From the NCBI GenBank assembly GCA_963664875.1, contig OY761611.1, forward strand, positions 1,184,001-1,248,000: a stretch of 64,000 bases of DNA, given 5' to 3'. A program made the position numbers and the translations under genes. A model generated the notes under the pieces. That model was not told the DNA's origin. It ran no database searches and saw nothing but the letters and a program-made list of their open reading frames with translations. Each line of letters opens with the position of its first letter. Position 1 is the stretch's first letter. Source of the stretch: Candidatus Kapaibacterium sp. (GTDB taxonomy: Bacteria > Bacteroidota > Ignavibacteria > Kapaibacteriales > UBA2268). This document shows positions 1-64,000 of this stretch, one piece after another.

Positions 1-1
1 T

Positions 2-484
2 ATCTTGCTTTTCTTCATTTCTATCCTCGTACCATTCTCTGATTTCTCCATCTACAAGTTGAGGTTGTTCAAACTTGTCTCCATTTGCACGAGCTTTCCA
101 GACAATGGTATCCTTTTGGCCGAGAGAAACAAAATACAGGAATTCGCCGTTAGGTGTGAAATTAGGATTCCCCTGATCCTGAGAATTATTGAAAGATTCT
201 CCCATATTATACGACTCAGACCAAGTACCATCTGTCATTTTTTTTCTATAAAAAACATCACAATCGTATCTATTTTCAAAGAGATTAAACTTTCTCCAAG
301 AATGATTAGTCTTTTTGCAAGAGCTGAAATACATGAACTCCTCATCTAATGAAAATACAGGAGCGAAATCTGATGCATCACTATCCGGCAAAACAAAAGG
401 TCTGACGATAATTTGTTCTTGAGCTATCATAGGAAAAACGGCAAATAGGCTTAGAATTAGAATAGTAAGAATATCTCTTTTCAC
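2..484 (-). CDS. 5' part of a secreted PD40/TolB-like beta-propeller protein (runs off the left edge; not in the ORF track)
   Basis: Manual translation from GTG at 484 (GGAGA upstream): MKRDILTILILSLFAVFPMIAQEQ (signal peptide)...DFAPVFSLDEEFMYFSS...GTWSESYNMGESFNNSQDQGNPNFTPNGEFLYFVS; PD40-type repeats; frame open to the window edge. Confidence 0.8.
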   Translation of the reverse strand, partial: MKRDILTILILSLFAVFPMIAQEQIIVRPFVLPDSDASDFAPVFSLDEEFMYFSSCKKTNHSWRKFNLFENRYDCDVFYRKKMTDGTWSESYNMGESFNNSQDQGNPNFTPNGEFLYFVSLGQKDTIVWKARANGDKFEQPQLVDGEIREWYEDRNEEKQD

Positions 485-850
485 ACTATCTCCAATAGAT
501 TTCAATGTGACAACTTATACAAAACTTTATAAATAAGTAGTATTTCAGAAAACAACATTAAATTTATAAATCAATCAGCTTTTCAATATACAATATTTTA
601 AAGTTGTTACAAAGTATTAATATCATAACCCAAAGCAGATAAGTGAAAAAAGATGTACTTAACAAAAGAGTGTGGTGAATGCTATATTTTAGAATAGATA
701 AAACATATAAATATTCTGCTCAATAAAGCATACTGCTAAAAAAACTGTAGAAATTCTAAACAACAAAATCATTTTTGCGTTTGCTTGCTATTGAGTATTT
801 TTGTAGATACACAGATTATATATTTCCATACCTTTTTTGGAGACAAAAAA

Positions 851-1882
851 ATGGCAGAAAAAAGTTTTTACCTAAACAAAGACTCCATGGTAGAGCATTT
901 CGACATCAAAAAACATGATGTAACTGAAATGGTTGATGCTATGGGTAAGATGGCATTTTCAGCTCGCGATTTGAGCCGCGCTGCTAATATCTTTAACATG
1001 ATGTTAGAAGATAAAGGATGTACTACTTATCTTACTTTAGCAGGCTCTCTGATTAGTGCCGGCTTGCGTAAAGTCATTGTTGATATGGTAGAAAACAATA
1101 TGATCGATGCCATAGTATCTACCGGTGCTAATATTGTCGATCAGGACTTTTTCGAAGCCCTTGGCTTCCGCCACTATCAAGGTACAAAATTCGTAGATGA
1201 TAATGAATTACGCGACTTGATGATAGATAGAATTTACGATACATACATCGACGAAGACGAATTGAGAGTTTGCGATATGACTATAGCAGAAATTGCTAAC
1301 TCATTAGAAGCTCGCCCTTACTCTTCTCGCGAATTTATCCGCGAAATGGGAAGATATCTTGTAGAAAACAACAAAGGTGAAGGTTCTATCGTTCGCACTT
1401 GCTACGAAAAAGGTATTCCAATTTTTGTTCCTGCATTTTCTGACTGCTCAGCCGGTTTTGGTTTGGTTCACCACCAATTCCACGCAAAAGATGGTAAAAT
1501 GCTTACTATCGACTCTGCAAAAGACTTTTTGGAAATCACTAAAACTAAAATCGAAGCAGGCGGAAGCGGCATTTATATGATTGGCGGCGGTGTTCCTAAA
1601 AACTTTGTTCAGGACATCGTAGTAGCAGCAGAAGTATTGGAAATAGATGCAGAAATGCACAAATACGCTGTTCAAATCACAGTTGCCGACGAAAGAGACG
1701 GCGCTTTGTCAGGTTCTACTTTGAAAGAAGCTTCTTCTTGGGGTAAAGTAGAAACTACTTACGAACAAATGGTTTACAGCGAAGCAACTCTTGCTATGCC
1801 TCTTATTTCAGGTTACGCATACCACAAAGGCGCATGGAAAAACCGCCCTGAAAGAAGATGGAACGATTTCTTAGATAAATAA
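851..1882 (+). CDS. Deoxyhypusine synthase-like protein (probable homospermidine synthase, SpeY-type)
   Basis: DHS motifs STGANIVDQD, RIYDTYIDE, GGGVPKNF, DGALSGSTLKEASSWGK (catalytic Lys); ATG at 851 preceded by GGAG, preferred over the TTG at 785. Confidence 0.88.
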   Translation: MAEKSFYLNKDSMVEHFDIKKHDVTEMVDAMGKMAFSARDLSRAANIFNMMLEDKGCTTYLTLAGSLISAGLRKVIVDMVENNMIDAIVSTGANIVDQDFFEALGFRHYQGTKFVDDNELRDLMIDRIYDTYIDEDELRVCDMTIAEIANSLEARPYSSREFIREMGRYLVENNKGEGSIVRTCYEKGIPIFVPAFSDCSAGFGLVHHQFHAKDGKMLTIDSAKDFLEITKTKIEAGGSGIYMIGGGVPKNFVQDIVVAAEVLEIDAEMHKYAVQITVADERDGALSGSTLKEASSWGKVETTYEQMVYSEATLAMPLISGYAYHKGAWKNRPERRWNDFLDK

Positions 1883-1903
1883 GCAAAATCAGGATAATAT
1901 ATC

Positions 1904-1942
1904 AAAACGCCCTCTGATACTTGAGATTAGAGGGCGTTTTTT
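1904..1942. terminator. Bidirectional intrinsic terminator between the convergent DHS-like and argD genes
   Basis: aaaacgccctct-loop-agagggcgtttttt inverted repeat with A/T tracts on both sides. Confidence 0.8.
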
Positions 1943-1982
1943 GTATGTTATTTTATAAGCTAAGAGTATCTGGTCAGAATGT

Positions 1983-3149
1983 TTACATCTCATTCAAAGC
2001 ATTATCTAAAACTTCTATAAAATGAGTGATTTCTTCGTAGCTGATGATTAATGGCGGAACAAGCCTTAAAACTGTACCGGATGCCGCATTTGCGACAACT
2101 CGTTTCTGCACAAGTTTTTCAACGAGTAATGCTGCATCAAAATTTAGAGCCAAGCCTCGCATCAAACCAATTCCTCTCACTTCAGTAACTTTATCTTTAT
2201 ATTTATCTCTGATATTTAGGAGTTTCTTTTCCAAAAAGTTGCCAACTTTTTGGACATGATCCATCACTCCGTTTTCCAATTCCTTCAAAACTGCAAGCCC
2301 TGTAGCACAAGCAACAGCGTTTCCTCCGTAAGTAGTGCCATGCTGACCTTTGTTCCAAATGCCTGCTAAGAACTCTTTGGCAGCTATGCCACCAAGAGGC
2401 AATCCGCCACCAATACCTTTAGCCATAGTTGCAAGGTCGGGTTCGATGTCAAAGTGTTCAAATCCAAAAAGTTTACCTGTCCTGCCGATACCAGCCTGTA
2501 TTTCATCAGCAACAAGCAAAAATCCATACTTTTCTTTGAGCTCTTTAATTTTTGAAACAAATGCATTTGACGGAACTGATAGTCCACCTTCGCCTTGCAC
2601 AAACTCAAGAAAAACGGCAGCAGTTTTTTCGTTTATAGTAGCTTCGAGCGTTTTTACATCATTATGTGGAATAACTAAGGTATCATCTAAAAAAGGTCCC
2701 ATATCTTCTTTGTAAGCGGGTTTATCCATGATAGACAATGCTCCGTAGGTACGCCCGTGAAAGCCACCTGAAAAAGCTACAAGAGTAGATTTCCCGTTTT
2801 GTTTTCCCCATTTTCTTACGAGCTTTATAGCTCCTTCCATAGCTTCAGTGCCGGAATTAGAGAAGAAAATTCTATCAAAACAGCTCATTTCTACTATTTT
2901 TTCGGCAAGTTCTACCTGTGGCGCCTGATAGAAGTAATTTGAGATGTGCATATATTTATCAATCTGATCTTTGGCAGCAGCTATAATTGCGGGATGCCCA
3001 TGTCCCAAAGCATTAACAGCTATCCCGCCCAGCATATCAAGGTAGGAGTTGCCGTTGATATCAAAAATTCTACAACCTTTTGCGTGACTTACCTCAATTG
3101 GATAGCGTTTATAAGTCTGAAAAATAACTTTTGACTCTCTTGTTTTCAT
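1983..3149 (-). CDS. argD: Acetylornithine aminotransferase (class III PLP aminotransferase)
   Basis: GIAVNALGH, FSNSGTEAMEGAIK, FHGRTYGALS, VADEIQAGIGRTG, MAKGIGGGLP (PLP Lys), HGTTYGGN. Confidence 0.85.
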   Translation of the reverse strand: MKTRESKVIFQTYKRYPIEVSHAKGCRIFDINGNSYLDMLGGIAVNALGHGHPAIIAAAKDQIDKYMHISNYFYQAPQVELAEKIVEMSCFDRIFFSNSGTEAMEGAIKLVRKWGKQNGKSTLVAFSGGFHGRTYGALSIMDKPAYKEDMGPFLDDTLVIPHNDVKTLEATINEKTAAVFLEFVQGEGGLSVPSNAFVSKIKELKEKYGFLLVADEIQAGIGRTGKLFGFEHFDIEPDLATMAKGIGGGLPLGGIAAKEFLAGIWNKGQHGTTYGGNAVACATGLAVLKELENGVMDHVQKVGNFLEKKLLNIRDKYKDKVTEVRGIGLMRGLALNFDAALLVEKLVQKRVVANAASGTVLRLVPPLIISYEEITHFIEVLDNALNEM

Positions 3150-3400
3150 AACATAAACCTGATTATTCTATATTGTTTTCCAAGAATATTACTAAGATTA
3201 TATCTACAATCTCTATAAAAATTACAGAAAATGAAGACACATAATATAAAAAAAATGTAGAAAACCTAAAGGAGAAATTTATCAGTACAGTGACAAGAAT
3301 TTTGAAGATACAGAATTACAAACCTAATTTCATCTATGAAATGCTAAAGTACAGTCTGGCGAACAATAAATCTTTACATTCGCTATTGCATTGCCCAAAT

Positions 3401-3427
3401 AAAAAGGCTCCATGATGATGAAGCCTT
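3401..3427 (-). terminator. Intrinsic terminator after the 3456-6639 operon
   Basis: Minus strand reads aaggcttcat-catc-atggagcctt followed by a T-rich tract. Confidence 0.6.
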
Positions 3428-3455
3428 ACACAAATATGTTTTATGTCTGATGTAA

Positions 3456-3698
3456 CTAATAATCGATGCCTGCTGCCATTACATTCGCCGGGTCGAATGC
3501 GTGGCAGGGAGTTACTCCATATACCATATTACACTCCGGACACTTTCCTTCAAATTGTTCCATAACAAAATCATTGTCGCAAGAAGTACATTTTATGTTA
3601 AAAGCCATAGGCATCCATTGAGAATTAAAACCCATTGCTCTAATTTTATCAACTACCTGCTTACCTGATTCGAAACTGCCTTTGCAACCATCATGCAT
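3456..3698 (-). CDS. Small Cys/His-rich metal-binding protein (N-terminal MHDGC, CxxC-x12-CPxC zinc ribbon, PCH)
   Basis: 80 aa; C37-x2-C40, C53-P-x-C56, C65-H66; start overlaps the stop of the upstream ATPase gene by 8 nt (ATGCATGA), AGGA upstream. Confidence 0.8.
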   Translation of the reverse strand: MHDGCKGSFESGKQVVDKIRAMGFNSQWMPMAFNIKCTSCDNDFVMEQFEGKCPECNMVYGVTPCHAFDPANVMAAGIDY

Positions 3699-4719
3699 TT
3701 GTAAATTCCTTCTGAATATTTATATTACTGATTTTTTCGCCTATTCTGATGCTGTGTCTTAGATTTTGCACTATTTTATCTAATTTTTCGAGATTTTCGA
3801 GCATACTTCTCTCTTCTTCATCAGTGTGGATTACCTTAGCAACACCGCCATTTTTGATAACTAATCTCTGGTCTCCCATGAGTGCGAGCACAGGATCATG
3901 AGTAGCCATTAAAACAATTTTTTCAGCACTTACAAGTATTTGCAAAGCTTTTTTTCTGTCAATACCTGCATTTTCGATTTCATCAATCAGAACTATAGGA
4001 GATTTGCTTAGATATGCAGTATCAGCTATCATCAAGGCACGGGACTGCCCACCGCTAAGACTTGTGATATGAGTGCTACCGCTAAAACTTTCGCCTGCCA
4101 AATCATTTGCTTTTTCTATGATTTTTTCGACTATTGCATCTTTGTTTTCTATCATTCTACTTTCTGCGTGCATATCAACAAACTCGCGAACAGTAAGATC
4201 CATAACAAAATTCATATTTTGCGAAAGCTGAGCAACCATCTTTTTGCTTCCTGAAAAGCGCTGCTGTCTATCAGGTACTTCCCCATTTATCAGAATTTTT
4301 CTTTTAGTAGGCGTATCTTCCTGAGCCATCCACTCTATATCTGCAAGCAGTCTGCTTTTCCCGGAACCGGTCGGCCCAACTATACAGATTATTTCTCCTG
4401 CTTTGATAGTAATGGAATCAAATTGCTCTTTTTCGCCGGATTTGTTATTGCCGGCAATGATTGTAATAGATTTTGTTTCACTATCAGATTCGCCAAGGAA
4501 ACTTAGCATTTGCTCAATATATTGCTCTAAAGCCTTGTAGAATGTTTGCGGTTCGAATCCGTTTTCTTCGATAAAATCTTCATCTAAGGACTCTATAAAT
4601 TCTTTTACAGATGACTCGTGATTACTGAAGTCAGGTAAGTTATAAGTCTTAAAAAACTCAATAAGAAACGGATATTTTTCAATCAAAATTCCAAAAGACA
4701 TATTTTTATAGTTTAGCAT
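3691..4719 (-). CDS. ABC-type ATPase with N-terminal DUF1858-like helical extension; no cognate permease nearby
   Basis: Walker A GPTGSGKS, signature LSGGQ, Walker B VLIDE, H-loop MATHD; N-terminal LIEKYPFLIEFF segment resembles the N-terminus of the 5416-6639 protein. Confidence 0.85.
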   Translation of the reverse strand: MLNYKNMSFGILIEKYPFLIEFFKTYNLPDFSNHESSVKEFIESLDEDFIEENGFEPQTFYKALEQYIEQMLSFLGESDSETKSITIIAGNNKSGEKEQFDSITIKAGEIICIVGPTGSGKSRLLADIEWMAQEDTPTKRKILINGEVPDRQQRFSGSKKMVAQLSQNMNFVMDLTVREFVDMHAESRMIENKDAIVEKIIEKANDLAGESFSGSTHITSLSGGQSRALMIADTAYLSKSPIVLIDEIENAGIDRKKALQILVSAEKIVLMATHDPVLALMGDQRLVIKNGGVAKVIHTDEEERSMLENLEKLDKIVQNLRHSIRIGEKISNINIQKEFTNA

Positions 4720-4724
4720 ATTCT

Positions 4725-5414
4725 TTAGTCCAAGTTTATTTTTTTAACATTGCCCATCTGATAGCTGTCACCTATGCGTGTTTCTCCTAAGCAATAAGAA
4801 CAAAGTGCAGATGGCATTGGGTATTTCAATTCTTTGCCCTTGAGAGTATCGATATGATTTGTCTCATCGTAGAGCAAAGTAGAAAGCTCGAAGGCTCCCT
4901 GTCCGGTTAGTCCGTTAATATGCATTATTGCAGCCTTAGGATTGACAATATTAACCTTAGAAGCAAACACTTCACGCTCTGCCTGAGAAACAATATCCCC
5001 TTTGGTAATGACACATATATCAGCCATTTTCAGCATAGGTCCAATCTTTTTGGGTGTATTTATACCACTTAGGTTGTCAATCACACAAACGGCTTTTATA
5101 TCCTTGATATAAGGCGAACATCTGTTGCACAGTCCTGCTGATTCGCTGATAAGAATATCAAATCCATTTTTTAGCCCCCACTGTGTAACTTCTTCGATAT
5201 TAGAAACAAAGTAGTGGTCGGGGCATAGCGAACCTGAGAGCCCTTTTTTCACTTCAATTCCGTTTTTTTCGTATAGCACGTCATCGTCAGTAGTCAAGCA
5301 GTCAAATTTGACAACTCCAACTTTAAGCCCCTTTTGTTTGAGAGCATCTATAGTTTTGATTATGATAGAGGTTTTCCCGGAAGAAGGAGGCCCGGATACT
5401 GTTACTAAGTTCAT
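4725..5414 (-). CDS. HypB/UreG-like (G3E family) P-loop GTPase, Cys-rich
   Basis: GPPSSGKT, KFDCL, GSLCPDH, ESAGLCNRCSP, TKGD, C-terminal CSYC; ATG at 5414 with GGAG upstream, 1 nt after the upstream stop. Confidence 0.85.
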   Translation of the reverse strand: MNLVTVSGPPSSGKTSIIIKTIDALKQKGLKVGVVKFDCLTTDDDVLYEKNGIEVKKGLSGSLCPDHYFVSNIEEVTQWGLKNGFDILISESAGLCNRCSPYIKDIKAVCVIDNLSGINTPKKIGPMLKMADICVITKGDIVSQAEREVFASKVNIVNPKAAIMHINGLTGQGAFELSTLLYDETNHIDTLKGKELKYPMPSALCSYCLGETRIGDSYQMGNVKKINLD

Positions 5415-5415
5415 C

Positions 5416-6639
5416 TTACATCTCCGCTGCATTAGTAAAAATTGATTCGCATTTTGCTATCAGTTCAGGAATATCCTGAGAATATATATAGTCCCAGCCC
5501 AGCCACATAAATTTATTTTTTTTATCAATTCTATTGTCTATGTTAGGATTTACACTTGGAAATAGTCCCTGATGAGCCAGTACTTCCCCAATTTTTTCGG
5601 AAATAAAGAAATCAACCAGAGCTTGAGTTTTATCCGCACTGCTATCTTTGATTAACATAAAAATAGGACTAATTATAGCTCCATCCTCAGGCCAAACAGC
5701 CATCATAGAGTCACCCTCGCGTACCATTTTAGTGAAGAAATACGGCATTATAGTTACCACAGGTTTTTCAGGCTTTACTTTTCTGCCTTCTTTAATCATT
5801 TGAGAAGGGTGCATTGATTTCATCAAATTTTTCCCTAAGGCTTCGATACCTTCTGTGCCATATTCTTTGTGAATATTAAGAAGTATAGCATTAAACAAGT
5901 CAAAATCGGCAACGGGTAGCGAAATAGATTTTCTGAACTCAGGTTTTAGAATATCTTCCCAAGATTTAGGAATTTCTCGTCCATTCAACTCTGTAGTATT
6001 TACAAGGAATACCGCAGGAACAACGCTTATCATGGAATAATGCTTTTTCGGATCACGCAAATCTATCTCTGCATTAGAAAACATGGAATTCCATTTTTCT
6101 AATTGAGTTGTATCTCTGAATACTCCTGAGTTTTTGTGCCTGCCAAATAATTTGTTATCAAAAAACAAATCAAATCCGGCAGAGATAAATACATCAGCAA
6201 GGTCATCAGCTTCTGCTCCTTTTTTCAGATCATTTTTTAGCCAATCCAATCCCATAGATGCAGCTTTCAAATCAAATTTGATATTCTTTAGCTGATTTGA
6301 TTCAATGAAACTATTGAGCTCCTCAACAAGCGGCAGCCTTACCGGACATGGAAGCAAGCCCGTAACCTGCAATGTTTCACTACCGTCAATTGTTGAAGAT
6401 ACATTATGATCTGATATTGTATCTTTTTCATCAATCGCATCAGTCAACATTTTTGTAAAAGAATCCTGATTGATTTGTTTGAAAATTAGAGCATTGCGAA
6501 GAGTTATCTTTTTCCCGAAATTTTCTAATACAGCTTTATCTGCAAAATTGTTAAAGCCTTGCGAAATAAAGATATCAAGAGTTACAGGATACTTTTCTAT
6601 AATCTCAAATACTGTTTCATCTATGTTGATTTGTGTCAT
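5416..6639 (-). CDS. DUF1858-like N-terminal domain fused to a solute-binding-protein fold; no signal peptide
   Basis: N-terminal TVFEIIEKYPVTLDIF...ITLRNAL (DUF1858-like); LLPCPVR motif; SBP-type IPKSWEDIL and VWPEDGAIISPIF; no hydrophobic leader or lipobox. Confidence 0.75.
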   Translation of the reverse strand: MTQINIDETVFEIIEKYPVTLDIFISQGFNNFADKAVLENFGKKITLRNALIFKQINQDSFTKMLTDAIDEKDTISDHNVSSTIDGSETLQVTGLLPCPVRLPLVEELNSFIESNQLKNIKFDLKAASMGLDWLKNDLKKGAEADDLADVFISAGFDLFFDNKLFGRHKNSGVFRDTTQLEKWNSMFSNAEIDLRDPKKHYSMISVVPAVFLVNTTELNGREIPKSWEDILKPEFRKSISLPVADFDLFNAILLNIHKEYGTEGIEALGKNLMKSMHPSQMIKEGRKVKPEKPVVTIMPYFFTKMVREGDSMMAVWPEDGAIISPIFMLIKDSSADKTQALVDFFISEKIGEVLAHQGLFPSVNPNIDNRIDKKNKFMWLGWDYIYSQDIPELIAKCESIFTNAAEM

Positions 6640-6850
6640 TTGTCATACTCTTAAGATTGGAGTGGAATAATATTTTTATTATCAGACTTATTTGTCCGAA
6701 ATATATTGTAAATATTTATCTTTTCCAAATGAAAAATGATACGTCTTACAAATAGTAACATAAAATGCAAGTGCGGAGCTTTTTAATTTGATATATTAGC
6801 TAAAGACACTATTTTTACATCTTATCATTATAAGCAGAGTTATCAGATAT

Positions 6851-8872
6851 ATGTCAAAAGTCATCCTTATTTTTTTATGTATTTTGTCTGTCTCTTTAGA
6901 GGCAAAAATCCAATGGGCAGATAGTGTAGTCGCTGTTTCAGCATCAACTGTTACAAAAGAAGGAAGTCCTTTTCAGGTGCTTGGCGAACCAAGTATATGC
7001 TCCGATTTTGGCAGAAGTGAATGTGCGTGGAGCATTCCGGCAAAGACCCTGAACAAGTCATTGCATTGGATTGTGGTCTCTTTTGACACTGCCATTTATG
7101 TGAAAACAATATTTGTGCATGAAAATTTTTTCCCGGGAGCTATTTCCAAAATAGAATTATTGGATGCAACTATGAGGAGAGCCGACATAGCTTACCAAAA
7201 CGGTAACCCGGTACCGCTGAGCGAAAAAGGACAGATATTTAAACAATCAGTAACATACTCTAACTTCCCTGTCAAATTTCTAAAACTATATGTCAATAAT
7301 TATAATTTCTCGAGTTACCAAGCCGGACAGATTGATGCCATCGGCATATCAGCAGAAGACGAGGACTACTATGTAGATATAAATTTGCCCAAGGATTTGA
7401 ACTTCCCGGAATATCCTCAGAATTTAGGAGAAGCTGTGAACTCACCGTATTCGGAGGTTACGGTTGTGATTGCACCTGATGGCAAGACACTTTACTTTTC
7501 CCGAAAGGCTCATCCGCAGAATATTGAGGGAGATAAGGCAATGAGCTCTCAGGATATCTGGTATTCTGAAATTGACAGTGTTGGGCATTTTTTACCTGCA
7601 AAAAATATTGGAAGTCCACTTAATAACTCAGAACCAAACTTCCCCATTTCTTCAGGAACTGACGGCAAAAGCCTTATCGTTGCAAATAAATACCAAGAAG
7701 ACGGCACAGTATCCACCGGCTTTTCCAAATCATATTATGACGGAAAGCAGTGGTCTTTTCCTGAGTCATTTTCTGTTACAAATTACTATAATTTAGATAA
7801 GCGAGGCTCTTATTCTATGGGAGCTGACGGAAAAACGTTTATCCTTAGTATAAAAAGAGAAGACTCATTTGGAAATAAGGATTTATATGTTTGCTTTTTA
7901 GATGACGATGGCGTTTGGTCAGAACCAATGAACCTCGGTGAGCTTATAAATACTGCCGCTGAAGAAGATACTCCGTTTTTGGCTTCGGATAATGAAACTC
8001 TTTATTTTGCTTCAGAAGGTCATCCCGGGTATGGAATGAATGATATTTTTGTTACCCGACGATTAGATGATACTTGGAAAAACTGGAGTAAACCTGTCAA
8101 TCTTGGTCCGGTAATAAATACTGCAGGATGGGACAGTTATTTTACAATACCTGCCTCCGGTGATTATGCATACTTTGTATCATCTTACCAATCCTTGGGC
8201 AAAGAAGATATTTTAAAAGTAAAACTACCTGAAGTATTAAAACCAAAGACAGTTACTCTCGTATCGGGTAAAGTAATAGACGCAAAGAGCCGCAAACCAA
8301 TCGCTGCAAAAATTGTCTATCAGGAATTGCCAAGCGGCAAAGAACTTGGAGAAACAAGAGCGGCTACTTCGAGTGGAGAGTATAAAATTGTCTTGCCGAA
8401 GGGAAAAAAATATGCTTTTTTGGCAGAGGCTCAGGGCTATATAGCCATAAATCAATTTATTGATTTGAGAGATGCCTCAGAATATACAGAAATAGAAAGA
8501 AATTTAGAATTGGTGCCCATTGAGAAAGGTCAGACAATCAGAATGAATAACATATTTTTTGAAACTGCAAAATTTGAGCTATTGGAAGATTCATTTGTTG
8601 AGTTAGACAGAGTAGTAGAGATATTGACAGCAAATGCTAAACTAAAAATAGTAATCGAAGGACATACAGATAACGTTGGAGATGACAGTTCTAATCTGTT
8701 ACTTTCCAAAGAGCGAGCAACAGCAGTTTTCAATTATTTAGTAAGCAAAGGTATAGACAAACTACGTTTAAGTGTCAAAGGCTTAGGAGAAAAAGTACCT
8801 GTGGCAGATAATAATACCGAAGAAGGAAAGCAAAAGAACCGTAGAGTACAATTTAAGATTTTGGGACTTTAG
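6851..8872 (+). CDS. Secreted PD40-repeat / carboxypeptidase-regulatory-like / OmpA-domain protein (PorE-like architecture)
   Basis: Signal peptide; PD40 repeats (APDGKTLYFS, WSEPMNLGELINT, WSKPVNLGPVINT); VSGKVIDAKS; C-terminal OmpA motifs IEGHTDNVG, LSKERA, NRRVQF. Confidence 0.85.
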   Translation: MSKVILIFLCILSVSLEAKIQWADSVVAVSASTVTKEGSPFQVLGEPSICSDFGRSECAWSIPAKTLNKSLHWIVVSFDTAIYVKTIFVHENFFPGAISKIELLDATMRRADIAYQNGNPVPLSEKGQIFKQSVTYSNFPVKFLKLYVNNYNFSSYQAGQIDAIGISAEDEDYYVDINLPKDLNFPEYPQNLGEAVNSPYSEVTVVIAPDGKTLYFSRKAHPQNIEGDKAMSSQDIWYSEIDSVGHFLPAKNIGSPLNNSEPNFPISSGTDGKSLIVANKYQEDGTVSTGFSKSYYDGKQWSFPESFSVTNYYNLDKRGSYSMGADGKTFILSIKREDSFGNKDLYVCFLDDDGVWSEPMNLGELINTAAEEDTPFLASDNETLYFASEGHPGYGMNDIFVTRRLDDTWKNWSKPVNLGPVINTAGWDSYFTIPASGDYAYFVSSYQSLGKEDILKVKLPEVLKPKTVTLVSGKVIDAKSRKPIAAKIVYQELPSGKELGETRAATSSGEYKIVLPKGKKYAFLAEAQGYIAINQFIDLRDASEYTEIERNLELVPIEKGQTIRMNNIFFETAKFELLEDSFVELDRVVEILTANAKLKIVIEGHTDNVGDDSSNLLLSKERATAVFNYLVSKGIDKLRLSVKGLGEKVPVADNNTEEGKQKNRRVQFKILGL

Positions 8873-8913
8873 TTTTTTTGAGTAAGAATTATAAGTAAGC
8901 CTATTTTTAACAT

Positions 8914-8945
8914 AAAAGCCGAAAGCAGAACTGCTTCCGGCTTTT
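8914..8945. terminator. Bidirectional intrinsic terminator between the OmpA-domain gene and nuoF
   Basis: aaaagccgaaagcag-aa-ctgcttccggctttt hairpin with flanking A/T tracts. Confidence 0.75.
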
Positions 8946-8963
8946 GTATTATAGATTTCGGAG

Positions 8964-10286
8964 TTAAAATACCAAAGTATCTGCTGTATTTCTTCTGCCA
9001 TGCACTACATTAGGTGCAACGAAAGACCTTGATTTTTTAACAGCTTTTTCAAATTCATCTCTAAATTTGACCACAAATCCTCTTACAGGCCAAGCAGCAG
9101 CATCACCCAGAGCACAGATTGTATTACCTTCGATGTTATTAGCAACGGAGATAAGCAAATCTAAATCCTTGGATGTACCTTCACCATGAGCAATTCTATG
9201 GAGTACTTTTTCCATCCAACCGCAGCCTTCTCGGCAAGGAGTACATTGGCCACATGATTCGTGATGATAGAAATGAGCAATACGCAATACAACTTTTACT
9301 AAATCTGTGTCTTCATCCATCACCATCACACCACCGGTACCGATATGAGTTCCAAGTGGCTTGAGGGATTCTTCGTCCATTCTAACCCCTTCGATTTCAT
9401 CGCCCCTGAGCGGAGGCATAGAAGAACCACCCGGAATAATGGCTTTGATAGCCTTGTTATTGCGCATTCCGCCACACACATCATAAATCAAATCTGTCAG
9501 CAAAATACCAGTCGGCAACTCATAAACACCGGGTTTATTTATATGTCCGCTAACTCCGTAAAGAAGAGTTCCGGCATGGCCGGGAGCTCCGATTTTGGAG
9601 TACTCTTCTGCACCTATTCTAAAAATGGCCGGTACAGTAGCGATAGATTCGACATTGTTTACAGTAGTCGGTTTGCCCCAAAGACCTGATTGAGCAGGAA
9701 ATGGTGGCTTAAATCTTGGGTAAGCACGAATACCTTCGATAGAGTTCATAAGCGAAGTTTCTTCACCGCAGATGTAGGCACCGGCTCCTTTGTGTACATA
9801 AATATCAGTTTTGAAATCTACACCGAAAGTCTCTTTCATTTTATCGCCTACAAAACCTTTAGCATAGGCTTCGTCTACGGCTTTTTGCATGAGATCGACC
9901 CATTTATGATATTCACCTCTGATGTAAATATAGGCAGCAGTAATTTTCATTGCATAATTAGCAATAAGAATACCTTCTATAAGCTGATGCGGATTAAATT
10001 CAAAAATTTGACGATCTTTGAAAGAGCCAGGCTCTGATTCGTCGCCATTGACTGCCAGATATTTAATACCGTCGTCTTTTGGCATAAAAGACCATTTGAG
10101 ACCTGTAGGAAAGCAAGCTCCTCCCCTGCCTCTAAGTCCTGATTTTTTAACAGTATCTATAACTTCTTCGCGAGACATAGTAATAGCTTTTTTGAACTGT
10201 TCGTAGCCACCATGCTGCATATATACATTAATATCAGAAAGATTTTCAATATCCGGCAAAATAAGTTTAGGAGATGCAGTAGTCAT
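8964..10286 (-). CDS. nuoF: NADH-quinone oxidoreductase subunit F (FMN/4Fe-4S)
   Basis: GLRGRGGACFPTGLKW, NGDESEPGSFKDR, GAGAYICGEETSL, ESCGQCTPCREG...CALGD. Confidence 0.93.
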   Translation of the reverse strand: MTTASPKLILPDIENLSDINVYMQHGGYEQFKKAITMSREEVIDTVKKSGLRGRGGACFPTGLKWSFMPKDDGIKYLAVNGDESEPGSFKDRQIFEFNPHQLIEGILIANYAMKITAAYIYIRGEYHKWVDLMQKAVDEAYAKGFVGDKMKETFGVDFKTDIYVHKGAGAYICGEETSLMNSIEGIRAYPRFKPPFPAQSGLWGKPTTVNNVESIATVPAIFRIGAEEYSKIGAPGHAGTLLYGVSGHINKPGVYELPTGILLTDLIYDVCGGMRNNKAIKAIIPGGSSMPPLRGDEIEGVRMDEESLKPLGTHIGTGGVMVMDEDTDLVKVVLRIAHFYHHESCGQCTPCREGCGWMEKVLHRIAHGEGTSKDLDLLISVANNIEGNTICALGDAAAWPVRGFVVKFRDEFEKAVKKSRSFVAPNVVHGRRNTADTLVF

Positions 10287-10678
10287 TTTTAAAATCTCAG
10301 ATAGTTAAATTTCAAAATATAGAACATATACACTATGGGAATAGTGCATTGCTATTTCCACTTGACGAAAAAGGCTTGCAAATTAGTCTAAAACGACTAC
10401 AATAAAGCACCAAAAAATTATCTGTAATTGCTATAAGTAAGCCTATTCCAAAATCTAATATAACCGATACAAGATACTTAGGCAATTTGAATTATTCTCA
10501 ACGCTATCATTTCTTTCTTCTCGAGTTAACCGCTGAGCATACCCAAAAGAGCCAGAGTAAAAAGAAGCGAATAATATAACTATCTGATTGGAATCGTTTT
10601 GGTATAGAAGCAAGATGTTGGAAGAGATTTATTTCTGTCTGTGGAAAAGAATAGTTTTTTTACTTAACACAATATTTA

Positions 10679-10686
10679 TAACTTTG
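10679..10686 (+). promoter_or_regulatory. Bacteroidota-type -7 promoter element (TAnnTTTG)
   Basis: TAACTTTG about 30 nt upstream of the ATG at 10718. Confidence 0.5.
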
Positions 10687-10717
10687 AAAGCATTTTTACA
10701 ACAAAATAAGATTCGTT

Positions 10718-11086
10718 ATGAATTTTGACATTACAGGCAGACTTATTGAGAAATTTCCGACTCAGGAAGTAACTGCAAGCTTTAGAAAAAGAGAATTTGT
10801 CTTAGAAACGACAGAAAATTTCAACGGAAGAGAATTTTCGGAAACTATTAAGTTTCAGCTTACGCAGGACAGATGCGATGTGTTAGAGTCTTTTTCAATC
10901 AATGAAGACATTTCTGTTAGATTTAACATCAAAGGCAGAAAATGGGAAAAAGACGGCAAAGTAAGCTATTTCAACAACTTAGAAGCATGGAAAATTGAAA
11001 GAGTATCAAATGGAGCCACTCCGCCTCCATTCGATGAATTGCCACCTGAATTGATGCAGGAAGGCGATGATTTAGTACCTTTCTAA
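10718..11086 (+). CDS. DUF3127 family protein (OB-fold-like, acidic SSB-like tail)
   Basis: FRKREFVLET, VRFNIKGRKW, YFNNLEAWKIE and a C-terminal DDLVPF tail. Confidence 0.8.
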   Translation: MNFDITGRLIEKFPTQEVTASFRKREFVLETTENFNGREFSETIKFQLTQDRCDVLESFSINEDISVRFNIKGRKWEKDGKVSYFNNLEAWKIERVSNGATPPPFDELPPELMQEGDDLVPF

Positions 11087-11165
11087 AAAATAATGCTTGC
11101 ACAGTTTACCGGAATCTATTATATTAGTAATTCATGTAAAATTAGCAGATGACTGAGGAAAAATA

Positions 11166-11399
11166 ATGTCGAGAAGATGTGAATTAACAGGTGTCGGCGT
11201 ATTAACAGGTAACAATGTATCTCATGCAAACAACAAAACTCGTCGTCGTTTTCTGCCAAACTTGCAGAAAAAAAGAATTTGGTTGCCTGAAGAAAAGCGT
11301 TACATTACTGTAAAAGTTACAGCAAGAGCTATTAAAACTCTTGACAAAAAAGGCTACAATGCAATGATGAAAGAATTGCAGCAAAAAAATGCTAAATAA
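11166..11399 (+). CDS. rpmB: 50S ribosomal protein L28
   Basis: MSRRCELTG...[20 protein letters not shown]. Confidence 0.97.
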
Positions 11400-11430
11400 A
11401 AAAATGCCCTTTTGAAGGGCATTTTTTTTT
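11400..11430 (+). terminator. Intrinsic terminator after rpmB
   Basis: aaatgcccttttgaagggcattttttttt. Confidence 0.85.
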
Positions 11431-11501
11431 ATCTTGCCTAATAATCTACCTCCAAATACTTCTATTCTTTTACTTTACTTAGCTAAAAAAGAAGGATAAG
11501 C

Positions 11502-13109
11502 ATGTACAAACTACTTTTTGTGGGTGCTATGTTGATTGTTCTGTCGGCATGCACATCCACTTATGTACCAAATTTCAACGGACTTACAAGCGGTGTTCGT
11601 GAGCAATACACCTTAGATACAAATTATTTTGAAGGTCAAACTCGCCACAAAGTAATCCGAGCTGCTAATTTACGGATGAAAAAGGACTATGCGGAAGCAG
11701 TCGTAGAGCTACTGGATTTATATAATTATTTTAAAGACCCTTCTATTGCATTTGCTATAGCTGAGAATCTATATGCAATGAATAAACAGACCCTTGCAAA
11801 AACTTATGTCGAAGAGGCTCTGAAATCAGACTCGACATTCATACCCGCTTTTGAATTATTAAGTGAAATCTACCTATCTGAAAGAAATCTTGATAAAGCG
11901 ATTGAGATAATAAATTTTGTCCAGTCGGTTGATTACAAAACAGAAAGAGACTTTGATCTTGCTTTTGCATACGAATTTGTCAATCCACACAAAGCCATCG
12001 AAAAGTATGAATTCCTTTTTGATAAGTACCCTGAAGAGAGAATATCCGAAAGGCTGCTATTCCTATACGAAAAGACAGGCAAAACCGACAAAAAAATAAG
12101 TATGCTAAAGGAACGATACCTTGCGAACCCAATAAACAGTCAAACAACAAAAGAATTGTTCTCCTTTTGGTTAAACAATGGCGACCTAAATGAACTTCTG
12201 ATATTTACTTTTGAAAACGAATCTCGGATTAAGACTGAAGATTTGGTTCTTATCTATGGCTCCGCGGCACAGAAAATGATAAGCGGCGCAGAATATAACA
12301 TGAATATTTTAGATACATTGCTTTCGAAATTTGATATTCGTTTCACTAATGATTGGCAGCTTTATCTTCAGGGATTTTTTCTGGCTGCAGACAACAATTT
12401 GGTTTCATACGAAAAACAATTTTTAGCAATGATAGAACGTTTTTCTGATAAAAAGCAGGATGTATTTTTAGAAATCTCAGTTTTTTTTCAGAGAAAAAAT
12501 AGATATATTGACGCAGAAAATCTATTAACACACTATTATACTGTATTTAGTCAAGACTTCCGCTATCCTTTCCTGTTGGGACTCAATTATCTCTATCAGG
12601 AAAATGATACAAAAGCACTTGAGAATATGTATGAAGCAATTGCAATTGACAGTAATTCTGTTGATGTATGGGTTAATATTGGTATAATATATGATAGATT
12701 AAACAATGTAGATTCGGCAGAAGTTGCTTATAAAAGGGCACTTTCTATAAATAATATGCACGCGCTTGCCAATAATAATTATGCATATTCGCTGGCAAGT
12801 ACCGGGAAAGAATTAAGGAAAGCTCTGGAGATGGTACAAACAGCGTTACAGAGCGAACCCAACAACTCTGCTTATTTGGATACTTACGGATGGGTTTTAT
12901 TCAAACTAGGAAAAAAAGAGTTAGCAATCGAGCAAATATTAAAATCTATAGAAATTGGTGGAGCAGGTCCGGAAGTTTACGAACATCTTGGTGATATTTA
13001 TAAAGAAATCGGCAAAATGGACGATGCTATAAGAGCATACAAAGACGGTTTGTCAAACTTCCCGAATAATGATTTGCTCAAAACAAAATTGGAAGAGATT
13101 AGTAAATAA
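11502..13109 (+). CDS. TPR-repeat lipoprotein
   Basis: Lipobox LSAC; TPR signatures ALANNNYAYSLA, AYLDTYGWVLFKLG, EVYEHLGDIY. Confidence 0.82.
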   Translation: MYKLLFVGAMLIVLSACTSTYVPNFNGLTSGVREQYTLDTNYFEGQTRHKVIRAANLRMKKDYAEAVVELLDLYNYFKDPSIAFAIAENLYAMNKQTLAKTYVEEALKSDSTFIPAFELLSEIYLSERNLDKAIEIINFVQSVDYKTERDFDLAFAYEFVNPHKAIEKYEFLFDKYPEERISERLLFLYEKTGKTDKKISMLKERYLANPINSQTTKELFSFWLNNGDLNELLIFTFENESRIKTEDLVLIYGSAAQKMISGAEYNMNILDTLLSKFDIRFTNDWQLYLQGFFLAADNNLVSYEKQFLAMIERFSDKKQDVFLEISVFFQRKNRYIDAENLLTHYYTVFSQDFRYPFLLGLNYLYQENDTKALENMYEAIAIDSNSVDVWVNIGIIYDRLNNVDSAEVAYKRALSINNMHALANNNYAYSLASTGKELRKALEMVQTALQSEPNNSAYLDTYGWVLFKLGKKELAIEQILKSIEIGGAGPEVYEHLGDIYKEIGKMDDAIRAYKDGLSNFPNNDLLKTKLEEISK

Positions 13110-13127
13110 TTTACAGGTAAGAGAAAT

Positions 13128-13979
13128 ATGTTTGTCATAATTGGTGTTGTACTCGTATTTGCCTCTTTGATTATCGGCTACACAATGCACGGCGGTAATC
13201 TTTTAATACTTTGGCAGCTAAACGAATATATTATCATTGGTGGGATAGCCATAGGCACATTGCTTATTGCAAATCCTTTATCGATTGTTATTGCTGTAAT
13301 AAAAGGTATGATAGGCACTTTAAAAGGTCCTTCTGTAAACAAACAAGTATATTTAGAATTGATGAAAATGCTTTATGAATTATTCCAATTTGCGAAAAGA
13401 GAAGGTTTGATAGCTCTCGAACAGCACATTGAAAATCCCGAATCAAGTTCGATAATATCCAAATATCCTTCCTTTTTGAAAAACCATCATGCTGTAGATT
13501 TTTTGTGCGATACACTGAAGGTTGTATTATCCGGTGGTGTTCCTGCTCATGATTTGGAAGAGCTTATGGATTTGGATATTGAGGCATTGCATCAAGAAGA
13601 ACACAAGCCTGCACACGCACTCTCCATTGTATCAGATGCATTCCCCGGTCTTGGTATCGTGGCAGCCGTACTTGGTATTATCATAACAATGGGGCATATT
13701 AATGACGGTGCTGAAGCTGTGGGACAGTCAGTAGGTGCAGCACTTGTGGGTACATTTTTTGGTATTTTGATGTCTTATGGTATTTTTGGACCACTTTCAG
13801 CAGCTATGGCAAGCAATGTTGCAACAGACGCAAAATATATTGAGAGCATAAAAGCTGCATTATTGTCTTTTGCTAAAGGTGCTCCGGCAGCGGTTGCGAT
13901 AGAGTATGCAAGAAGAACTATCGATCCTCACAATAGACCTACATTTAATGAAACTGAATCGGCGTACAAAGGCGGTTAA
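13128..13979 (+). CDS. motA: Flagellar motor stator protein MotA
   Basis: Four hydrophobic segments; AKREGLIALE, DAFPGLGIVAAVLGII, GAALVGTFFGILMSYG. Confidence 0.93.
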   Translation: MFVIIGVVLVFASLIIGYTMHGGNLLILWQLNEYIIIGGIAIGTLLIANPLSIVIAVIKGMIGTLKGPSVNKQVYLELMKMLYELFQFAKREGLIALEQHIENPESSSIISKYPSFLKNHHAVDFLCDTLKVVLSGGVPAHDLEELMDLDIEALHQEEHKPAHALSIVSDAFPGLGIVAAVLGIIITMGHINDGAEAVGQSVGAALVGTFFGILMSYGIFGPLSAAMASNVATDAKYIESIKAALLSFAKGAPAAVAIEYARRTIDPHNRPTFNETESAYKGG

Positions 13980-13993
13980 GAGGGATAAGGAAA

Positions 13994-14944
13994 ATGGCTG
14001 AAGAACAAAAACAAGGCGGCGATCATAAAGAGCAGCCCATAATAGTAAAAAAAGTCAAAAAAGTTGTCGGCGGTGGACACGGCGGTGCCTGGAAGGTAGC
14101 TTATGCCGATTTCGTTACAGCGATGATGGCATTCTTTATTGTTATGTGGATTCTCGCATCATCAGCAGAAGTAAAAGAGCAGGTTACTGCATATTTTGAA
14201 GATCCGGGAGCTTTCAGTTTCACTACAGGTAAAAGAACTATACCTATAGATTTGGGTTTGAAACCAGTGCCAAGCAAAGGCGAAGGCGATGGTGAGGCCG
14301 GCGAAAAATCATCGAGTAACGGACAAGGTGGTTTTATGCAGTTTGAGGTCAAACTCGACAAGGATTCGAGAGATTCTTTGATTGATCAAATGAAGGAACA
14401 GGCTGCAAAGGACAGCCTTGCGGCTCAAAAACGAGTTGAAAGCTTAGGCAAAGAGCTGGGTGATGCCCTAAAAGAGCTTATGGCAAAACAACCCGAACTA
14501 AAAGAAATTTTATCTTCTATCATAATAGAAATGACTAAAGAGGGACTTAAAATTGAATTGATTGAATCCTCAGAGTCATTGTTTTTTGATATAGGCAGCG
14601 CTAATGTCAGAAAAGAAGCAAGAGATATATTGCAGAAGCTTGCAGTAGAAATAGGGAAACTACCTAATCATGTTGTAATCGAAGGGCACACAGACAGTAG
14701 GAACTACGCTGCAAATGCTAAATATACTAACTGGGAACTATCTGCGGACAGAGCGAATGCTGCAAGAAGAATACTCGAAACAGCAGGTCTATGGGAAGGT
14801 CAGGTCATGAGCGTTACCGGCTATGCTGACAAACAGCTAAGAAACATTCAAAATCCGTTTGATATATCAAACAGAAGAATTAGTATCATAATCAAGCAAA
14901 TCAGAGCAGATCAGTTTTTGCCTGAAGCAGTAGCAGCGGAGTAA
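13994..14944 (+). CDS. motB: Flagellar motor stator protein MotB
   Basis: HGGAWKVAYADFVTAMMAFF (proton-binding Asp) and OmpA-like IEGHTDS...NWELSADRANAAR...NRRISI. Confidence 0.93.
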   Translation: MAEEQKQGGDHKEQPIIVKKVKKVVGGGHGGAWKVAYADFVTAMMAFFIVMWILASSAEVKEQVTAYFEDPGAFSFTTGKRTIPIDLGLKPVPSKGEGDGEAGEKSSSNGQGGFMQFEVKLDKDSRDSLIDQMKEQAAKDSLAAQKRVESLGKELGDALKELMAKQPELKEILSSIIIEMTKEGLKIELIESSESLFFDIGSANVRKEARDILQKLAVEIGKLPNHVVIEGHTDSRNYAANAKYTNWELSADRANAARRILETAGLWEGQVMSVTGYADKQLRNIQNPFDISNRRISIIIKQIRADQFLPEAVAAE

Positions 14945-14946
14945 GT

Positions 14947-16155
14947 ATGGAAAATCAAAAGTTATCATTTCTTTTTGTTGATGATGAGCCTGCTATCATT
15001 GCGTTGCTTAAAGCTACAATAGCCGGTTACTTCAAGGAATCGAAAGTACTTACCGCGAATAATGGCGAAGATGCATGGGAGATAATACAAAATCAAAAAC
15101 CTGATATAGTTATTTCTGATGTATCTATGCCTAAGATGGACGGGATACAGCTTCTTATCAAAACAAGAGCAAATCAGCAGCTAAACGATATATATTTCAT
15201 TGTGATGACTGCTTTGGACAATCCTGAGCAAAGCAATCTTGCATTGGAAAAAGGTGCCGATGATTTTATAAAAAAGCCAATCGAAACTAATTCTTTCATT
15301 GCGAGACTTAGAGCTGCTATACGCTTTGTCAATCTGCAGAAACAAAAGCGTGAAGAAAATGAATTACTACATCAGCTTGCTGACGAGCTAAGAAGCGATA
15401 TTCAGGATACGATTATGCTTGCGGTTAAATTTTTGGAAGCAAGGATTCCTGCAAGCTTCGAAGCACTAAAAAGAATAAGCGAAGCCTCTCTTTGGATAGC
15501 TAAACATCTTGATTTTGTCCAAGAGGAAGAATATGATGATATAGAAATAGCAGGATACCTAAGCGAAGCCGGTCGCATTTTCCTCCCCGATCATTTAGTT
15601 AAAAAGCCGGTATTAGATTTAGGCATACCAACCGATCCGATAATGTATCAGATTCCAAATTCGGCGAGAAGCATAGTCCAATCAGTAGGTAGATTTAAAA
15701 ATGTTGCTAACATACTATTTCATGTTTACGAAAATTTGGACGGAAGTGGATTTCCGGAAAGACTCATCTCCTGGCAGATTCCCATAGGTTCCAGAATAGT
15801 CCGTGTGGCATTGGATTACGAAGAAGCCAGAATATTTTCAGAACGTAGCCCGCGCGAAATTTTGAATATGATGAACAACGACCAGAGTAAACTCTATGAC
15901 CACCGAGTAGTAGTGTTGTTTGATCAATACATAAGATCAGTCAGAAAAGAAGACTACGACCCAAGCGAAATAGGAATTACGATAGCAGAGTTGAAATCAG
16001 GCATGAAATTGACTCGAGACATAATCACAGATAGAGGTCTTAAATTAATCCCTGCCGGTTCGGAATTGACAGATAAAACGATAGAAAGGCTTATTTCTCA
16101 CAACACAGCAGATCCAATACTCGGTAATATTTTTGTAAAAAAAAGCCGCTTATAA
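14947..16155 (+). CDS. Response regulator (REC) with a degenerate HD-GYP-like domain
   Basis: REC: LFVDDE, ISDVSMPKMDG, FIKKP; HD-GYP-like YLSEAGR and HVYENLDGSGFPERL...IPIGSRI. Confidence 0.82.
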   Translation: MENQKLSFLFVDDEPAIIALLKATIAGYFKESKVLTANNGEDAWEIIQNQKPDIVISDVSMPKMDGIQLLIKTRANQQLNDIYFIVMTALDNPEQSNLALEKGADDFIKKPIETNSFIARLRAAIRFVNLQKQKREENELLHQLADELRSDIQDTIMLAVKFLEARIPASFEALKRISEASLWIAKHLDFVQEEEYDDIEIAGYLSEAGRIFLPDHLVKKPVLDLGIPTDPIMYQIPNSARSIVQSVGRFKNVANILFHVYENLDGSGFPERLISWQIPIGSRIVRVALDYEEARIFSERSPREILNMMNNDQSKLYDHRVVVLFDQYIRSVRKEDYDPSEIGITIAELKSGMKLTRDIITDRGLKLIPAGSELTDKTIERLISHNTADPILGNIFVKKSRL

Positions 16156-16170
16156 TTTAAGCGGCTTTTT
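16140..16170. terminator. Bidirectional terminator between the response regulator and thrS
   Basis: aaaaagccgctta-taatt-taagcggcttttt. Confidence 0.8.
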
Positions 16171-16180
16171 TATCTATTGA

Positions 16181-18127
16181 TTAGTCATGTTTTCTTTTAG
16201 CACCGGGCACATTCAACTCTGTGAATAATTTAATAGCCTCTTCGATGTCCATCTTGCCTATATCGCCAACAGTGTGTTCGCGAACAGAAACAGTACCGGA
16301 TTCAATTTCTTTAGCACCAATAATCAGTGCAAATGGAATTTTAGCTTGCTCAGATTCAGCAATCTTACGGTTGACTTTTTCAGCTCTGCCATCATAAACC
16401 GCTCTAAATCCAAGACTTTCCAATCTTTCAGTCAATTCTTTAGCATATTCCTGCTGGTCTCCACCGATAGGAAGCACTGAAATTTGCTCAGGAGCTAACC
16501 AGAATGGGAAATTGCCGGCAGTATGTTCGATAAGAACAGCCACAAATCTTTCCATTGAACCAAAAGGTGCTCTGTGGATCATAATCGGTCTGTGTTTGTT
16601 ATCATCAGCACCGATATATTCCAAATCGAAGCGTTCAGGCAAGTTGTAGTCAACTTGAATAGTACCAAGCTGCCAGCTTCTGCCCAAGGCATCTTTAATC
16701 ATAAAGTCAAGCTTAGGACCATAAAATGCTGCTTCACCAGTCTCAGTTACAGTTTCTAAACCTTTTTCTTCGCAGGCTTCAATGATTGCTCTCTCAGCTT
16801 TTTGCCAGTTCTCTTCGCTTCCGATATATTTCTCTTTGTTATCAGGATCACGAAGTGAAATCTGAGCAGTAAAGTTCTCAAATTGAAGCGCATCAAATAT
16901 GATAAAGATAATATCTATTACTTTTTTGAATTCGTCTTTCAACTGGTCAGAAGTACAGAAAATATGTGCATCATCTTGAGTAAAACTTCTTACACGAGTC
17001 AAACCATGAAGCTCGCCGCTCTGTTCGTATCTATACACAGTACCAAACTCAGCAAATCTTACAGGTAAATCTTTATACGAGCGAGGTCTTGTTTTATAAA
17101 TTTCGCAGTGGTGCGGGCAGTTCATTGGTTTAAGCATGAACTCTTCTCCTTCATAAGGAGTGCTGATTGTTTGATATGAATCCTCAGCATATTTCTGGAA
17201 GTGACCTGATGTTTTGTACAAGTTCACATCTCCAATATGAGGAGTAATCACCTGATCGTAGCCAAATCTTTTTTGTACGGATTTGAGGAATTTTTCTAAC
17301 TGTTCTCTCAAAATTGCACCTTTGGGCAGCCACAAAGGCAAGCCTTGGCCAACACTTTGTGAAAATGCAAATAGGCCGAGCTCTTTGCCGAGACGTCTAT
17401 GGTCTCTTCTTTCAGCTTCTTCGCGTTTTTCTACCCATTCATCCAACATTGCCTGTTTAGGGAATGTTATACCGTAAATACGAGTAAGCATCTGTCTATC
17501 TGAATCTCCACGCCAATAAGCACCTGCAATAGAGTAAAACTTAACAGCTTTAAAGACAGATGTGTTAGGTACGTGTGCCCCTCTACACAAATCAACAAAA
17601 TTACCTTGTTTGTACAATGTAATTTCATCTTCTTTTAGACCTTCCAGCAGTTCAATTTTGTAAGGGTCGCCGACTTTATTAAAATAATCTACAGCATCGT
17701 CCCAAGAAATTTCCATCCTTTCATAATTGGATTTTCTTTTAGCCAATTCTTTAAATTTATTTTCTAACGTTGGTATATCTTCAGAAGAAATTTTGACTCC
17801 TTCAGGCAATTCCATATCGTAATAAAAGCCATTTTCGATTGAAGGACCTATACCAAATTTAGTACCCGGATAAAGCTCAGCAACTGCTTCTGCCATAAGG
17901 TGAGCTGAGGAGTGCCAATATATCTCTTTACCTTCTTCATCATTAAAGGTTACAAAACGAATATTAGCATCTTCATTTATTTTACGAGACAAATCATATT
18001 TTTTATCATTCACAAAACAGCCCAGGGCATTGCGAGCAAGACCTTCAGAAATAGATAGAGCTATCTCCATACCTGTTGTACCGTCAGCATACTCACGCAC
18101 ATTTCCATCAGGAAAAGTAATCTTCAT
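16181..18127 (-). CDS. thrS: Threonine--tRNA ligase
   Basis: TGS domain, [48 protein letters not shown]; ATG at 18127 preferred over the TTG at 18139. Confidence 0.97.
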
Positions 18128-18174
18128 AACGCATTCCAATTCTATATAATAAAATATCTATTGTTATCAATTTA

Positions 18175-18182
18175 CAAATATA
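18175..18182 (-). promoter_or_regulatory. Bacteroidota-type -7 promoter element for thrS
   Basis: Minus strand TATATTTG about 50 nt upstream of the thrS start. Confidence 0.5.
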
Positions 18183-18317
18183 CATAATGTTCCTAAAGAA
18201 CGTTCAAATACTATGTAAATTTTTTTTATTATATTGATTTAGGCAAACGAAAGCACAAAGATAGACTATAAACAATACCTATCAGTCTATTCTTCAAAGC
18301 ACTGGAGAAAGAAACAG

Positions 18318-19235
18318 ATGTACCTAACAGAAAAATATATAAACCCGTTTACGGATTATGGTTTCAAAAAGCTATTTGGTGAAGAGCCTAATAAGGATTT
18401 GCTTAAAGACTTCCTTAGCGAACTTTTGCGTGAAGAGCAGGGAGAAATCAAGGAACTCACTTATTTAAAAAATGAGCATCTTGGTTCGACGGATATGGAC
18501 AGAAAAGCTATTTTTGATCTTTACTGTGAAAATGAAAAAGGTGAAAAATTTATTGTTGAACTCCAAAAAACAAAGCAGAATTTCTTTAAAGACAGAACCG
18601 TTTACTATTCCACCTTCCCTATCACCGAGCAGGCAAAAAGGAATGATTGGAATTTTGAACTAAAGGCGGTTTATACAATTGCAATTTTGGATTTTGTTTT
18701 TGATGAAGACAAAGACCAGCCTGATAAATTCAGATACGATGTGAAGTTATCAGATATAGAAACGCATAAAGTTTTCTACGATAAATTGACATTTATATAT
18801 TTAGAAATGCCTAAATTTAATAAGTCAGTCGATGAGTTAGAAACTCGCTTTGATAAATGGCTTTATGTTTTGAAAAATATGACCAGATTGGACAATATAC
18901 CCGAAAAACTCAGAGAGAAAATATTCCTTAAGCTATTTGAAACAGCTGAGATTGCTCGATTTACTCCGGAACAAGCCAAATCCTACGAAGAAAGTTTGAA
19001 ACATTATCGTGATTTGAAAAATTCTCTCGATACCGCTCATGATGAAGGATATTAGGAAGGTTTTGTTGAGGGAATTGAAGAAGGCAGAAAAGAGGGAATT
19101 GAAGAAGGTAGAAATGAAGCCAATATCAATACCATAAATAAACTTCACAATTCCGGTTTTTCGAAAACTCAAATTGCAGAAATACTTGGATTTGATATTA
19201 GTTATGTAGAAAATATATTATCTAAAGCGAAGTAG
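18318..19235 (+). pseudogene. Rpn family recombination-promoting nuclease / PD-(D/E)XK putative transposase, interrupted by an in-frame TAG at 19053-19055
   Basis: INPFTDYGFKKLFG, IFDLYCENEKGEKFIVELQK, FIYLEMPKF; after the TAG the same frame continues EGFVEGIEEGRKEGIEEGR...IAEILG to a TAG at 19233-19235. Confidence 0.82.
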
Positions 19236-19421
19236 CAATATGTACTTAACAGAAAAAGAAACAACTGATAATGCTATATTTGCTCCTGAACAAGCTAAAT
19301 CCTACGAAGAAAGCTTGAAGCATTACCGTGATTTGAAAAATTCTCTCGATACCGCTCATGAGGAAGGTTTTGTTGAAGGGATTGAAGAAGGTAGAAAAGA
19401 AGGAATTGAAGAGGGCAGAAA
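18960..19421 (+). repeat. Imperfect direct repeat, 18960-19114 vs 19279-19421 (Rpn C-terminal region duplicated)
   Basis: Aligned by eye; copy 1 has one extra 12-nt unit. Confidence 0.9.
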
Positions 19422-19527
19422 AAACACTATACTGTTATTGCATAAATTGGGTTATAAAAAAGAAGATATTGCTATACATACCAAAACTGATATTGATTTC
19501 GTTGATGATGTGCTTTCCAATGAATAG
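19240..19527 (+). CDS. Stand-alone Rpn C-terminal-domain protein (internally deleted duplicate, RpnS-like)
   Basis: Starts MYLTEK like the upstream gene, then continues PEQAKSYEESLKHYRDLKNSLDTAH-EEG repeats and a different HTH-like tail. Confidence 0.75.
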   Translation: MYLTEKETTDNAIFAPEQAKSYEESLKHYRDLKNSLDTAHEEGFVEGIEEGRKEGIEEGRKNTILLLHKLGYKKEDIAIHTKTDIDFVDDVLSNE

Positions 19528-19593
19528 TTTCTATTGTTTGCAACCGTCCACTTCAAAATATCGTAATATAAAAATAAAGAACATAGGAGTAAT

Positions 19594-20217
19594 ATGATGT
19601 ATCTTAGAAAGATTTGGATTGTTTCAGTATTGATTTGCTTGACTTTTATCAGCTGCAATACTTTAAATCAGATAAAACAATCAATGGTAAACTTGAAACG
19701 TTGTGAATTTAGACTGAAAAATGTAAATAATTTTCAGCTTAATAGCATCAACCTTTCCAATAAAAAGTCTATAAATGACTTTTCTATCTCTGATGGACTT
19801 AAACTTACTAACGCTTTTGCAAAGAAATCTTTTCCGGCACATTTTATTTTAAATGTTGAAGCAAATAATCCGAACGACGGTACGGGTGGTACAAAACAAA
19901 GCTCAGCAACACTGACATCATTCGATTGGACACTTTATATTGATGATGTGCCAACAATTTCCGGAAATATAGCTGAACCTATAGTAATTCCCGGAACCGG
20001 CCAATCTGCAATCATACCTTTAGATATTTCCTTAGATTTATATGAGTTTTTCGGCAAGCAAGGCTATGATAGAGTAATTAATTTGGCATTGGCTTTGGGT
20101 GGGGCAAACTCCTCCCCATCGAAGATTACTTTAGATGCACGGCCAACAATAAACACTTCACTAGGTCCTATTTCATACCCCGGAAGAATAAAGATTGTAG
20201 AAAAAACTTGGAAATAA
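19594..20217 (+). CDS. LEA type 2 / WHy-domain lipoprotein
   Basis: Lipobox FISC; LNVEANNPN...LTSFDWTLYIDD...IIPLDISL; AGGAG RBS. Confidence 0.7.
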   Translation: MMYLRKIWIVSVLICLTFISCNTLNQIKQSMVNLKRCEFRLKNVNNFQLNSINLSNKKSINDFSISDGLKLTNAFAKKSFPAHFILNVEANNPNDGTGGTKQSSATLTSFDWTLYIDDVPTISGNIAEPIVIPGTGQSAIIPLDISLDLYEFFGKQGYDRVINLALALGGANSSPSKITLDARPTINTSLGPISYPGRIKIVEKTWK

Positions 20218-20226
20218 TTACCCCGC

Positions 20227-20256
20227 GAGCTATCAACCGATAGCTCTTTTTTTTTT
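20227..20256 (+). terminator. Intrinsic terminator
   Basis: gagctatc-aacc-gatagctc followed by ten T. Confidence 0.85.
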
Positions 20257-20321
20257 GCTTCGACATATCACATTCTTATGTTGATTTATAAAATTTAATT
20301 TTGAACAATAAACAAAAAAGC

Positions 20322-20343
20322 TATATTTGACCATACGGTTAAA
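20322..20343 (+). promoter_or_regulatory. TAnnTTTG promoter element overlapped by a palindromic operator candidate for the downstream TetR
   Basis: TATATTTG at 20322-20329 (TTTG at 20300-20303) overlapping tttgacc-atac-ggttaaa at 20326-20343 (one mismatch). Confidence 0.55.
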
Positions 20344-20384
20344 CCAACAAATCAAACTGATTGTTTTTACTATTTGGTTGTGGT

Positions 20385-20714
20385 ATGAATAATAGCAATT
20401 TTAGAAGAGAACGAATAATTCTAAACGCAATGCAGCTCTTTATGAGTAAAGGTTATTTAGACACTAAGCTTATTGAAATTGCTGAAGTATCCGGAATACC
20501 ACTCTATATTGTGCTTGATCTATTTGAAAATAAATTTGAATTTTTCCAAGAATGTATCAGGTTCGCAAAATCTATAAACAATAGCGTTATTAGTTTTTCT
20601 GTACTTATTGAAGAAAACCGTGAGCTAATAAAAGAGTTTGAAGAAACGTGTAAATGTCAGAAGGAATATATCCATACCGGCTTAAACCCTTTTATACCAA
20701 TTAGTTTTATTTAA
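20385..20714 (+). CDS. Short TetR-like HTH protein
   Basis: RERIILNAMQLFMSKGYLDTKLIEIAEVSGI resembles a TetR N-terminus; ATG at 20385 preferred. Confidence 0.55.
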   Translation: MNNSNFRRERIILNAMQLFMSKGYLDTKLIEIAEVSGIPLYIVLDLFENKFEFFQECIRFAKSINNSVISFSVLIEENRELIKEFEETCKCQKEYIHTGLNPFIPISFI

Positions 20715-20739
20715 CAATCAAAACTCAGGAGTTTGAATA

Positions 20740-21354
20740 ATGGAGAATGAACTTGTAACTGAAGAAAAAATTTTACAAGCTGCTATGAAAGTTTTTACAA
20801 GAAAAGGATATACAGGTGCAAGGATGCAGGAAATTGCAGACGAAGCTGAAATAAATAAAGCCTCCTTGCACTATTACTTCAGAAGCAAGCAGCTCCTTTT
20901 TGAGAGAATCTTTCAGTCTGTTCTTACAAAATTTTTAGGTGAAGTAGTCACAAAATTAGACTCCGATTTGTGCATTGATGATAAAATTAGATTCTTTTGC
21001 GAAAATTATATCAATCTAATACAAAAGAATCCGGGGTTCCCGAACTTTATTCTAAACGAATTGCACCAAAATCCTCAATATATTTTCGAACTCTTTAACA
21101 AACAACAGATACAACAGAGAATCAAAAATTTCATGTTCCAATACAAAGAAGAAGTTGCCAAAGGCAATTATAGAGAAATGGATATGAGGCAGTTAATTAC
21201 AAACATTATCTCTTTGAGTATCTTCCCCTTTGCGGCTCGCCCTATCCTACAATTCAATTTAGATTTGTCAAATGATGAATTTTATGAGTTTATGGAAGAT
21301 AGGAAAAAGCATATCCCCGAATTTATACTAAACAGTATCAAAATAAATAAATAG
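20740..21354 (+). CDS. TetR/AcrR family transcriptional regulator
   Basis: EEKILQAAMKVFTRKGYTGARMQEIADEAEINKASLHYYFRSK. Confidence 0.92.
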   Translation: MENELVTEEKILQAAMKVFTRKGYTGARMQEIADEAEINKASLHYYFRSKQLLFERIFQSVLTKFLGEVVTKLDSDLCIDDKIRFFCENYINLIQKNPGFPNFILNELHQNPQYIFELFNKQQIQQRIKNFMFQYKEEVAKGNYREMDMRQLITNIISLSIFPFAARPILQFNLDLSNDEFYEFMEDRKKHIPEFILNSIKINK

Positions 21355-21364
21355 TAGGCACAAG

Positions 21365-22639
21365 ATGAAACAACTACTTATTGCAATAATATTTTTGCTC
21401 AATTTGCTGTTGCAGTTACTAAACATATCAGCTCAGGAACTTACTCTTGATGACTGCATTAATGCTGCGATAGAGAAGAACAAACAGCAGAAAAATACTA
21501 AACTTATTGAACAGAAAAATGATTTAGAGCAGTACAATTTGCTCTCAAATTATTATCCTCAGTTGACTCTTGAAGCAAGTGCGTCTTATCAAAGTGATGT
21601 GATGGCACTTCCAATCAAGCTACCAAATTTGAATTTACCAACAATTCCAAATGAAAACTACCAGCTAACTGCACAGGTACAGCAATTAATCTGGGATGGT
21701 GGAAGTGTTTCAGCTGCTTCAAATAGTAAAGAGTTAGAAAATGTACTACAAAAAACAAGTATTGAAATTACAACTCAGCAGCTTAAAGAGACAACAAGTT
21801 CTTTGTTCTTTGGTGCATTATTGTTACAAGAGAAGCTTTTGATTCTGCAGGAAAATATTGAATTTTTAGAATCAAAAGAGGCTCAGCTTCAATCTTTGTA
21901 TAAGAACGGAGTGATTGTAAAAAGCAATCTTCTTGCATTGCAGATTGAAATTGAGAAATTGAAACAAGAGCTAAACGCAACAAGTTATGATCTGCAATCA
22001 CTCAAAAATACATTGGCGAATTATTTGGAAATACCTGATTTGTCAAGCATGACTCTTAAAAATCCTAATATGAAATCAAATAGTAATGTTAGTATAAAGA
22101 GAGCTGAACTTAAAGCGATTGAGCAAAAAAATGACTTATTAGAATCCGGTAAAGAGTCCGTTTCAAGTCAGCTTATGCCCAAAATTGCCGCATTTGCAAA
22201 AGTTGGTTACGGAAACCCAAACCCGATGAATGTATTTGAAGAAGGTGCTCAGACCTATTATATGGCAGGAATCAACTTAAAATGGCAGCCGTTTGACTGG
22301 TTCAAGTCAAGCAAAACCAAAGAGGTGATTGAGATAAATAAAGCTATGAACAACAACGATAAACATGAGCTTGAAAGAAATCTGAATAATATAGTTATCA
22401 CTGAGAACATGAATATAAAAAAGTATGATGAGCTTCTTTCGCAGGACGAATCAATCATCGATATGCAAGGAAAAATACTTGATATGACTTTCTCTCAGTT
22501 AGCGAATGGTACAATCACTTCTACTGAATATATAGTTGAAGTTAAAAAAATGACTGATTCTAAAATCAATAAATCAGTCCACAATATTCAAAAGCAGATG
22601 GCTATCAGCAATCTTTTAATCAAAACCGGCAATAAATAA
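21365..22639 (+). CDS. TolC family outer membrane efflux protein
   Basis: Signal peptide, LTLDDCINAAIE, YYPQLTL, QLIWDGG, long helices; position in an efflux operon. Confidence 0.85.
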   Translation: MKQLLIAIIFLLNLLLQLLNISAQELTLDDCINAAIEKNKQQKNTKLIEQKNDLEQYNLLSNYYPQLTLEASASYQSDVMALPIKLPNLNLPTIPNENYQLTAQVQQLIWDGGSVSAASNSKELENVLQKTSIEITTQQLKETTSSLFFGALLLQEKLLILQENIEFLESKEAQLQSLYKNGVIVKSNLLALQIEIEKLKQELNATSYDLQSLKNTLANYLEIPDLSSMTLKNPNMKSNSNVSIKRAELKAIEQKNDLLESGKESVSSQLMPKIAAFAKVGYGNPNPMNVFEEGAQTYYMAGINLKWQPFDWFKSSKTKEVIEINKAMNNNDKHELERNLNNIVITENMNIKKYDELLSQDESIIDMQGKILDMTFSQLANGTITSTEYIVEVKKMTDSKINKSVHNIQKQMAISNLLIKTGNK

Positions 22640-22653
22640 TATAGGTGATATAA

Positions 22654-23553
22654 ATGAAATACTACATTCTTTTTGCAGCGATGGTATTCTTAGCTGCCTG
22701 CAACAGACACGAAGAAAAAGCAGATGCTTACGGCAATTTCGAAGCTACAGAAATCATAGTATCTGCTGAAACTAACGGCAAAATAACTGACCTTTTGATA
22801 GAAGAAGGCGATGATATTAAGTTGGGCGGCTTGTTAGCAGTAATTGATACTACACAACTATATCTAAAAAAAGAACAACTACTTGCTTCAGGTAATGCTA
22901 TTGATGCAAAAACGCAAAACTTATCTGTACAAATCGATGTTTTAGAAAAGCAAAAAGCTAACTTACTTCGCGAGAAGAACAGAGTAGAAAGGCTACTAAA
23001 AGATTCTGCTGCTACCGTTAAGCAATTAGATGATATTTCAGGTGAACTGGAAGTTGTAGATAAAAAAATTGCGGCAACTAAGTCTTCTATTTCAACTGCA
23101 AATAGAGGGATTCTGAGCGAAAAAGAACCACTCTCTGTAAGTATCAAACAGATTGATGATATGATTGAACGCTCTAAAATTGCTTCTCCAACAAGCGGAA
23201 CCATTCTAAAAAAATATATAGAGCTTGGCGAATATGCTGCTCCCGGCAAACCAATTTGCAAGGTTGCAGATTTGAAAGATATGATTCTAAGGGTCTATGT
23301 GAGCGAAACAAGCCTTGCAAAAGTAAAAATCGGCAACGCTGTAAAAGTTGCTATTGATAACGGAAATGAGTTGAAACACTTTGACGGTACTATCTCATGG
23401 GTATCTGACAAAGCAGAATTTACTCCTAAGATTGTGCAAACTAAAGAAGAAAGAGTTAACCTTGTTTATGCAGTCAAAGTAAACGTTAAAAACGACGGCT
23501 CAATCAAAATAGGTATGCCCGGCGAAATAAGTTTTGAAAACGGAGAAAAGTAA
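22654..23553 (+). CDS. HlyD/YbhG-type periplasmic adaptor lipoprotein
   Basis: Lipobox LAAC, GNFEATEIIVSAE, AEFTPKIVQTKEERVNLVYAVKV. Confidence 0.9.
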   Translation: MKYYILFAAMVFLAACNRHEEKADAYGNFEATEIIVSAETNGKITDLLIEEGDDIKLGGLLAVIDTTQLYLKKEQLLASGNAIDAKTQNLSVQIDVLEKQKANLLREKNRVERLLKDSAATVKQLDDISGELEVVDKKIAATKSSISTANRGILSEKEPLSVSIKQIDDMIERSKIASPTSGTILKKYIELGEYAAPGKPICKVADLKDMILRVYVSETSLAKVKIGNAVKVAIDNGNELKHFDGTISWVSDKAEFTPKIVQTKEERVNLVYAVKVNVKNDGSIKIGMPGEISFENGEK

Positions 23554-23555
23554 CT

Positions 23556-24473
23556 ATGTCAAGCATCTTGATAAAAGACATAGAAAAATCTTATGGTGAT
23601 TGCCATGCTCTTAAACCTGTAAATCTTGAAGTAAACGAAGGTGAGATATTTGGACTGATTGGTCCTGATGGTGCAGGCAAAACAACACTTATCAGAATAC
23701 TAACTTCTCTCATGCTTCCTGATGCAGGCGAAGCTTATGTATCAGGGCATCATGTAGTCAAAGACTATAAAAAAGTTAGAAACATAATCGGCTATATGCC
23801 GGGTAAGTTCGCTTTATATACTGATTTGTCAATAGAAGAAAATCTAAATCTGTTTGCAGGCATATTTGAGACTACAATCGAAAAAAATTATCATTTGATA
23901 GCTCCTATTTATTCTCAAATTGAGCCTTTCAAAAAAAGACTTGCAGGTCAGCTTTCGGGCGGTATGAAGCAGAAACTTGCTCTCTCGTGCGCTCTTATAC
24001 ATAAACCTGAAGTGCTTTTCCTTGATGAACCCACTACGGGTGTCGATCCGGTTTCAAGGAAAGAGTTTTGGGATATGCTTAAAGATTTGAAGAAGCACGG
24101 AATTACCATTTTTGTTTCTACTCCTTATATGGATGAGGCAAATAGATGTGACAGAATAGCTCTTATACAGGATGGAAAAATCTTGGGTGTGGCTACGCCA
24201 AAAGAAATAGAAAACAAGTTTGAACGAGATTTGTATTCCATAAAAGCATCAAATATGCACCTACTGATTACTCATCTAAGAAACTATGAGAACACTCACT
24301 CAGCTTATCCTTTTGGTGAAAGTTGCCACTTCTCGCCTAAAGAGAAGTTGGACGAGAAGCATTTGACTAACTACCTCAGAGAAAGATGCAAGAAAGAGTT
24401 TCACATAGAAAAGATACAACCCGGTATAGAAGATTCATTCATAGAGCTAATGGTGAAAGAAAATGAAGAATAA
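23556..24473 (+). CDS. ABC transporter ATP-binding protein (YbhF-like, first half)
   Basis: GPDGAGKTT, LSGGMKQK, LFLDEPTTGVDP. Confidence 0.92.
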   Translation: MSSILIKDIEKSYGDCHALKPVNLEVNEGEIFGLIGPDGAGKTTLIRILTSLMLPDAGEAYVSGHHVVKDYKKVRNIIGYMPGKFALYTDLSIEENLNLFAGIFETTIEKNYHLIAPIYSQIEPFKKRLAGQLSGGMKQKLALSCALIHKPEVLFLDEPTTGVDPVSRKEFWDMLKDLKKHGITIFVSTPYMDEANRCDRIALIQDGKILGVATPKEIENKFERDLYSIKASNMHLLITHLRNYENTHSAYPFGESCHFSPKEKLDEKHLTNYLRERCKKEFHIEKIQPGIEDSFIELMVKENEE

Positions 24474-25194
24474 CTATGTCATAGAAGCTGAAAATCTGAC
24501 TAAGAAGTTTGGTGATTTTACCGCGGTTGACTCTATCTCATTCAATGTAAATGTAGGTGAAATCTTCGGTTTTCTCGGAGCAAACGGTGCGGGCAAAACA
24601 ACAGCAATGAAAATGCTTACAGGTTTACTTTCCCCTACTTCAGGGAAAGCCACAGTAGCAGGATTTGATGTATTTACTCAGTCAGAAAGTATAAAAAAAC
24701 GAATCGGATATATGTCGCAGAAATTCTCACTTTATGAAGATTTGACTTTATACGAGAATATCAGATTCTTCGCAGGTATTTATGGACTTAACAATAAGCA
24801 AATTAAAGAAAAGGCAAATGAGCTGATAGGACGTTTCGGTCTGGAAGATTTGAGAAACACTTTGGTTGGTGAGCTACCGCTTGGCTGGAAACAGAAAATA
24901 GCATTTTCTATTGCGGTTATTCATTCACCTGATATTGTTTTCCTTGATGAGCCTACTGGCGGTGTTGACCCCATCACCAGAAGACAATTTTGGGAAATGA
25001 TCTACGAAACAGCACATTCCGGAGTAACTGTATTTGTTACTACTCACTACATGGACGAAGCTGAATATTGCGATAGAATTTCGATGATGGTTGACGGAAG
25101 AATAGAAGCCTTAGATTCACCTGCAGGACTAAAAAAGCGATATGAAACTGACAATATGGACGAAGTTTTTCTCAAAATAGCAAGAGCCAAATAA
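24463..25194 (+). CDS. ABC transporter ATP-binding protein (YbhF-like, second half)
   Basis: GANGAGKTT, LPLGWKQK, VFLDEPTGGVDP, TTHYMDEAE. Confidence 0.92.
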   Translation: MKNNYVIEAENLTKKFGDFTAVDSISFNVNVGEIFGFLGANGAGKTTAMKMLTGLLSPTSGKATVAGFDVFTQSESIKKRIGYMSQKFSLYEDLTLYENIRFFAGIYGLNNKQIKEKANELIGRFGLEDLRNTLVGELPLGWKQKIAFSIAVIHSPDIVFLDEPTGGVDPITRRQFWEMIYETAHSGVTVFVTTHYMDEAEYCDRISMMVDGRIEALDSPAGLKKRYETDNMDEVFLKIARAK

Positions 25195-26300
25195 TGAAAA
25201 AACTACTTGTCTTCACTAAAAAAGAGTTTTATCATATTTTTAGAGATAAGAAGACCTTACTGATTCTCTTCGGTATGCCTATCTTCCAAATTTTAATTTT
25301 TGGATTTGCAATTACTAACGAAATCAATAACGCCAATATCTCTATTTACGATAAATCAAAAGACTATCAATCGCAAAAGTTGATAAATAAAATACTCTCA
25401 ACAAACTATTTCACATTGCATTCTTATCTGAATTCTGATTCCGAAATTGAAGATGCTTTTGAAACGGGTAAAGTAAAGCAGGTTATCATAATTGAACCGG
25501 ACTTTGCAGAGAAGCTAAATAAAGAAGGTGAAGCAAATATACATCTCGTTTCTGATGCAACTGACCCAAACACCGGAACTACTCTCATAAACTATACAAG
25601 CTCAATTATCAGAATTTTTGCAAATGAGTTGAATAAAGGAGTAATACCTGATTTTGTGATAGAAAATGAAATTGAGATGCGTTACAACAAAAGCCTTAAA
25701 GGTGTTTATTTGTTTGTTCCCGGCTTGATTACAGTCATTCTTATGCTCGTTTCAGCAATGATGACTTCTATCTCCCTGACTCGTGAGAAAGAATACGGTT
25801 CTATGGAAATTTTGCTTGCCTCACCAATGAAACCGGCTATTGTGATCATATCCAAAGTTATTCCTTATTTGTTAATTGCTTACACTGATGCACTTTTGAT
25901 TCTACTAATGGGCAAATTTATTTTTGGTGTTCCTATCGTGGGAAGTTTGCCCTTATTATTGGCAGAATGTGCGTTATTTGTGATGTTGGCGCTTTCTCTG
26001 GGTATTTTTATCTCAACGAAAGCAAAAACTCAGCAAGTAGCTTTGATGGTAAGTCTGGTGGGCCTTATGCTTCCAACTATTTTGCTTTCCGGATTTATTT
26101 TCCCTGTTGAAAATATGCCAATTCCATTGCAGGTAGTAGCTTCAATTAATCCTTCCAGATGGTTTATAATTATAGTCAAAGATATAATGCTAAAAGGAGC
26201 AGGATTAGACATTCTATGGCAAGAAACATTGATTCTTTTAGGTTTCACTCTTGGTTTTATTCTGCTCAGTATCAAAAACTTTAAGGTAAGGCTGTCATGA
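25194..26300 (+). CDS. ABC-2 type permease (YbhS-like)
   Basis: KEFYHIFRD, FVPGLI...REKEYGSME, LLSGFIFPVENMP. Confidence 0.9.
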   Translation: MKKLLVFTKKEFYHIFRDKKTLLILFGMPIFQILIFGFAITNEINNANISIYDKSKDYQSQKLINKILSTNYFTLHSYLNSDSEIEDAFETGKVKQVIIIEPDFAEKLNKEGEANIHLVSDATDPNTGTTLINYTSSIIRIFANELNKGVIPDFVIENEIEMRYNKSLKGVYLFVPGLITVILMLVSAMMTSISLTREKEYGSMEILLASPMKPAIVIISKVIPYLLIAYTDALLILLMGKFIFGVPIVGSLPLLLAECALFVMLALSLGIFISTKAKTQQVALMVSLVGLMLPTILLSGFIFPVENMPIPLQVVASINPSRWFIIIVKDIMLKGAGLDILWQETLILLGFTLGFILLSIKNFKVRLS

Positions 26301-27424
26301 GAAATGTAAAATTTCTTTTAGAAAAAGAGTTCAAACAGGTATTCAGAAATAAAGCGATGTTGCCTATCATTTTTGTGATGCCGATAATTCAGCTTTTGAT
26401 ACTTGCAAATGCGGCTACATTCGATATAAAAAATCTGAAACTATATATCGTTGACAAAGATATGTCTTCTGTTTCAAGGCAGATTATCAATAAATTTGAG
26501 GCATCTCCTTATTTTGTATTGGAAGAAGTAAGTTTGAGCGAGAAATACGCTGATGAAGCAATACAGGACTCGAAAGCAGATCTGTACATCGAAATTCCTA
26601 AAAATTTTGAGTATGACTTAGTTCGTGAAAAGCACGCAAAAACTAAAATTGTTACAAATGCAATCGACGGCACAAAAGCCGGCCTTGCAATGAACTATGC
26701 CTCAAATATTTTGAATGATTATAATGTAGAAATCGCTCATGAATTGGCAATTTCTACAAATTCGATGCCTCAGGATCAACTGAAAAAGATAAACGTGGAG
26801 TATTCAAACTGGTATAACGAAGATTTGAAATACGATACATTTATGGTGCCTGGTATATTAGTCTTATTGGTAACGATGATAGGAACATTCCTTTCCTCAA
26901 TGAATATCGTAAAAGAAAAAGAAATCGGAACTATAGAGCAGATAAACGTAACGCCAATTCGCAAGCACGAATTTATAATCGGGAAGCTTTTGCCGTTTTT
27001 GGTAATTGCACTATTTGAGCTTGCATTGGGTTTAGTTGTTTCAAAACTTGTCTATAATATTCCTATTCTTGGAAGTATAGGTCTGATTTTCATGTTTGCA
27101 ACTGCGTACATGATAGTTTTTCTTGGGATTGGTCTCTTTATATCAACTTTTACTACAACGCAGCAGCAGGCTATGTTTTTGTCTTGGTTTGTAATGGTAA
27201 TCTTTATCCTTCTCTCGGGACTTTTCACACCTGTAGAGAATATGCCTGAATGGGTACAGTATCTGACTTATTTAAATCCGATTAGATACTTTATTGAAGT
27301 AATCAGAATGGTGATGCTCAAAGGAGCAGGCTTAGAAAACATCACATTCCACTTCAAAATGATGGGCATATTTGCAGTAATATTCAATGTAAGTGCTATA
27401 CTGAGATATAAGAAGACAGTTTGA
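26297..27424 (+). CDS. ABC-2 type permease (YbhR-like)
   Basis: KEFKQVFRN, MVPGIL...KEKEIGTIEQ, LLSGLFTPVENMP. Confidence 0.9.
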   Translation: MRNVKFLLEKEFKQVFRNKAMLPIIFVMPIIQLLILANAATFDIKNLKLYIVDKDMSSVSRQIINKFEASPYFVLEEVSLSEKYADEAIQDSKADLYIEIPKNFEYDLVREKHAKTKIVTNAIDGTKAGLAMNYASNILNDYNVEIAHELAISTNSMPQDQLKKINVEYSNWYNEDLKYDTFMVPGILVLLVTMIGTFLSSMNIVKEKEIGTIEQINVTPIRKHEFIIGKLLPFLVIALFELALGLVVSKLVYNIPILGSIGLIFMFATAYMIVFLGIGLFISTFTTTQQQAMFLSWFVMVIFILLSGLFTPVENMPEWVQYLTYLNPIRYFIEVIRMVMLKGAGLENITFHFKMMGIFAVIFNVSAILRYKKTV

Positions 27425-27481
27425 GAATAACTAACAAAAGTCATTTTAAAGCACAATTAAGCCATTATCTTGTTTATTGGG

Positions 27482-27668
27482 AGGCTATCTCATAAGTCAA
27501 AATTTGCATTTTATTCTTGATGTCTGTAAGTTTTACCGACAGCTTAAGCAGTCGGCTGCATTTGTGTAACTCTTTGCAACTGCATGCTTTAGCTTGCGGT
27601 AGAAAAAAAAAATATAACGTTTGTTTTTCCTCTACTTTTACTAAAGACTCAGACTTATGAGGCAGCCT
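27482..27668. mobile_element. MITE-like non-coding element with 17-bp imperfect TIRs and an internal REP-like hairpin doublet (copy A)
   Basis: Left aggctatctcataagtc, right gacttatgaggcagcct; aligns end to end with 51625-51818. Confidence 0.75.
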
Positions 27669-27781
27669 TTTCCCTGATTCAATATGAAATTTTTTCTTAC
27701 ATTAACTAATTGAATTCTTCTACGTAAATAAAGGAAGTTGCAAATATTTTTGAGTCCTAATGACAAATCAGGGATTATAAC

Positions 27782-27823
27782 AAAAAATACCGCAGTGATA
27801 TTTGTCATATATCGCTGCGGTTT
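27782..27823 (-). terminator. Intrinsic terminator of the VPS10/BNR gene
   Basis: accgcagtgata...tatcgctgcggt stem; T-tract follows on the minus strand. Confidence 0.7.
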
Positions 27824-27857
27824 ATTGATTTATATTATAGCATATAGACTACAATTC

Positions 27858-30800
27858 TTATTTACCTTCATACCAAGGAGCGCCGGCTGCATCTAAAGCT
27901 TTTGCTACTTTGGAGATTTGAGTAGATTCTAATTGTGCTAACTGAGATTTTATTTCTTTAAGTTGTTTTTCTGCTACTTTGTAAGAATCTTTGCTTGTAG
28001 TAGTTGGTGTAGCAGTTGAGTACCACACTGACCACATGATATCGTCTAATCTCTCTTTGATAGAAGCAGTTTGGTTTCCATTTCTATTTTTGATAGAGTT
28101 ATTGCCTGAAAGTACTACATCAATATCATCTAATTTGTATTGTATCGCTCTGATATCTTCCAAGATTTTAGCTTCAACACCTGCTGTTTTGAGCACTGCA
28201 TTTTTCATTGCTTTTACTTTGTCGTTTGCTTCCGCTAATACTTTATCAAATCCGAATACTTCCTGCTGCAAAGATTGGATAGTGCGTCTGAAAGCAATAT
28301 TTTCTTTGTATTCAGTTTCAGGAGTGCCATAATTTGCAAGCAATTTGACATTGATTTCCGCAGCTGAAGCAAGATCATTTACTTTGCCGTCAATTACTTC
28401 TTTCATTGAAACTGTATATTTACCCGGAAGAACCAAAGCGTGCACACCTTCAATGCTGTTAGGATCAGTTTTTGAAGTGATTGGAGATGCATCTGCGTAT
28501 TTTAAGTCCCAAACAACTCTATTTAGACCTGCTTTGTATGGAGCTTTTATATTGCGAATGTGATTGCCTTGATCGTCTGATATTGAGAATAGCAAGTATG
28601 CAGATTCTTCCAAATCCTCAGCTCTAAGCTCGTCAAAGCTTGGGTATTTCAATTTTTCACCATCTTTAAGTTTGCCTTCTGCATCTTTGCGTAGAGCTTT
28701 TTTAGATTTTGGAGCTTCATTGATATAATAAGTTATCTCAGCACCAAATGGTGGATTATCAGCTTTGTAGAAAGTGTCACCGTGCCAGTTTTTGCCTTTT
28801 GTAGTGTTTGGAATATACAAGGCTGCATCTCTGACAGGTAAAATTTCTGCTTTCTTTTCGTTTTTGATAATATCTGTTTTGCGTAAAGGAGAGTAATCAT
28901 CTAAGACGTAAATACCTCTACCAAAAGTAGCGAGAACAAGGTCGTTTTCTCTTCTTTGTATTTCAATATCTCTTACAGAAATAGTAGGAATACCTGCTTT
29001 CAGCTGAATCCACTCTTTGCCGCCGTCAGCAGTGAAGTAGATACCTTTTTCTGTACCTGCAAAAAGCAAGTTTTTATCAACATGATCTTGAATCAAGGCG
29101 TGAACTGTTTGGTCTTGCGGCAAGTTTGCAGCAATAGAAGTCCAAGTCTTGCCTTTGTCATTACTTTTTAGCACGTAAGGTTTAAAATCACCACGTTTAC
29201 GGTTGTCGAAGCTAATATAAACTGTGTTTTCGTCAAACAAGTCAGCTACAACATCAGATACATAAGTATTTGCCGGAACACCCGGGAACGAAGAGTATTT
29301 AGTCCATGAGCCACCGTCATTATCAGAAACCTGAAGCAAACCATCATCTGTACCAACATATAAAAGACCGGCTTTTACAGGAGATTCATCAAGAGAAACA
29401 ATGTTTCCATAGAGAGAAGTCGAGCCGTTTTTTGCCACTGCTTCAGAATGCCACACTTTACCCATTACTTCTAACTGATTTCTGTCAATCTGAGCAGTCA
29501 AATCTTCGCTTACTTTATTCCAAGTAGTACCGCGATCCGTTGATTTGAAAAGTTTATTTGCAGCAAAGTAAAGTGTTTTGTTGTCATGCGGACTAATTAG
29601 AATAGGTGCATTCCAATTCCAACGAAGTTCTTCTCCTTCTTCCGGCATTGGTTTAATGCTTGTGATTTCACCATTTAATCTATTATAGCGAACCAAACCG
29701 CCATATTGCGATTGAGCATAAGCTGTGTTTGGATCTTTGGGATCACAAGCGGGTTCGAATCCATCGCCACCAACAGGGAAAGACCAATCCTGATTCATAA
29801 TTCCGGCTTCCCATGCTGTTCTGCTTGGTCCGGCTAAAGTGTTATTATCCTGAGTACCGGCATAAACGTTATAAAACGGTTTGTCATAGTCAACAGCTAC
29901 TCTATAGAACTGAATAGTAGGCAAGTTTTCAAAAAATCTCCAAGTTGCACCTCTGTCATAAGATTCATAAACACCACCATCGCCACCGATTAAAAGGTGT
30001 TGAGTGTTACATGGATTAATCCAAAGAGCGTGATCATCTACGTGACGATTGCTAACAGGCAAAACATTGAATGTTTTACCACCGTCAATAGAGTATCTTG
30101 TGTATGTTTCAGGAAGATAAACCACATCCGGATCTTTCGGATCAGCTACTAACTCCTGATAGTACTGAGCGGAAGAAGTTTTGTGATTGTTCATTTTATT
30201 CCATGAAGCACCTCTATCTGTAGATTTATATAGTCCACCTACTTCACCGTCAGCTTCTACAATAGCATATACAACATCAGGATTTGCCGGTGAAACTGCA
30301 ATTCCAATTCTGCCTAATTCACCACCGGGGAAGCCATTAGAAAGTTTGTTCCATGTTTTGCCTGCATCTGTGGATTTATATAATGCAGATTCAGGACCAC
30401 CATTTATCAAAGTAAAAACATGTCTTCTTCTTTGGTATGCAACTGCATAAATGACATCAGGATTGCGAGGATCAAAATCTATATCAGAAACGCCTGTGTT
30501 TTCACTGATTTCAAGGATATTATTCCAAGTCACGCCACCGTCGGTAGTTTTGAACAAGCCTCTTTCGCCGCCTGCATTCCAAAGTGGGCCTTGAGAAGCC
30601 ACATAGACTACGTCAGAGTTACGAGGGTCGATTAACATATCACCAATATGCTCAGACTTTTTCAATCCCATGTTTTTCCAAGTCTTACCTCCGTCGCATG
30701 ATTTATAAACACCATCACCGTAAGACACAGCTCTCTGAGAGTTATTTTCTCCGGAGCCTACCCATACAACATTATGGTTGTTAGGATCTATCCTTACAGT

Positions 30801-31085
30801 AGCGATTGAGTAAGAGTTTTCGTTGTCAAACACAGGGGTAAAAGTTGTTCCTTTGTTTGTAGTTTTCCAGACACCTCCGGAAGCAAAAGCAACGTAGAAA
30901 GTATTGAAATCTTTGGGGTGAACAGCAAAGTCGATAACTCTGCCTGAAGTTTGAGCAGGACCTATACTTCTAAATTTTAGTCCTGAAAGAGTAGATGAGT
31001 TCAATTTACTTTTGTTTTCTTCTGCAATTGATGAAGCTGCAGAAAATAAAAAAAGTAAAAGGAACAGCTTTGCAAATTGTTTCAT
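27858..31085 (-). CDS. Secreted VPS10/sortilin-like BNR (Asp-box) repeat protein, putative glycosyl hydrolase
   Basis: Signal peptide MKQFAKLFLLLFLFSAA; FRSIGPA..SGRV; many S/T-x-D-x-G-x-T-W Asp boxes; start could instead be 31100 or 31112. Confidence 0.85.
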   Translation of the reverse strand: MKQFAKLFLLLFLFSAASSIAEENKSKLNSSTLSGLKFRSIGPAQTSGRVIDFAVHPKDFNTFYVAFASGGVWKTTNKGTTFTPVFDNENSYSIATVRIDPNNHNVVWVGSGENNSQRAVSYGDGVYKSCDGGKTWKNMGLKKSEHIGDMLIDPRNSDVVYVASQGPLWNAGGERGLFKTTDGGVTWNNILEISENTGVSDIDFDPRNPDVIYAVAYQRRRHVFTLINGGPESALYKSTDAGKTWNKLSNGFPGGELGRIGIAVSPANPDVVYAIVEADGEVGGLYKSTDRGASWNKMNNHKTSSAQYYQELVADPKDPDVVYLPETYTRYSIDGGKTFNVLPVSNRHVDDHALWINPCNTQHLLIGGDGGVYESYDRGATWRFFENLPTIQFYRVAVDYDKPFYNVYAGTQDNNTLAGPSRTAWEAGIMNQDWSFPVGGDGFEPACDPKDPNTAYAQSQYGGLVRYNRLNGEITSIKPMPEEGEELRWNWNAPILISPHDNKTLYFAANKLFKSTDRGTTWNKVSEDLTAQIDRNQLEVMGKVWHSEAVAKNGSTSLYGNIVSLDESPVKAGLLYVGTDDGLLQVSDNDGGSWTKYSSFPGVPANTYVSDVVADLFDENTVYISFDNRKRGDFKPYVLKSNDKGKTWTSIAANLPQDQTVHALIQDHVDKNLLFAGTEKGIYFTADGGKEWIQLKAGIPTISVRDIEIQRRENDLVLATFGRGIYVLDDYSPLRKTDIIKNEKKAEILPVRDAALYIPNTTKGKNWHGDTFYKADNPPFGAEITYYINEAPKSKKALRKDAEGKLKDGEKLKYPSFDELRAEDLEESAYLLFSISDDQGNHIRNIKAPYKAGLNRVVWDLKYADASPITSKTDPNSIEGVHALVLPGKYTVSMKEVIDGKVNDLASAAEINVKLLANYGTPETEYKENIAFRRTIQSLQQEVFGFDKVLAEANDKVKAMKNAVLKTAGVEAKILEDIRAIQYKLDDIDVVLSGNNSIKNRNGNQTASIKERLDDIMWSVWYSTATPTTTSKDSYKVAEKQLKEIKSQLAQLESTQISKVAKALDAAGAPWYEGK

Positions 31086-31162
31086 TTTACTTTGATCCAT
31101 TATGTAATGCACTAAAAATATATTCTAAAATAAGCTTTTTTTGTCATATTATATAAGTCGTA

Positions 31163-31170
31163 CAAATTTA
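31163..31170 (-). promoter_or_regulatory. Bacteroidota-type -7 promoter element for the VPS10/BNR gene
   Basis: Minus strand TAAATTTG about 50-80 nt upstream of the candidate starts. Confidence 0.45.
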
Positions 31171-31262
31171 GTCGTCTTATTTGTATATTTGTTGTAAATG
31201 GAAGATAAGAGTGGATTTTGGGAAGGAAGTTTTAGAGTTCTTGATTATTGAAATAACAATTG

Positions 31263-31603
31263 AGGTTGTCTAATAAATTCAATACTGGATGCTAAATACA
31301 TGTAGTGGTATTTTTCCACCCCGTCATGCTTCGCATGCCACCCTACTTCGACTCGCTGTGCTCGCTCAGCACATCGCTCAGGAGGGGAATTTTAACTTCT
31401 TTACATAAATAAGAGTTAAAGTATTTAATAGTGTATTTAATTCCCCTTCTTGGGAAGCGACGTACTGAGCTTGCCGAAGTAAAGGGATGCCCGAAGGGCG
31501 GGGTAGTCGAATTAGGTAGATTCTTTAAGAAATCATATTTTTTGAACTATCTACAAAGCATAATCTATAAACTTATTTCAAACCCAATCTTATGAAGTAG
31601 CTT
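31263..31603. mobile_element. Degenerate MITE-like element enclosing a GC-rich nested inverted repeat (arms 31316-31391 and 31439-31507)
   Basis: Ends aggttgtctaataaatt / atcttatgaagtagctt resemble the TIRs of copies A and B; arms ccaccccg...ggaggggaatt and aattcccc...cggggtagt. Confidence 0.6.
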
Positions 31604-31713
31604 ATGTGCAATATAATTATTGGGTCTTCTACCTCTTATACAAATAATTAAATTCTCGCTCCTCTAATCTTCCATCATAAAATATATTAGAATACTAAGA
31701 TTCTTATTCAAGT

Positions 31714-32796
31714 ATGCAAAAAAAATACTTTATAATAGCAGGTGACCCATCGGGTGATATTCATGCAGCAAAGCTCATAAAGGCTATGAAAGCAAAAGAG
31801 CCGGATGTTGAGTTCCATGGTATCGGCGGTCGTGAGATGGAAGCTCTCGGCTTTGAGTCCATAATTCCGCAGAAAGATATTTCCGTGGTAGGCTTCTGGG
31901 AAGTAGCAAAGAAATACGGAATGTTCCGCAAACTGATCAATAAAGTTCAAGAAGAGCTGAAGACAGGTCAATTCACGGCGTTTATTCCTGTGGATTACCC
32001 GGGCTTTAATATGAAGATAGCAGGATTTGCTAAAACGATTGGGCTTCAGGTCTTTTATTATATAGCTCCGCAGCTCTGGGCTTGGGGAAGCAACAGAGCC
32101 GAAAAGCTTGCTGCTTCAGTAGATAAATTGATAGTTGTTTTTCCTTTTGAAGTTGAATTTTTTAAACAATATGGCATAGAAACATATTTTTGTGGACATC
32201 CGCTTTTAGATGAACCGATTTTTCATGACAAGGGTATATCAAAAGAGAACATAGTTGCTCTTCTACCCGGTAGCAGGCAGCAGGAAATTGGCAGAAATCT
32301 ACCTGTGATGATAGATTCAGCCCGTGAGTTCCAAAAGAAAAACAAAGACTTTAAGATAGCTGTAGCAAAAGCAGGCAATGTTAGCTTAGATAGATTTCTA
32401 TCAAATGATATTGATATATATGCTAACTCAAGAGAATTGATGAAAAAAGCCAAAGTCGGAATAGTTAAAACCGGCACTTCTACTTTAGAAGCGGCACTTT
32501 GCGATATGCCTTTCCTGATGATATATAAGACCTCTCCCCTGACTTATTACATGGGAAGAAGGCTTATAAATTTAGATTATATATCATTAGTAAACATTTT
32601 GCTGAAACGGCATACAATCAAAGAGTTGTTCCAAGGTGAGGCAAATAAATACTCTATATCAAAAGAGTTGGATATACTCGCAAAAGACGAAGCAAAATAT
32701 AGGCATTTGTTAGAAGAATTTGACTTAGTCCGTGAGACTTTAGGCGGGATAGGTGCATCAGAAAAAGCAGCTGAATTAATACTTGGGTTTGACTAA
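31714..32796 (+). CDS. lpxB: Lipid-A-disaccharide synthase
   Basis: IAGDPSGDIHA, VDYPGFN, YIAPQLWAW, GHPL, LLPGSRQQEI, GTSTLEAAL. Confidence 0.95.
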   Translation: MQKKYFIIAGDPSGDIHAAKLIKAMKAKEPDVEFHGIGGREMEALGFESIIPQKDISVVGFWEVAKKYGMFRKLINKVQEELKTGQFTAFIPVDYPGFNMKIAGFAKTIGLQVFYYIAPQLWAWGSNRAEKLAASVDKLIVVFPFEVEFFKQYGIETYFCGHPLLDEPIFHDKGISKENIVALLPGSRQQEIGRNLPVMIDSAREFQKKNKDFKIAVAKAGNVSLDRFLSNDIDIYANSRELMKKAKVGIVKTGTSTLEAALCDMPFLMIYKTSPLTYYMGRRLINLDYISLVNILLKRHTIKELFQGEANKYSISKELDILAKDEAKYRHLLEEFDLVRETLGGIGASEKAAELILGFD

Positions 32797-33392
32797 TGAA
32801 TCTTAAAGCAAGCGAGAAAATATTGATATGGTTGATGAACTCTGTAAGTAAGACATGGAGAATCAAATTTGAAGGTGATTTCCCCGAGTCGCCTGCAGTT
32901 ATAGCATTTTGGCATGGAGAGATGCTCCCTTGCTGGAAAGTTTTCGGGAAATATTCTCCCAGAGCAGTCGTAAGTCAAAGTAAAGACGGAGAAATTCTTA
33001 CAGCATTATTGAATAAATGGGGATTTGAAGTGTTACGAGGCTCCTCCTCAAAAGGCGGCAGAGAAGTCCTCGAAATGATGACAGAAAATGCAAAAGATAG
33101 ATTTTTGCTTATAACTCCTGACGGTCCGAGAGGTCCCATATATAAATTTAAGGCAGGAGCAATTATTGCAGCCCAAAGAGCAGAAGTTCCCTTAGTACTC
33201 TGCAGAGCAAAAATAGGCGCTAAGTTCATTTTCAAAAAAAGCTGGGATAAATTTCAATTCCCATTACCATTTTCTTCAATAAAAATTTGCTTTTCACAAA
33301 AATTCTATATAAATAACAGCTTAGACAGAAAAGAAACGGAAGATTATATTTTAGGTATTGAATCAGAATTAAATTCGATGTTGAATGATTAG
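32796..33392 (+). CDS. DUF374 / lysophospholipid acyltransferase family protein
   Basis: AFWHG, SQSKDGEI, RGSSSKGG, ITPDGPRGP, SWDKFQFPLPFS. Confidence 0.85.
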   Translation: MNLKASEKILIWLMNSVSKTWRIKFEGDFPESPAVIAFWHGEMLPCWKVFGKYSPRAVVSQSKDGEILTALLNKWGFEVLRGSSSKGGREVLEMMTENAKDRFLLITPDGPRGPIYKFKAGAIIAAQRAEVPLVLCRAKIGAKFIFKKSWDKFQFPLPFSSIKICFSQKFYINNSLDRKETEDYILGIESELNSMLND

Positions 33393-33407
33393 TAATTTAG
33401 GTACAAA

Positions 33408-34433
33408 ATGATCAAAAAATTCGCTTCTAAAATTTTTGGCAAAGCGGTTGAAATAAGAAACAGCAGATACGACAACCAAAATAACGAAACAGTAAAAGCA
33501 AACTGCCCTGTTATCAGTGTAGGTAATCTATCTGTGGGCGGTACAGGAAAGACTCCTTTTGTTCAAATGCTTACGGGCACTCTTATCAAACTCGGAAGGA
33601 AACCAGCCATCATTGGCAGAGGTTATAACAGAGAATCAAAAGGCGAAATCGTGGTCTGCGATGGCAAAGACGTACTTGCAAACGCAGAGGAAGCCGGAGA
33701 CGAGATGCTCATGCTTGCAGAATCACTTCGTGTACCGGTTGTAGCACATGACAGCAAATCAGATGCAGCTAAGGATATCCATGAGAAGTTTGATATAGAT
33801 TCTATAATTGTAGATGACGGATTTCAGCACCGCCGACTTGAAAGGGATTTGGATATAGTTATCATTGACAAGGATACAGCCGAAAAGCCATATCTCATGC
33901 CTGAAGGCAGACTAAGAGAACCTTTGACTTCCCTACAAAGGGCTGATGTAATTTGCTACACCGGACTTATAGCAAATAAAGAAGATATCAAAAAGCATAT
34001 AAGAGAAGATGCTTTAGAAATATCAATTTGTCCTAAGCAGTCATTTCCATATCGACTAATCAATAACAAACCTGTAGTCGAACAGGAATTTCATGCGATA
34101 AGAGAAAAAAGCTTAATTTTTTCCGGCATTGCAAACCCGGATAGATTCAAAAATATGCTTGAATCTATGAAATACAGTGTAGTAGAGCATATAGCCTTTG
34201 AGGATCATCACAAATATACCGAATCTGATATAGAAAGGCTGATTGAAAAAGCCAAAGAATACGACATTAAGAATCTGCTTACAACTGAAAAAGATGCAGC
34301 TAAAATTAAAAAATATGCCGTAAAAATAGCTGAGTCAGGAATCATGTTTTATGTTATTCCTGTCAAAATCCAAATCACAGAAGGCAAAGAGCAATTTATT
34401 GAGCTATTAAAACAAGTTTTACTTATTGAGTAA
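33408..34433 (+). CDS. lpxK: Tetraacyldisaccharide 4'-kinase
   Basis: VISVGNLSVGGTGKTP, RGY, GDE, DDGFQH, PEGRLREP, SGIANP, LTTEKD. Confidence 0.95.
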   Translation: MIKKFASKIFGKAVEIRNSRYDNQNNETVKANCPVISVGNLSVGGTGKTPFVQMLTGTLIKLGRKPAIIGRGYNRESKGEIVVCDGKDVLANAEEAGDEMLMLAESLRVPVVAHDSKSDAAKDIHEKFDIDSIIVDDGFQHRRLERDLDIVIIDKDTAEKPYLMPEGRLREPLTSLQRADVICYTGLIANKEDIKKHIREDALEISICPKQSFPYRLINNKPVVEQEFHAIREKSLIFSGIANPDRFKNMLESMKYSVVEHIAFEDHHKYTESDIERLIEKAKEYDIKNLLTTEKDAAKIKKYAVKIAESGIMFYVIPVKIQITEGKEQFIELLKQVLLIE

Positions 34434-34435
34434 TA

Positions 34436-35215
34436 ATGATGAAGAAGATATTTTTGCTGATGTTTATGAGTTTCTTGATTTTTGCCTGCAGCAAAGAAGA
34501 AAAACTCAAAATTGCAATTTCTAAGGCAAAAGGGAGCGAGCATTATGAAAATTACTCTAAGTGGCTATCTAAAGTTGAGCCAAACGCAGAGTATATAGAT
34601 TTATATTTTATTGATAGAGATGAAGCGTTAAAGATTCTAAAAGAATGTGACGGATTGCTACTTTCCGGAGGGCCGGATTTGCATCCCGTTTATTTTGGCA
34701 AAGAATCCGACAGTGCAAGATGTGAAATTGATTTAGTGAGAGATACTCTCGAATTGTCACTTATCAAAGAAGCTATGGCCATGAACCTGCCTATATTGGG
34801 CATTTGCAGAGGTGAGCAAATTTTGAATGTTGCTCTGGGTGGGTCTCTTATTATAGATATTCCCTGCGACTACCCTGATGCAATCATTCATCAGACACCA
34901 AATCCTGACAGTTGCTATCATGGTATAAATCTTGTCCAAGGAACTTATTTACAAAGTATAAGCGGAGCGATGCAGGGAGAAGTAAACTCGAACCACCACC
35001 AAGCTGTAGATAGATTGGCTGATGGACTTGTGGCGAGTGCCTACAGTGCCGATGGCATAATTGAAGCATTTGAATGGCACGACAACAATACAAAACCTTT
35101 TATGTTGGCTGTGCAGTGGCATCCTGAGCGATTAGAGTTATCAAATCCGCTTTCCAAACCAATTGCCGAGGCATTCCTAAAAGCAAGCAAAGAATATGAT
35201 ATGAAACAAAAATGA
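34436..35215 (+). CDS. Peptidase C26 / gamma-glutamyl-GABA hydrolase-like class I glutamine amidotransferase, predicted lipoprotein
   Basis: GLLLSGGPD, LGICRG (nucleophile Cys), NSNHHQA, VQWHPE; N-terminal lipobox LIFAC. Confidence 0.85.
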   Translation: MMKKIFLLMFMSFLIFACSKEEKLKIAISKAKGSEHYENYSKWLSKVEPNAEYIDLYFIDRDEALKILKECDGLLLSGGPDLHPVYFGKESDSARCEIDLVRDTLELSLIKEAMAMNLPILGICRGEQILNVALGGSLIIDIPCDYPDAIIHQTPNPDSCYHGINLVQGTYLQSISGAMQGEVNSNHHQAVDRLADGLVASAYSADGIIEAFEWHDNNTKPFMLAVQWHPERLELSNPLSKPIAEAFLKASKEYDMKQK

Positions 35216-35317
35216 TACAGAAAACAAAAGGCGTCTTAGGATAGCCTTTTTTTTATTTGACAATAGGATTATCTTTATTAAGTTGTTTTCTTTAATAACA
35301 GTAATTACGGAGACAAG

Positions 35318-36481
35318 ATGCAAGTTCCTTTACTCGACCTAAGAGCTCAATATCAAACATTAAAATCTGAAATTGAACCGGTACTCCTCAAAATTGCAGA
35401 ATCTCAAATGCTCATTTTGGGCGAAGAAGTAAATAAATTAGAAGCAACATTAGCAGAATATTGTGACTGCAAGTATGCGATAGGTGTTTCAAGCGGCACA
35501 GATGCCTTGCTTTGTGCTTTGATGGCAATAGATATTCAACCCGGAGACGAAGTTATATTACCTACATATTCATTTTTTGCTACTGCGGGAGTAGTCTCAA
35601 GAATGAATGCAACACCTGTATTTGTAGATGTTGATCCGGTTACAAATAATATAGACCCTAAGCTAATCAAAGCTGCAATTACAGCTAAAACTAAAGCAAT
35701 TATACCTGTTCATCTCTATGGTCAGTCAGCTGACATGGATGAGATATTAGAAATAGCCTGCAGCAATAATCTTGTAGTTATAGAAGATTGCGCTCAGGCG
35801 ATAGGTGCACAGTACCAAAATGGTAAAAAAGTTGGCTCTATGGGTTTGATAGGCTGCTATTCATTCTATCCTACGAAGAATCTTGGTGGTTTTGGCGATG
35901 GTGGATTAGTAGTAACAAACGATGAAGAAATGGCTATAAAACTACGCCAAATGCGAAATCATGGTATGGAACCAAAATACCACCACAAATTTGTTGGTGG
36001 TAATTTCCGATTAGATGCTTTGCAGGCTGCAGTTCTAAATGTTAAGTACCCTCATTTAGAATCATGGCATCAGGCGAGAAGAAACAATGCCAACTTATAC
36101 ACAAAACTATTTGTCGAAGCCGGCATCGCACAAGGCGAAGGCTTCCTGCAATATGATGAAGAAAACAAAGTACTACTACCTAAAGCTGTCTATAAGTCTT
36201 CCGGTCACACTAATTATCACATATATAATCAATATTGTATAAGAGTGCAAAATCGTGACGCAGTAAGAGCATTTTTAGGAGAAAACCAAATAGGTTCAGA
36301 AATTTACTATCCGGTACCTTTCCACAGACAGGAATGTTTTGCAAACTTGGGTTGCATCGATGCAGATTATCCGGTTTCTAATCAGATAAGCGAAGAGACA
36401 ATAGCACTTCCTATTTATCCGGAACTTGCTGCTGAGCAAATAGCTTTCGTGGTTGAAAAAATAGCAGAATTTTTGAAATAA
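35318..36481 (+). CDS. DegT/DnrJ/EryC1/StrS family sugar aminotransferase
   Basis: SSGTDAL, PVHLYGQ, IEDCAQAIG, SFYPTKNLGGFGDGG. Confidence 0.92.
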   Translation: MQVPLLDLRAQYQTLKSEIEPVLLKIAESQMLILGEEVNKLEATLAEYCDCKYAIGVSSGTDALLCALMAIDIQPGDEVILPTYSFFATAGVVSRMNATPVFVDVDPVTNNIDPKLIKAAITAKTKAIIPVHLYGQSADMDEILEIACSNNLVVIEDCAQAIGAQYQNGKKVGSMGLIGCYSFYPTKNLGGFGDGGLVVTNDEEMAIKLRQMRNHGMEPKYHHKFVGGNFRLDALQAAVLNVKYPHLESWHQARRNNANLYTKLFVEAGIAQGEGFLQYDEENKVLLPKAVYKSSGHTNYHIYNQYCIRVQNRDAVRAFLGENQIGSEIYYPVPFHRQECFANLGCIDADYPVSNQISEETIALPIYPELAAEQIAFVVEKIAEFLK

Positions 36482-36499
36482 TAATGACTAAGTTAATAC

Positions 36500-36533
36500 A
36501 AAAAACCCGAAGTTTTATGCTTCGGGTTTTTTT
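36500..36533. terminator. Bidirectional intrinsic terminator
   Basis: aaaaaacccgaag-ttttatg-cttcgggttttttt between convergent genes. Confidence 0.85.
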
Positions 36534-36538
36534 AAATT

Positions 36539-38323
36539 TTATGTTTTTGGAATAGAAAATTTGAAGTCGGAACCTTTACCATAATCACTTTCAACCCAAA
36601 TTCTTCCGCCGTGTTTTTCGACAAATTCTTTACAAATAATGAGACCTAAGCCTGTACCTTTTTCTTTAGAAGTACCAATAGTAGTATGATGGACATCTAT
36701 ACGGAAAAGTTTTTCTAAATCTTCCTCTCTTATGCCTACGCCTGTGTCACTGATGGCAAAGACATATTGGTCATGTTCTTCTTTGTATGTAAAAGAGACA
36801 GATCCGCCTGAATCAGTAAATTTAAGGGCATTAAATGAAAGATTTCTTACGATAGTAGATATCATATTTCTATCTACACGAAGGAATATATCCGGATTTA
36901 TCTTGTTTTTCAATGTAATAGACTTTTTGGCAGCACTTACTTCACACAAATCTTCGATTTCAGCAAATATTTCATATATATTTATGGATTCAGGTCTGAA
37001 TTCGATGCCACCGGATTGAGTTCTTGCCCAAGTAAGCAAATTATCTAATAAATCACGTAATGAAACAATCGTTTGATTGAGAGAAACCAAATATTTTTCC
37101 ATCTTTTCTTTATCATCTCGCTTCATATACAGCGATAGTAAATCAGAAGAAAAGAGCAACAGTTGCAGAGGATTTTTCAAATCATGTGCAATGATATTGA
37201 AGAATTTATCTTTGGCTGCATTGGCTTCTTTCAGTTTATACTCTGATTCGAGGAGCAATTCATTTAAACTTTGGAGCTTTGCAGATTCATTAGCAATTTG
37301 TGCATTCAGTTTCTGAAGCTCGTCATTCGACTCTTTAAGCTCTTCTTGTACTCTTCTTCTTTCTTCATTTTCGTATTTTAATTCTTCCATGGCGTCTTGC
37401 AACTGAGCCGTCCTCTCTACAACTCTCTCTTCGAGCTCTTCATTTAGCAATTTGATTTTTTCTTCGTTTCTTTTACGCTCAGTAATATCGACCACGATGC
37501 CTCGAAATCCTTCATGTATATTATCTTTAATAATTGGCATTGTGTAAATAATTACCGGAACTTTTTCACCGTTTTTGGTTATAAGAGTATATTCATTAAA
37601 ATGATGCGTACCGTTATTCTGCACAAGATTTTTCAATTCAATTTTAGCTTTTTCTCTTTCTTCATCTGAGAAAAGATCAAATACGTTTAAACCTTTTTTA
37701 ATATCGTATTGGTCATAGCCGGAAAGAGCAAACCCTTGTTTATTGGAGTAAGTGAAATTAGCTTGCGCATCAGTTTCAAAAACAGTCTGAGGGAGTAAGT
37801 CTGCTAAATCTCTAAATTTCTGCTCGCTTTTACGCAAATCCTCTTCAGTTTTTTTCCTAACGGTAATTTCTTTTTGTAGCTCTCTGGTTCTGATATATAC
37901 AAGCTCTTCGAGGTGAAGTTTATATTGCTCTAATTCAGTTTCAGCATTTTTTCTTTTAAGTGCATTTTCCACTGTAATTGGAAGAGTCTGCAGATGCTTG
38001 CCGTTTGTATCTTTGATAAGATAATCATAGGCTCCCTGTTTCATAGCTTTGACAGCGACTTCCTGATCGCCAAGTCCCGTAACAACAATAAACGGAATAC
38101 CTCCCATATATTCAAAAAGATCAAAGGCGGTTCCGTCGCCGAGGTTAAAATCAGTAACTACAACGTCAAACTCTTTGCTGTTAAGAATAGAAATTGCGTT
38201 ATCTACAGAGTCAGCAGTTTCATATTCATAAGGCAAATTATTTGCTTTTACAAATCGCTTAAAAGCCATTCTGTCAATAGTATCATCATCGACAAAAAGG
38301 AGTCTTATGTTATCTTTGTTCAT
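36539..38323 (-). CDS. Hybrid sensor kinase REC-PAS-HisKA-HATPase
   Basis: LLFVDDD, VVTDFNL; PAS/PAC GIVVDITERK; IIAHDLKNP; NALKFT, DTGVGI, GTGLGL. Confidence 0.9.
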   Translation of the reverse strand: MNKDNIRLLFVDDDTIDRMAFKRFVKANNLPYEYETADSVDNAISILNSKEFDVVVTDFNLGDGTAFDLFEYMGGIPFIVVTGLGDQEVAVKAMKQGAYDYLIKDTNGKHLQTLPITVENALKRKNAETELEQYKLHLEELVYIRTRELQKEITVRKKTEEDLRKSEQKFRDLADLLPQTVFETDAQANFTYSNKQGFALSGYDQYDIKKGLNVFDLFSDEEREKAKIELKNLVQNNGTHHFNEYTLITKNGEKVPVIIYTMPIIKDNIHEGFRGIVVDITERKRNEEKIKLLNEELEERVVERTAQLQDAMEELKYENEERRRVQEELKESNDELQKLNAQIANESAKLQSLNELLLESEYKLKEANAAKDKFFNIIAHDLKNPLQLLLFSSDLLSLYMKRDDKEKMEKYLVSLNQTIVSLRDLLDNLLTWARTQSGGIEFRPESINIYEIFAEIEDLCEVSAAKKSITLKNKINPDIFLRVDRNMISTIVRNLSFNALKFTDSGGSVSFTYKEEHDQYVFAISDTGVGIREEDLEKLFRIDVHHTTIGTSKEKGTGLGLIICKEFVEKHGGRIWVESDYGKGSDFKFSIPKT

Positions 38324-38329
38324 ATAGTT

Positions 38330-38773
38330 TTACTCTGGAAGTTCGCTTAAAGTCCAATAAATATTAATTGTTTTTATAACATCAACAAACTGCTGATAAT
38401 CCACCGGTTTTGTCATATATCCGGCAACACCATTGTTGAAGCTATTCATCCTGTCTCTTTCCTCTGAAGAAGTAGTAAGTACGACAATAGGAATCTTCCT
38501 AAGTCTCTCTGTTTCTTTTGCTACTTTCATAAATTCGAGACCATTCATTTTAGGCATATTTAAGTCTAAAAGAATGATGCAAGGAATTTCGTTGTCAGTA
38601 TTAGTAAGGTATTCCAATGCTTCTTCTCCATTGGAAGCAACGACGACATTATTGGTTACTTTGATTTCTTTCAATGCTCTTTTTACTGTCATAGCATCTA
38701 CTTTATCATCTTCAACCAATAAAATGGGCTTTTTACTTTTCATATAAAAACTCGCAAGGTATATATCATTCAT
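38330..38773 (-). CDS. Single-domain response regulator (Rcp1-like)
   Basis: ILLVEDDKVDA, ILLDLNMPKMNGLE, IPIVVLTTS, YMTKPVD...YW; start overlaps the upstream stop (ATGAATGA). Confidence 0.9.
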   Translation of the reverse strand: MNDIYLASFYMKSKKPILLVEDDKVDAMTVKRALKEIKVTNNVVVASNGEEALEYLTNTDNEIPCIILLDLNMPKMNGLEFMKVAKETERLRKIPIVVLTTSSEERDRMNSFNNGVAGYMTKPVDYQQFVDVIKTINIYWTLSELPE

Positions 38774-40619
38774 AAGCTACTTTTGATTTTGACAATGTGA
38801 AGTAAAATATTGTGTATTCATCTATAGATGATTCGATCCAAACTGAACCTCCATAGAGCTCTATAATTTTTTTGACAATTGATAATCCAATGCCGGTATT
38901 ATCATTGTCCTCTTTCTGTTCTAACGTTTGAAAGATACCAAATATTTTTTCATGATACTTTTTATCTATACCGACTCCATTATCTTTTACAGCAAACTGA
39001 TAGACTTCATCTAAATCCTCAAACAAAATCTCTACCTGTGCATTTTGCTTATCGCAATATTTAATTGAATTACTTACTAAATTTTGAAATACTTGTTCAA
39101 TTCTTATCCTATCTGCAATAATTACAGGTAAATATTCAGGCAAAGAGAATGAAAAATGTTTAGGCGGATTGAGTATATCAATAATATCTTCAAGCAACTC
39201 TTTAAGTTCAATTCTTTCTTCTTTATTAACAATCCGACCTACTCTGGAATACTCCAAAATTCCATTAATCAATTTATTTAGTCTATCAACTCTTTTTATC
39301 AATAATTCTGCCAGTTCTTGGCCATCTTTATCGAGTTCGTCTTTGTAATCTTGGAGGAACCACTGAGACAACTGACTTATGCCTCGCAACGGTGCTTTCA
39401 AGTCATGAGAAACCACATACGCAAAATCTTTTAATTCGTTGTTTGCAGATTGCAATTCTGCAGTTCTTCTTCTTACTCTATCTTCAAGCTCTGCATTTAG
39501 CTGTTTGACTTCTTCTTCAATCCTTTTTCTGTCAGTGATATCTGTAGCAATTGCTTCTAATGCTATAGGAGCACCATTAGCATCTTTCACTATTACAGAT
39601 TTTTGATAAAACCATCTTACATCACCGTTTTTATGAGTTATCTGATATTCGTAAGCCGGCAAAACATTTCCATGTACAATATCGCTCCAAATATTTTCGA
39701 ACCAGGCATGGAATGAAGGATGCATAATTTTCTTCATAAAAAGAGGTTCTTTATAGAAATCATTTGGCGTGTAGCCTGACATTTCGACAATAGCAGGGCT
39801 CATATATTCATAAAAACCATCAGGAATAGAGATTCTATATATAGCATCTTTAGCATTTTCAGTTAGCCTTCGATATCTCATTTCGCTATCACGGAGACTC
39901 TCTTCAGCAAAATCTCTTTCTTTTTCACGGTTCTGAATCACCTCTAGCATCTGATTAAACTCATTAAACAAAAGACCTATCTCATCATAGTATAAATTTT
40001 TAAGTCTTATGGAATAATCCCCTTTTTCGGTAATTTCATTTGTAATATTTGTCAATTCTATAATAGGATCTGAGATAATTTTTTGCAATCTGGAAGCCAA
40101 AAGATAGGTTATTATAAAAAGCAGTATGATTAGCATCAACACTATGTAGATAGAGTCAAGTATTTTTTTACTTAATTCTGTATTTGCCCTTATATAAAGA
40201 AATCCGAGCTTTTCACCCATGTAGGTGATTGGTTCAAAAATATGGAGAATATCCCCCTCAAAATGAGTAACATGCGAATCAAACGATTTTGATTTTATAT
40301 GAGTAGAAGGATGACCGGGGCGTGCATAAGAAACTATTTTGGTAGCACTTGTATCGTAAATCTGTGCATGAGTTATATTTGGTATATATTCGAGCTGTTT
40401 AAGAATATCAGCTGTCTTTTCTGTCATATTGTACAAAATACCTGGTGCTACGGATTCGCTATAAAGCTTAGCATTGACTTGCATCTGAGTGCTAATTTCA
40501 TTTTTAAGAGTAATAATATTGTTAATAGTAAGTAAAGCCATACCCAAAACAATCACCAAGCTGGTAATCATAAGAATAATCGAGATGATTTTGTTTTTTA
40601 TTGAAAGCTTTTTAAACAT
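38766..40619 (-). CDS. Membrane sensor histidine kinase: periplasmic (CHASE8-like) - HAMP - PAS - HisKA - HATPase
   Basis: Two TM segments; HAMP ISDPIIEL...DEIGLLFNEFNQML; FAYVVSHDLKAPLR; QNLVSNSIKY; TGIGLSI. Confidence 0.88.
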   Translation of the reverse strand: MFKKLSIKNKIISIILMITSLVIVLGMALLTINNIITLKNEISTQMQVNAKLYSESVAPGILYNMTEKTADILKQLEYIPNITHAQIYDTSATKIVSYARPGHPSTHIKSKSFDSHVTHFEGDILHIFEPITYMGEKLGFLYIRANTELSKKILDSIYIVLMLIILLFIITYLLASRLQKIISDPIIELTNITNEITEKGDYSIRLKNLYYDEIGLLFNEFNQMLEVIQNREKERDFAEESLRDSEMRYRRLTENAKDAIYRISIPDGFYEYMSPAIVEMSGYTPNDFYKEPLFMKKIMHPSFHAWFENIWSDIVHGNVLPAYEYQITHKNGDVRWFYQKSVIVKDANGAPIALEAIATDITDRKRIEEEVKQLNAELEDRVRRRTAELQSANNELKDFAYVVSHDLKAPLRGISQLSQWFLQDYKDELDKDGQELAELLIKRVDRLNKLINGILEYSRVGRIVNKEERIELKELLEDIIDILNPPKHFSFSLPEYLPVIIADRIRIEQVFQNLVSNSIKYCDKQNAQVEILFEDLDEVYQFAVKDNGVGIDKKYHEKIFGIFQTLEQKEDNDNTGIGLSIVKKIIELYGGSVWIESSIDEYTIFYFTLSKSKVAYE

Positions 40620-41162
40620 TTACTCTCCAACAACTACTCCAATATTGAGTATGTATAAATCAAATTCCAACTTAGCTCTTCTTATCGCACGCGGATTTAT
40701 CTCGAAGCTCAATTTACCGTCATCGGTAACAAAAAAGTTTATCATTATACCCTTTCTACCCATGCCGTCGCTTTCTGCCATAGTTAGAATAGATTTTTTT
40801 TCGCAAAACTGAATTATTTTATCTATATCCGAGTCAAATTTTCTTGAGATAAATAAGATTTGGCATTGTTTGCATTGAGAAATTGAATTATAGTTTTCAA
40901 TCACTACTTCTTTATTATTGATTTTAGTATTTTTATACATATTCTTAGCAACTTCTGTAATTCGGCTATCTCCCAAAACACCAATTATAAACTTATCAGG
41001 GTCAGAATAATTAAAGCCTGAAATTGATTTTGAGAAATGTTGGAAAAAACTTGATTTTACTCTGTACTCAATATCCAAATTGAATACAGAAAGTGGTAAT
41101 AAAAAGAATAGTAAACAAGATACTATTATATATATTATTTTATTTGTCTTGTTTTTCAACAC
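40620..41162 (-). CDS. YfiR/HmsC (DUF4154) family periplasmic regulator
   Basis: N-terminal hydrophobic leader; FIIGVLG, CQILFIS, MINFFV..GKLSFEIN..AIRRA. Confidence 0.8.
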   Translation of the reverse strand: MLKNKTNKIIYIIVSCLLFFLLPLSVFNLDIEYRVKSSFFQHFSKSISGFNYSDPDKFIIGVLGDSRITEVAKNMYKNTKINNKEVVIENYNSISQCKQCQILFISRKFDSDIDKIIQFCEKKSILTMAESDGMGRKGIMINFFVTDDGKLSFEINPRAIRRAKLEFDLYILNIGVVVGE

Positions 41163-41182
41163 AACACCGTATAGTCTTGACT

Positions 41183-44100
41183 TTATAGTTTCACTTTACT
41201 TTTACTTATAGAGAAGCTAAATTTACTTCCTTTTGAAATTTCTGATTCTAATGAGATAGAACCACCATAGAATTCAACTATCTTTTTAGCAATGCTAAGG
41301 CCAATCCCTGAAGATTCCTCATTATTGCCGTCAATAGTTTGGAAAATATTGAATATCTTTTTAAAATATTTCTCATCAATACCTATACCATTATCTTCTA
41401 TAGAAAAATAATGATAGTTAGAATCCTCTGAATATCCTAAATTTAGGAGAACTTCTTTTTTATCATTGTACTTAAAGGCATTAGAAATCAGATTTTGGTA
41501 TATCTGTGAAATACGTGTTTTATCTGCTTTTATTACAGGTAAAACATGGTTTATTTTAATTTCTGAATTTCTTTCGTCTTTTACAAGGTCAAAAATTTCT
41601 TGTATTAGTTTATTCAAGTCAATTTCTTCGGCTTGTTCTTCGATTCTTCCGACTCTTGAATAATCGAGTACACCATCTATGAGAGTGTACATCTTTTTAA
41701 TTCTTGACTGTAGCAAATCAAACATTTCAATATTTTCTGATTCCAATTTTTCTTCAATATCTGTTCTTATCCATTCTGAAAGTTGGCTAATGCCTCGTAG
41801 CGGAGCTTTCAAGTCATGAGAAACAATATATGCAAAATCTTTTAGTTCTGTATTAATATTTTGCAATTCAGAAGTTCTGTCCTGAATTCTTTTTTCCAAA
41901 GTTTTATTTAAAGAAATCAGTTCATTTTGATAGTTAGCTCTTTCTATCTCTGCAGCTATTCTCCCTGCAAAGATTTGTAATATTTCTTTTGATAACAAAT
42001 CATCTTCTATCGGACGCTGAAACAGTGCTAAAAGGACACCTATCACTTCATTATCAGAACCAATTAGAGGAGTACCAACATAACCTTCGATGGATAAATC
42101 CTTAAGAATATTATCTTGCGGAAATATTCCTGCTACATCTTCATGATAAACACTCATGCCATACTCTAATACATTTTTGCTAGGCGTACCTTCAATTTCC
42201 GTAATCAGATTGCCAATTATCTTGTCCTTATTAGCTAAAGAGATGGATTTGACTGTTTTTTCATCTTGTTTTACACCAATAAAAGCGAAATCGCTTTTTA
42301 AGATTTTATTCAGATTAAGTGCAATGGAATTGAAAAATTCTTGTCCGGTGTAGGCTGCTACAGCTTCCACAACTGACTGAATTGCGTCATAAGCACGCTT
42401 CCTGTCTGAAACGTCTCTGAAAAATGCCAAAACAAGCTTGTCGTTATCGTTATTTATTTTTGTAATTGCTATTTCTGCATCAAACAATAAGCCATCCTCT
42501 TTTTGATGAAGGAAAGTAAATTTTGCAGAATTACCGGCAATTACTGCACTCGTAATCTCTTTGGCTTTTTGTATTGAGTTTTCACCTTTATATTGAGTTT
42601 CAGGCATAAAATTGTATATGGATTTTCCTTTCATTTTTTCAGGAGTGCTAGAAAACAATCTGAAGAATTCCGGATTTGCTTCTTTGATTATATCATTTTC
42701 CATAATGAGAATACCGTCGATTGCATTATCAAAAAGTGATCTATACCAATGCTCACTTTGCTCAAGTGCTTGAGATATTTTCATCCTTTGTGTTTGATCT
42801 TCATATAAAATAACTATCTCAGTTACAAGGTTGTTTTCAGTTAGAGGATAAACAAAACTATAAAGCCATTTCATTTCTTCTTTATCATCTAAATTGCCAA
42901 GCTGTTGGAATAAAAACGGACCTATTGCAGATGAAATCCCCTGTTTAGCTTTGTCGAAATATTCTTTGTATCCGAATTTAGAATGCTGCAAATCATTATA
43001 AACATTGAAGCCTAACTGTTCTTTTGTTGTGCTCGTCCAGAGCTGCTCCCATGCTTCATTTGAATACATCAAATCGCCATTCAAATCAAATATTAACGTT
43101 GCCATAGGAGATTGATTAAGAACTTTAGCAAGTCTTTCCTGTGATTTCTTTAAATCGGATTCTACTTTTTTACTCTCGCTAATGTCCCTTCCTTCGGCTA
43201 TTACTTCAAAAAACTCACCTTTCCCATCATAAATTGGCTTTAGAGAAAAATCGACTATAATTTTTTTGCCATTTATATTTTGATGTGTTGCCTCAAATCG
43301 AATAAATTTACCATTTTGTACTTCTCTAAACGCAGATATAAGATTTAGTTTCGCTTCTATATCTAATTCCCAGAATTCTGTTTCCCAAAACAATTTCCCA
43401 ATCAAAGCCTGTTTGTCTTTAGAAATAAAATCCGATGCAGACTTATTTATTTCTTTTATATAGCCATACTTATCAAGAACGGCGATAAACTGGAATGTAG
43501 AATCAAAAAAGATTCTGAATTTATTTTCTGTAGCGAAAAGCTCTTTATATGCCAATTCCTTATTCGAATTTAGTCGTCTGGTATTTCTGATAATGTAAAC
43601 AGACAAACCAAACATTATAAAAGCTATAATTGTAAAAGTGGTATTAATGTTAGAATTCAGCTCTGCTACTTTTACCTTGATATCATCGATATATGCACCT
43701 GTTCCTATGATATACCCCCAAGGTTTGAATAGTTTTATATAAGCTACTTTATCACGATAAACATTTGTCTGTTTAACAGAAGTCCATTTATAAAAGACAA
43801 ATCCTTCGGAACTGTCTCTACCAAGTTTATTCATGTTTAATAAGACTTCCTTTTCGGGAGTATTTTCCAATTCATAGAGCTTTTTACCCAAAATATTTAA
43901 TGAGTAAGGATGACTTACCAGCATAGCCTGATCATTAATAACCCAGAAGTAGCCGTTGTTACCATCATACTTCATTGAATTCAATCTCTTAAGCAAACGG
44001 CTTTTTGCTTCAAATTCGGTAAGTTCACCTGATTCATATCTCTTGTAGTAATCAAACACAAGCCCTTCTGCAGAACTTACCATATCATGAAGGAGTTTCT

Positions 44101-44254
44101 TTCTTGAATTGTAATAAGATTCTTCCAAAGCAGGAAGTAAATATAAGTATAAACTACCTACAGACAGTACTAGAGATATGATTACAAGAGTCAATATTTG
44201 GAGAGATTGATTAGACAGATACTGCCTAAGACCCTTATTCTTTTTATTTAGCAT
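41183..44254 (-). CDS. Membrane sensor histidine kinase: Cache - multiple PAS - GAF - HisKA - HATPase
   Basis: Cache-type GYFWVIND...HPY...GFVFYKW...FKPWGYIIGTG; PAS repeats; GAF EGYVGTPL; FAYIVSHDLKAPLR; SGIGLSI. Confidence 0.88.
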   Translation of the reverse strand: MLNKKNKGLRQYLSNQSLQILTLVIISLVLSVGSLYLYLLPALEESYYNSRKKLLHDMVSSAEGLVFDYYKRYESGELTEFEAKSRLLKRLNSMKYDGNNGYFWVINDQAMLVSHPYSLNILGKKLYELENTPEKEVLLNMNKLGRDSSEGFVFYKWTSVKQTNVYRDKVAYIKLFKPWGYIIGTGAYIDDIKVKVAELNSNINTTFTIIAFIMFGLSVYIIRNTRRLNSNKELAYKELFATENKFRIFFDSTFQFIAVLDKYGYIKEINKSASDFISKDKQALIGKLFWETEFWELDIEAKLNLISAFREVQNGKFIRFEATHQNINGKKIIVDFSLKPIYDGKGEFFEVIAEGRDISESKKVESDLKKSQERLAKVLNQSPMATLIFDLNGDLMYSNEAWEQLWTSTTKEQLGFNVYNDLQHSKFGYKEYFDKAKQGISSAIGPFLFQQLGNLDDKEEMKWLYSFVYPLTENNLVTEIVILYEDQTQRMKISQALEQSEHWYRSLFDNAIDGILIMENDIIKEANPEFFRLFSSTPEKMKGKSIYNFMPETQYKGENSIQKAKEITSAVIAGNSAKFTFLHQKEDGLLFDAEIAITKINNDNDKLVLAFFRDVSDRKRAYDAIQSVVEAVAAYTGQEFFNSIALNLNKILKSDFAFIGVKQDEKTVKSISLANKDKIIGNLITEIEGTPSKNVLEYGMSVYHEDVAGIFPQDNILKDLSIEGYVGTPLIGSDNEVIGVLLALFQRPIEDDLLSKEILQIFAGRIAAEIERANYQNELISLNKTLEKRIQDRTSELQNINTELKDFAYIVSHDLKAPLRGISQLSEWIRTDIEEKLESENIEMFDLLQSRIKKMYTLIDGVLDYSRVGRIEEQAEEIDLNKLIQEIFDLVKDERNSEIKINHVLPVIKADKTRISQIYQNLISNAFKYNDKKEVLLNLGYSEDSNYHYFSIEDNGIGIDEKYFKKIFNIFQTIDGNNEESSGIGLSIAKKIVEFYGGSISLESEISKGSKFSFSISKSKVKL

Positions 44255-44530
44255 ATATATAACCTAAACATAGAAGCGAAAAGAAAATCAATATTCAAAA
44301 CAACTATTATCGATTTTGCACAATATATTAAACATTTTCGTTATTTTTCAAAACGAAATATCTATTCTAAAAACTATATTTTATAATAGATAAATGCAAA
44401 GTCCATTGAATTTCAAAATAAGGTATTCCATGTTATATAGACTAATTTGCATTTTTATTATTATTTAATTTTTTTGTACTTTACTATGCTACTTCTTATA
44501 TATACCTTGCATGACTGGCAATAATACTTT

Positions 44531-47236
44531 TTGAGGATAACGTTGCAAGATAAAGTATCTAAAATTGAAGCTAATCACAACAGTAGTGAAGATTTATCAT
44601 TTATAAATGCTTTTTGCGACCCTGTACTACTTATCAGCAAGTCTGACGAGACCTACACTGTCAATGATGCCTTTTTAACTTACTTCAACTTATCCAAAAA
44701 AGATAATATTGATGTAAATAGTTACATAGCAACTTATTCTTCAAAAAACAGCACAATTCAAATCGCCCAAAACGATTACGACTTATTTGTCTTCGAGAGC
44801 GAACTCAGATACTTCGGCAAATTCTATAGTTCAGTGTTCAATAATTCGAAAAATGCAATTTTCTTCCTGAAGGACAATCAGTTTTATCATTGTAATAATC
44901 ATTGTTTAGAGTTATTTGAGTGCAAGCGGGAAGACATAATCGGCAAAACCCCTTATGATTTCTCCCCTATGATTCAGCCCGGAGGTGTTTCAGCCAGACA
45001 CTCAGAGTACCTTATTGCTCAAGCTCGTTTGGGTAATCATCAGCGCTTCAAATGGCAACATCTGAGTAAAAAAGGGAGGCTCTTTTGGTTGGAAGTGGAT
45101 TTGATGCCGGTAGATATCGAAGGAGAGGTATTTGTACAGGCGCTGACAACTGATATTACGGATCTGATAGATAAAAAAGATATGCTCAAAGAGCATATAC
45201 AGTTCTCTGAGACTGTTTTAAATTCTATGGGTGAAGCACTCATCACCACCGACAACTTCGGAAAAATTGTTTCAATGAATCCTGTCGCTGAAAAGTTAAC
45301 AGGATGGAAATTCGAGCTTGCAAAATCCCAGCATATCAATTCTGTTTCCATCATTTCAGATTTGGTTAGCATGAAGCAGGCAAGCTTCAAAGTAGAAGAA
45401 GTTATACAGAAAGGAAGAACTGTTGCACCTAATGCGACTTACCTCTTGAGTGCTAAAAACGGGAGGAAATATTCTATCCAATACAACGCAAGCCCTCTAA
45501 TTGATGCAAAAGGTAAAATATGGGGTGCTATTGTTGTTTTTGCAAACAAAGAGATAGATAAAGAAGTACAAAAAGCACTAAAATCAGAACATAAAAAATT
45601 TAATAATCTTTACAAAAGTTTACCCGAATCTATCGCTATATATGAAATTATCAGAGGTGCAGATAATAGAATTGAAGATTATCTAATCAAAGATGCAAAC
45701 GATGCTTACTTTGAATCTCTCAAACTAAGAGTAGGTCTAAATCCAAAAGATTTGATAGGTAAAAGAATATCTCAGCTTTACCCAGACCATAAGAAAGCTT
45801 ATGAACCACATGTAATTAAAGCACTCCAATCAGGCGAACCGGTAATGCTATCTGATGCAATTACTCTTACCGGAAAAACCAAGTATGTAAATCTTCGATT
45901 TATTCCATTGAGCGAAAATACTATTTGTGTAGTTGTTGAAGACGTATCAGAACTGAAAAAATACAGCACTATGCTCAAGCATCAGGAAAATAAAATCAAT
46001 ACTATTTATAATACTGCTCATAATATAGCTTTTGTCATAAACGAGATCCGTCATCCTTACAAGATATTGGAAATTTCTCCAGGCGGCTTGGAAATGCTTA
46101 GACTCAATCAGATGGAATACAATGTTTCTATCTTTGATTTCCATTTGCCTGAAAACAAATATAGAGTTATTGAGGCTACTGATGAATTAATACTTAAAAA
46201 AGTGGTTTCAAATATCGAAACTCAATTAGTACGTAAAGACGGAGAAGTTTTCGATGCACTCATTAGCTTGCAAACTATTACTTTGGACTCCGGTGAAGAA
46301 GTAGCTTTAGGAGTCGTTACCGATATTACAGAACAAAAAAAAGCTCAAAGAACCCTTGAAGAACTCAATCAAAATTTGGAAAATATTATTAACGAAAGAA
46401 CTATGGAGCTAAAGGCTACATTAGAGGAATTGGAATCTTCAAATATTGAGCTAACAGAATTAAATACTTCAATAGCTTTGGAAACTCAAAAACTAATAAA
46501 GCTCAATGATAAGCTATCTGTTTCAGAGCAGGAATTGCAATACGCAAATGCCACAAAAAACAGATTTTTTTCTATTATTGGTCATGATTTAAAAAATCCG
46601 GTTCATGCACTAATTCTTTCGATTGATATACTCCAAATGCTTCATAAACAAAACGACCGTTCCAAAACAGATCAATATTTGGAACACATGAAAGAAAACA
46701 CTCTCCGACTCAGGCTTACTTTGGAAAATCTTTTAAGTTGGGCTCAGTCACAAGACGGCAAACTAATTGCCAAAAAAGAAGAATTCTTGTTTAGCTCAAT
46801 AATAAATGATTCAATCAAAATCGCATCTGAGCATGTCCGTAGAAAAAATATCAGACTTACTCAGGAATTAGCCTGCAATGTTACAGTCTCTGCAGATAAA
46901 AACATGATTGAGACAGTTGTCCGCAATTTGCTGACAAATGCAATCAAATTCACAAACGAATACGGACAAATCACGATTCGGACTTATGCGGAATCTGATT
47001 TATTAAAATGCGAGATAAGCGATACAGGAATTGGTATGAGCAAGGAAGAACTTTCTATGCTTTTCAGATTGGATTCGCATAATATCAAGAAAGGAACAAA
47101 CAAAGAAACCGGCTCAGGCTTGGGATTGATTTTATGCAAAGAGTTTATAGAAAAAAATGGAGGTACAATCTCCGTTAGCTCTGAATTAGGTAAAGGTTCG
47201 ACTTTTTCTATATCCCTGCCCATTGCCGGAGTATAG
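44531..47236 (+). CDS. Cytoplasmic multi-PAS sensor histidine kinase (start uncertain)
   Basis: Several PAS/PAC units; IIGHDLKNP, RNLLTNAIKFT, DTGIGM, GSGLGL. Confidence 0.87.
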   Translation: MRITLQDKVSKIEANHNSSEDLSFINAFCDPVLLISKSDETYTVNDAFLTYFNLSKKDNIDVNSYIATYSSKNSTIQIAQNDYDLFVFESELRYFGKFYSSVFNNSKNAIFFLKDNQFYHCNNHCLELFECKREDIIGKTPYDFSPMIQPGGVSARHSEYLIAQARLGNHQRFKWQHLSKKGRLFWLEVDLMPVDIEGEVFVQALTTDITDLIDKKDMLKEHIQFSETVLNSMGEALITTDNFGKIVSMNPVAEKLTGWKFELAKSQHINSVSIISDLVSMKQASFKVEEVIQKGRTVAPNATYLLSAKNGRKYSIQYNASPLIDAKGKIWGAIVVFANKEIDKEVQKALKSEHKKFNNLYKSLPESIAIYEIIRGADNRIEDYLIKDANDAYFESLKLRVGLNPKDLIGKRISQLYPDHKKAYEPHVIKALQSGEPVMLSDAITLTGKTKYVNLRFIPLSENTICVVVEDVSELKKYSTMLKHQENKINTIYNTAHNIAFVINEIRHPYKILEISPGGLEMLRLNQMEYNVSIFDFHLPENKYRVIEATDELILKKVVSNIETQLVRKDGEVFDALISLQTITLDSGEEVALGVVTDITEQKKAQRTLEELNQNLENIINERTMELKATLEELESSNIELTELNTSIALETQKLIKLNDKLSVSEQELQYANATKNRFFSIIGHDLKNPVHALILSIDILQMLHKQNDRSKTDQYLEHMKENTLRLRLTLENLLSWAQSQDGKLIAKKEEFLFSSIINDSIKIASEHVRRKNIRLTQELACNVTVSADKNMIETVVRNLLTNAIKFTNEYGQITIRTYAESDLLKCEISDTGIGMSKEELSMLFRLDSHNIKKGTNKETGSGLGLILCKEFIEKNGGTISVSSELGKGSTFSISLPIAGV

Positions 47237-47776
47237 TTAAAGCACTTTGTCAGGATTGTTTTTTACATAATCGCTCCAGCCTGATACTTTCTGCTTAGGT
47301 TGCCCGAATTTCAAACCGTGACAAACAGCAACCGCCAAAGCATCAGTAGCATCAAAGAACTCAGGAGTTTCCGGTATATTCAGTATTTTTCTAACCATAA
47401 AAGACACTTGCTCCTTGGAGGCAGCTCCCCTACCAGTTACACTTTTTTTTACTTCTTTAGGACTGTATTCAGAGATTTCTTTATTGTTCATAGTAGAAGC
47501 CAAAATTGCTGCAGCTCTTGCATGAGATAATTTCATTAGAGATTGTACGTTTTTTGAATAAAACATGGACTCTACAGATACATAGTCCGGTTGAGTTCTT
47601 TTTATTATAGCATCAGTTTTATTATAAATCTCTTTTAATCTAAGGAAGAAATCAGGAGTTGACTTTTTGGCATGTATCACCCCGTATTCAATCAAAGTAA
47701 ACTTATTATTTCCCTGCATATTGATTACACCATATCCGCAAAGCACAGAGCCCGGATCAATTCCTAAAATTATCAT
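47237..47776 (-). CDS. ruvC: Crossover junction endodeoxyribonuclease RuvC
   Basis: IILGIDPG, VSVESMF, EYSPKEVKKSVTG..A.KEQV, DATDALAVA; ATG at 47776. Confidence 0.95.
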   Translation of the reverse strand: MIILGIDPGSVLCGYGVINMQGNNKFTLIEYGVIHAKKSTPDFFLRLKEIYNKTDAIIKRTQPDYVSVESMFYSKNVQSLMKLSHARAAAILASTMNNKEISEYSPKEVKKSVTGRGAASKEQVSFMVRKILNIPETPEFFDATDALAVAVCHGLKFGQPKQKVSGWSDYVKNNPDKVL

Positions 47777-47951
47777 TCCGACGATTCCCCCAAACCTTTG
47801 TCCTAAACTGCGCAAGTAAACTAAGAATAACTGCAATAGAAACAAACTACTATTTTAAAAAACTGCTCGTTTGTATGTTAGATATGGTGTATAGCTGATA
47901 TAAGCTAAGGAGAGGTTAAACAAAATTGTACTCAAAAACTTTAAAATTTGC

Positions 47952-47959
47952 TAACTTTG
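47952..47959 (+). promoter_or_regulatory. Bacteroidota-type -7 promoter element for smc
   Basis: TAACTTTG about 70 nt upstream of the smc ATG. Confidence 0.5.
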
Positions 47960-48027
47960 TAGTCTAACTTGGGTGTGGTTTCTATTAACTGCAGTCTTGT
48001 CTGTTTAATAATATACCCGGAAGATAG

Positions 48028-51000
48028 ATGTATTTATCTAAGGTAGATTTAGTAGGATTCAAATCCTTCGCGCATAAAACTGAAATTAAATTTGCACCGG
48101 GGGTTTCGGCATTAGTCGGGCCTAATGGTTGTGGCAAATCAAATATAGTAGATGCTGTCAGGTGGGTACTCGGAGAGCAGAAAACAAGTGTGCTCCGCTC
48201 GGACGTAATGGAAAACGTTATATTCAATGGTACTAAAACCCGAAAACCTCTCGGCATGGCAGAAGTTACACTTACTATCAAGAACGACAAAGGAGTGCTG
48301 CCATCTGAATATACAGAACTTACAATCACTCGTCGCTTGTTTAGAAGTGGCGAAAGCCAATATCTTTTAAATAAAACAAAATGCCGCCTGAGAGATATAC
48401 TAGATCTCTTTATGGACACGGGCATGGGGCCGGATTCTTATTCTGTTATTGAATTAAAGCAAGTAGAAGCAATTCTTTCAGGCAGAGTAGATGACAGAAG
48501 AGCTATGATAGAAGAAGCTGCAGGTATCAAAAAATATAAACTCAGAAGAAAAGAAGCTCTTAGAAAACTCGAAAGTGTCCAAGGCGATTTAGATAGGGTT
48601 CGAGACATCGTTTCAGAAGTACAAAAAAATGTAAATTCTCTTTCGCGTCAGGCTTCTAAAACTAAAAAATACAACACTTTATTAAGTGAGCTTAAAGAGA
48701 AAGAATCTTCCCTCCTACTGCATGAGTACGAGCATTACAAGAGTGAATATTCGACGCTTGAAGAAGAACTCAAAGGATTTAACTCCGAGAAAATCAAATT
48801 AGACTTTCAGATTTCTGATATGGAAAAAACTATCAGCTCTCTGAAAGAAAAGCTTAATGCAATAGATAACAATTTCAAACAAGCCCGCTCTGCCGAAGGG
48901 AAACTTCATGCTTCGCTGGCAAACATGAAACAATCGCTTGCCGTAACTGAGCAAAAAGCCATTTCAATTGATCAGGACAGAAAACGACTTGCCGATGAAA
49001 TAAAAGAAGCAACTCAAAACGCTGAACAATCGAAAGTATTTTTGGAAGAAACCCGATTGCGTCTTGGCAATTTGAGCAGCGAAAAAGAGAGCATAAAATC
49101 TGTCATGAGTTCTGCTATTTCCGAAAAGCTCGAAGCAGAAAAAATGGTTGCTGAGCTACGCAGAAAAGCAGGTGACGACAACGCTGAGGTTATGAAGTTT
49201 CAAAATCAAATTCACAACATAGATCAGCAGGCAAAAAGAAACGATTCGAAAAAGAACAATCTTAAACAAAAAATATATCAATCCTCTGAAGAAAGAAACA
49301 GCTTGCAATCGCAGCTTGGTGAGCTTGAAGATGATTTGCAAAATGCAATCGATGAAAAAGCAGAATTACACGATTTGCTTGTGGAAGCAGAACTTACTTT
49401 GCAATCTGAAACAGAAAGAAGGGCTTCTCTCCAAGTCGAGATAGACGAATTGAGAAATAAAGTCAACGATGTCAAAAACCAGATAAGCTCAAAAAAAGCT
49501 TCTCTTGAGTTTCTTGCCGGGCTTATGGATACTACTGATATTTCAAAATTCCTAATTAGTTCGCAGGATTGGAAGCCGAGCAACGAAAAGACTTTGCTGG
49601 TCGAAGCAGTAGGCACTGATGAGAAATTTAGAATAGCAGTTGAATCTGCACTTGGTGAAGCAGCACACTTTTTTGTTGTTGACACAAAAGAAGACGCAGC
49701 CTCTGCATTCTCTACTTTAAAAAACAAGCAAAAAGGCAAAGCTACTTTTATATGTAGGGACTTGATAAACGCTCTGCCTAAACCTGCTGATATAGCTGTG
49801 GATGACAAAATATACGGCAGACTAAGCGAAATTGTCAGAGTCGATGAATCACTGCGAAACGCCCTACGTGGCATTGTCGGCAATATGGTTATCGTAGATA
49901 CCATAGAAACAGCAGAAAATATAGTCAATTCAGGCACTGCATCCTCTGCTGTAACTCTCAATGGTGAAATCTTTGGTGCTAAAGGAATTATCAAAGGCGG
50001 TAGTACATCCCAAAAAGAGGGTCTCATTGTAGGTAAAAAGGAACGAATAGAACAATTAAAAGCTGAGATAGACGCTCTGACCATCAAATCCAACGAGTTA
50101 GATTTGGAACTAAGCAACTCAAGAGCAGAGTTCAATCTAATTGATATTCAAAACCTCACAAATGAAGTCCGTAAAGCAGAAAAAGATAAAAAAGATAATG
50201 AAAACAAGATAGCACAGCTCAAACTCAAAAAAGAAGCTATTGATAACAAAATTGAACTTGCCGAAACTAACGTAACACAATACACCGAAGAGCTTGGTGA
50301 AATAGAATCGGAAGAGTCTGACTATAAAGAGCAAATAGCTTCTATTAAAGTTAAACTGGAAGAAAAAGAAGCCTCTTACAAGTTGGCAATGAAAGACCTA
50401 AGCTATGCCGAATCAGAATTGCGTGAAAAACAGGAAAAGCACAGAGAAACAGAAAAAGAAGAAGTTCAGCTTCTCGCAGAGATTCGTCGTTTGGAATCTG
50501 ATATGGAAAGATTGGAAAAACAGATAGATGATTTTGAGCAAAAATCTGAAAAGAAACAGGAAGAACTCGAAGGCAAAGACGACGAAGAAGAAAGCCTCAA
50601 AAATCAAATCTACGACCTTAAAAAAAATATAGAACAGTCAGAATCAGAACTGAATGAAGTAAAGAGTAAAAGAGAATTCCTCGGCGACGAAAAAGATAAA
50701 ATACAGGAACAAATCGAGCAAAGCGATACTTCGTTCAACCAACTTAGAAAAATGTATGACGCAACTAAGGAAAAGATTCACAACAAAGAAATCAAGGCAA
50801 CCGATATCAATGTACACATAGAAAATGTTAAAGACAGATATCACGAGCAATTCGGCGAGGATATGACTTTAAAAGAATTTGAAGCTGTGCCGGGTTTTGA
50901 TTTTGTATCCAACCGTGAAGAAGTCGCAGAACTTAAAGAAAAGCTACAAGCCTTAGGCAATGTAAACTTTATGGCTTTGGAAGAATTTGAAACACAAAGC

Positions 51001-51582
51001 GAACGTCTTACATTCTATAACCAACAGGTTAGCGATTTGACTGAAGCCGAAAAAATACTTGAACAGACAATCTGGGAAATAAACAGAACTGCAGAAGAAA
51101 ACTTTAAAGCTACATTCGAGCAGATAAAGAAAAATTTCCAAATGCTTTTCAAAACTTTATTTAATGAAGAAGGTGAAGCAGATATCAGATTAAAAGAGGG
51201 CAACCCATTAGAAGCAGATATTGAGATAATGGCAAAGCCTCCTAATAAAAAGCCAAACTCTATCGAGCAACTTTCGGGCGGCGAAAAAACCCTGACTGCT
51301 ATTTCTCTGTTATTTGCCATCTATTTGGTTAAACCAAGTCCGTTTTGCATACTCGACGAGGTTGACGCACCTTTAGATGATGCCAATATCGGAAGATTTA
51401 TTGATATGATTAGAAGATTCAGCACAGAAACTCAGTTTTTGATTGTTACTCATAACAAAAAAACAATGGAAGCTGCAGAAACACTTTACGGTGTAACTCA
51501 GCAGGAACCGGGAGTTTCTAAATCTGTGGCAGTTAAGCTAAACAGGCAGGAAATCACTCCTATCGAAGATGTCAAATTGTAG
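48028..51582 (+). CDS. smc: Chromosome segregation protein SMC
   Basis: GFKSFA, VGPNGCGKSN, coiled coils, hinge VTLNG...GIIKGG, LSGGEK, ILDEVDAPLD. Confidence 0.97.
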   Translation: MYLSKVDLVGFKSFAHKTEIKFAPGVSALVGPNGCGKSNIVDAVRWVLGEQKTSVLRSDVMENVIFNGTKTRKPLGMAEVTLTIKNDKGVLPSEYTELTITRRLFRSGESQYLLNKTKCRLRDILDLFMDTGMGPDSYSVIELKQVEAILSGRVDDRRAMIEEAAGIKKYKLRRKEALRKLESVQGDLDRVRDIVSEVQKNVNSLSRQASKTKKYNTLLSELKEKESSLLLHEYEHYKSEYSTLEEELKGFNSEKIKLDFQISDMEKTISSLKEKLNAIDNNFKQARSAEGKLHASLANMKQSLAVTEQKAISIDQDRKRLADEIKEATQNAEQSKVFLEETRLRLGNLSSEKESIKSVMSSAISEKLEAEKMVAELRRKAGDDNAEVMKFQNQIHNIDQQAKRNDSKKNNLKQKIYQSSEERNSLQSQLGELEDDLQNAIDEKAELHDLLVEAELTLQSETERRASLQVEIDELRNKVNDVKNQISSKKASLEFLAGLMDTTDISKFLISSQDWKPSNEKTLLVEAVGTDEKFRIAVESALGEAAHFFVVDTKEDAASAFSTLKNKQKGKATFICRDLINALPKPADIAVDDKIYGRLSEIVRVDESLRNALRGIVGNMVIVDTIETAENIVNSGTASSAVTLNGEIFGAKGIIKGGSTSQKEGLIVGKKERIEQLKAEIDALTIKSNELDLELSNSRAEFNLIDIQNLTNEVRKAEKDKKDNENKIAQLKLKKEAIDNKIELAETNVTQYTEELGEIESEESDYKEQIASIKVKLEEKEASYKLAMKDLSYAESELREKQEKHRETEKEEVQLLAEIRRLESDMERLEKQIDDFEQKSEKKQEELEGKDDEEESLKNQIYDLKKNIEQSESELNEVKSKREFLGDEKDKIQEQIEQSDTSFNQLRKMYDATKEKIHNKEIKATDINVHIENVKDRYHEQFGEDMTLKEFEAVPGFDFVSNREEVAELKEKLQALGNVNFMALEEFETQSERLTFYNQQVSDLTEAEKILEQTIWEINRTAEENFKATFEQIKKNFQMLFKTLFNEEGEADIRLKEGNPLEADIEIMAKPPNKKPNSIEQLSGGEKTLTAISLLFAIYLVKPSPFCILDEVDAPLDDANIGRFIDMIRRFSTETQFLIVTHNKKTMEAAETLYGVTQQEPGVSKSVAVKLNRQEITPIEDVKL

Positions 51583-51624
51583 GTAATTCGGCTGATTTCG
51601 CTAAGAAGATATTTTGCCAAAAAG

Positions 51625-51818
51625 AGGATATCTCTTAAGTCAAAATTTGCATCATATTTTTGATGTTTGCAAGTTTTACCGACAGCTGAAGCAGTCGGTT
51701 GCACTTCTGTAACTCATTACAACCGCATGCTTTAGCTTGCGGTAGAAGAAAATATAACGTTTGTTTTCCCTCTACATATACTAAGAGCATGACAAAACTC
51801 AGACTTCTGAGACAGCCT
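51625..51818. mobile_element. MITE-like non-coding element with imperfect TIRs and an internal REP-like hairpin doublet (copy B)
   Basis: Left aggatatctcttaagtc, right gacttctgagacagcct; homologous to 27482-27668. Confidence 0.75.
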
Positions 51819-51842
51819 TTAAAATTTCATAGCAAGAGTTCA

Positions 51843-53147
51843 CTACTCTTTCTTTCTTGCGACTCCAATCCCGACAGACAGTTTTCTTGAATAGTCAGGC
51901 CGTTCACTTTTCATTACATTACAGTTATTGATAAGCATTATGCTTGAGCCACCACCATCTAAATTCATGGCTTCGTAGCAGCCCAGCTTTTTCATGATGC
52001 GAGCAAGCTCAGTGAGATTTGCACCGTTTGTTTTATTTTTTCGATTGCCCTGCTCGACTGTAACTATAAATACTTTAGACTTGTCTTTAGAAAAGCCAAT
52101 AGCAGTACGAGGCAATCTATGTCTGATAAATCTTCGCCCTTTTGAGCCTTCCGCTATTGCTTCATGCCTGTCTTTTCCTTTTCTGACAAGCCGCGGAGTG
52201 CCGGATACAGAATTGAAAAACACAGTTTTTTTCATGATGTTTGTTTGATATAAAATCTGTATAGTGTCGTTAAGGATTGGTATCTTATAAGCAGGTATAT
52301 CAGCTCCAAATGAAATTATGCAGCCATTTTCCGGCATATTGACAGTACCTTCGGTTTCTTGCCTTACTACACATTTGACAGGGCTATTTACTGTCGGTTT
52401 TTCCAAATACTCAACAACAATTTTTTTCATAGCAAACTCAGTCATTGAAGCCTGTTTTTCGGAGATGAGATTATCTCTAAACTCATCATAATCCAAGCCT
52501 TCTTCGGTAGAATCAGCTATACTTTCGTCAAACTCATTTTCTTTAACAGCCTGTTCGAAAGCATCAGAAATAACAGATGATTTGATATATGGAATAGTTT
52601 CTCCACCATATTTGTTATAAACCACTATCCCCGTAGAATCTTTTCTTCTGTTGGTAAAATCTATTTGCATAGAATCTTTGCCATAAATTATCTTCCCTGA
52701 AATATCAAAAGTATCAATTACAGGAGAGTTTAACTTATCAAAAAAAATACTACTCCACTGCTTATGCCTGTGCATCTGAAGCACTTCTCCATCAATAACA
52801 GTAGGTCCTATCGGAAAATTGGAATACGCTCTCCAAAAGTTAGCGTTTACTGCCCCGAGTATTTCATAGTTATCATTGTCGTAAGAACTTACTATGTCAT
52901 GGAGTTTCTCTAATTCTGAGTTATTGTTTTTGGCTTTTAAAACTTTTATGAAGTTCTGAGGTATCATTCTGCTGACTTCTATAATATGAACCGAATGTTT
53001 ACGGCTTCCGGTAGAAGTCATTATTTTATTAGTATAGATAGCTCCAAGCCCAAGAATAGAGTCTTTGACAATTATATCTTTTGCAGGTAATAAGTCGGAA
53101 CCAATCACTGTGAAGAGGAATAACAAAATTATGTATTTGATTTTCAT
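51843..53147 (-). CDS. Phosphodiester glycosidase (NAGPA-like) family secreted protein
   Basis: Signal peptide; GAVNANFW, PRTAIG, EAMNLDGGGSS. Confidence 0.85.
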   Translation of the reverse strand: MKIKYIILLFLFTVIGSDLLPAKDIIVKDSILGLGAIYTNKIMTSTGSRKHSVHIIEVSRMIPQNFIKVLKAKNNNSELEKLHDIVSSYDNDNYEILGAVNANFWRAYSNFPIGPTVIDGEVLQMHRHKQWSSIFFDKLNSPVIDTFDISGKIIYGKDSMQIDFTNRRKDSTGIVVYNKYGGETIPYIKSSVISDAFEQAVKENEFDESIADSTEEGLDYDEFRDNLISEKQASMTEFAMKKIVVEYLEKPTVNSPVKCVVRQETEGTVNMPENGCIISFGADIPAYKIPILNDTIQILYQTNIMKKTVFFNSVSGTPRLVRKGKDRHEAIAEGSKGRRFIRHRLPRTAIGFSKDKSKVFIVTVEQGNRKNKTNGANLTELARIMKKLGCYEAMNLDGGGSSIMLINNCNVMKSERPDYSRKLSVGIGVARKKE

Positions 53148-53242
53148 ATATAATATTAAGTGTATTTAATAGTCGTGATATGATATATTGCTCGTGCAAA
53201 ATATCAATAAGAAACACAATAACAAAATAAAAAGGAGATAAT

Positions 53243-54025
53243 ATGCCTTACGAAAACATTAAGCTAAACATAGAAAACAATATCGCCATCATAACACTGA
53301 ACAGACCTCAGAAACTAAACGCTCTTAATTTCCAATTATTAAAAGAGTTAGAATCTGCTTTAAAAGAGATCTATACCAATACTCTTATCAAAGCCCTGAT
53401 AATAACAGGCGATGGAGAAAAAGCATTTGCAGCAGGTGCTGATATAGCAGAATTGCACGAAAACGATAAAGCACATGGCACTATGTTCTCTGAGTATGGT
53501 TCTTACGTTTTTCGAATGATCGAGCAATTAGAAATCCCATCTATTGCTGCAATCAACGGTTTCGCTTTAGGAGGCGGTTGCGAATTGGCACTTTCATGCG
53601 ACATTCGTTTTGCTTCGGAAAATGCAAAACTCGGACAGCCGGAAGTAAATCTTGGTATTATACCGGGATACGGAGGTACTCAGCGTTTGACTCACTTGGT
53701 AGGCTCAGCAAAATCCATGGAACTTATTCTAAGCGGAGATGTAATTGATGCCTCAGAAGCTGAAAAAATTGGTCTAGTAAATAAAGTATATTCGCCGGAT
53801 AATCTATTACAAGAATCTATTGACTTTGCAAACAAAATAGCATCAAAAAGCAAACCCGTGATAGCAGCAGCCAGAAAAGCAATCATTGCAGCTTCGAACC
53901 TCAGCAAATTAGAAGGTCTGCGTTATGAATCTGAATTGTTCGGAGAGCTATGTATCACTGACGATTTCAAAGAAGGTACAAAAGCATTTTTAGAAAAAAG
54001 AAAACCGGATTTTAAGGACAAGTAG
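53243..54025 (+). CDS. Enoyl-CoA hydratase/crotonase family protein
   Basis: LNRPQKLNAL, AFAAGADI, GFALGGGCELALSCD, GQPEVNLGIIPGYGGTQRL. Confidence 0.92.
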   Translation: MPYENIKLNIENNIAIITLNRPQKLNALNFQLLKELESALKEIYTNTLIKALIITGDGEKAFAAGADIAELHENDKAHGTMFSEYGSYVFRMIEQLEIPSIAAINGFALGGGCELALSCDIRFASENAKLGQPEVNLGIIPGYGGTQRLTHLVGSAKSMELILSGDVIDASEAEKIGLVNKVYSPDNLLQESIDFANKIASKSKPVIAAARKAIIAASNLSKLEGLRYESELFGELCITDDFKEGTKAFLEKRKPDFKDK

Positions 54026-54054
54026 AACATTGTCAGTCTAGAAGAATCAAATGG

Positions 54055-54094
54055 AAACGCAGGGAAACAAGCATATATTCTCTGCGTTTTTTTT
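54055..54094 (+). terminator. Intrinsic terminator after the crotonase gene
   Basis: aaacgcagggaa...ttctctgcgtttttttt. Confidence 0.75.
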
Positions 54095-54259
54095 GCAATA
54101 CCAAATATCGAAATAAGTTACTAACATTATGAAAATCAATAAAATAGGTACTTCAGATTAGAAAGGTATTGCCGATATTAGAAGTATATGATTGGAACAA
54201 AATTAGATCGGTGAGATTTATTAGACAAAAAGTTTTGACTTAAGAGAAAGGATTCTCCA

Positions 54260-57200
54260 ATGAAGGAAATTTACGGATATAGAAAGTTTCTTATAGCCCT
54301 GATATTGCTGTTTGCGGTATCGGGTATTGATGTATATGCTCAAACGAATTGGACTGGTGGTGGTTTAGATGATAATTGGAGCAATGCTGCTAATTGGGAC
54401 AATGGGATACCAGATCAATTTGCTGATGTTACAATACCAAATAATGTAAACATAATAATAAACACAGCTGCCTCTTGTAAAAGCCTCACATTCAACGACG
54501 TTGGCGTAGGTAATTCTACTATCACAGCAAGTGGATCTCGGACTCTAACAATGTACGGCGATTTGGATCTAACCGGAACTGACGATATACTTACTATCTC
54601 GCAAGGTGTCGGCACTCTTAATCTTACCTTCATGGGAGCCGGAAATATTACTACAGGCTCTGACGGAGATATTACTGTAAATAATTTAGTAGTAAATGCC
54701 GGTGCAGGTATAGTAAACTTAATAGGTGGCACTGATGATGATGACATTATTGTAAAAGGGAATATTACTGTTGGAAATTTAAGTTCACTCTTAGATGGTG
54801 GCACTGATGTACGTTTAGTAATGAATGGTGGTATAACACAAAGCATTACTATCTATTCATTAGGTATTTTTTCCATTTCAGATTTGTTTATTGATGGTGC
54901 GGGAACAGATGTACGAACTAACTCCAATATTCAAATTGGAGAATTAGATATCAATAACGGCTCATTTACACAAACAGCAGGAATAACAAAGATATCTGAA
55001 AGTTCAAATTATACAGCAGGTTCAGCTACCTTTGTTAATTTAGACATTACAGCCGGCGGAGCTATCACATGGAATATACCTTGCACTATCAATGGTACAT
55101 TCAATAAATCCGGTGCAGGAACACTAGATATAACAGATGAAATTACTTTTGATAATAGTGCATCAAGAAGTCTCACTTGCGCAGGTGGTACCGTAACTTT
55201 CGAAAATATAACTGTTACAGCAGGTTCTGATGTTACAACATCAAGCTCGTTTACAATTGGTGATGGAACACTCGGCTCAACTTTTACTGTGAATAACGGT
55301 GCAACTTTTATCGCCTCAGGTGGCACACAAACCCTGAACGGAACTACTACAGCTGTTGATATAGTCAATAACAGCGGTACTATTACTTTTAATGACTTAG
55401 TCTGCTCGGCAGGTTTTACAACATTAAATGGCTCGGCAGATTGTGCATCTCTTGCAGTAGGTATAACAGGAAGATTCAATGCCAAAGACGGCACAAATGA
55501 CCAACTGACACTATCCGGCAATCTTACAATGACAGCCGGTGGCCGATTTGGGAATGGAATAGCACCGGATGTGATTTTTGATGCACCCGCTGCTATAAAT
55601 ACAGGAGCGGATGCAGACATTACATTCAATGATCTAACGATTTCAAGTGCAGCTGTAACATTAACAGGTAGTGCAGATGACGATGATTTGTTAATACAGG
55701 GAGATGTAAATCTCACCGGAACTGCCAGCTTGCAAGATGGTGGCGGTAATGATGTAAGACTTGTTTTTAATACGGTTGGAGTGCACAATATTGATGTTGC
55801 AAGTGGAGCAAGTTTTAATATTACTGATTTGTTTATAGATATTGCAGGCACTGACGTCAGAACTTCTTCAAATCTTACAATAGAAGAATTTGACATCAAC
55901 AACGGATCATTTACGCAAAGTGCAGGAACAACCTATATAACTGAAGATCCTTTTTATACAGGTGGTACTGTGCAATTTTACAATCTGAATGTAAATACGA
56001 CTTCAGGGAATATGGCTTGGGCTATGCCTATGACCATTCGAGGGAACTTCACACAAACAGGTGCTTTTACGCTTACTTCAAGTGCAACTACCACCATAAA
56101 TAATACTGCAACAAGAACCTTCTCTTTTGTTTCAGATAAGGTTACTCTTGATGTTTTAGATATACAGGCAAATTCTGATATAACTACTACAAGTACTTTT
56201 GCTTTTGCCGGTGGTGCTTCGCTAACTGTTGGTGTAGGTGGCTCGTTCACTGCAAATAGCACAAGCATTGTAAGCATCGACCCAACAGGTGGATTTACAA
56301 TTACAAATAACGGTGGAAATGACTCAGATATAAGCTTTTATGATTTAACTTTACTCAATAACGCCGGAACTGTAACAACCGGAACTGATATGGTCATAAC
56401 AGGTGATTTCACAGTACCTACTAACGCTATTTTTGATGCAACTGCAGGTACTGTTAAGTTTGACAATACTGCTTCAAGGAATATCGCAGTTGATGGCACT
56501 CTTACATTCTGTACTTTAGAATTAGATGCGAACTCGACTGTTGTCTCTGACAAAGGCTTTTATATTTCCAACAACAATTTTGCTCAATCAGCAGGTATTA
56601 CCATTGGGACTTCATCTTCTTTAACATTCTCAGATCCTACAGCAAATGTAATATTTGGACAAACTGCTGAAAACGGGCAAAATAAGAGCATAGTCAATAA
56701 TGGAACACTTGTTTTCAATAACCTCAGTGCGTCGGATTTAGCAAATAATAATGTAATTACTTCTGATGATTTTACTATAGCAGGTACTACTTTTGATATG
56801 GGTTCTGCTAACGGTGCTACATTCACCGCAAGTGGTGGCGAAATCACTTTCACAGGAAACTGCTTAATAGGCGGACATCCCGTGCTTCAGGTTACGCTTT
56901 GGGATATTCTGACAAGCGGAACAGCTCAGGTTACTTTTAACGATGGTGACTTATTCTCAGTAAAAGGTGATATTACCTGTAACGCTACTTCTACTTTCAA
57001 AGCTGCCGGCAATGCTGCAAGTCTAACTTTGGATGGAACAAGTTTACAGACTCTTGGGGGTAATAGTTCAGCTTCTTATCCATTTTCTTTTGGAATTTTG
57101 ATAGTTAATAAAACTCAAAACTCCTCCCCTGCTGATTATGTCAATTTAGAATTAGATACAGAGATTCAGTCAGGCGGAGCTTTAACATTAACTGATGGTA

Positions 57201-59632
57201 TATTAGACCTTGGAACAATTGATTTCAAAGTTGCAAATGCCACAGTAGGTTCAACAAACGGACATATAAATGGGAACGCAGGTACGTATATTGTAGCTGC
57301 AACTCATACAGGAATTACTCTTTCTGATGCACTATTTACGCCTGATATTCCAAGTGGAACAGGTGCATCTCTATATAATCTGCAGTTAGGCGACGATGCT
57401 TCGGGTGGCGATAATGAAACATTAGACGGAGATTTGACTATAAATAATGATTTGATACTTCTTGGTGGTGATTTAGATATTGATTCACATACTTTAACAG
57501 TATCGGGAGATATTACTCATACAACATTAGCAGAGAAAATCACTTTTTCTACAGGTAAAATCATATTAGATGGCTCAGGTACAGTAAGTAATTTGTCAAA
57601 CACACTATTTACAGGTACTACTTCTGCTCCTTTTATCGAATTCCAGAGACAAGAAACACTGACTGGTGATTTGACTTTTAACAATACTGATTTGACTTTA
57701 AACTCAACTACAGGCAATTTGCTTTTAGAAACTTATACATTAGAGTTCCAAGGCACAGGGCAGCCAATTATTCTATCCGGTTCACTTGATGCCAATCTGG
57801 CTGAAGTAATTCTTACAGCATCTACAACTGAAATACCTGCTTCTATGTTTGTAGATGATAAAGTAGATAAAATTACTGTAGCTACTATGGTAACTCTTTT
57901 CTGTAACTTGGAAGTTATTACTTCAATTACAGGGAACTACGACTTGAATACAGGCGAATACTATCTTGATTTATCATCAGGTGCTACTCATGAGTTCGAC
58001 CAAAATGACAACGTTATCGGTCGCCTCAGAAAAACTGTTTCAGGTAGCAGCGCAACTTTGTTTGAACTCGGTTGTGGAAACAGTAACGGCTACACTCCTT
58101 TAGAAATTAAATTCTACAATTCAAATACCTCTCAGGTAGTAGAAGTATCAGCCGAACAAACAAGTCCTGTTTACGGAAGACCGGGAGATCAAAAAAGAGC
58201 GTTTAATATTGAATGGTATGTAGAGCCTATCGGAACAGTTAATAATGCAAATGACTCAGTTCAAATCAATTTTGGCTGGGGTGCAGGGTTAAATAACGAT
58301 GGCCTTTCAGCTGTAAATAATGAAACTTTTTCTGCGAGATGGACAGGTACAGAATGGATAGACTACCGCAATTCTCATAAGACGGGCAAAAGAAATATAG
58401 GTAATTCTGACGATGGTATGTCTATGGGCTCGTATATCTCATACCCTATTAAGGCTGATGATTTTGGTGGTTATTATGCTGTTTTTGATGCAGAATCATC
58501 TTCAGATGAAGCCAAAGATGCAGCACTTGCCTTGCCTCTATACAAATTGGAATGTATCTCTCAACCAACTATTGTAGATGCAGGAAGCCCGTTTGATGTA
58601 GTATTCCAATTACAAAATCAATGGGGATACCCGGATACAACTGCAACTCCATTGACTATTACAATCACAGTTTTGGAAACTTGTGTTACTCTGACAAATT
58701 CTCCAATAACAGTTATCATGCCGGCTAACTCAGATAGAGTAACAGTGCCCGGCTTGATGTTGCATCCGGATAATTCAATCAATGCTGAAATAAAAGCTGT
58801 TACAACATACAAAGGATATTCTACATACGGTGTTTCCGGTCCAATAGATATTCTGCAGGTACAGCCACAACTACCTTGTACAAATCTGACTTTATCTGCT
58901 ATAACTGCAACGTCAATGACTGTTTCATTCACAGGCACAGGGACAGCGCACGATAAAGCTATAATCGTAGCAAGAATTGACAGTTTGCTTGTTAACTCTG
59001 AATTCCCACAAGATGGTCAGACATACAGTGGCAATACAGTTTTTGGTGCCGGCTCTCAAATAGGTAACGGGTTGGTTATCTACAACGGAGATGGAGAGTA
59101 TAATCACTCATTTACTCTTTCAGGTTTAGTCCCCGGCAGAAGATATTCTTTCAGAGTATTCTCATTCCAAGGTGCCAACGGTACTGAAAACTACAATCAC
59201 ACCCCGGGTAGCTTATCTACCAGAAATGCTACTACTCTGACAGGAACTGATGATGATGTTGTTTTTGGGTCAAATGATACCGAAGGAGATGCCAAATTAG
59301 TAGGAACAAACCAAGATTTTCAGGGAATCGTGGATTCAGATACAGATGAGGATTGGTTCCGCTTCCTGGTTACAAGTGCTTCGACAAATGTTAGAGTTAA
59401 GCTGACAAATGTTCCTGCCAATTATAACTTAGAGCTGTATAATTCTACCGGTAGAAGAATACGCAGAGCGTTTTTATTAGGTAGAGAAAATGAGTACCTT
59501 GTAGTTAATAATTTGACCACAGGCAGCTATAAAATTCGTATCTACGGACAGAACGGTGCTTATGACGATACAAATCCATATACTATAGAAGTTGAAACAG
59601 ACAACGACGAAATCTTCAGCGTTTCTGAGTAG
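54260..59632 (+). CDS. Large secreted beta-strand-repeat protein (adhesin-like) with FN3-like and C-terminal PPC-like domains
   Basis: Signal peptide; WTGG..DNWSNAANW N-terminus; Gly/Thr/Asn-rich repeats; FN3-like LSGLVPGRRYSFRVF; PPC-like DEDWFRF...NYNLELY...GSYKIRIYG. Confidence 0.8.
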   Translation: MKEIYGYRKFLIALILLFAVSGIDVYAQTNWTGGGLDDNWSNAANWDNGIPDQFADVTIPNNVNIIINTAASCKSLTFNDVGVGNSTITASGSRTLTMYGDLDLTGTDDILTISQGVGTLNLTFMGAGNITTGSDGDITVNNLVVNAGAGIVNLIGGTDDDDIIVKGNITVGNLSSLLDGGTDVRLVMNGGITQSITIYSLGIFSISDLFIDGAGTDVRTNSNIQIGELDINNGSFTQTAGITKISESSNYTAGSATFVNLDITAGGAITWNIPCTINGTFNKSGAGTLDITDEITFDNSASRSLTCAGGTVTFENITVTAGSDVTTSSSFTIGDGTLGSTFTVNNGATFIASGGTQTLNGTTTAVDIVNNSGTITFNDLVCSAGFTTLNGSADCASLAVGITGRFNAKDGTNDQLTLSGNLTMTAGGRFGNGIAPDVIFDAPAAINTGADADITFNDLTISSAAVTLTGSADDDDLLIQGDVNLTGTASLQDGGGNDVRLVFNTVGVHNIDVASGASFNITDLFIDIAGTDVRTSSNLTIEEFDINNGSFTQSAGTTYITEDPFYTGGTVQFYNLNVNTTSGNMAWAMPMTIRGNFTQTGAFTLTSSATTTINNTATRTFSFVSDKVTLDVLDIQANSDITTTSTFAFAGGASLTVGVGGSFTANSTSIVSIDPTGGFTITNNGGNDSDISFYDLTLLNNAGTVTTGTDMVITGDFTVPTNAIFDATAGTVKFDNTASRNIAVDGTLTFCTLELDANSTVVSDKGFYISNNNFAQSAGITIGTSSSLTFSDPTANVIFGQTAENGQNKSIVNNGTLVFNNLSASDLANNNVITSDDFTIAGTTFDMGSANGATFTASGGEITFTGNCLIGGHPVLQVTLWDILTSGTAQVTFNDGDLFSVKGDITCNATSTFKAAGNAASLTLDGTSLQTLGGNSSASYPFSFGILIVNKTQNSSPADYVNLELDTEIQSGGALTLTDGILDLGTIDFKVANATVGSTNGHINGNAGTYIVAATHTGITLSDALFTPDIPSGTGASLYNLQLGDDASGGDNETLDGDLTINNDLILLGGDLDIDSHTLTVSGDITHTTLAEKITFSTGKIILDGSGTVSNLSNTLFTGTTSAPFIEFQRQETLTGDLTFNNTDLTLNSTTGNLLLETYTLEFQGTGQPIILSGSLDANLAEVILTASTTEIPASMFVDDKVDKITVATMVTLFCNLEVITSITGNYDLNTGEYYLDLSSGATHEFDQNDNVIGRLRKTVSGSSATLFELGCGNSNGYTPLEIKFYNSNTSQVVEVSAEQTSPVYGRPGDQKRAFNIEWYVEPIGTVNNANDSVQINFGWGAGLNNDGLSAVNNETFSARWTGTEWIDYRNSHKTGKRNIGNSDDGMSMGSYISYPIKADDFGGYYAVFDAESSSDEAKDAALALPLYKLECISQPTIVDAGSPFDVVFQLQNQWGYPDTTATPLTITITVLETCVTLTNSPITVIMPANSDRVTVPGLMLHPDNSINAEIKAVTTYKGYSTYGVSGPIDILQVQPQLPCTNLTLSAITATSMTVSFTGTGTAHDKAIIVARIDSLLVNSEFPQDGQTYSGNTVFGAGSQIGNGLVIYNGDGEYNHSFTLSGLVPGRRYSFRVFSFQGANGTENYNHTPGSLSTRNATTLTGTDDDVVFGSNDTEGDAKLVGTNQDFQGIVDSDTDEDWFRFLVTSASTNVRVKLTNVPANYNLELYNSTGRRIRRAFLLGRENEYLVVNNLTTGSYKIRIYGQNGAYDDTNPYTIEVETDNDEIFSVSE

Positions 59633-59687
59633 ATTGATAGATTTTTTTGAATGACTGCAACAACAATTATCTTCACTAATGTTGCAG

Positions 59688-62600
59688 TTATTCAAAATTA
59701 GACTTAATTCCTTCAATAATAGATACAGTCTTATCTATATCGTATTCATTTATAGCCTCAACTAATATTTTAGCTACTTTTTCCCAATATATCAGTTTGT
59801 GCTTTATGGCAAATTGCGAAAAAGCGTCAGCGAATAGCATCATCTCGTCATCAATGAACATCTCCAATAGTTCATCAATTTTTGCCCCAAAAATTTGCCG
59901 GAACTCTGATGATACCGATTTAGGGATAATCTGAAACATTGTATCATCAGTTTCAATCGCATCTTCATTGCTTTTTATATTTATTTTGATTTGATACTTC
60001 AAAAATTTCATTAGCTGGCTAATAATTTGATTTTTTTGAACAGGCTTCCTCAAATAAGCATCAAACAGATCTTCTCTGTAATCATCTGATTCCCAGTCCG
60101 CAGCAGCAGTAATTGCAATTACTTTTGGAATTTTTTGAGTTCTTTCATTTTTGATAATCTGAGTTGCCTGAATGCCACTCATGACCGGCATCTTCAAATC
60201 CATCAGAACAATATCAGGTTGGAATTTTTCTACCATTTCAACGGCTTCTCTACCATTAGTAGCTTCTATAAAATCAAAATTATAATTCATCAGGAAAGAC
60301 TTAAGCAAAAATCGATTGTCGTAAATGTCATCTACCAATAAAATTTTGGCAGCTTCAAAAACGATTTCTCCATCTTCCCAAGAAAAAATATCATCAGGAT
60401 TAGAATCAAGCGGAGACACCTCTATATTAGATAGAGTAACTATAAACTCAGACCCTTCATTTTCTTTGCTTTTGAGCTGTATGTCGCCTCCCATCGCAGT
60501 ACAAAGTCGCTTAGTGATAGCCAATCCCAAACCTGTACCTGCATATTTTTTCGAATCCTGGCCGGACTGCTGACTAAATGCATCAAATATAATTTCCTGA
60601 AAACTATCACTAATACCAATCCCTGTATCTAAGACTCTTATAGAAATATCATATCTGCCTTCTTGATTCTCGAAAGCTCCGAAATGTACTTTAACATATC
60701 CATATTCTGTAAATTTGAGTGCATTACCTATTAGATTTAATAGTATCTGTCTAAGCCTAATTTCGTCAGATATGATATAGAGTGGAACTTCAGAATCTAT
60801 CTCATAAATCAAGTCAACAGCTTTATCTTTTGCACTTTTTGAAAACATAGAGATTAGCTCTTTTATCATTCTCGTGATAGAAACCGGTTCGTGTGTAATG
60901 TCAAATTTTCCTGATTCAATTTTTGATAAATCAAGAATATCATTTATCAAATGCAGTAAAGTTTCTCCGCTTTTGAGTACAGTTCTCAAATATTCGTGGT
61001 GCTGTGCGTTTTCAGTTGTATTCAGCATGAGTTCAGTAAACCCAAGAATTGAATTCATTGGAGTTCTAATCTCATGACTCATATTTGCAATGAATTCAGA
61101 TTTTGCTTTATTTGCATTCTCAGCGTTCTGCTTTGCTATTAGCAATTCAGACTCTGCTTTTTTTTGTGCAGTAATATCTGTCATTACTGTTAGAAAATAT
61201 TTTGACCTTTGGTCTTCAATAATTTCCCCAGCAAATAGCCCTGTAAGTATTTTACCTGATTTAGTTTTAATATCGAGTTCAACCCCGCTGATTTTGCCAT
61301 GTTTTTCTAAGACTGATGCGATAAGCTGCTGCTGATCGGCACTTACAAACAAATCAATGTCAGAAGCTGATTTACCTATGATTTCTGCTTTCGAATAGCC
61401 TAAAGTGTCGAGGAAAGCTGAATTTACCTCTGCAAATGTTCTGGAAGGCAACTCGCTTACTGCCATAAGTGCCGGATTGTTTTCGAAAAGTTTGTTAAAC
61501 TTTTCGAGAGCCTCCTGCTGAAAAGTCAAATCTTTGGAAATGCCAAAAATAACATCTTCCTTGTTCCAAGTTCCGAACCAAATTTTAGTTTCAACAGGAA
61601 TATAATGCCCTGATTTGGCTTGTAAAGGAAGCGGACATGAGTCTCTAAGTCCATTTATCATATCACCGAAAATGACAGTCGCTTCGTCCCTTTTTTCAGG
61701 CGGATGCACTCCAAGTATTCCGAGATTAGTTAATTCTTCTAAGTTATAACCAAGTTTCTTTTCTACTGCATTATTTGTATAAATAATTTCACCATTCGGT
61801 CTGCCTATGAAAATTAGATCGTCCATCGAATCAAAAAATAACCTAAAGTTCTGCTCACTTGAAATAAGCATATCTTCCATTTCTTTTCGTTTAGTTATAT
61901 CACTTATCGATCCACCTATGCTAAAATGCTGTTGTTCCTCGTTTTTAAAAATTTCTCCTTTAGAAAGAACCCAAATAACTCTCCCGTCTGTATGCTTCAT
62001 ACGGAATTGGATTTCAATCTTGCTTTTGCCTTTTTTTAATAAAGCTTCGATATCTTGCTGCAAAATTGGTTTATCTTCTTCATAAACCAAATCCAAAAAG
62101 TCACTATGTTTATTTATTTCAGTATCTTGAGTTATTCCCAATATCTCTTTCCATCTTTCGGAAACTTCCAAAGAATTATTCTCAAGATTCCAAAGCCACA
62201 ATCCATCATTTGTACCTTTGGCAGCTAATTCCAAAGCGATTTTTGTTTTTTGATTTTCTATTTCCTCTTCTTTTCTCGCAGTTATATCTATATGTGTACC
62301 AAACATCCAAAGCGGTTCACCGTTAGAACTTCGAGACAGGAGCTTACCCCTATCCGAAATCCAAACCCAGTGACCATCTTTGTGCTTCATTCTTGCTTCA
62401 AGTTCGTAAAACTCAATTTCGCCGTCAAAATGTTTTTTTATGAGTTCAGTGCTTCTCATCAAGTCTTCCGGGTGAGTCAGATTCATCCATGTTTCTATGC
62501 TTATGGGGCTAAGCTCTTCGAGAGTATATCCTACAATTTCTGACCATCTGTCATTAAAAATCACTTCTCCCGTTTGCACATTCCACTCCCAAGTGCCCGA

Positions 62601-63764
62601 ATTTGTACCTTCTAAGATGAAGCCTAATCTTTCGTTCTGATCTTTTATTTTAGATATTGCTTCTACCAAATTTGTTTGATTTATAAGATAACCTCTGATT
62701 TCTTTAATGGAATTATCTACATCCCTTATGATTCTGGTATAGTCAAAAATCCAGATATATTCTCCATTGCCGTTTTTAATGCGATAGCTTTGTTCGTAGG
62801 TATTTATATCAGCTGTTATATTAAGTCTGACTTCTTCTGATACAAACTCTATATCTTCCGGATGTATAATCTCCGAGTATTTAAAATTGGGGTTGGTGAA
62901 GTCCTGCCTTGTGTATTTGAGTACTTCTTTTATGTTAGAAGAAACATATTTCACAGGCCAATTTTCACGAGACTCCCAAATAATAGTAACTACAGGCCCG
63001 GCAGAAAACAAGTCTCTTTCTGCCTGCAACTCATTCGTAATTTGTATTCTCTCAGTAATATCATGTATATACCCGTGCCACAACACAGAGCCATCAGGCA
63101 TTTTTTGAGGATTAGCAGTTCCTCTAAGCCACCTTTCGCCCTTTGATGGAAGCACTACCCGATACTCGTATTCCCATAAAGTAAGATTCTCGAAAGATAG
63201 AGCAATGCTTTTGCTGACAGCTTCGATATCATCAGGATGCAATCGCGAAAATACAATGCTCGCATCGTGTTCTACTTCTTCAGGAGTTACTTCATAGATG
63301 TCAAAAATGCCTCTGCTTGCATAAGGAAATCTTGACTTCCCATCAGGATAGTATTGGTACTGATAAATAGTACCCGGCACTTGCTTACTTAATTCATCTA
63401 ACATTAGTTCACGTGATGCTTTAGCATCTGTTCTTTTAAGAATCAGAAGCAGCTTGTCTTCAAATTTTTCAAATACAGGCTCAATATAGGATTTCAATAG
63501 TTTAGAATAGTTAATTTCTGCTTTGTAAGTGGCAAAATCATCTTGTTTGATTTTTTGAGACAGCTCTTTGTTGATATCAAATTTTAACAAAGCAGATTTC
63601 AGATCATAAAGCACTATATGTTTGATTCTGAATAGTTCGTATAAATCAGTACTTTTGTCTGCAATTACATACTCCCCGGAATCCCTGTCTTTGGAAAACA
63701 GCAAAAAAGAAGTATCTAGGTTTTTAAGCACAATATTTAGAATTAAATCAGGATTCATTAGCAT
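59688..63764 (-). CDS. Hybrid multi-PAS sensor kinase (PAS repeats - HisKA - HATPase - REC)
   Basis: PAS3/PAC repeats (LHPDD, IHPED, THPED); KSEFIANMSHEIRTPMN; NLIGNALKFT; GTGLGL; ILLVDD...VLMDLKMP. Confidence 0.9.
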   Translation of the reverse strand: MLMNPDLILNIVLKNLDTSFLLFSKDRDSGEYVIADKSTDLYELFRIKHIVLYDLKSALLKFDINKELSQKIKQDDFATYKAEINYSKLLKSYIEPVFEKFEDKLLLILKRTDAKASRELMLDELSKQVPGTIYQYQYYPDGKSRFPYASRGIFDIYEVTPEEVEHDASIVFSRLHPDDIEAVSKSIALSFENLTLWEYEYRVVLPSKGERWLRGTANPQKMPDGSVLWHGYIHDITERIQITNELQAERDLFSAGPVVTIIWESRENWPVKYVSSNIKEVLKYTRQDFTNPNFKYSEIIHPEDIEFVSEEVRLNITADINTYEQSYRIKNGNGEYIWIFDYTRIIRDVDNSIKEIRGYLINQTNLVEAISKIKDQNERLGFILEGTNSGTWEWNVQTGEVIFNDRWSEIVGYTLEELSPISIETWMNLTHPEDLMRSTELIKKHFDGEIEFYELEARMKHKDGHWVWISDRGKLLSRSSNGEPLWMFGTHIDITARKEEEIENQKTKIALELAAKGTNDGLWLWNLENNSLEVSERWKEILGITQDTEINKHSDFLDLVYEEDKPILQQDIEALLKKGKSKIEIQFRMKHTDGRVIWVLSKGEIFKNEEQQHFSIGGSISDITKRKEMEDMLISSEQNFRLFFDSMDDLIFIGRPNGEIIYTNNAVEKKLGYNLEELTNLGILGVHPPEKRDEATVIFGDMINGLRDSCPLPLQAKSGHYIPVETKIWFGTWNKEDVIFGISKDLTFQQEALEKFNKLFENNPALMAVSELPSRTFAEVNSAFLDTLGYSKAEIIGKSASDIDLFVSADQQQLIASVLEKHGKISGVELDIKTKSGKILTGLFAGEIIEDQRSKYFLTVMTDITAQKKAESELLIAKQNAENANKAKSEFIANMSHEIRTPMNSILGFTELMLNTTENAQHHEYLRTVLKSGETLLHLINDILDLSKIESGKFDITHEPVSITRMIKELISMFSKSAKDKAVDLIYEIDSEVPLYIISDEIRLRQILLNLIGNALKFTEYGYVKVHFGAFENQEGRYDISIRVLDTGIGISDSFQEIIFDAFSQQSGQDSKKYAGTGLGLAITKRLCTAMGGDIQLKSKENEGSEFIVTLSNIEVSPLDSNPDDIFSWEDGEIVFEAAKILLVDDIYDNRFLLKSFLMNYNFDFIEATNGREAVEMVEKFQPDIVLMDLKMPVMSGIQATQIIKNERTQKIPKVIAITAAADWESDDYREDLFDAYLRKPVQKNQIISQLMKFLKYQIKINIKSNEDAIETDDTMFQIIPKSVSSEFRQIFGAKIDELLEMFIDDEMMLFADAFSQFAIKHKLIYWEKVAKILVEAINEYDIDKTVSIIEGIKSNFE

Positions 63765-63969
63765 CTCGTCAGAAAGAGAATTGTTTAATTAGATAATACC
63801 TCAATATAGACTAACAAGTAATTAAACTATTGAAAAGTAGAATGGTAGTTTTGGTAGTTACTTGAGAAAAGCAAATTTGAATAAATCAGTCATTTTGTAA
63901 ATAAATCTAATACGGTATTTCGAGTTACATCTTGGATATGAAACACTCCCTATCCCTCATCTACTAAAT

Positions 63970-64000
63970 AAAAAAGCTGACTTTTGTAGGTCAGCTTTTT
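63970..64000. terminator. Intrinsic terminator, probably of a gene beyond the right edge
   Basis: aaaaaagctgac-ttttgtag-gtcagcttttt. Confidence 0.7.

Follow-up and report, generated by a model that had tools for sequence, protein, structure and literature searches.

A candidate rpnSs-type gene, a stand-alone Rpn C-terminal domain, next to a nonsense-broken Rpn nuclease frame in Candidatus Kapaibacterium

Rpn nucleases belong to a recently recognised kind of toxin-antitoxin system against phages, one that uses the tail domain of the toxin itself as the antitoxin. In the sections of Zhong et al. 2023 (PNAS, PMC10400941) that we cite here, E. coli RpnS binds RpnL and stops cleavage in vitro, and DNA binding is not needed. 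For E. coli RpnC, RpnS blocks RpnL only if the two have equal numbers of repeats, and the repeats of the RpnS proteins described there start 8-20 residues past the Met at which translation begins. These sections also describe separate downstream genes, rpnSs (ypaA/rpnESs, rpnCSs, rpnFSs, and rpnP1Ss), and report that they had independent origins from the adjacent gene. The RpnESs protein was detected, and a DUF4351 (PF14261) annotation is reported for some species. A first-pass annotation of our locus had put forward an externalised RpnS as a new idea, and it was anticipated by these genes. Because the concept is already published, what this locus adds is incremental.

The window (the whole 64,000-nt stretch of DNA that we analysed) contains a long Rpn frame and a short ORF (Table 1). 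The short ORF is on the same strand and begins 4 nt (CAAT) past the Rpn stop. MYLTEK is common to both ORFs. Residues 7-207 of the long frame are absent from the short ORF, which rejoins it at residue 208 (ETTDNAIFA in the short ORF versus ETAEIARFT in the long frame). Further along, a 12-nt excess in the long copy corresponds to one extra variable four-residue unit (6 versus 5), and the tails are unlike (NEANINTINKLHNSGF.. in the long frame versus KNTILLLHKLGYKK.. in the short ORF). Everything in the layout given by the first-pass annotation (the 4-nt gap, MYLTEK, the missing residues, and the unlike tail) is present in the sequence.

Table 1. Features of the rpn locus and its left neighbour (positions are those of the window)
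Feature	Position	Strand	Remark
Rpn frame, 305 codons, nonsense-broken	18318..19235	+	PD-(D/E)XK nuclease, C-terminal repeat helix, tail type T2
In-frame TAG, codon 246, in the second four-residue unit of the long frame	19053..19055	+	
Four-residue repeats of the long frame, residues 242-265, 6 units including the TAG	19041..19112	+	
Tail T2 of the long frame (NEANINTINKLHNSGFSKTQ..), HTH-like, common to array copy D	19113..19232	+	
Spacer CAAT, 4 nt, equal to a tandem-array unit junction (GCGAAG-TAG-YAAT-ATGTAC)	19236..19239	+	
Short gene, 95 codons, stand-alone Rpn C-terminal domain, rpnSs-like	19240..19527	+	
Stub MYLTEK, six initial rpn codons, with the start codon and start context of an array unit	19240..19257	+	
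Nine-codon patch ETTDNAIFA of the short gene	19258..19284	+	all other copies have ETAEIARFT
25-codon block PEQAKSYEESLKHYRDLKNSLDTAH, where the long helix of the short gene starts	19285..19359	+	model helix 16-69
Four-residue repeats of the short gene, residues 41-60, 5 units	19360..19419	+	
Tail T3 of the short gene (KNTILLLHKLGYKKEDIAIHTKTDIDFVDDVLSNE), the ancestral tail of the thrS-adjacent rpn locus	19420..19524	+	
Direct repeat arm 1, 158 nt, with 81% identity between the arms and a spacing of 319 nt	18939..19096	+	
Direct repeat arm 2	19258..19415	+	
thrS (threonyl-tRNA synthetase), conserved left neighbour that anchors the locus	16181..18139	-	Pfam

The long frame matches PF12784 over residues 10-240 (E = 1.6e-77, 260.8 bits against a cut-off of 27.4) and also TIGR01784 (E = 3.5e-34, 118.9 bits against a cut-off of 52.1). 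These family matches place the long gene among the Rpn-family nuclease genes. Its translation contains a D..(E)xK-like motif (IFDL..IVELQK), which may be catalytic, as in the PD-(D/E)XK superfamily. The frame ends with a TAG at 19233-19235, and its tail has a match to HTH_7 (E = 0.0044) that is under the Pfam cut-off.

Codon 246 of the long frame is also a TAG. The corresponding codon is Glu (DEGYEEG) in copy D of a second rpn array in this genome, which is 99% identical to the long frame, and in P0005, an allele from another strain. The TAG strips the entire C-terminal domain from the product, and the long gene is not an intact frame that includes this domain. RpnL activity needs the C-terminal domain (title of SI Fig. 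S4 in Zhong et al. 2023, PMC10400941), and by this E. coli precedent, the truncated product is probably inactive. We considered an alternative genetic code and rejected it because TAG terminates every rpn unit of the arrays. We also rejected a restart past the TAG, as there is no in-frame ATG, GTG, or TTG ahead of the tail.

The short ORF resembles the described rpnSs genes in its homology to the Rpn C-terminal domain, its same-strand downstream position, and its variable four-residue repeats. It matches TIGR01784 at positions 196-262 (E = 3.7e-5, under the cut-off), and its residues 3-94 are 58-68% identical to the C-terminal regions of five long paralogs. PF14261 is not matched by the short ORF at E <= 1. 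Nor is this family matched at E <= 0.1 by A' of the second array, the allele P0003, the short gene of G003, P0021, P0085, or P0098. E. coli YpaA also has no match to PF14261 (at E <= 0.01), so PF14261 does not define the rpnSs group.

A survey of the rpn paralogs of this genome and their tail types identified the second array, A-A'-B-C-D, at G000:C1:3458003-3461950. A' is a second short gene (108 aa) in which MYLTEK is followed directly by ETAEIARF.., that is, the same deletion junction as in the window's short gene, and the two are 90% identical over residues 1-61 of the short ORF. A' carries a Tyr-to-Ser change in an otherwise invariant block. Three of the four unit junctions of the array read GCGAAGTAG-TAAT-ATGTAC, and the window has this junction with CAAT in place of TAAT; the junction from A to A' is TAGTAAATG, with a 3-nt spacer. 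Tail T2 of the long frame is shared with D, from which it has 3 nt differences, versus 49-52 from A, B, and C (alignment columns 821-948). The number of repeat units varies from 4 to 9 among the rpn copies of the genome (A has 9, A' has 8, and the window's long frame has 6). Copy C, which is intact, has 5 units, as does the short gene.

With five near-identical rpn paralogs in the genome, and short-read contigs ending inside repeats, the locus could in principle be an assembly artefact: collapsed or mis-joined rpn repeats, with the TAG at codon 246 as a consensus error. In Logan contigs from three runs of two studies (X1-X3, which may include the source sample of the genome), the join between the long stop and the short start is bridged with 0 differences (19190-19326 in X1 and X2; 19190-19356 in X3). 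The unique flanks (18150-18347 and 19332-19650) also have 0 differences. At 19053, the contigs of run X2 all have G (depth 44.6 of 44.6), as an error would predict, but the non-G depth is 5.1 in X1 and 17.9 in X3, about that of the single-copy flanks (3.3-4.8 and 17.8-18.7). Also, P0003 has the same stub and a T3 tail on an independent contig. We find an artefact scarcely credible. Separately, two loose-end strings in runs X1-X3 suggest another rpn-derived junction, one that the genome lacks.

The locus is anchored by thrS, and the thrS-rpn region is colinear with that of G004, a member of the same genus. In tblastx over 31 residues, tail T3 has 61% identity with that of the full-length gene which G004 carries at this locus; the tail of the long frame gives 33%. 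The suggestion of a new tail specificity does not hold: T3 is the ancestral tail of the thrS locus, retained in the single full-length gene of G004. A defence-island context was rejected, as the neighbours are thrS, MotA/MotB-like genes, a response regulator, a TetR gene, and efflux and ABC transport genes. PADLOC gave only chance-level matches to unrelated models (E = 0.0008-0.008). A search of sequencing runs listed no RNA run that contains this stretch. Scans for expression signals were uninformative: there were 11 sigma-70-type promoter sites (7.0 +/- 2.6 expected) and one terminator-like site, on the opposite strand. The motif TANNTTTG, which we take to be the Bacteroidetes -7 consensus, had 99 matches in the 64-kb window (85 +/- 9 expected) and zero on the + strand between 18140 and 18318.

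We then asked whether the short gene is maintained. The first-pass annotation had argued for this from 11 nucleotide differences in 44 codons, all of them synonymous. Our recount agrees, with 5 differences from the long frame in the 25 codons PEQ..TAH and 6 in the 19 codons EGF..EGR. (The synonymous-site fraction of the 44 codons is 0.197, so if changes were random, the probability of 11/11 would be about 1.7e-8.) The count is correct, but it carries less weight than it seems to, as 6 of the 11 synonymous variants are also found in other paralogs and the residues of the 25-codon block are identical in every full-length copy, including the congener's. Five of the paralogs that share these variants are full-length and exchange sequence: all four gametes are present at 521 of 2,145 informative site pairs, and the nearest copy shifts along the gene. 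Because of this exchange, the low dN/dS of the short genes could be borrowed from the full-length genes. (We rejected the idea that the block in the short gene is a recent copy of paralog C: it is 4-8 nt off every other copy across the 25 codons.)

Such exchange fits a reading in which array dynamics produced the short ORF as a by-product without function, open by chance and with its conserved block refreshed by conversion. A single conversion event would have moved the resident tail to a downstream position following an array junction, and the mosaic structure of the locus and the shared synonymous differences are as expected. The neighbouring long gene is already broken, and its repeat number (6) is unlike that of the short ORF (5). 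A' is altered in an invariant block, the syntenic short gene of G089 is decayed at its 3' end, and E. coli ypaA is listed as a pseudogene in RefSeq. We nevertheless judge this reading unlikely, though far from negligible, for several reasons.

First, tail T3 has no donor elsewhere in the genome, so conversion cannot refresh it. Yet in P0003, an intact allele of 87 aa with the same stub and a T3 tail (on a 901-nt contig from another sample), all 35 tail residues are identical to the window's short gene, as are 25 of 26 helix-block residues. In the patch of P0003 (VSTEIARFT), in contrast, 6 of 9 residues differ, and it has 3 repeat units versus 5. This uneven spread of differences is significant (Fisher P = 2.6e-6).

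Second, the changes that are private to the short gene are also telling. Its patch has 6 private nucleotide changes in 5 codons, every one of which changes the residue. The next 26 codons contain 1 private change, which is synonymous. Of the 6 differences in the 19 repeat codons, 4 are private, and all are synonymous. Thus, all five private changes in the helix and repeats are silent.

Third, stub-type genes recur. An N-terminal rpn stub joined to the C-terminal domain is found in at least 48 proteins among the best 120 of 176 short homologues (E <= 1e-5), with many different junctions, all of which keep the frame and the whole C-terminal domain; this count is biased in that out-of-frame deletions are absent from a protein database as stub-plus-domain proteins. 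Some of these genes, among the matches listed, lie on contigs of 0.1-5.8 Mb. Five short genes that share one junction (P0021, P0022, P0023, P0029, and P0030) have been kept across species at 62-82% identity.

Relatives at the family level have the NCBI name Candidatus Kapabacteria. Long-plus-short pairs are present in G003, which is from the same genus, and in G089 and G091, with differing junctions, and there are solitary short genes in G028 and G089. dN/dS is 0.21 between the window's short gene and A' (94 codons) and 0.18 between the short gene of G091 and its syntenic G089 ortholog (69 codons); it is 0.10 for the long genes of G091 and G089. In G004, the locus has the long gene and the short gene is absent, which means that an rpn gene can be carried without a separate short gene. 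Short open frames in G070, G149, and G026 proved to be contig-end fragments (3 of 6 fetched) and not short genes. A metagenome scan with the short protein gave 54 loci, with a best identity of 44%; no closer T3-tail allele was found among them, and the six loci with a covering ORF (of seven opened) were all full-length rpn genes. Overall, the intact allele, the dN/dS values near 0.2, and the recurrent build strengthen the case for selective maintenance made in the first-pass annotation, and the short gene is probably maintained rather than decaying.

We then considered what the short protein might do. Its AlphaFold2 model has helices at residues 16-69, 74-81, and 85-93 (pLDDT 62). The best match among 48,161 PDB representatives is 7th0_A, which is E. 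coli RpnA-S (Z 5.3, rmsd 2.0 A, 46/46 residues). This match is tied with HTH domains (resolvase, TrpR-like, and DeoR; Z 5.0-5.2). Foldseek with the model found nothing in the PDB at E <= 0.001, and a PDB sequence search found no match at E <= 1 (the only match up to E = 10 was an unrelated dehydrogenase, at 1.4).

The HTH-like folds bear on another reading, that the short protein is mainly a DNA-binding regulator acting through its tail, for instance as a repressor of the rpn operon. Many type II antitoxins double as autorepressors. HTH_7 has weak matches to the short ORF (E = 0.097) and A' (E = 0.0029), as it does to the tail of the long frame; these are all under the Pfam cut-off, and no HTH family is matched at its curated cut-off. 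Moreover, the helix is the conserved part of the protein and the tail is the most variable part among copies, and the characterised E. coli RpnS act by binding RpnL, with DNA binding unneeded (Zhong et al. 2023, PMC10400941, in the sections cited above). We consider a mainly regulatory role very improbable.

Pairing with a full-length Rpn was also modelled. For a complex of the short protein and copy C (residues 205-297), three predictions scored 0.50, 0.50, and 0.48 (best control 0.02), which the tool rates as weak support; this is a range (0.60 or less) that holds only 5 of 78 solved complexes yet all 4 passing mismatches (of 180). Agreement in contacts between the three runs is at least 96%, with a partner pLDDT of at least 77. 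(In the calibration of this tool, the mark was attained for 51 of the 78 solved complexes and for 2 of 108 mismatched pairs.) A caveat is that the score may reflect mere likeness to the solved complex 7TH0.

Our preferred reading, to which we give a probability of roughly 60%, is that the short ORF is a real rpnSs-type gene, that it arose by deletion within an array unit and exchange between loci, and that it would block a full-length Rpn. As comparison of the copies shows, codons 7-207 were lost in frame from an rpn unit of a tandem array, which retained its start, its six initial codons, and the 4-nt junction. The two rpn loci of the genome then exchanged sequence, which gave the present mosaic. 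Its left part is the resident thrS-locus gene, now with tail T2 of the second locus and an array junction, and its right part is a stub-type short gene that ends in the resident ancestral tail T3. The short protein would be translated from the array-type start and would fold into a long helix with four-residue repeats and a small HTH-like bundle. Its helix would pair with the same helix of a full-length Rpn and so block the nuclease. Because the neighbouring gene is cut at codon 246, any partner would have to be one of the intact long genes of the second array (A, B, C, and D). We infer the antitoxin activity from E. coli RpnS by analogy only. The proposal of duplication plus deletion holds for the stand-alone C-terminal domain and the in-frame internal deletion; a separate antitoxin gene as a novelty does not.

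A broader claim is that stub-type genes form a distinct, widespread class in Bacteroidota that is remodelled in parallel, with the long/short pairs acting as a recombinational tail switch. The segment that was formerly part of the nuclease (ETAEIAKF) would have been remodelled to ETTDNAIFA here and to ETTDIEDYA or ETTDKGNFT in unrelated short proteins. We regard this claim as rather improbable. If it is true, the class would be made repeatedly by in-frame loss of the nuclease core with the parental start kept. When the 158-nt repeats (18939-19096 and 19258-19415) cross over, the nuclease domain would become joined to T3 and T2 would be dropped, and the short gene would be both an antitoxin and a silent cassette that re-programs the specificity of the toxin-antitoxin system.

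What this locus adds to the published concept is a separately encoded form outside enterobacteria, with a different Pfam family in the N-terminal domain (PF12784), and a different route to such a gene, namely in-frame deletion within an array unit that keeps the parental start, which recurs many times. The genome also holds a natural set of four intact long genes and two short genes, each with a different combination of repeat number and tail, from which one could learn what decides the match between an antitoxin and the toxin it blocks. In the literature beyond Zhong 2023, Koonin's commentary, and Kingston 2017, we found no stub-type small rpn genes; Dataset S1 of Zhong et al. may list stand-alone RpnS genes from Bacteroidota.

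How does the short gene compare with the known systems? Its predicted structure, a long first helix with four-residue repeats and then two short helices, may resemble RpnAS (PDB 7TH0), although its sequence similarity to E. coli RpnS is undetectable. As in intragenic RpnS, the repeat number varies between strains (5 in the window and 3 in P0003). But intragenic RpnS is made from an internal start, whereas the short protein is separately encoded, and the long paralogs of this genome have no in-frame methionine 8-20 residues before the repeats. The repeats of the short gene begin at residue 41-42, outside the range of 8-20 residues in RpnS. And in place of the equal repeat numbers of RpnC, the short gene has 5 to its neighbour's 6; the copy with an equal number, C, is at the other locus.

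The Parabacteroides array (Zhong et al. 2023, SI Fig. S1B) is similar in having head-to-tail rpn units that arose by tandem direct duplication, with no target-site duplications. The legend to that figure mentions no internally deleted units, whereas here there is one stub-type gene at each of two loci.

Last, rpnESs (ypaA) of E. coli is also a small ORF that closely follows an rpn gene and has its orientation; the gap is 12 nt after rpnE in K-12 versus 4 nt in the window. Both genes encode a copy of the C-terminal domain with a variable four-residue repeat (YpaA is 75% identical, 46/61, to residues 244-299 of RpnE), and both are offset from the upstream neighbour by exactly one repeat unit, with one more in YpaA and one fewer in the window's short gene. 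The N-terminal domain families differ (PF04754 in E. coli versus PF12784 in the window). Unlike rpnESs, the short gene has the tail of the ancestral resident gene and not of its neighbour, and the neighbouring long gene is nonsense-mutated. Also, YpaA (61 aa) starts at the internal Met 244 of RpnE and has no stub, whereas the window's gene has the six-codon stub and 34 more residues before its repeats. Because the stub and these residues were kept, the short gene must have arisen by an in-frame internal deletion of a whole unit.

The first-pass annotation had described an Rpn-family nuclease gene followed by a separate copy of its C-terminal part, and each item of that description was borne out, from the coordinates to the differing tails. 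The long frame matches Pfam PF12784 (PDDEXK_2; residues 10-240, E = 1.6e-77) and NCBIfam TIGR01784 ('Rpn family recombination-promoting nuclease/putative transposase', E = 3.5e-34). It contains an in-frame TAG at 19053-19055 (codon 246) besides its terminal TAG at 19233-19235. The short ORF begins with the same residues, MYLTEK, lacks residues 7-207, and rejoins at residue 208, and the C-terminal tails of the two are unlike. The 12-nt excess of the long copy is one extra unit of a four-residue repeat, EGxx (six units against five). Across 25 codons (PEQ..TAH) and 19 codons (EGF..EGR), the copies differ at 5 and 6 nucleotides, and 11/11 differences are synonymous, which would hardly occur by chance (P about 1.7e-8, taking 0.197 as the synonymous-site fraction).

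Features of the rpn locus, its downstream neighbours and the second rpn locus
Feature	Position	Strand	Remarks
Long frame	18318-19235	+	305 codons; Rpn-family nuclease gene
Short ORF	19240-19527	+	95 codons, after 4-base spacer CAAT
117-codon ORF	20361-20714	+	no Pfam match; directly precedes the TetR-family regulator gene
TetR-family regulator	20740-21354	+	204 codons; with efflux/ABC transporter operon
rpn array (loci L002-L006)	G000:C1:3458003-3461950	minus	four long genes and a short gene, A'; head-to-tail, outside the window

(Further downstream, the N-terminus of the 117-codon ORF resembles a TetR HTH, so this ORF may be a truncated duplicate.)

The arrangement is not an assembly artefact. 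Logan contigs from three sequencing runs in two studies, which are not fully independent because they may include the source of the genome, span the stop-to-start junction without a difference (19190-19326 in X1 and X2, 19190-19356 in X3), and both unique flanks are likewise covered with 0 differences. At position 19053, G-bearing contigs derive from paralogs. In X1 and X3, the T at this position is probably genuine, because the leftover depth (5.1 and 17.9, respectively) equals the single-copy depth of the flanks; in X2, the site is covered by G-bearing contigs only. Runs X1-X3, which are isolate-like, also have an extra rpn-derived junction at 18330-18379 (..YGFKKLF, then a diverged ..EMPKFNKSID.. 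segment). Two loose-end strings from this junction are absent from the genome, so these runs either differ from the genome or carry an extra locus. In X7, a wastewater metagenome from a related population, one contig joins 19246 to 18325, or a unit start to a full-length unit (long then long), so array content at such junctions varies between populations.

We then examined the other rpn genes. There are five PF12784 genes in the genome, which is a single contig of 3.83 Mb: one lies in the window and four lie in the array, whose order is A (313 aa), A' (108 aa), B (293 aa), C (297 aa) and D (295 aa). A' (MYLTEK|ETAEIARF..) shares the junction of the window's short ORF. At three of the four array junctions, units are joined by GCGAAG-TAG-TAAT-ATGTAC, and the A to A' spacer is 3 nt; the window's long/short junction is of the same four-base type, with CAAT. 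A, A', B, C and D have 9, 8, 4, 5 and 4 repeat units, and the combination of repeat number and tail differs in each copy. Both short genes fall exactly one repeat unit short of the long gene upstream. Copy D and the long frame are 99% identical and have one tail type (T2) in common; at the window's DEGY-stop-EG, copy D reads DEGYEEG. P0005, a fragment from another sample with the window-type T2 allele, also has glutamate at the site of codon 246. These two glutamates mark the TAG as a strain-level nonsense mutation. By analogy with E. coli RpnL, whose activity requires the C-terminal domain according to the title of SI Fig. S4 in Zhong et al. 2023, the 245-residue product is probably inactive.

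Where did the short ORF's tail come from? The first-pass annotation had raised a new tail specificity as a possibility. This was not borne out, because a congener (G004) has a single full-length gene of 305 aa at the same thrS-adjacent position, and its tail (KKNTIKLLHSLGYNISDIAAHT..) is of the short ORF's type, T3 (61% identity by tblastx, versus 33% for the long-frame tail). Window positions 17800-19052 are colinear with the G004 locus (81.6% nucleotide identity). By these comparisons, the short ORF carries the locus's old tail. Tails similar to T2 are present in congeners G002 and G003 at the other locus. The five long copies are mosaics of one another: all four gametes occur in 521 of 2,145 informative site pairs, and the copy that most resembles the window's long frame shifts along the gene, from D in alignment columns 101-200 to A in 401-500, B in 601-735, and D again in the tail. 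We propose that an array piece comprising a T2 tail, the junction and the 5' part of a stub-type short gene was copied into the resident gene, which would have left the resident T3 tail behind the short gene's 5' part. Alternatively, the pair may have arisen in situ.

Is the short ORF maintained? The 11 synonymous differences had been taken as a sign of selective maintenance. The count stands, but the test is confounded: 6/11 variants are shared with other copies (4/5 in the first block and 2/6 in the second), and no full-length copy, that of G004 included, has a residue change in the 25-residue block, although synonymous differences there number 12-18. Better evidence comes first from the short ORF's private changes, which are spread very unevenly: the nine codons that follow the stub carry six nucleotide changes (in five codons, all residue-changing; ETAEIARFT to ETTDNAIFA), and the 44 codons beyond them carry five, every one synonymous. 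The changes in the patch also create TATATTTG at 19275-19282 (+), within the short ORF, which matches the Bacteroidetes -7 promoter motif; this motif's frequency in the window is no higher than chance (99 versus 85 +/- 9 expected). An independent allele from another sample, P0003 (87 aa, on a 901-nt contig), is intact with the same stub, and its tail is identical at 35/35 residues and its block at 25/26, while 6/9 patch residues differ (Fisher P = 2.6e-6) and it has three repeat units instead of five. Conversion cannot explain the conservation of the tail, because T3 occurs in none of the genome's other copies. Also, short genes compared with one another give a dN/dS of about 0.2 (0.21 for the window's gene versus A', and 0.18 for the gene in G091 versus its syntenic ortholog in G089), and long genes give 0.10. 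Against maintenance, the syntenic short gene of G089 has a decayed 3' end, A' has a Tyr to Ser change in the invariant block, G004 has no short gene at all, and the protein database reveals in-frame survivors only.

As for function, in the AlphaFold2 (AF2) model of the short protein, which is of low confidence (mean pLDDT 62, but over 80 for the tail), one helix covers residues 16-69 and two further helices are short. Foldseek with this model gave no significant match. In a structure search of 48,161 PDB representatives, the first hit was E. coli RpnA-S (7th0_A; Z = 5.3, rmsd 2.0 A, 46/46 residues), tied with HTH domains at Z = 5.0-5.2. When the short protein was modelled in complex with the last 93 residues of copy C, the score was 0.50 in two of three runs and 0.48 in the third (best control 0.02), which was rated 'weak support'. 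In the calibration of this method, few true pairs (5/78) passed with 0.60 or below, as did all four mismatches that passed, and a pass may mirror mere likeness to a similar complex that is already solved. The runs share at least 96% of contacts, and partner pLDDT is at least 77. In published work (Zhong et al. 2023, PMC10400941, with Koonin's commentary, PMC10400984), RpnS binds full-length Rpn (RpnL), blocks cleavage, and dimerises via the repeat-bearing helix. Given the models together with this biochemistry, the most probable role for the short protein would be as an inhibitor of full-length Rpn paralogs. Judging from the shared junction, its gene would be transcribed with the upstream gene and translated from an array-type start. 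Long/short pairs might also serve as tail switches by way of their 158-nt direct repeats; we saw no switching in the run contigs, which cannot reveal rare forms.

Recurrence of the build also speaks for maintenance, as the long-plus-short arrangement is present in other genomes: G003 has a pair at the array locus with a different junction, G089 and G091 have pairs, and G028 and G089 have solitary short genes. A database search with the solitary G089 gene found 176 proteins of 52-167 aa (E <= 1e-5). By two motif patterns, 48 among the 120 matches listed consist of an rpn stub at the N-terminus fused to the C-domain. These 48 show many different junctions, and some are found on contigs of 0.1-5.8 Mb. 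Many of the short homologues bear the precomputed Pfam accession PF27070.1, which may be a recent family for the Rpn C-terminal domain; if so, this bears on how well known stub-type short genes are. After the stub, ETAEIAKF in long genes corresponds to ETTDNAIFA in the short ORF (19258-19284), and unrelated short proteins (P0094, P0105, P0090 and P0109) show similar remodelling (ETTDIEDYA and ETTDKGNFT). This may be parallel adaptation of a surface that has lost its packing against the nuclease domain; it may instead be a new helix cap. The recurring stub build in Bacteroidota, the parallel remodelling and the possible tail switching are of some interest.

Finally, the proposal of an externalised RpnS-type antitoxin is supported in part: this is a separate C-domain gene of the rpnSs kind, and such genes are not new. 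Zhong et al. 2023 (PMC10400941) state that RpnS can lie inside the rpn gene or be encoded 'as a separate gene', name ypaA/rpnESs, rpnCSs, rpnFSs and rpnP1Ss, infer independent origins, and describe loss of rpnSs by fusion of an N-domain to the rpnSs region. In E. coli K-12 (NC_000913), ypaA (L097 7817-8002) is a pseudogene in RefSeq, though Zhong et al. report detecting RpnESs as a tagged protein. It lies 12 nt downstream of rpnE, and YpaA aligns to RpnE 244-299 with 75% identity, one four-residue unit apart. The window's short gene is the same kind of gene, but its mode of origin differs: it has a stub and a 34-residue leader before the repeats, whereas ypaA has no stub. Also unlike ypaA, it has a chimeric tail and a broken long gene beside it, and the N-domain of the window's rpn belongs to a different Pfam family (PF12784) from that of RpnE (PF04754).
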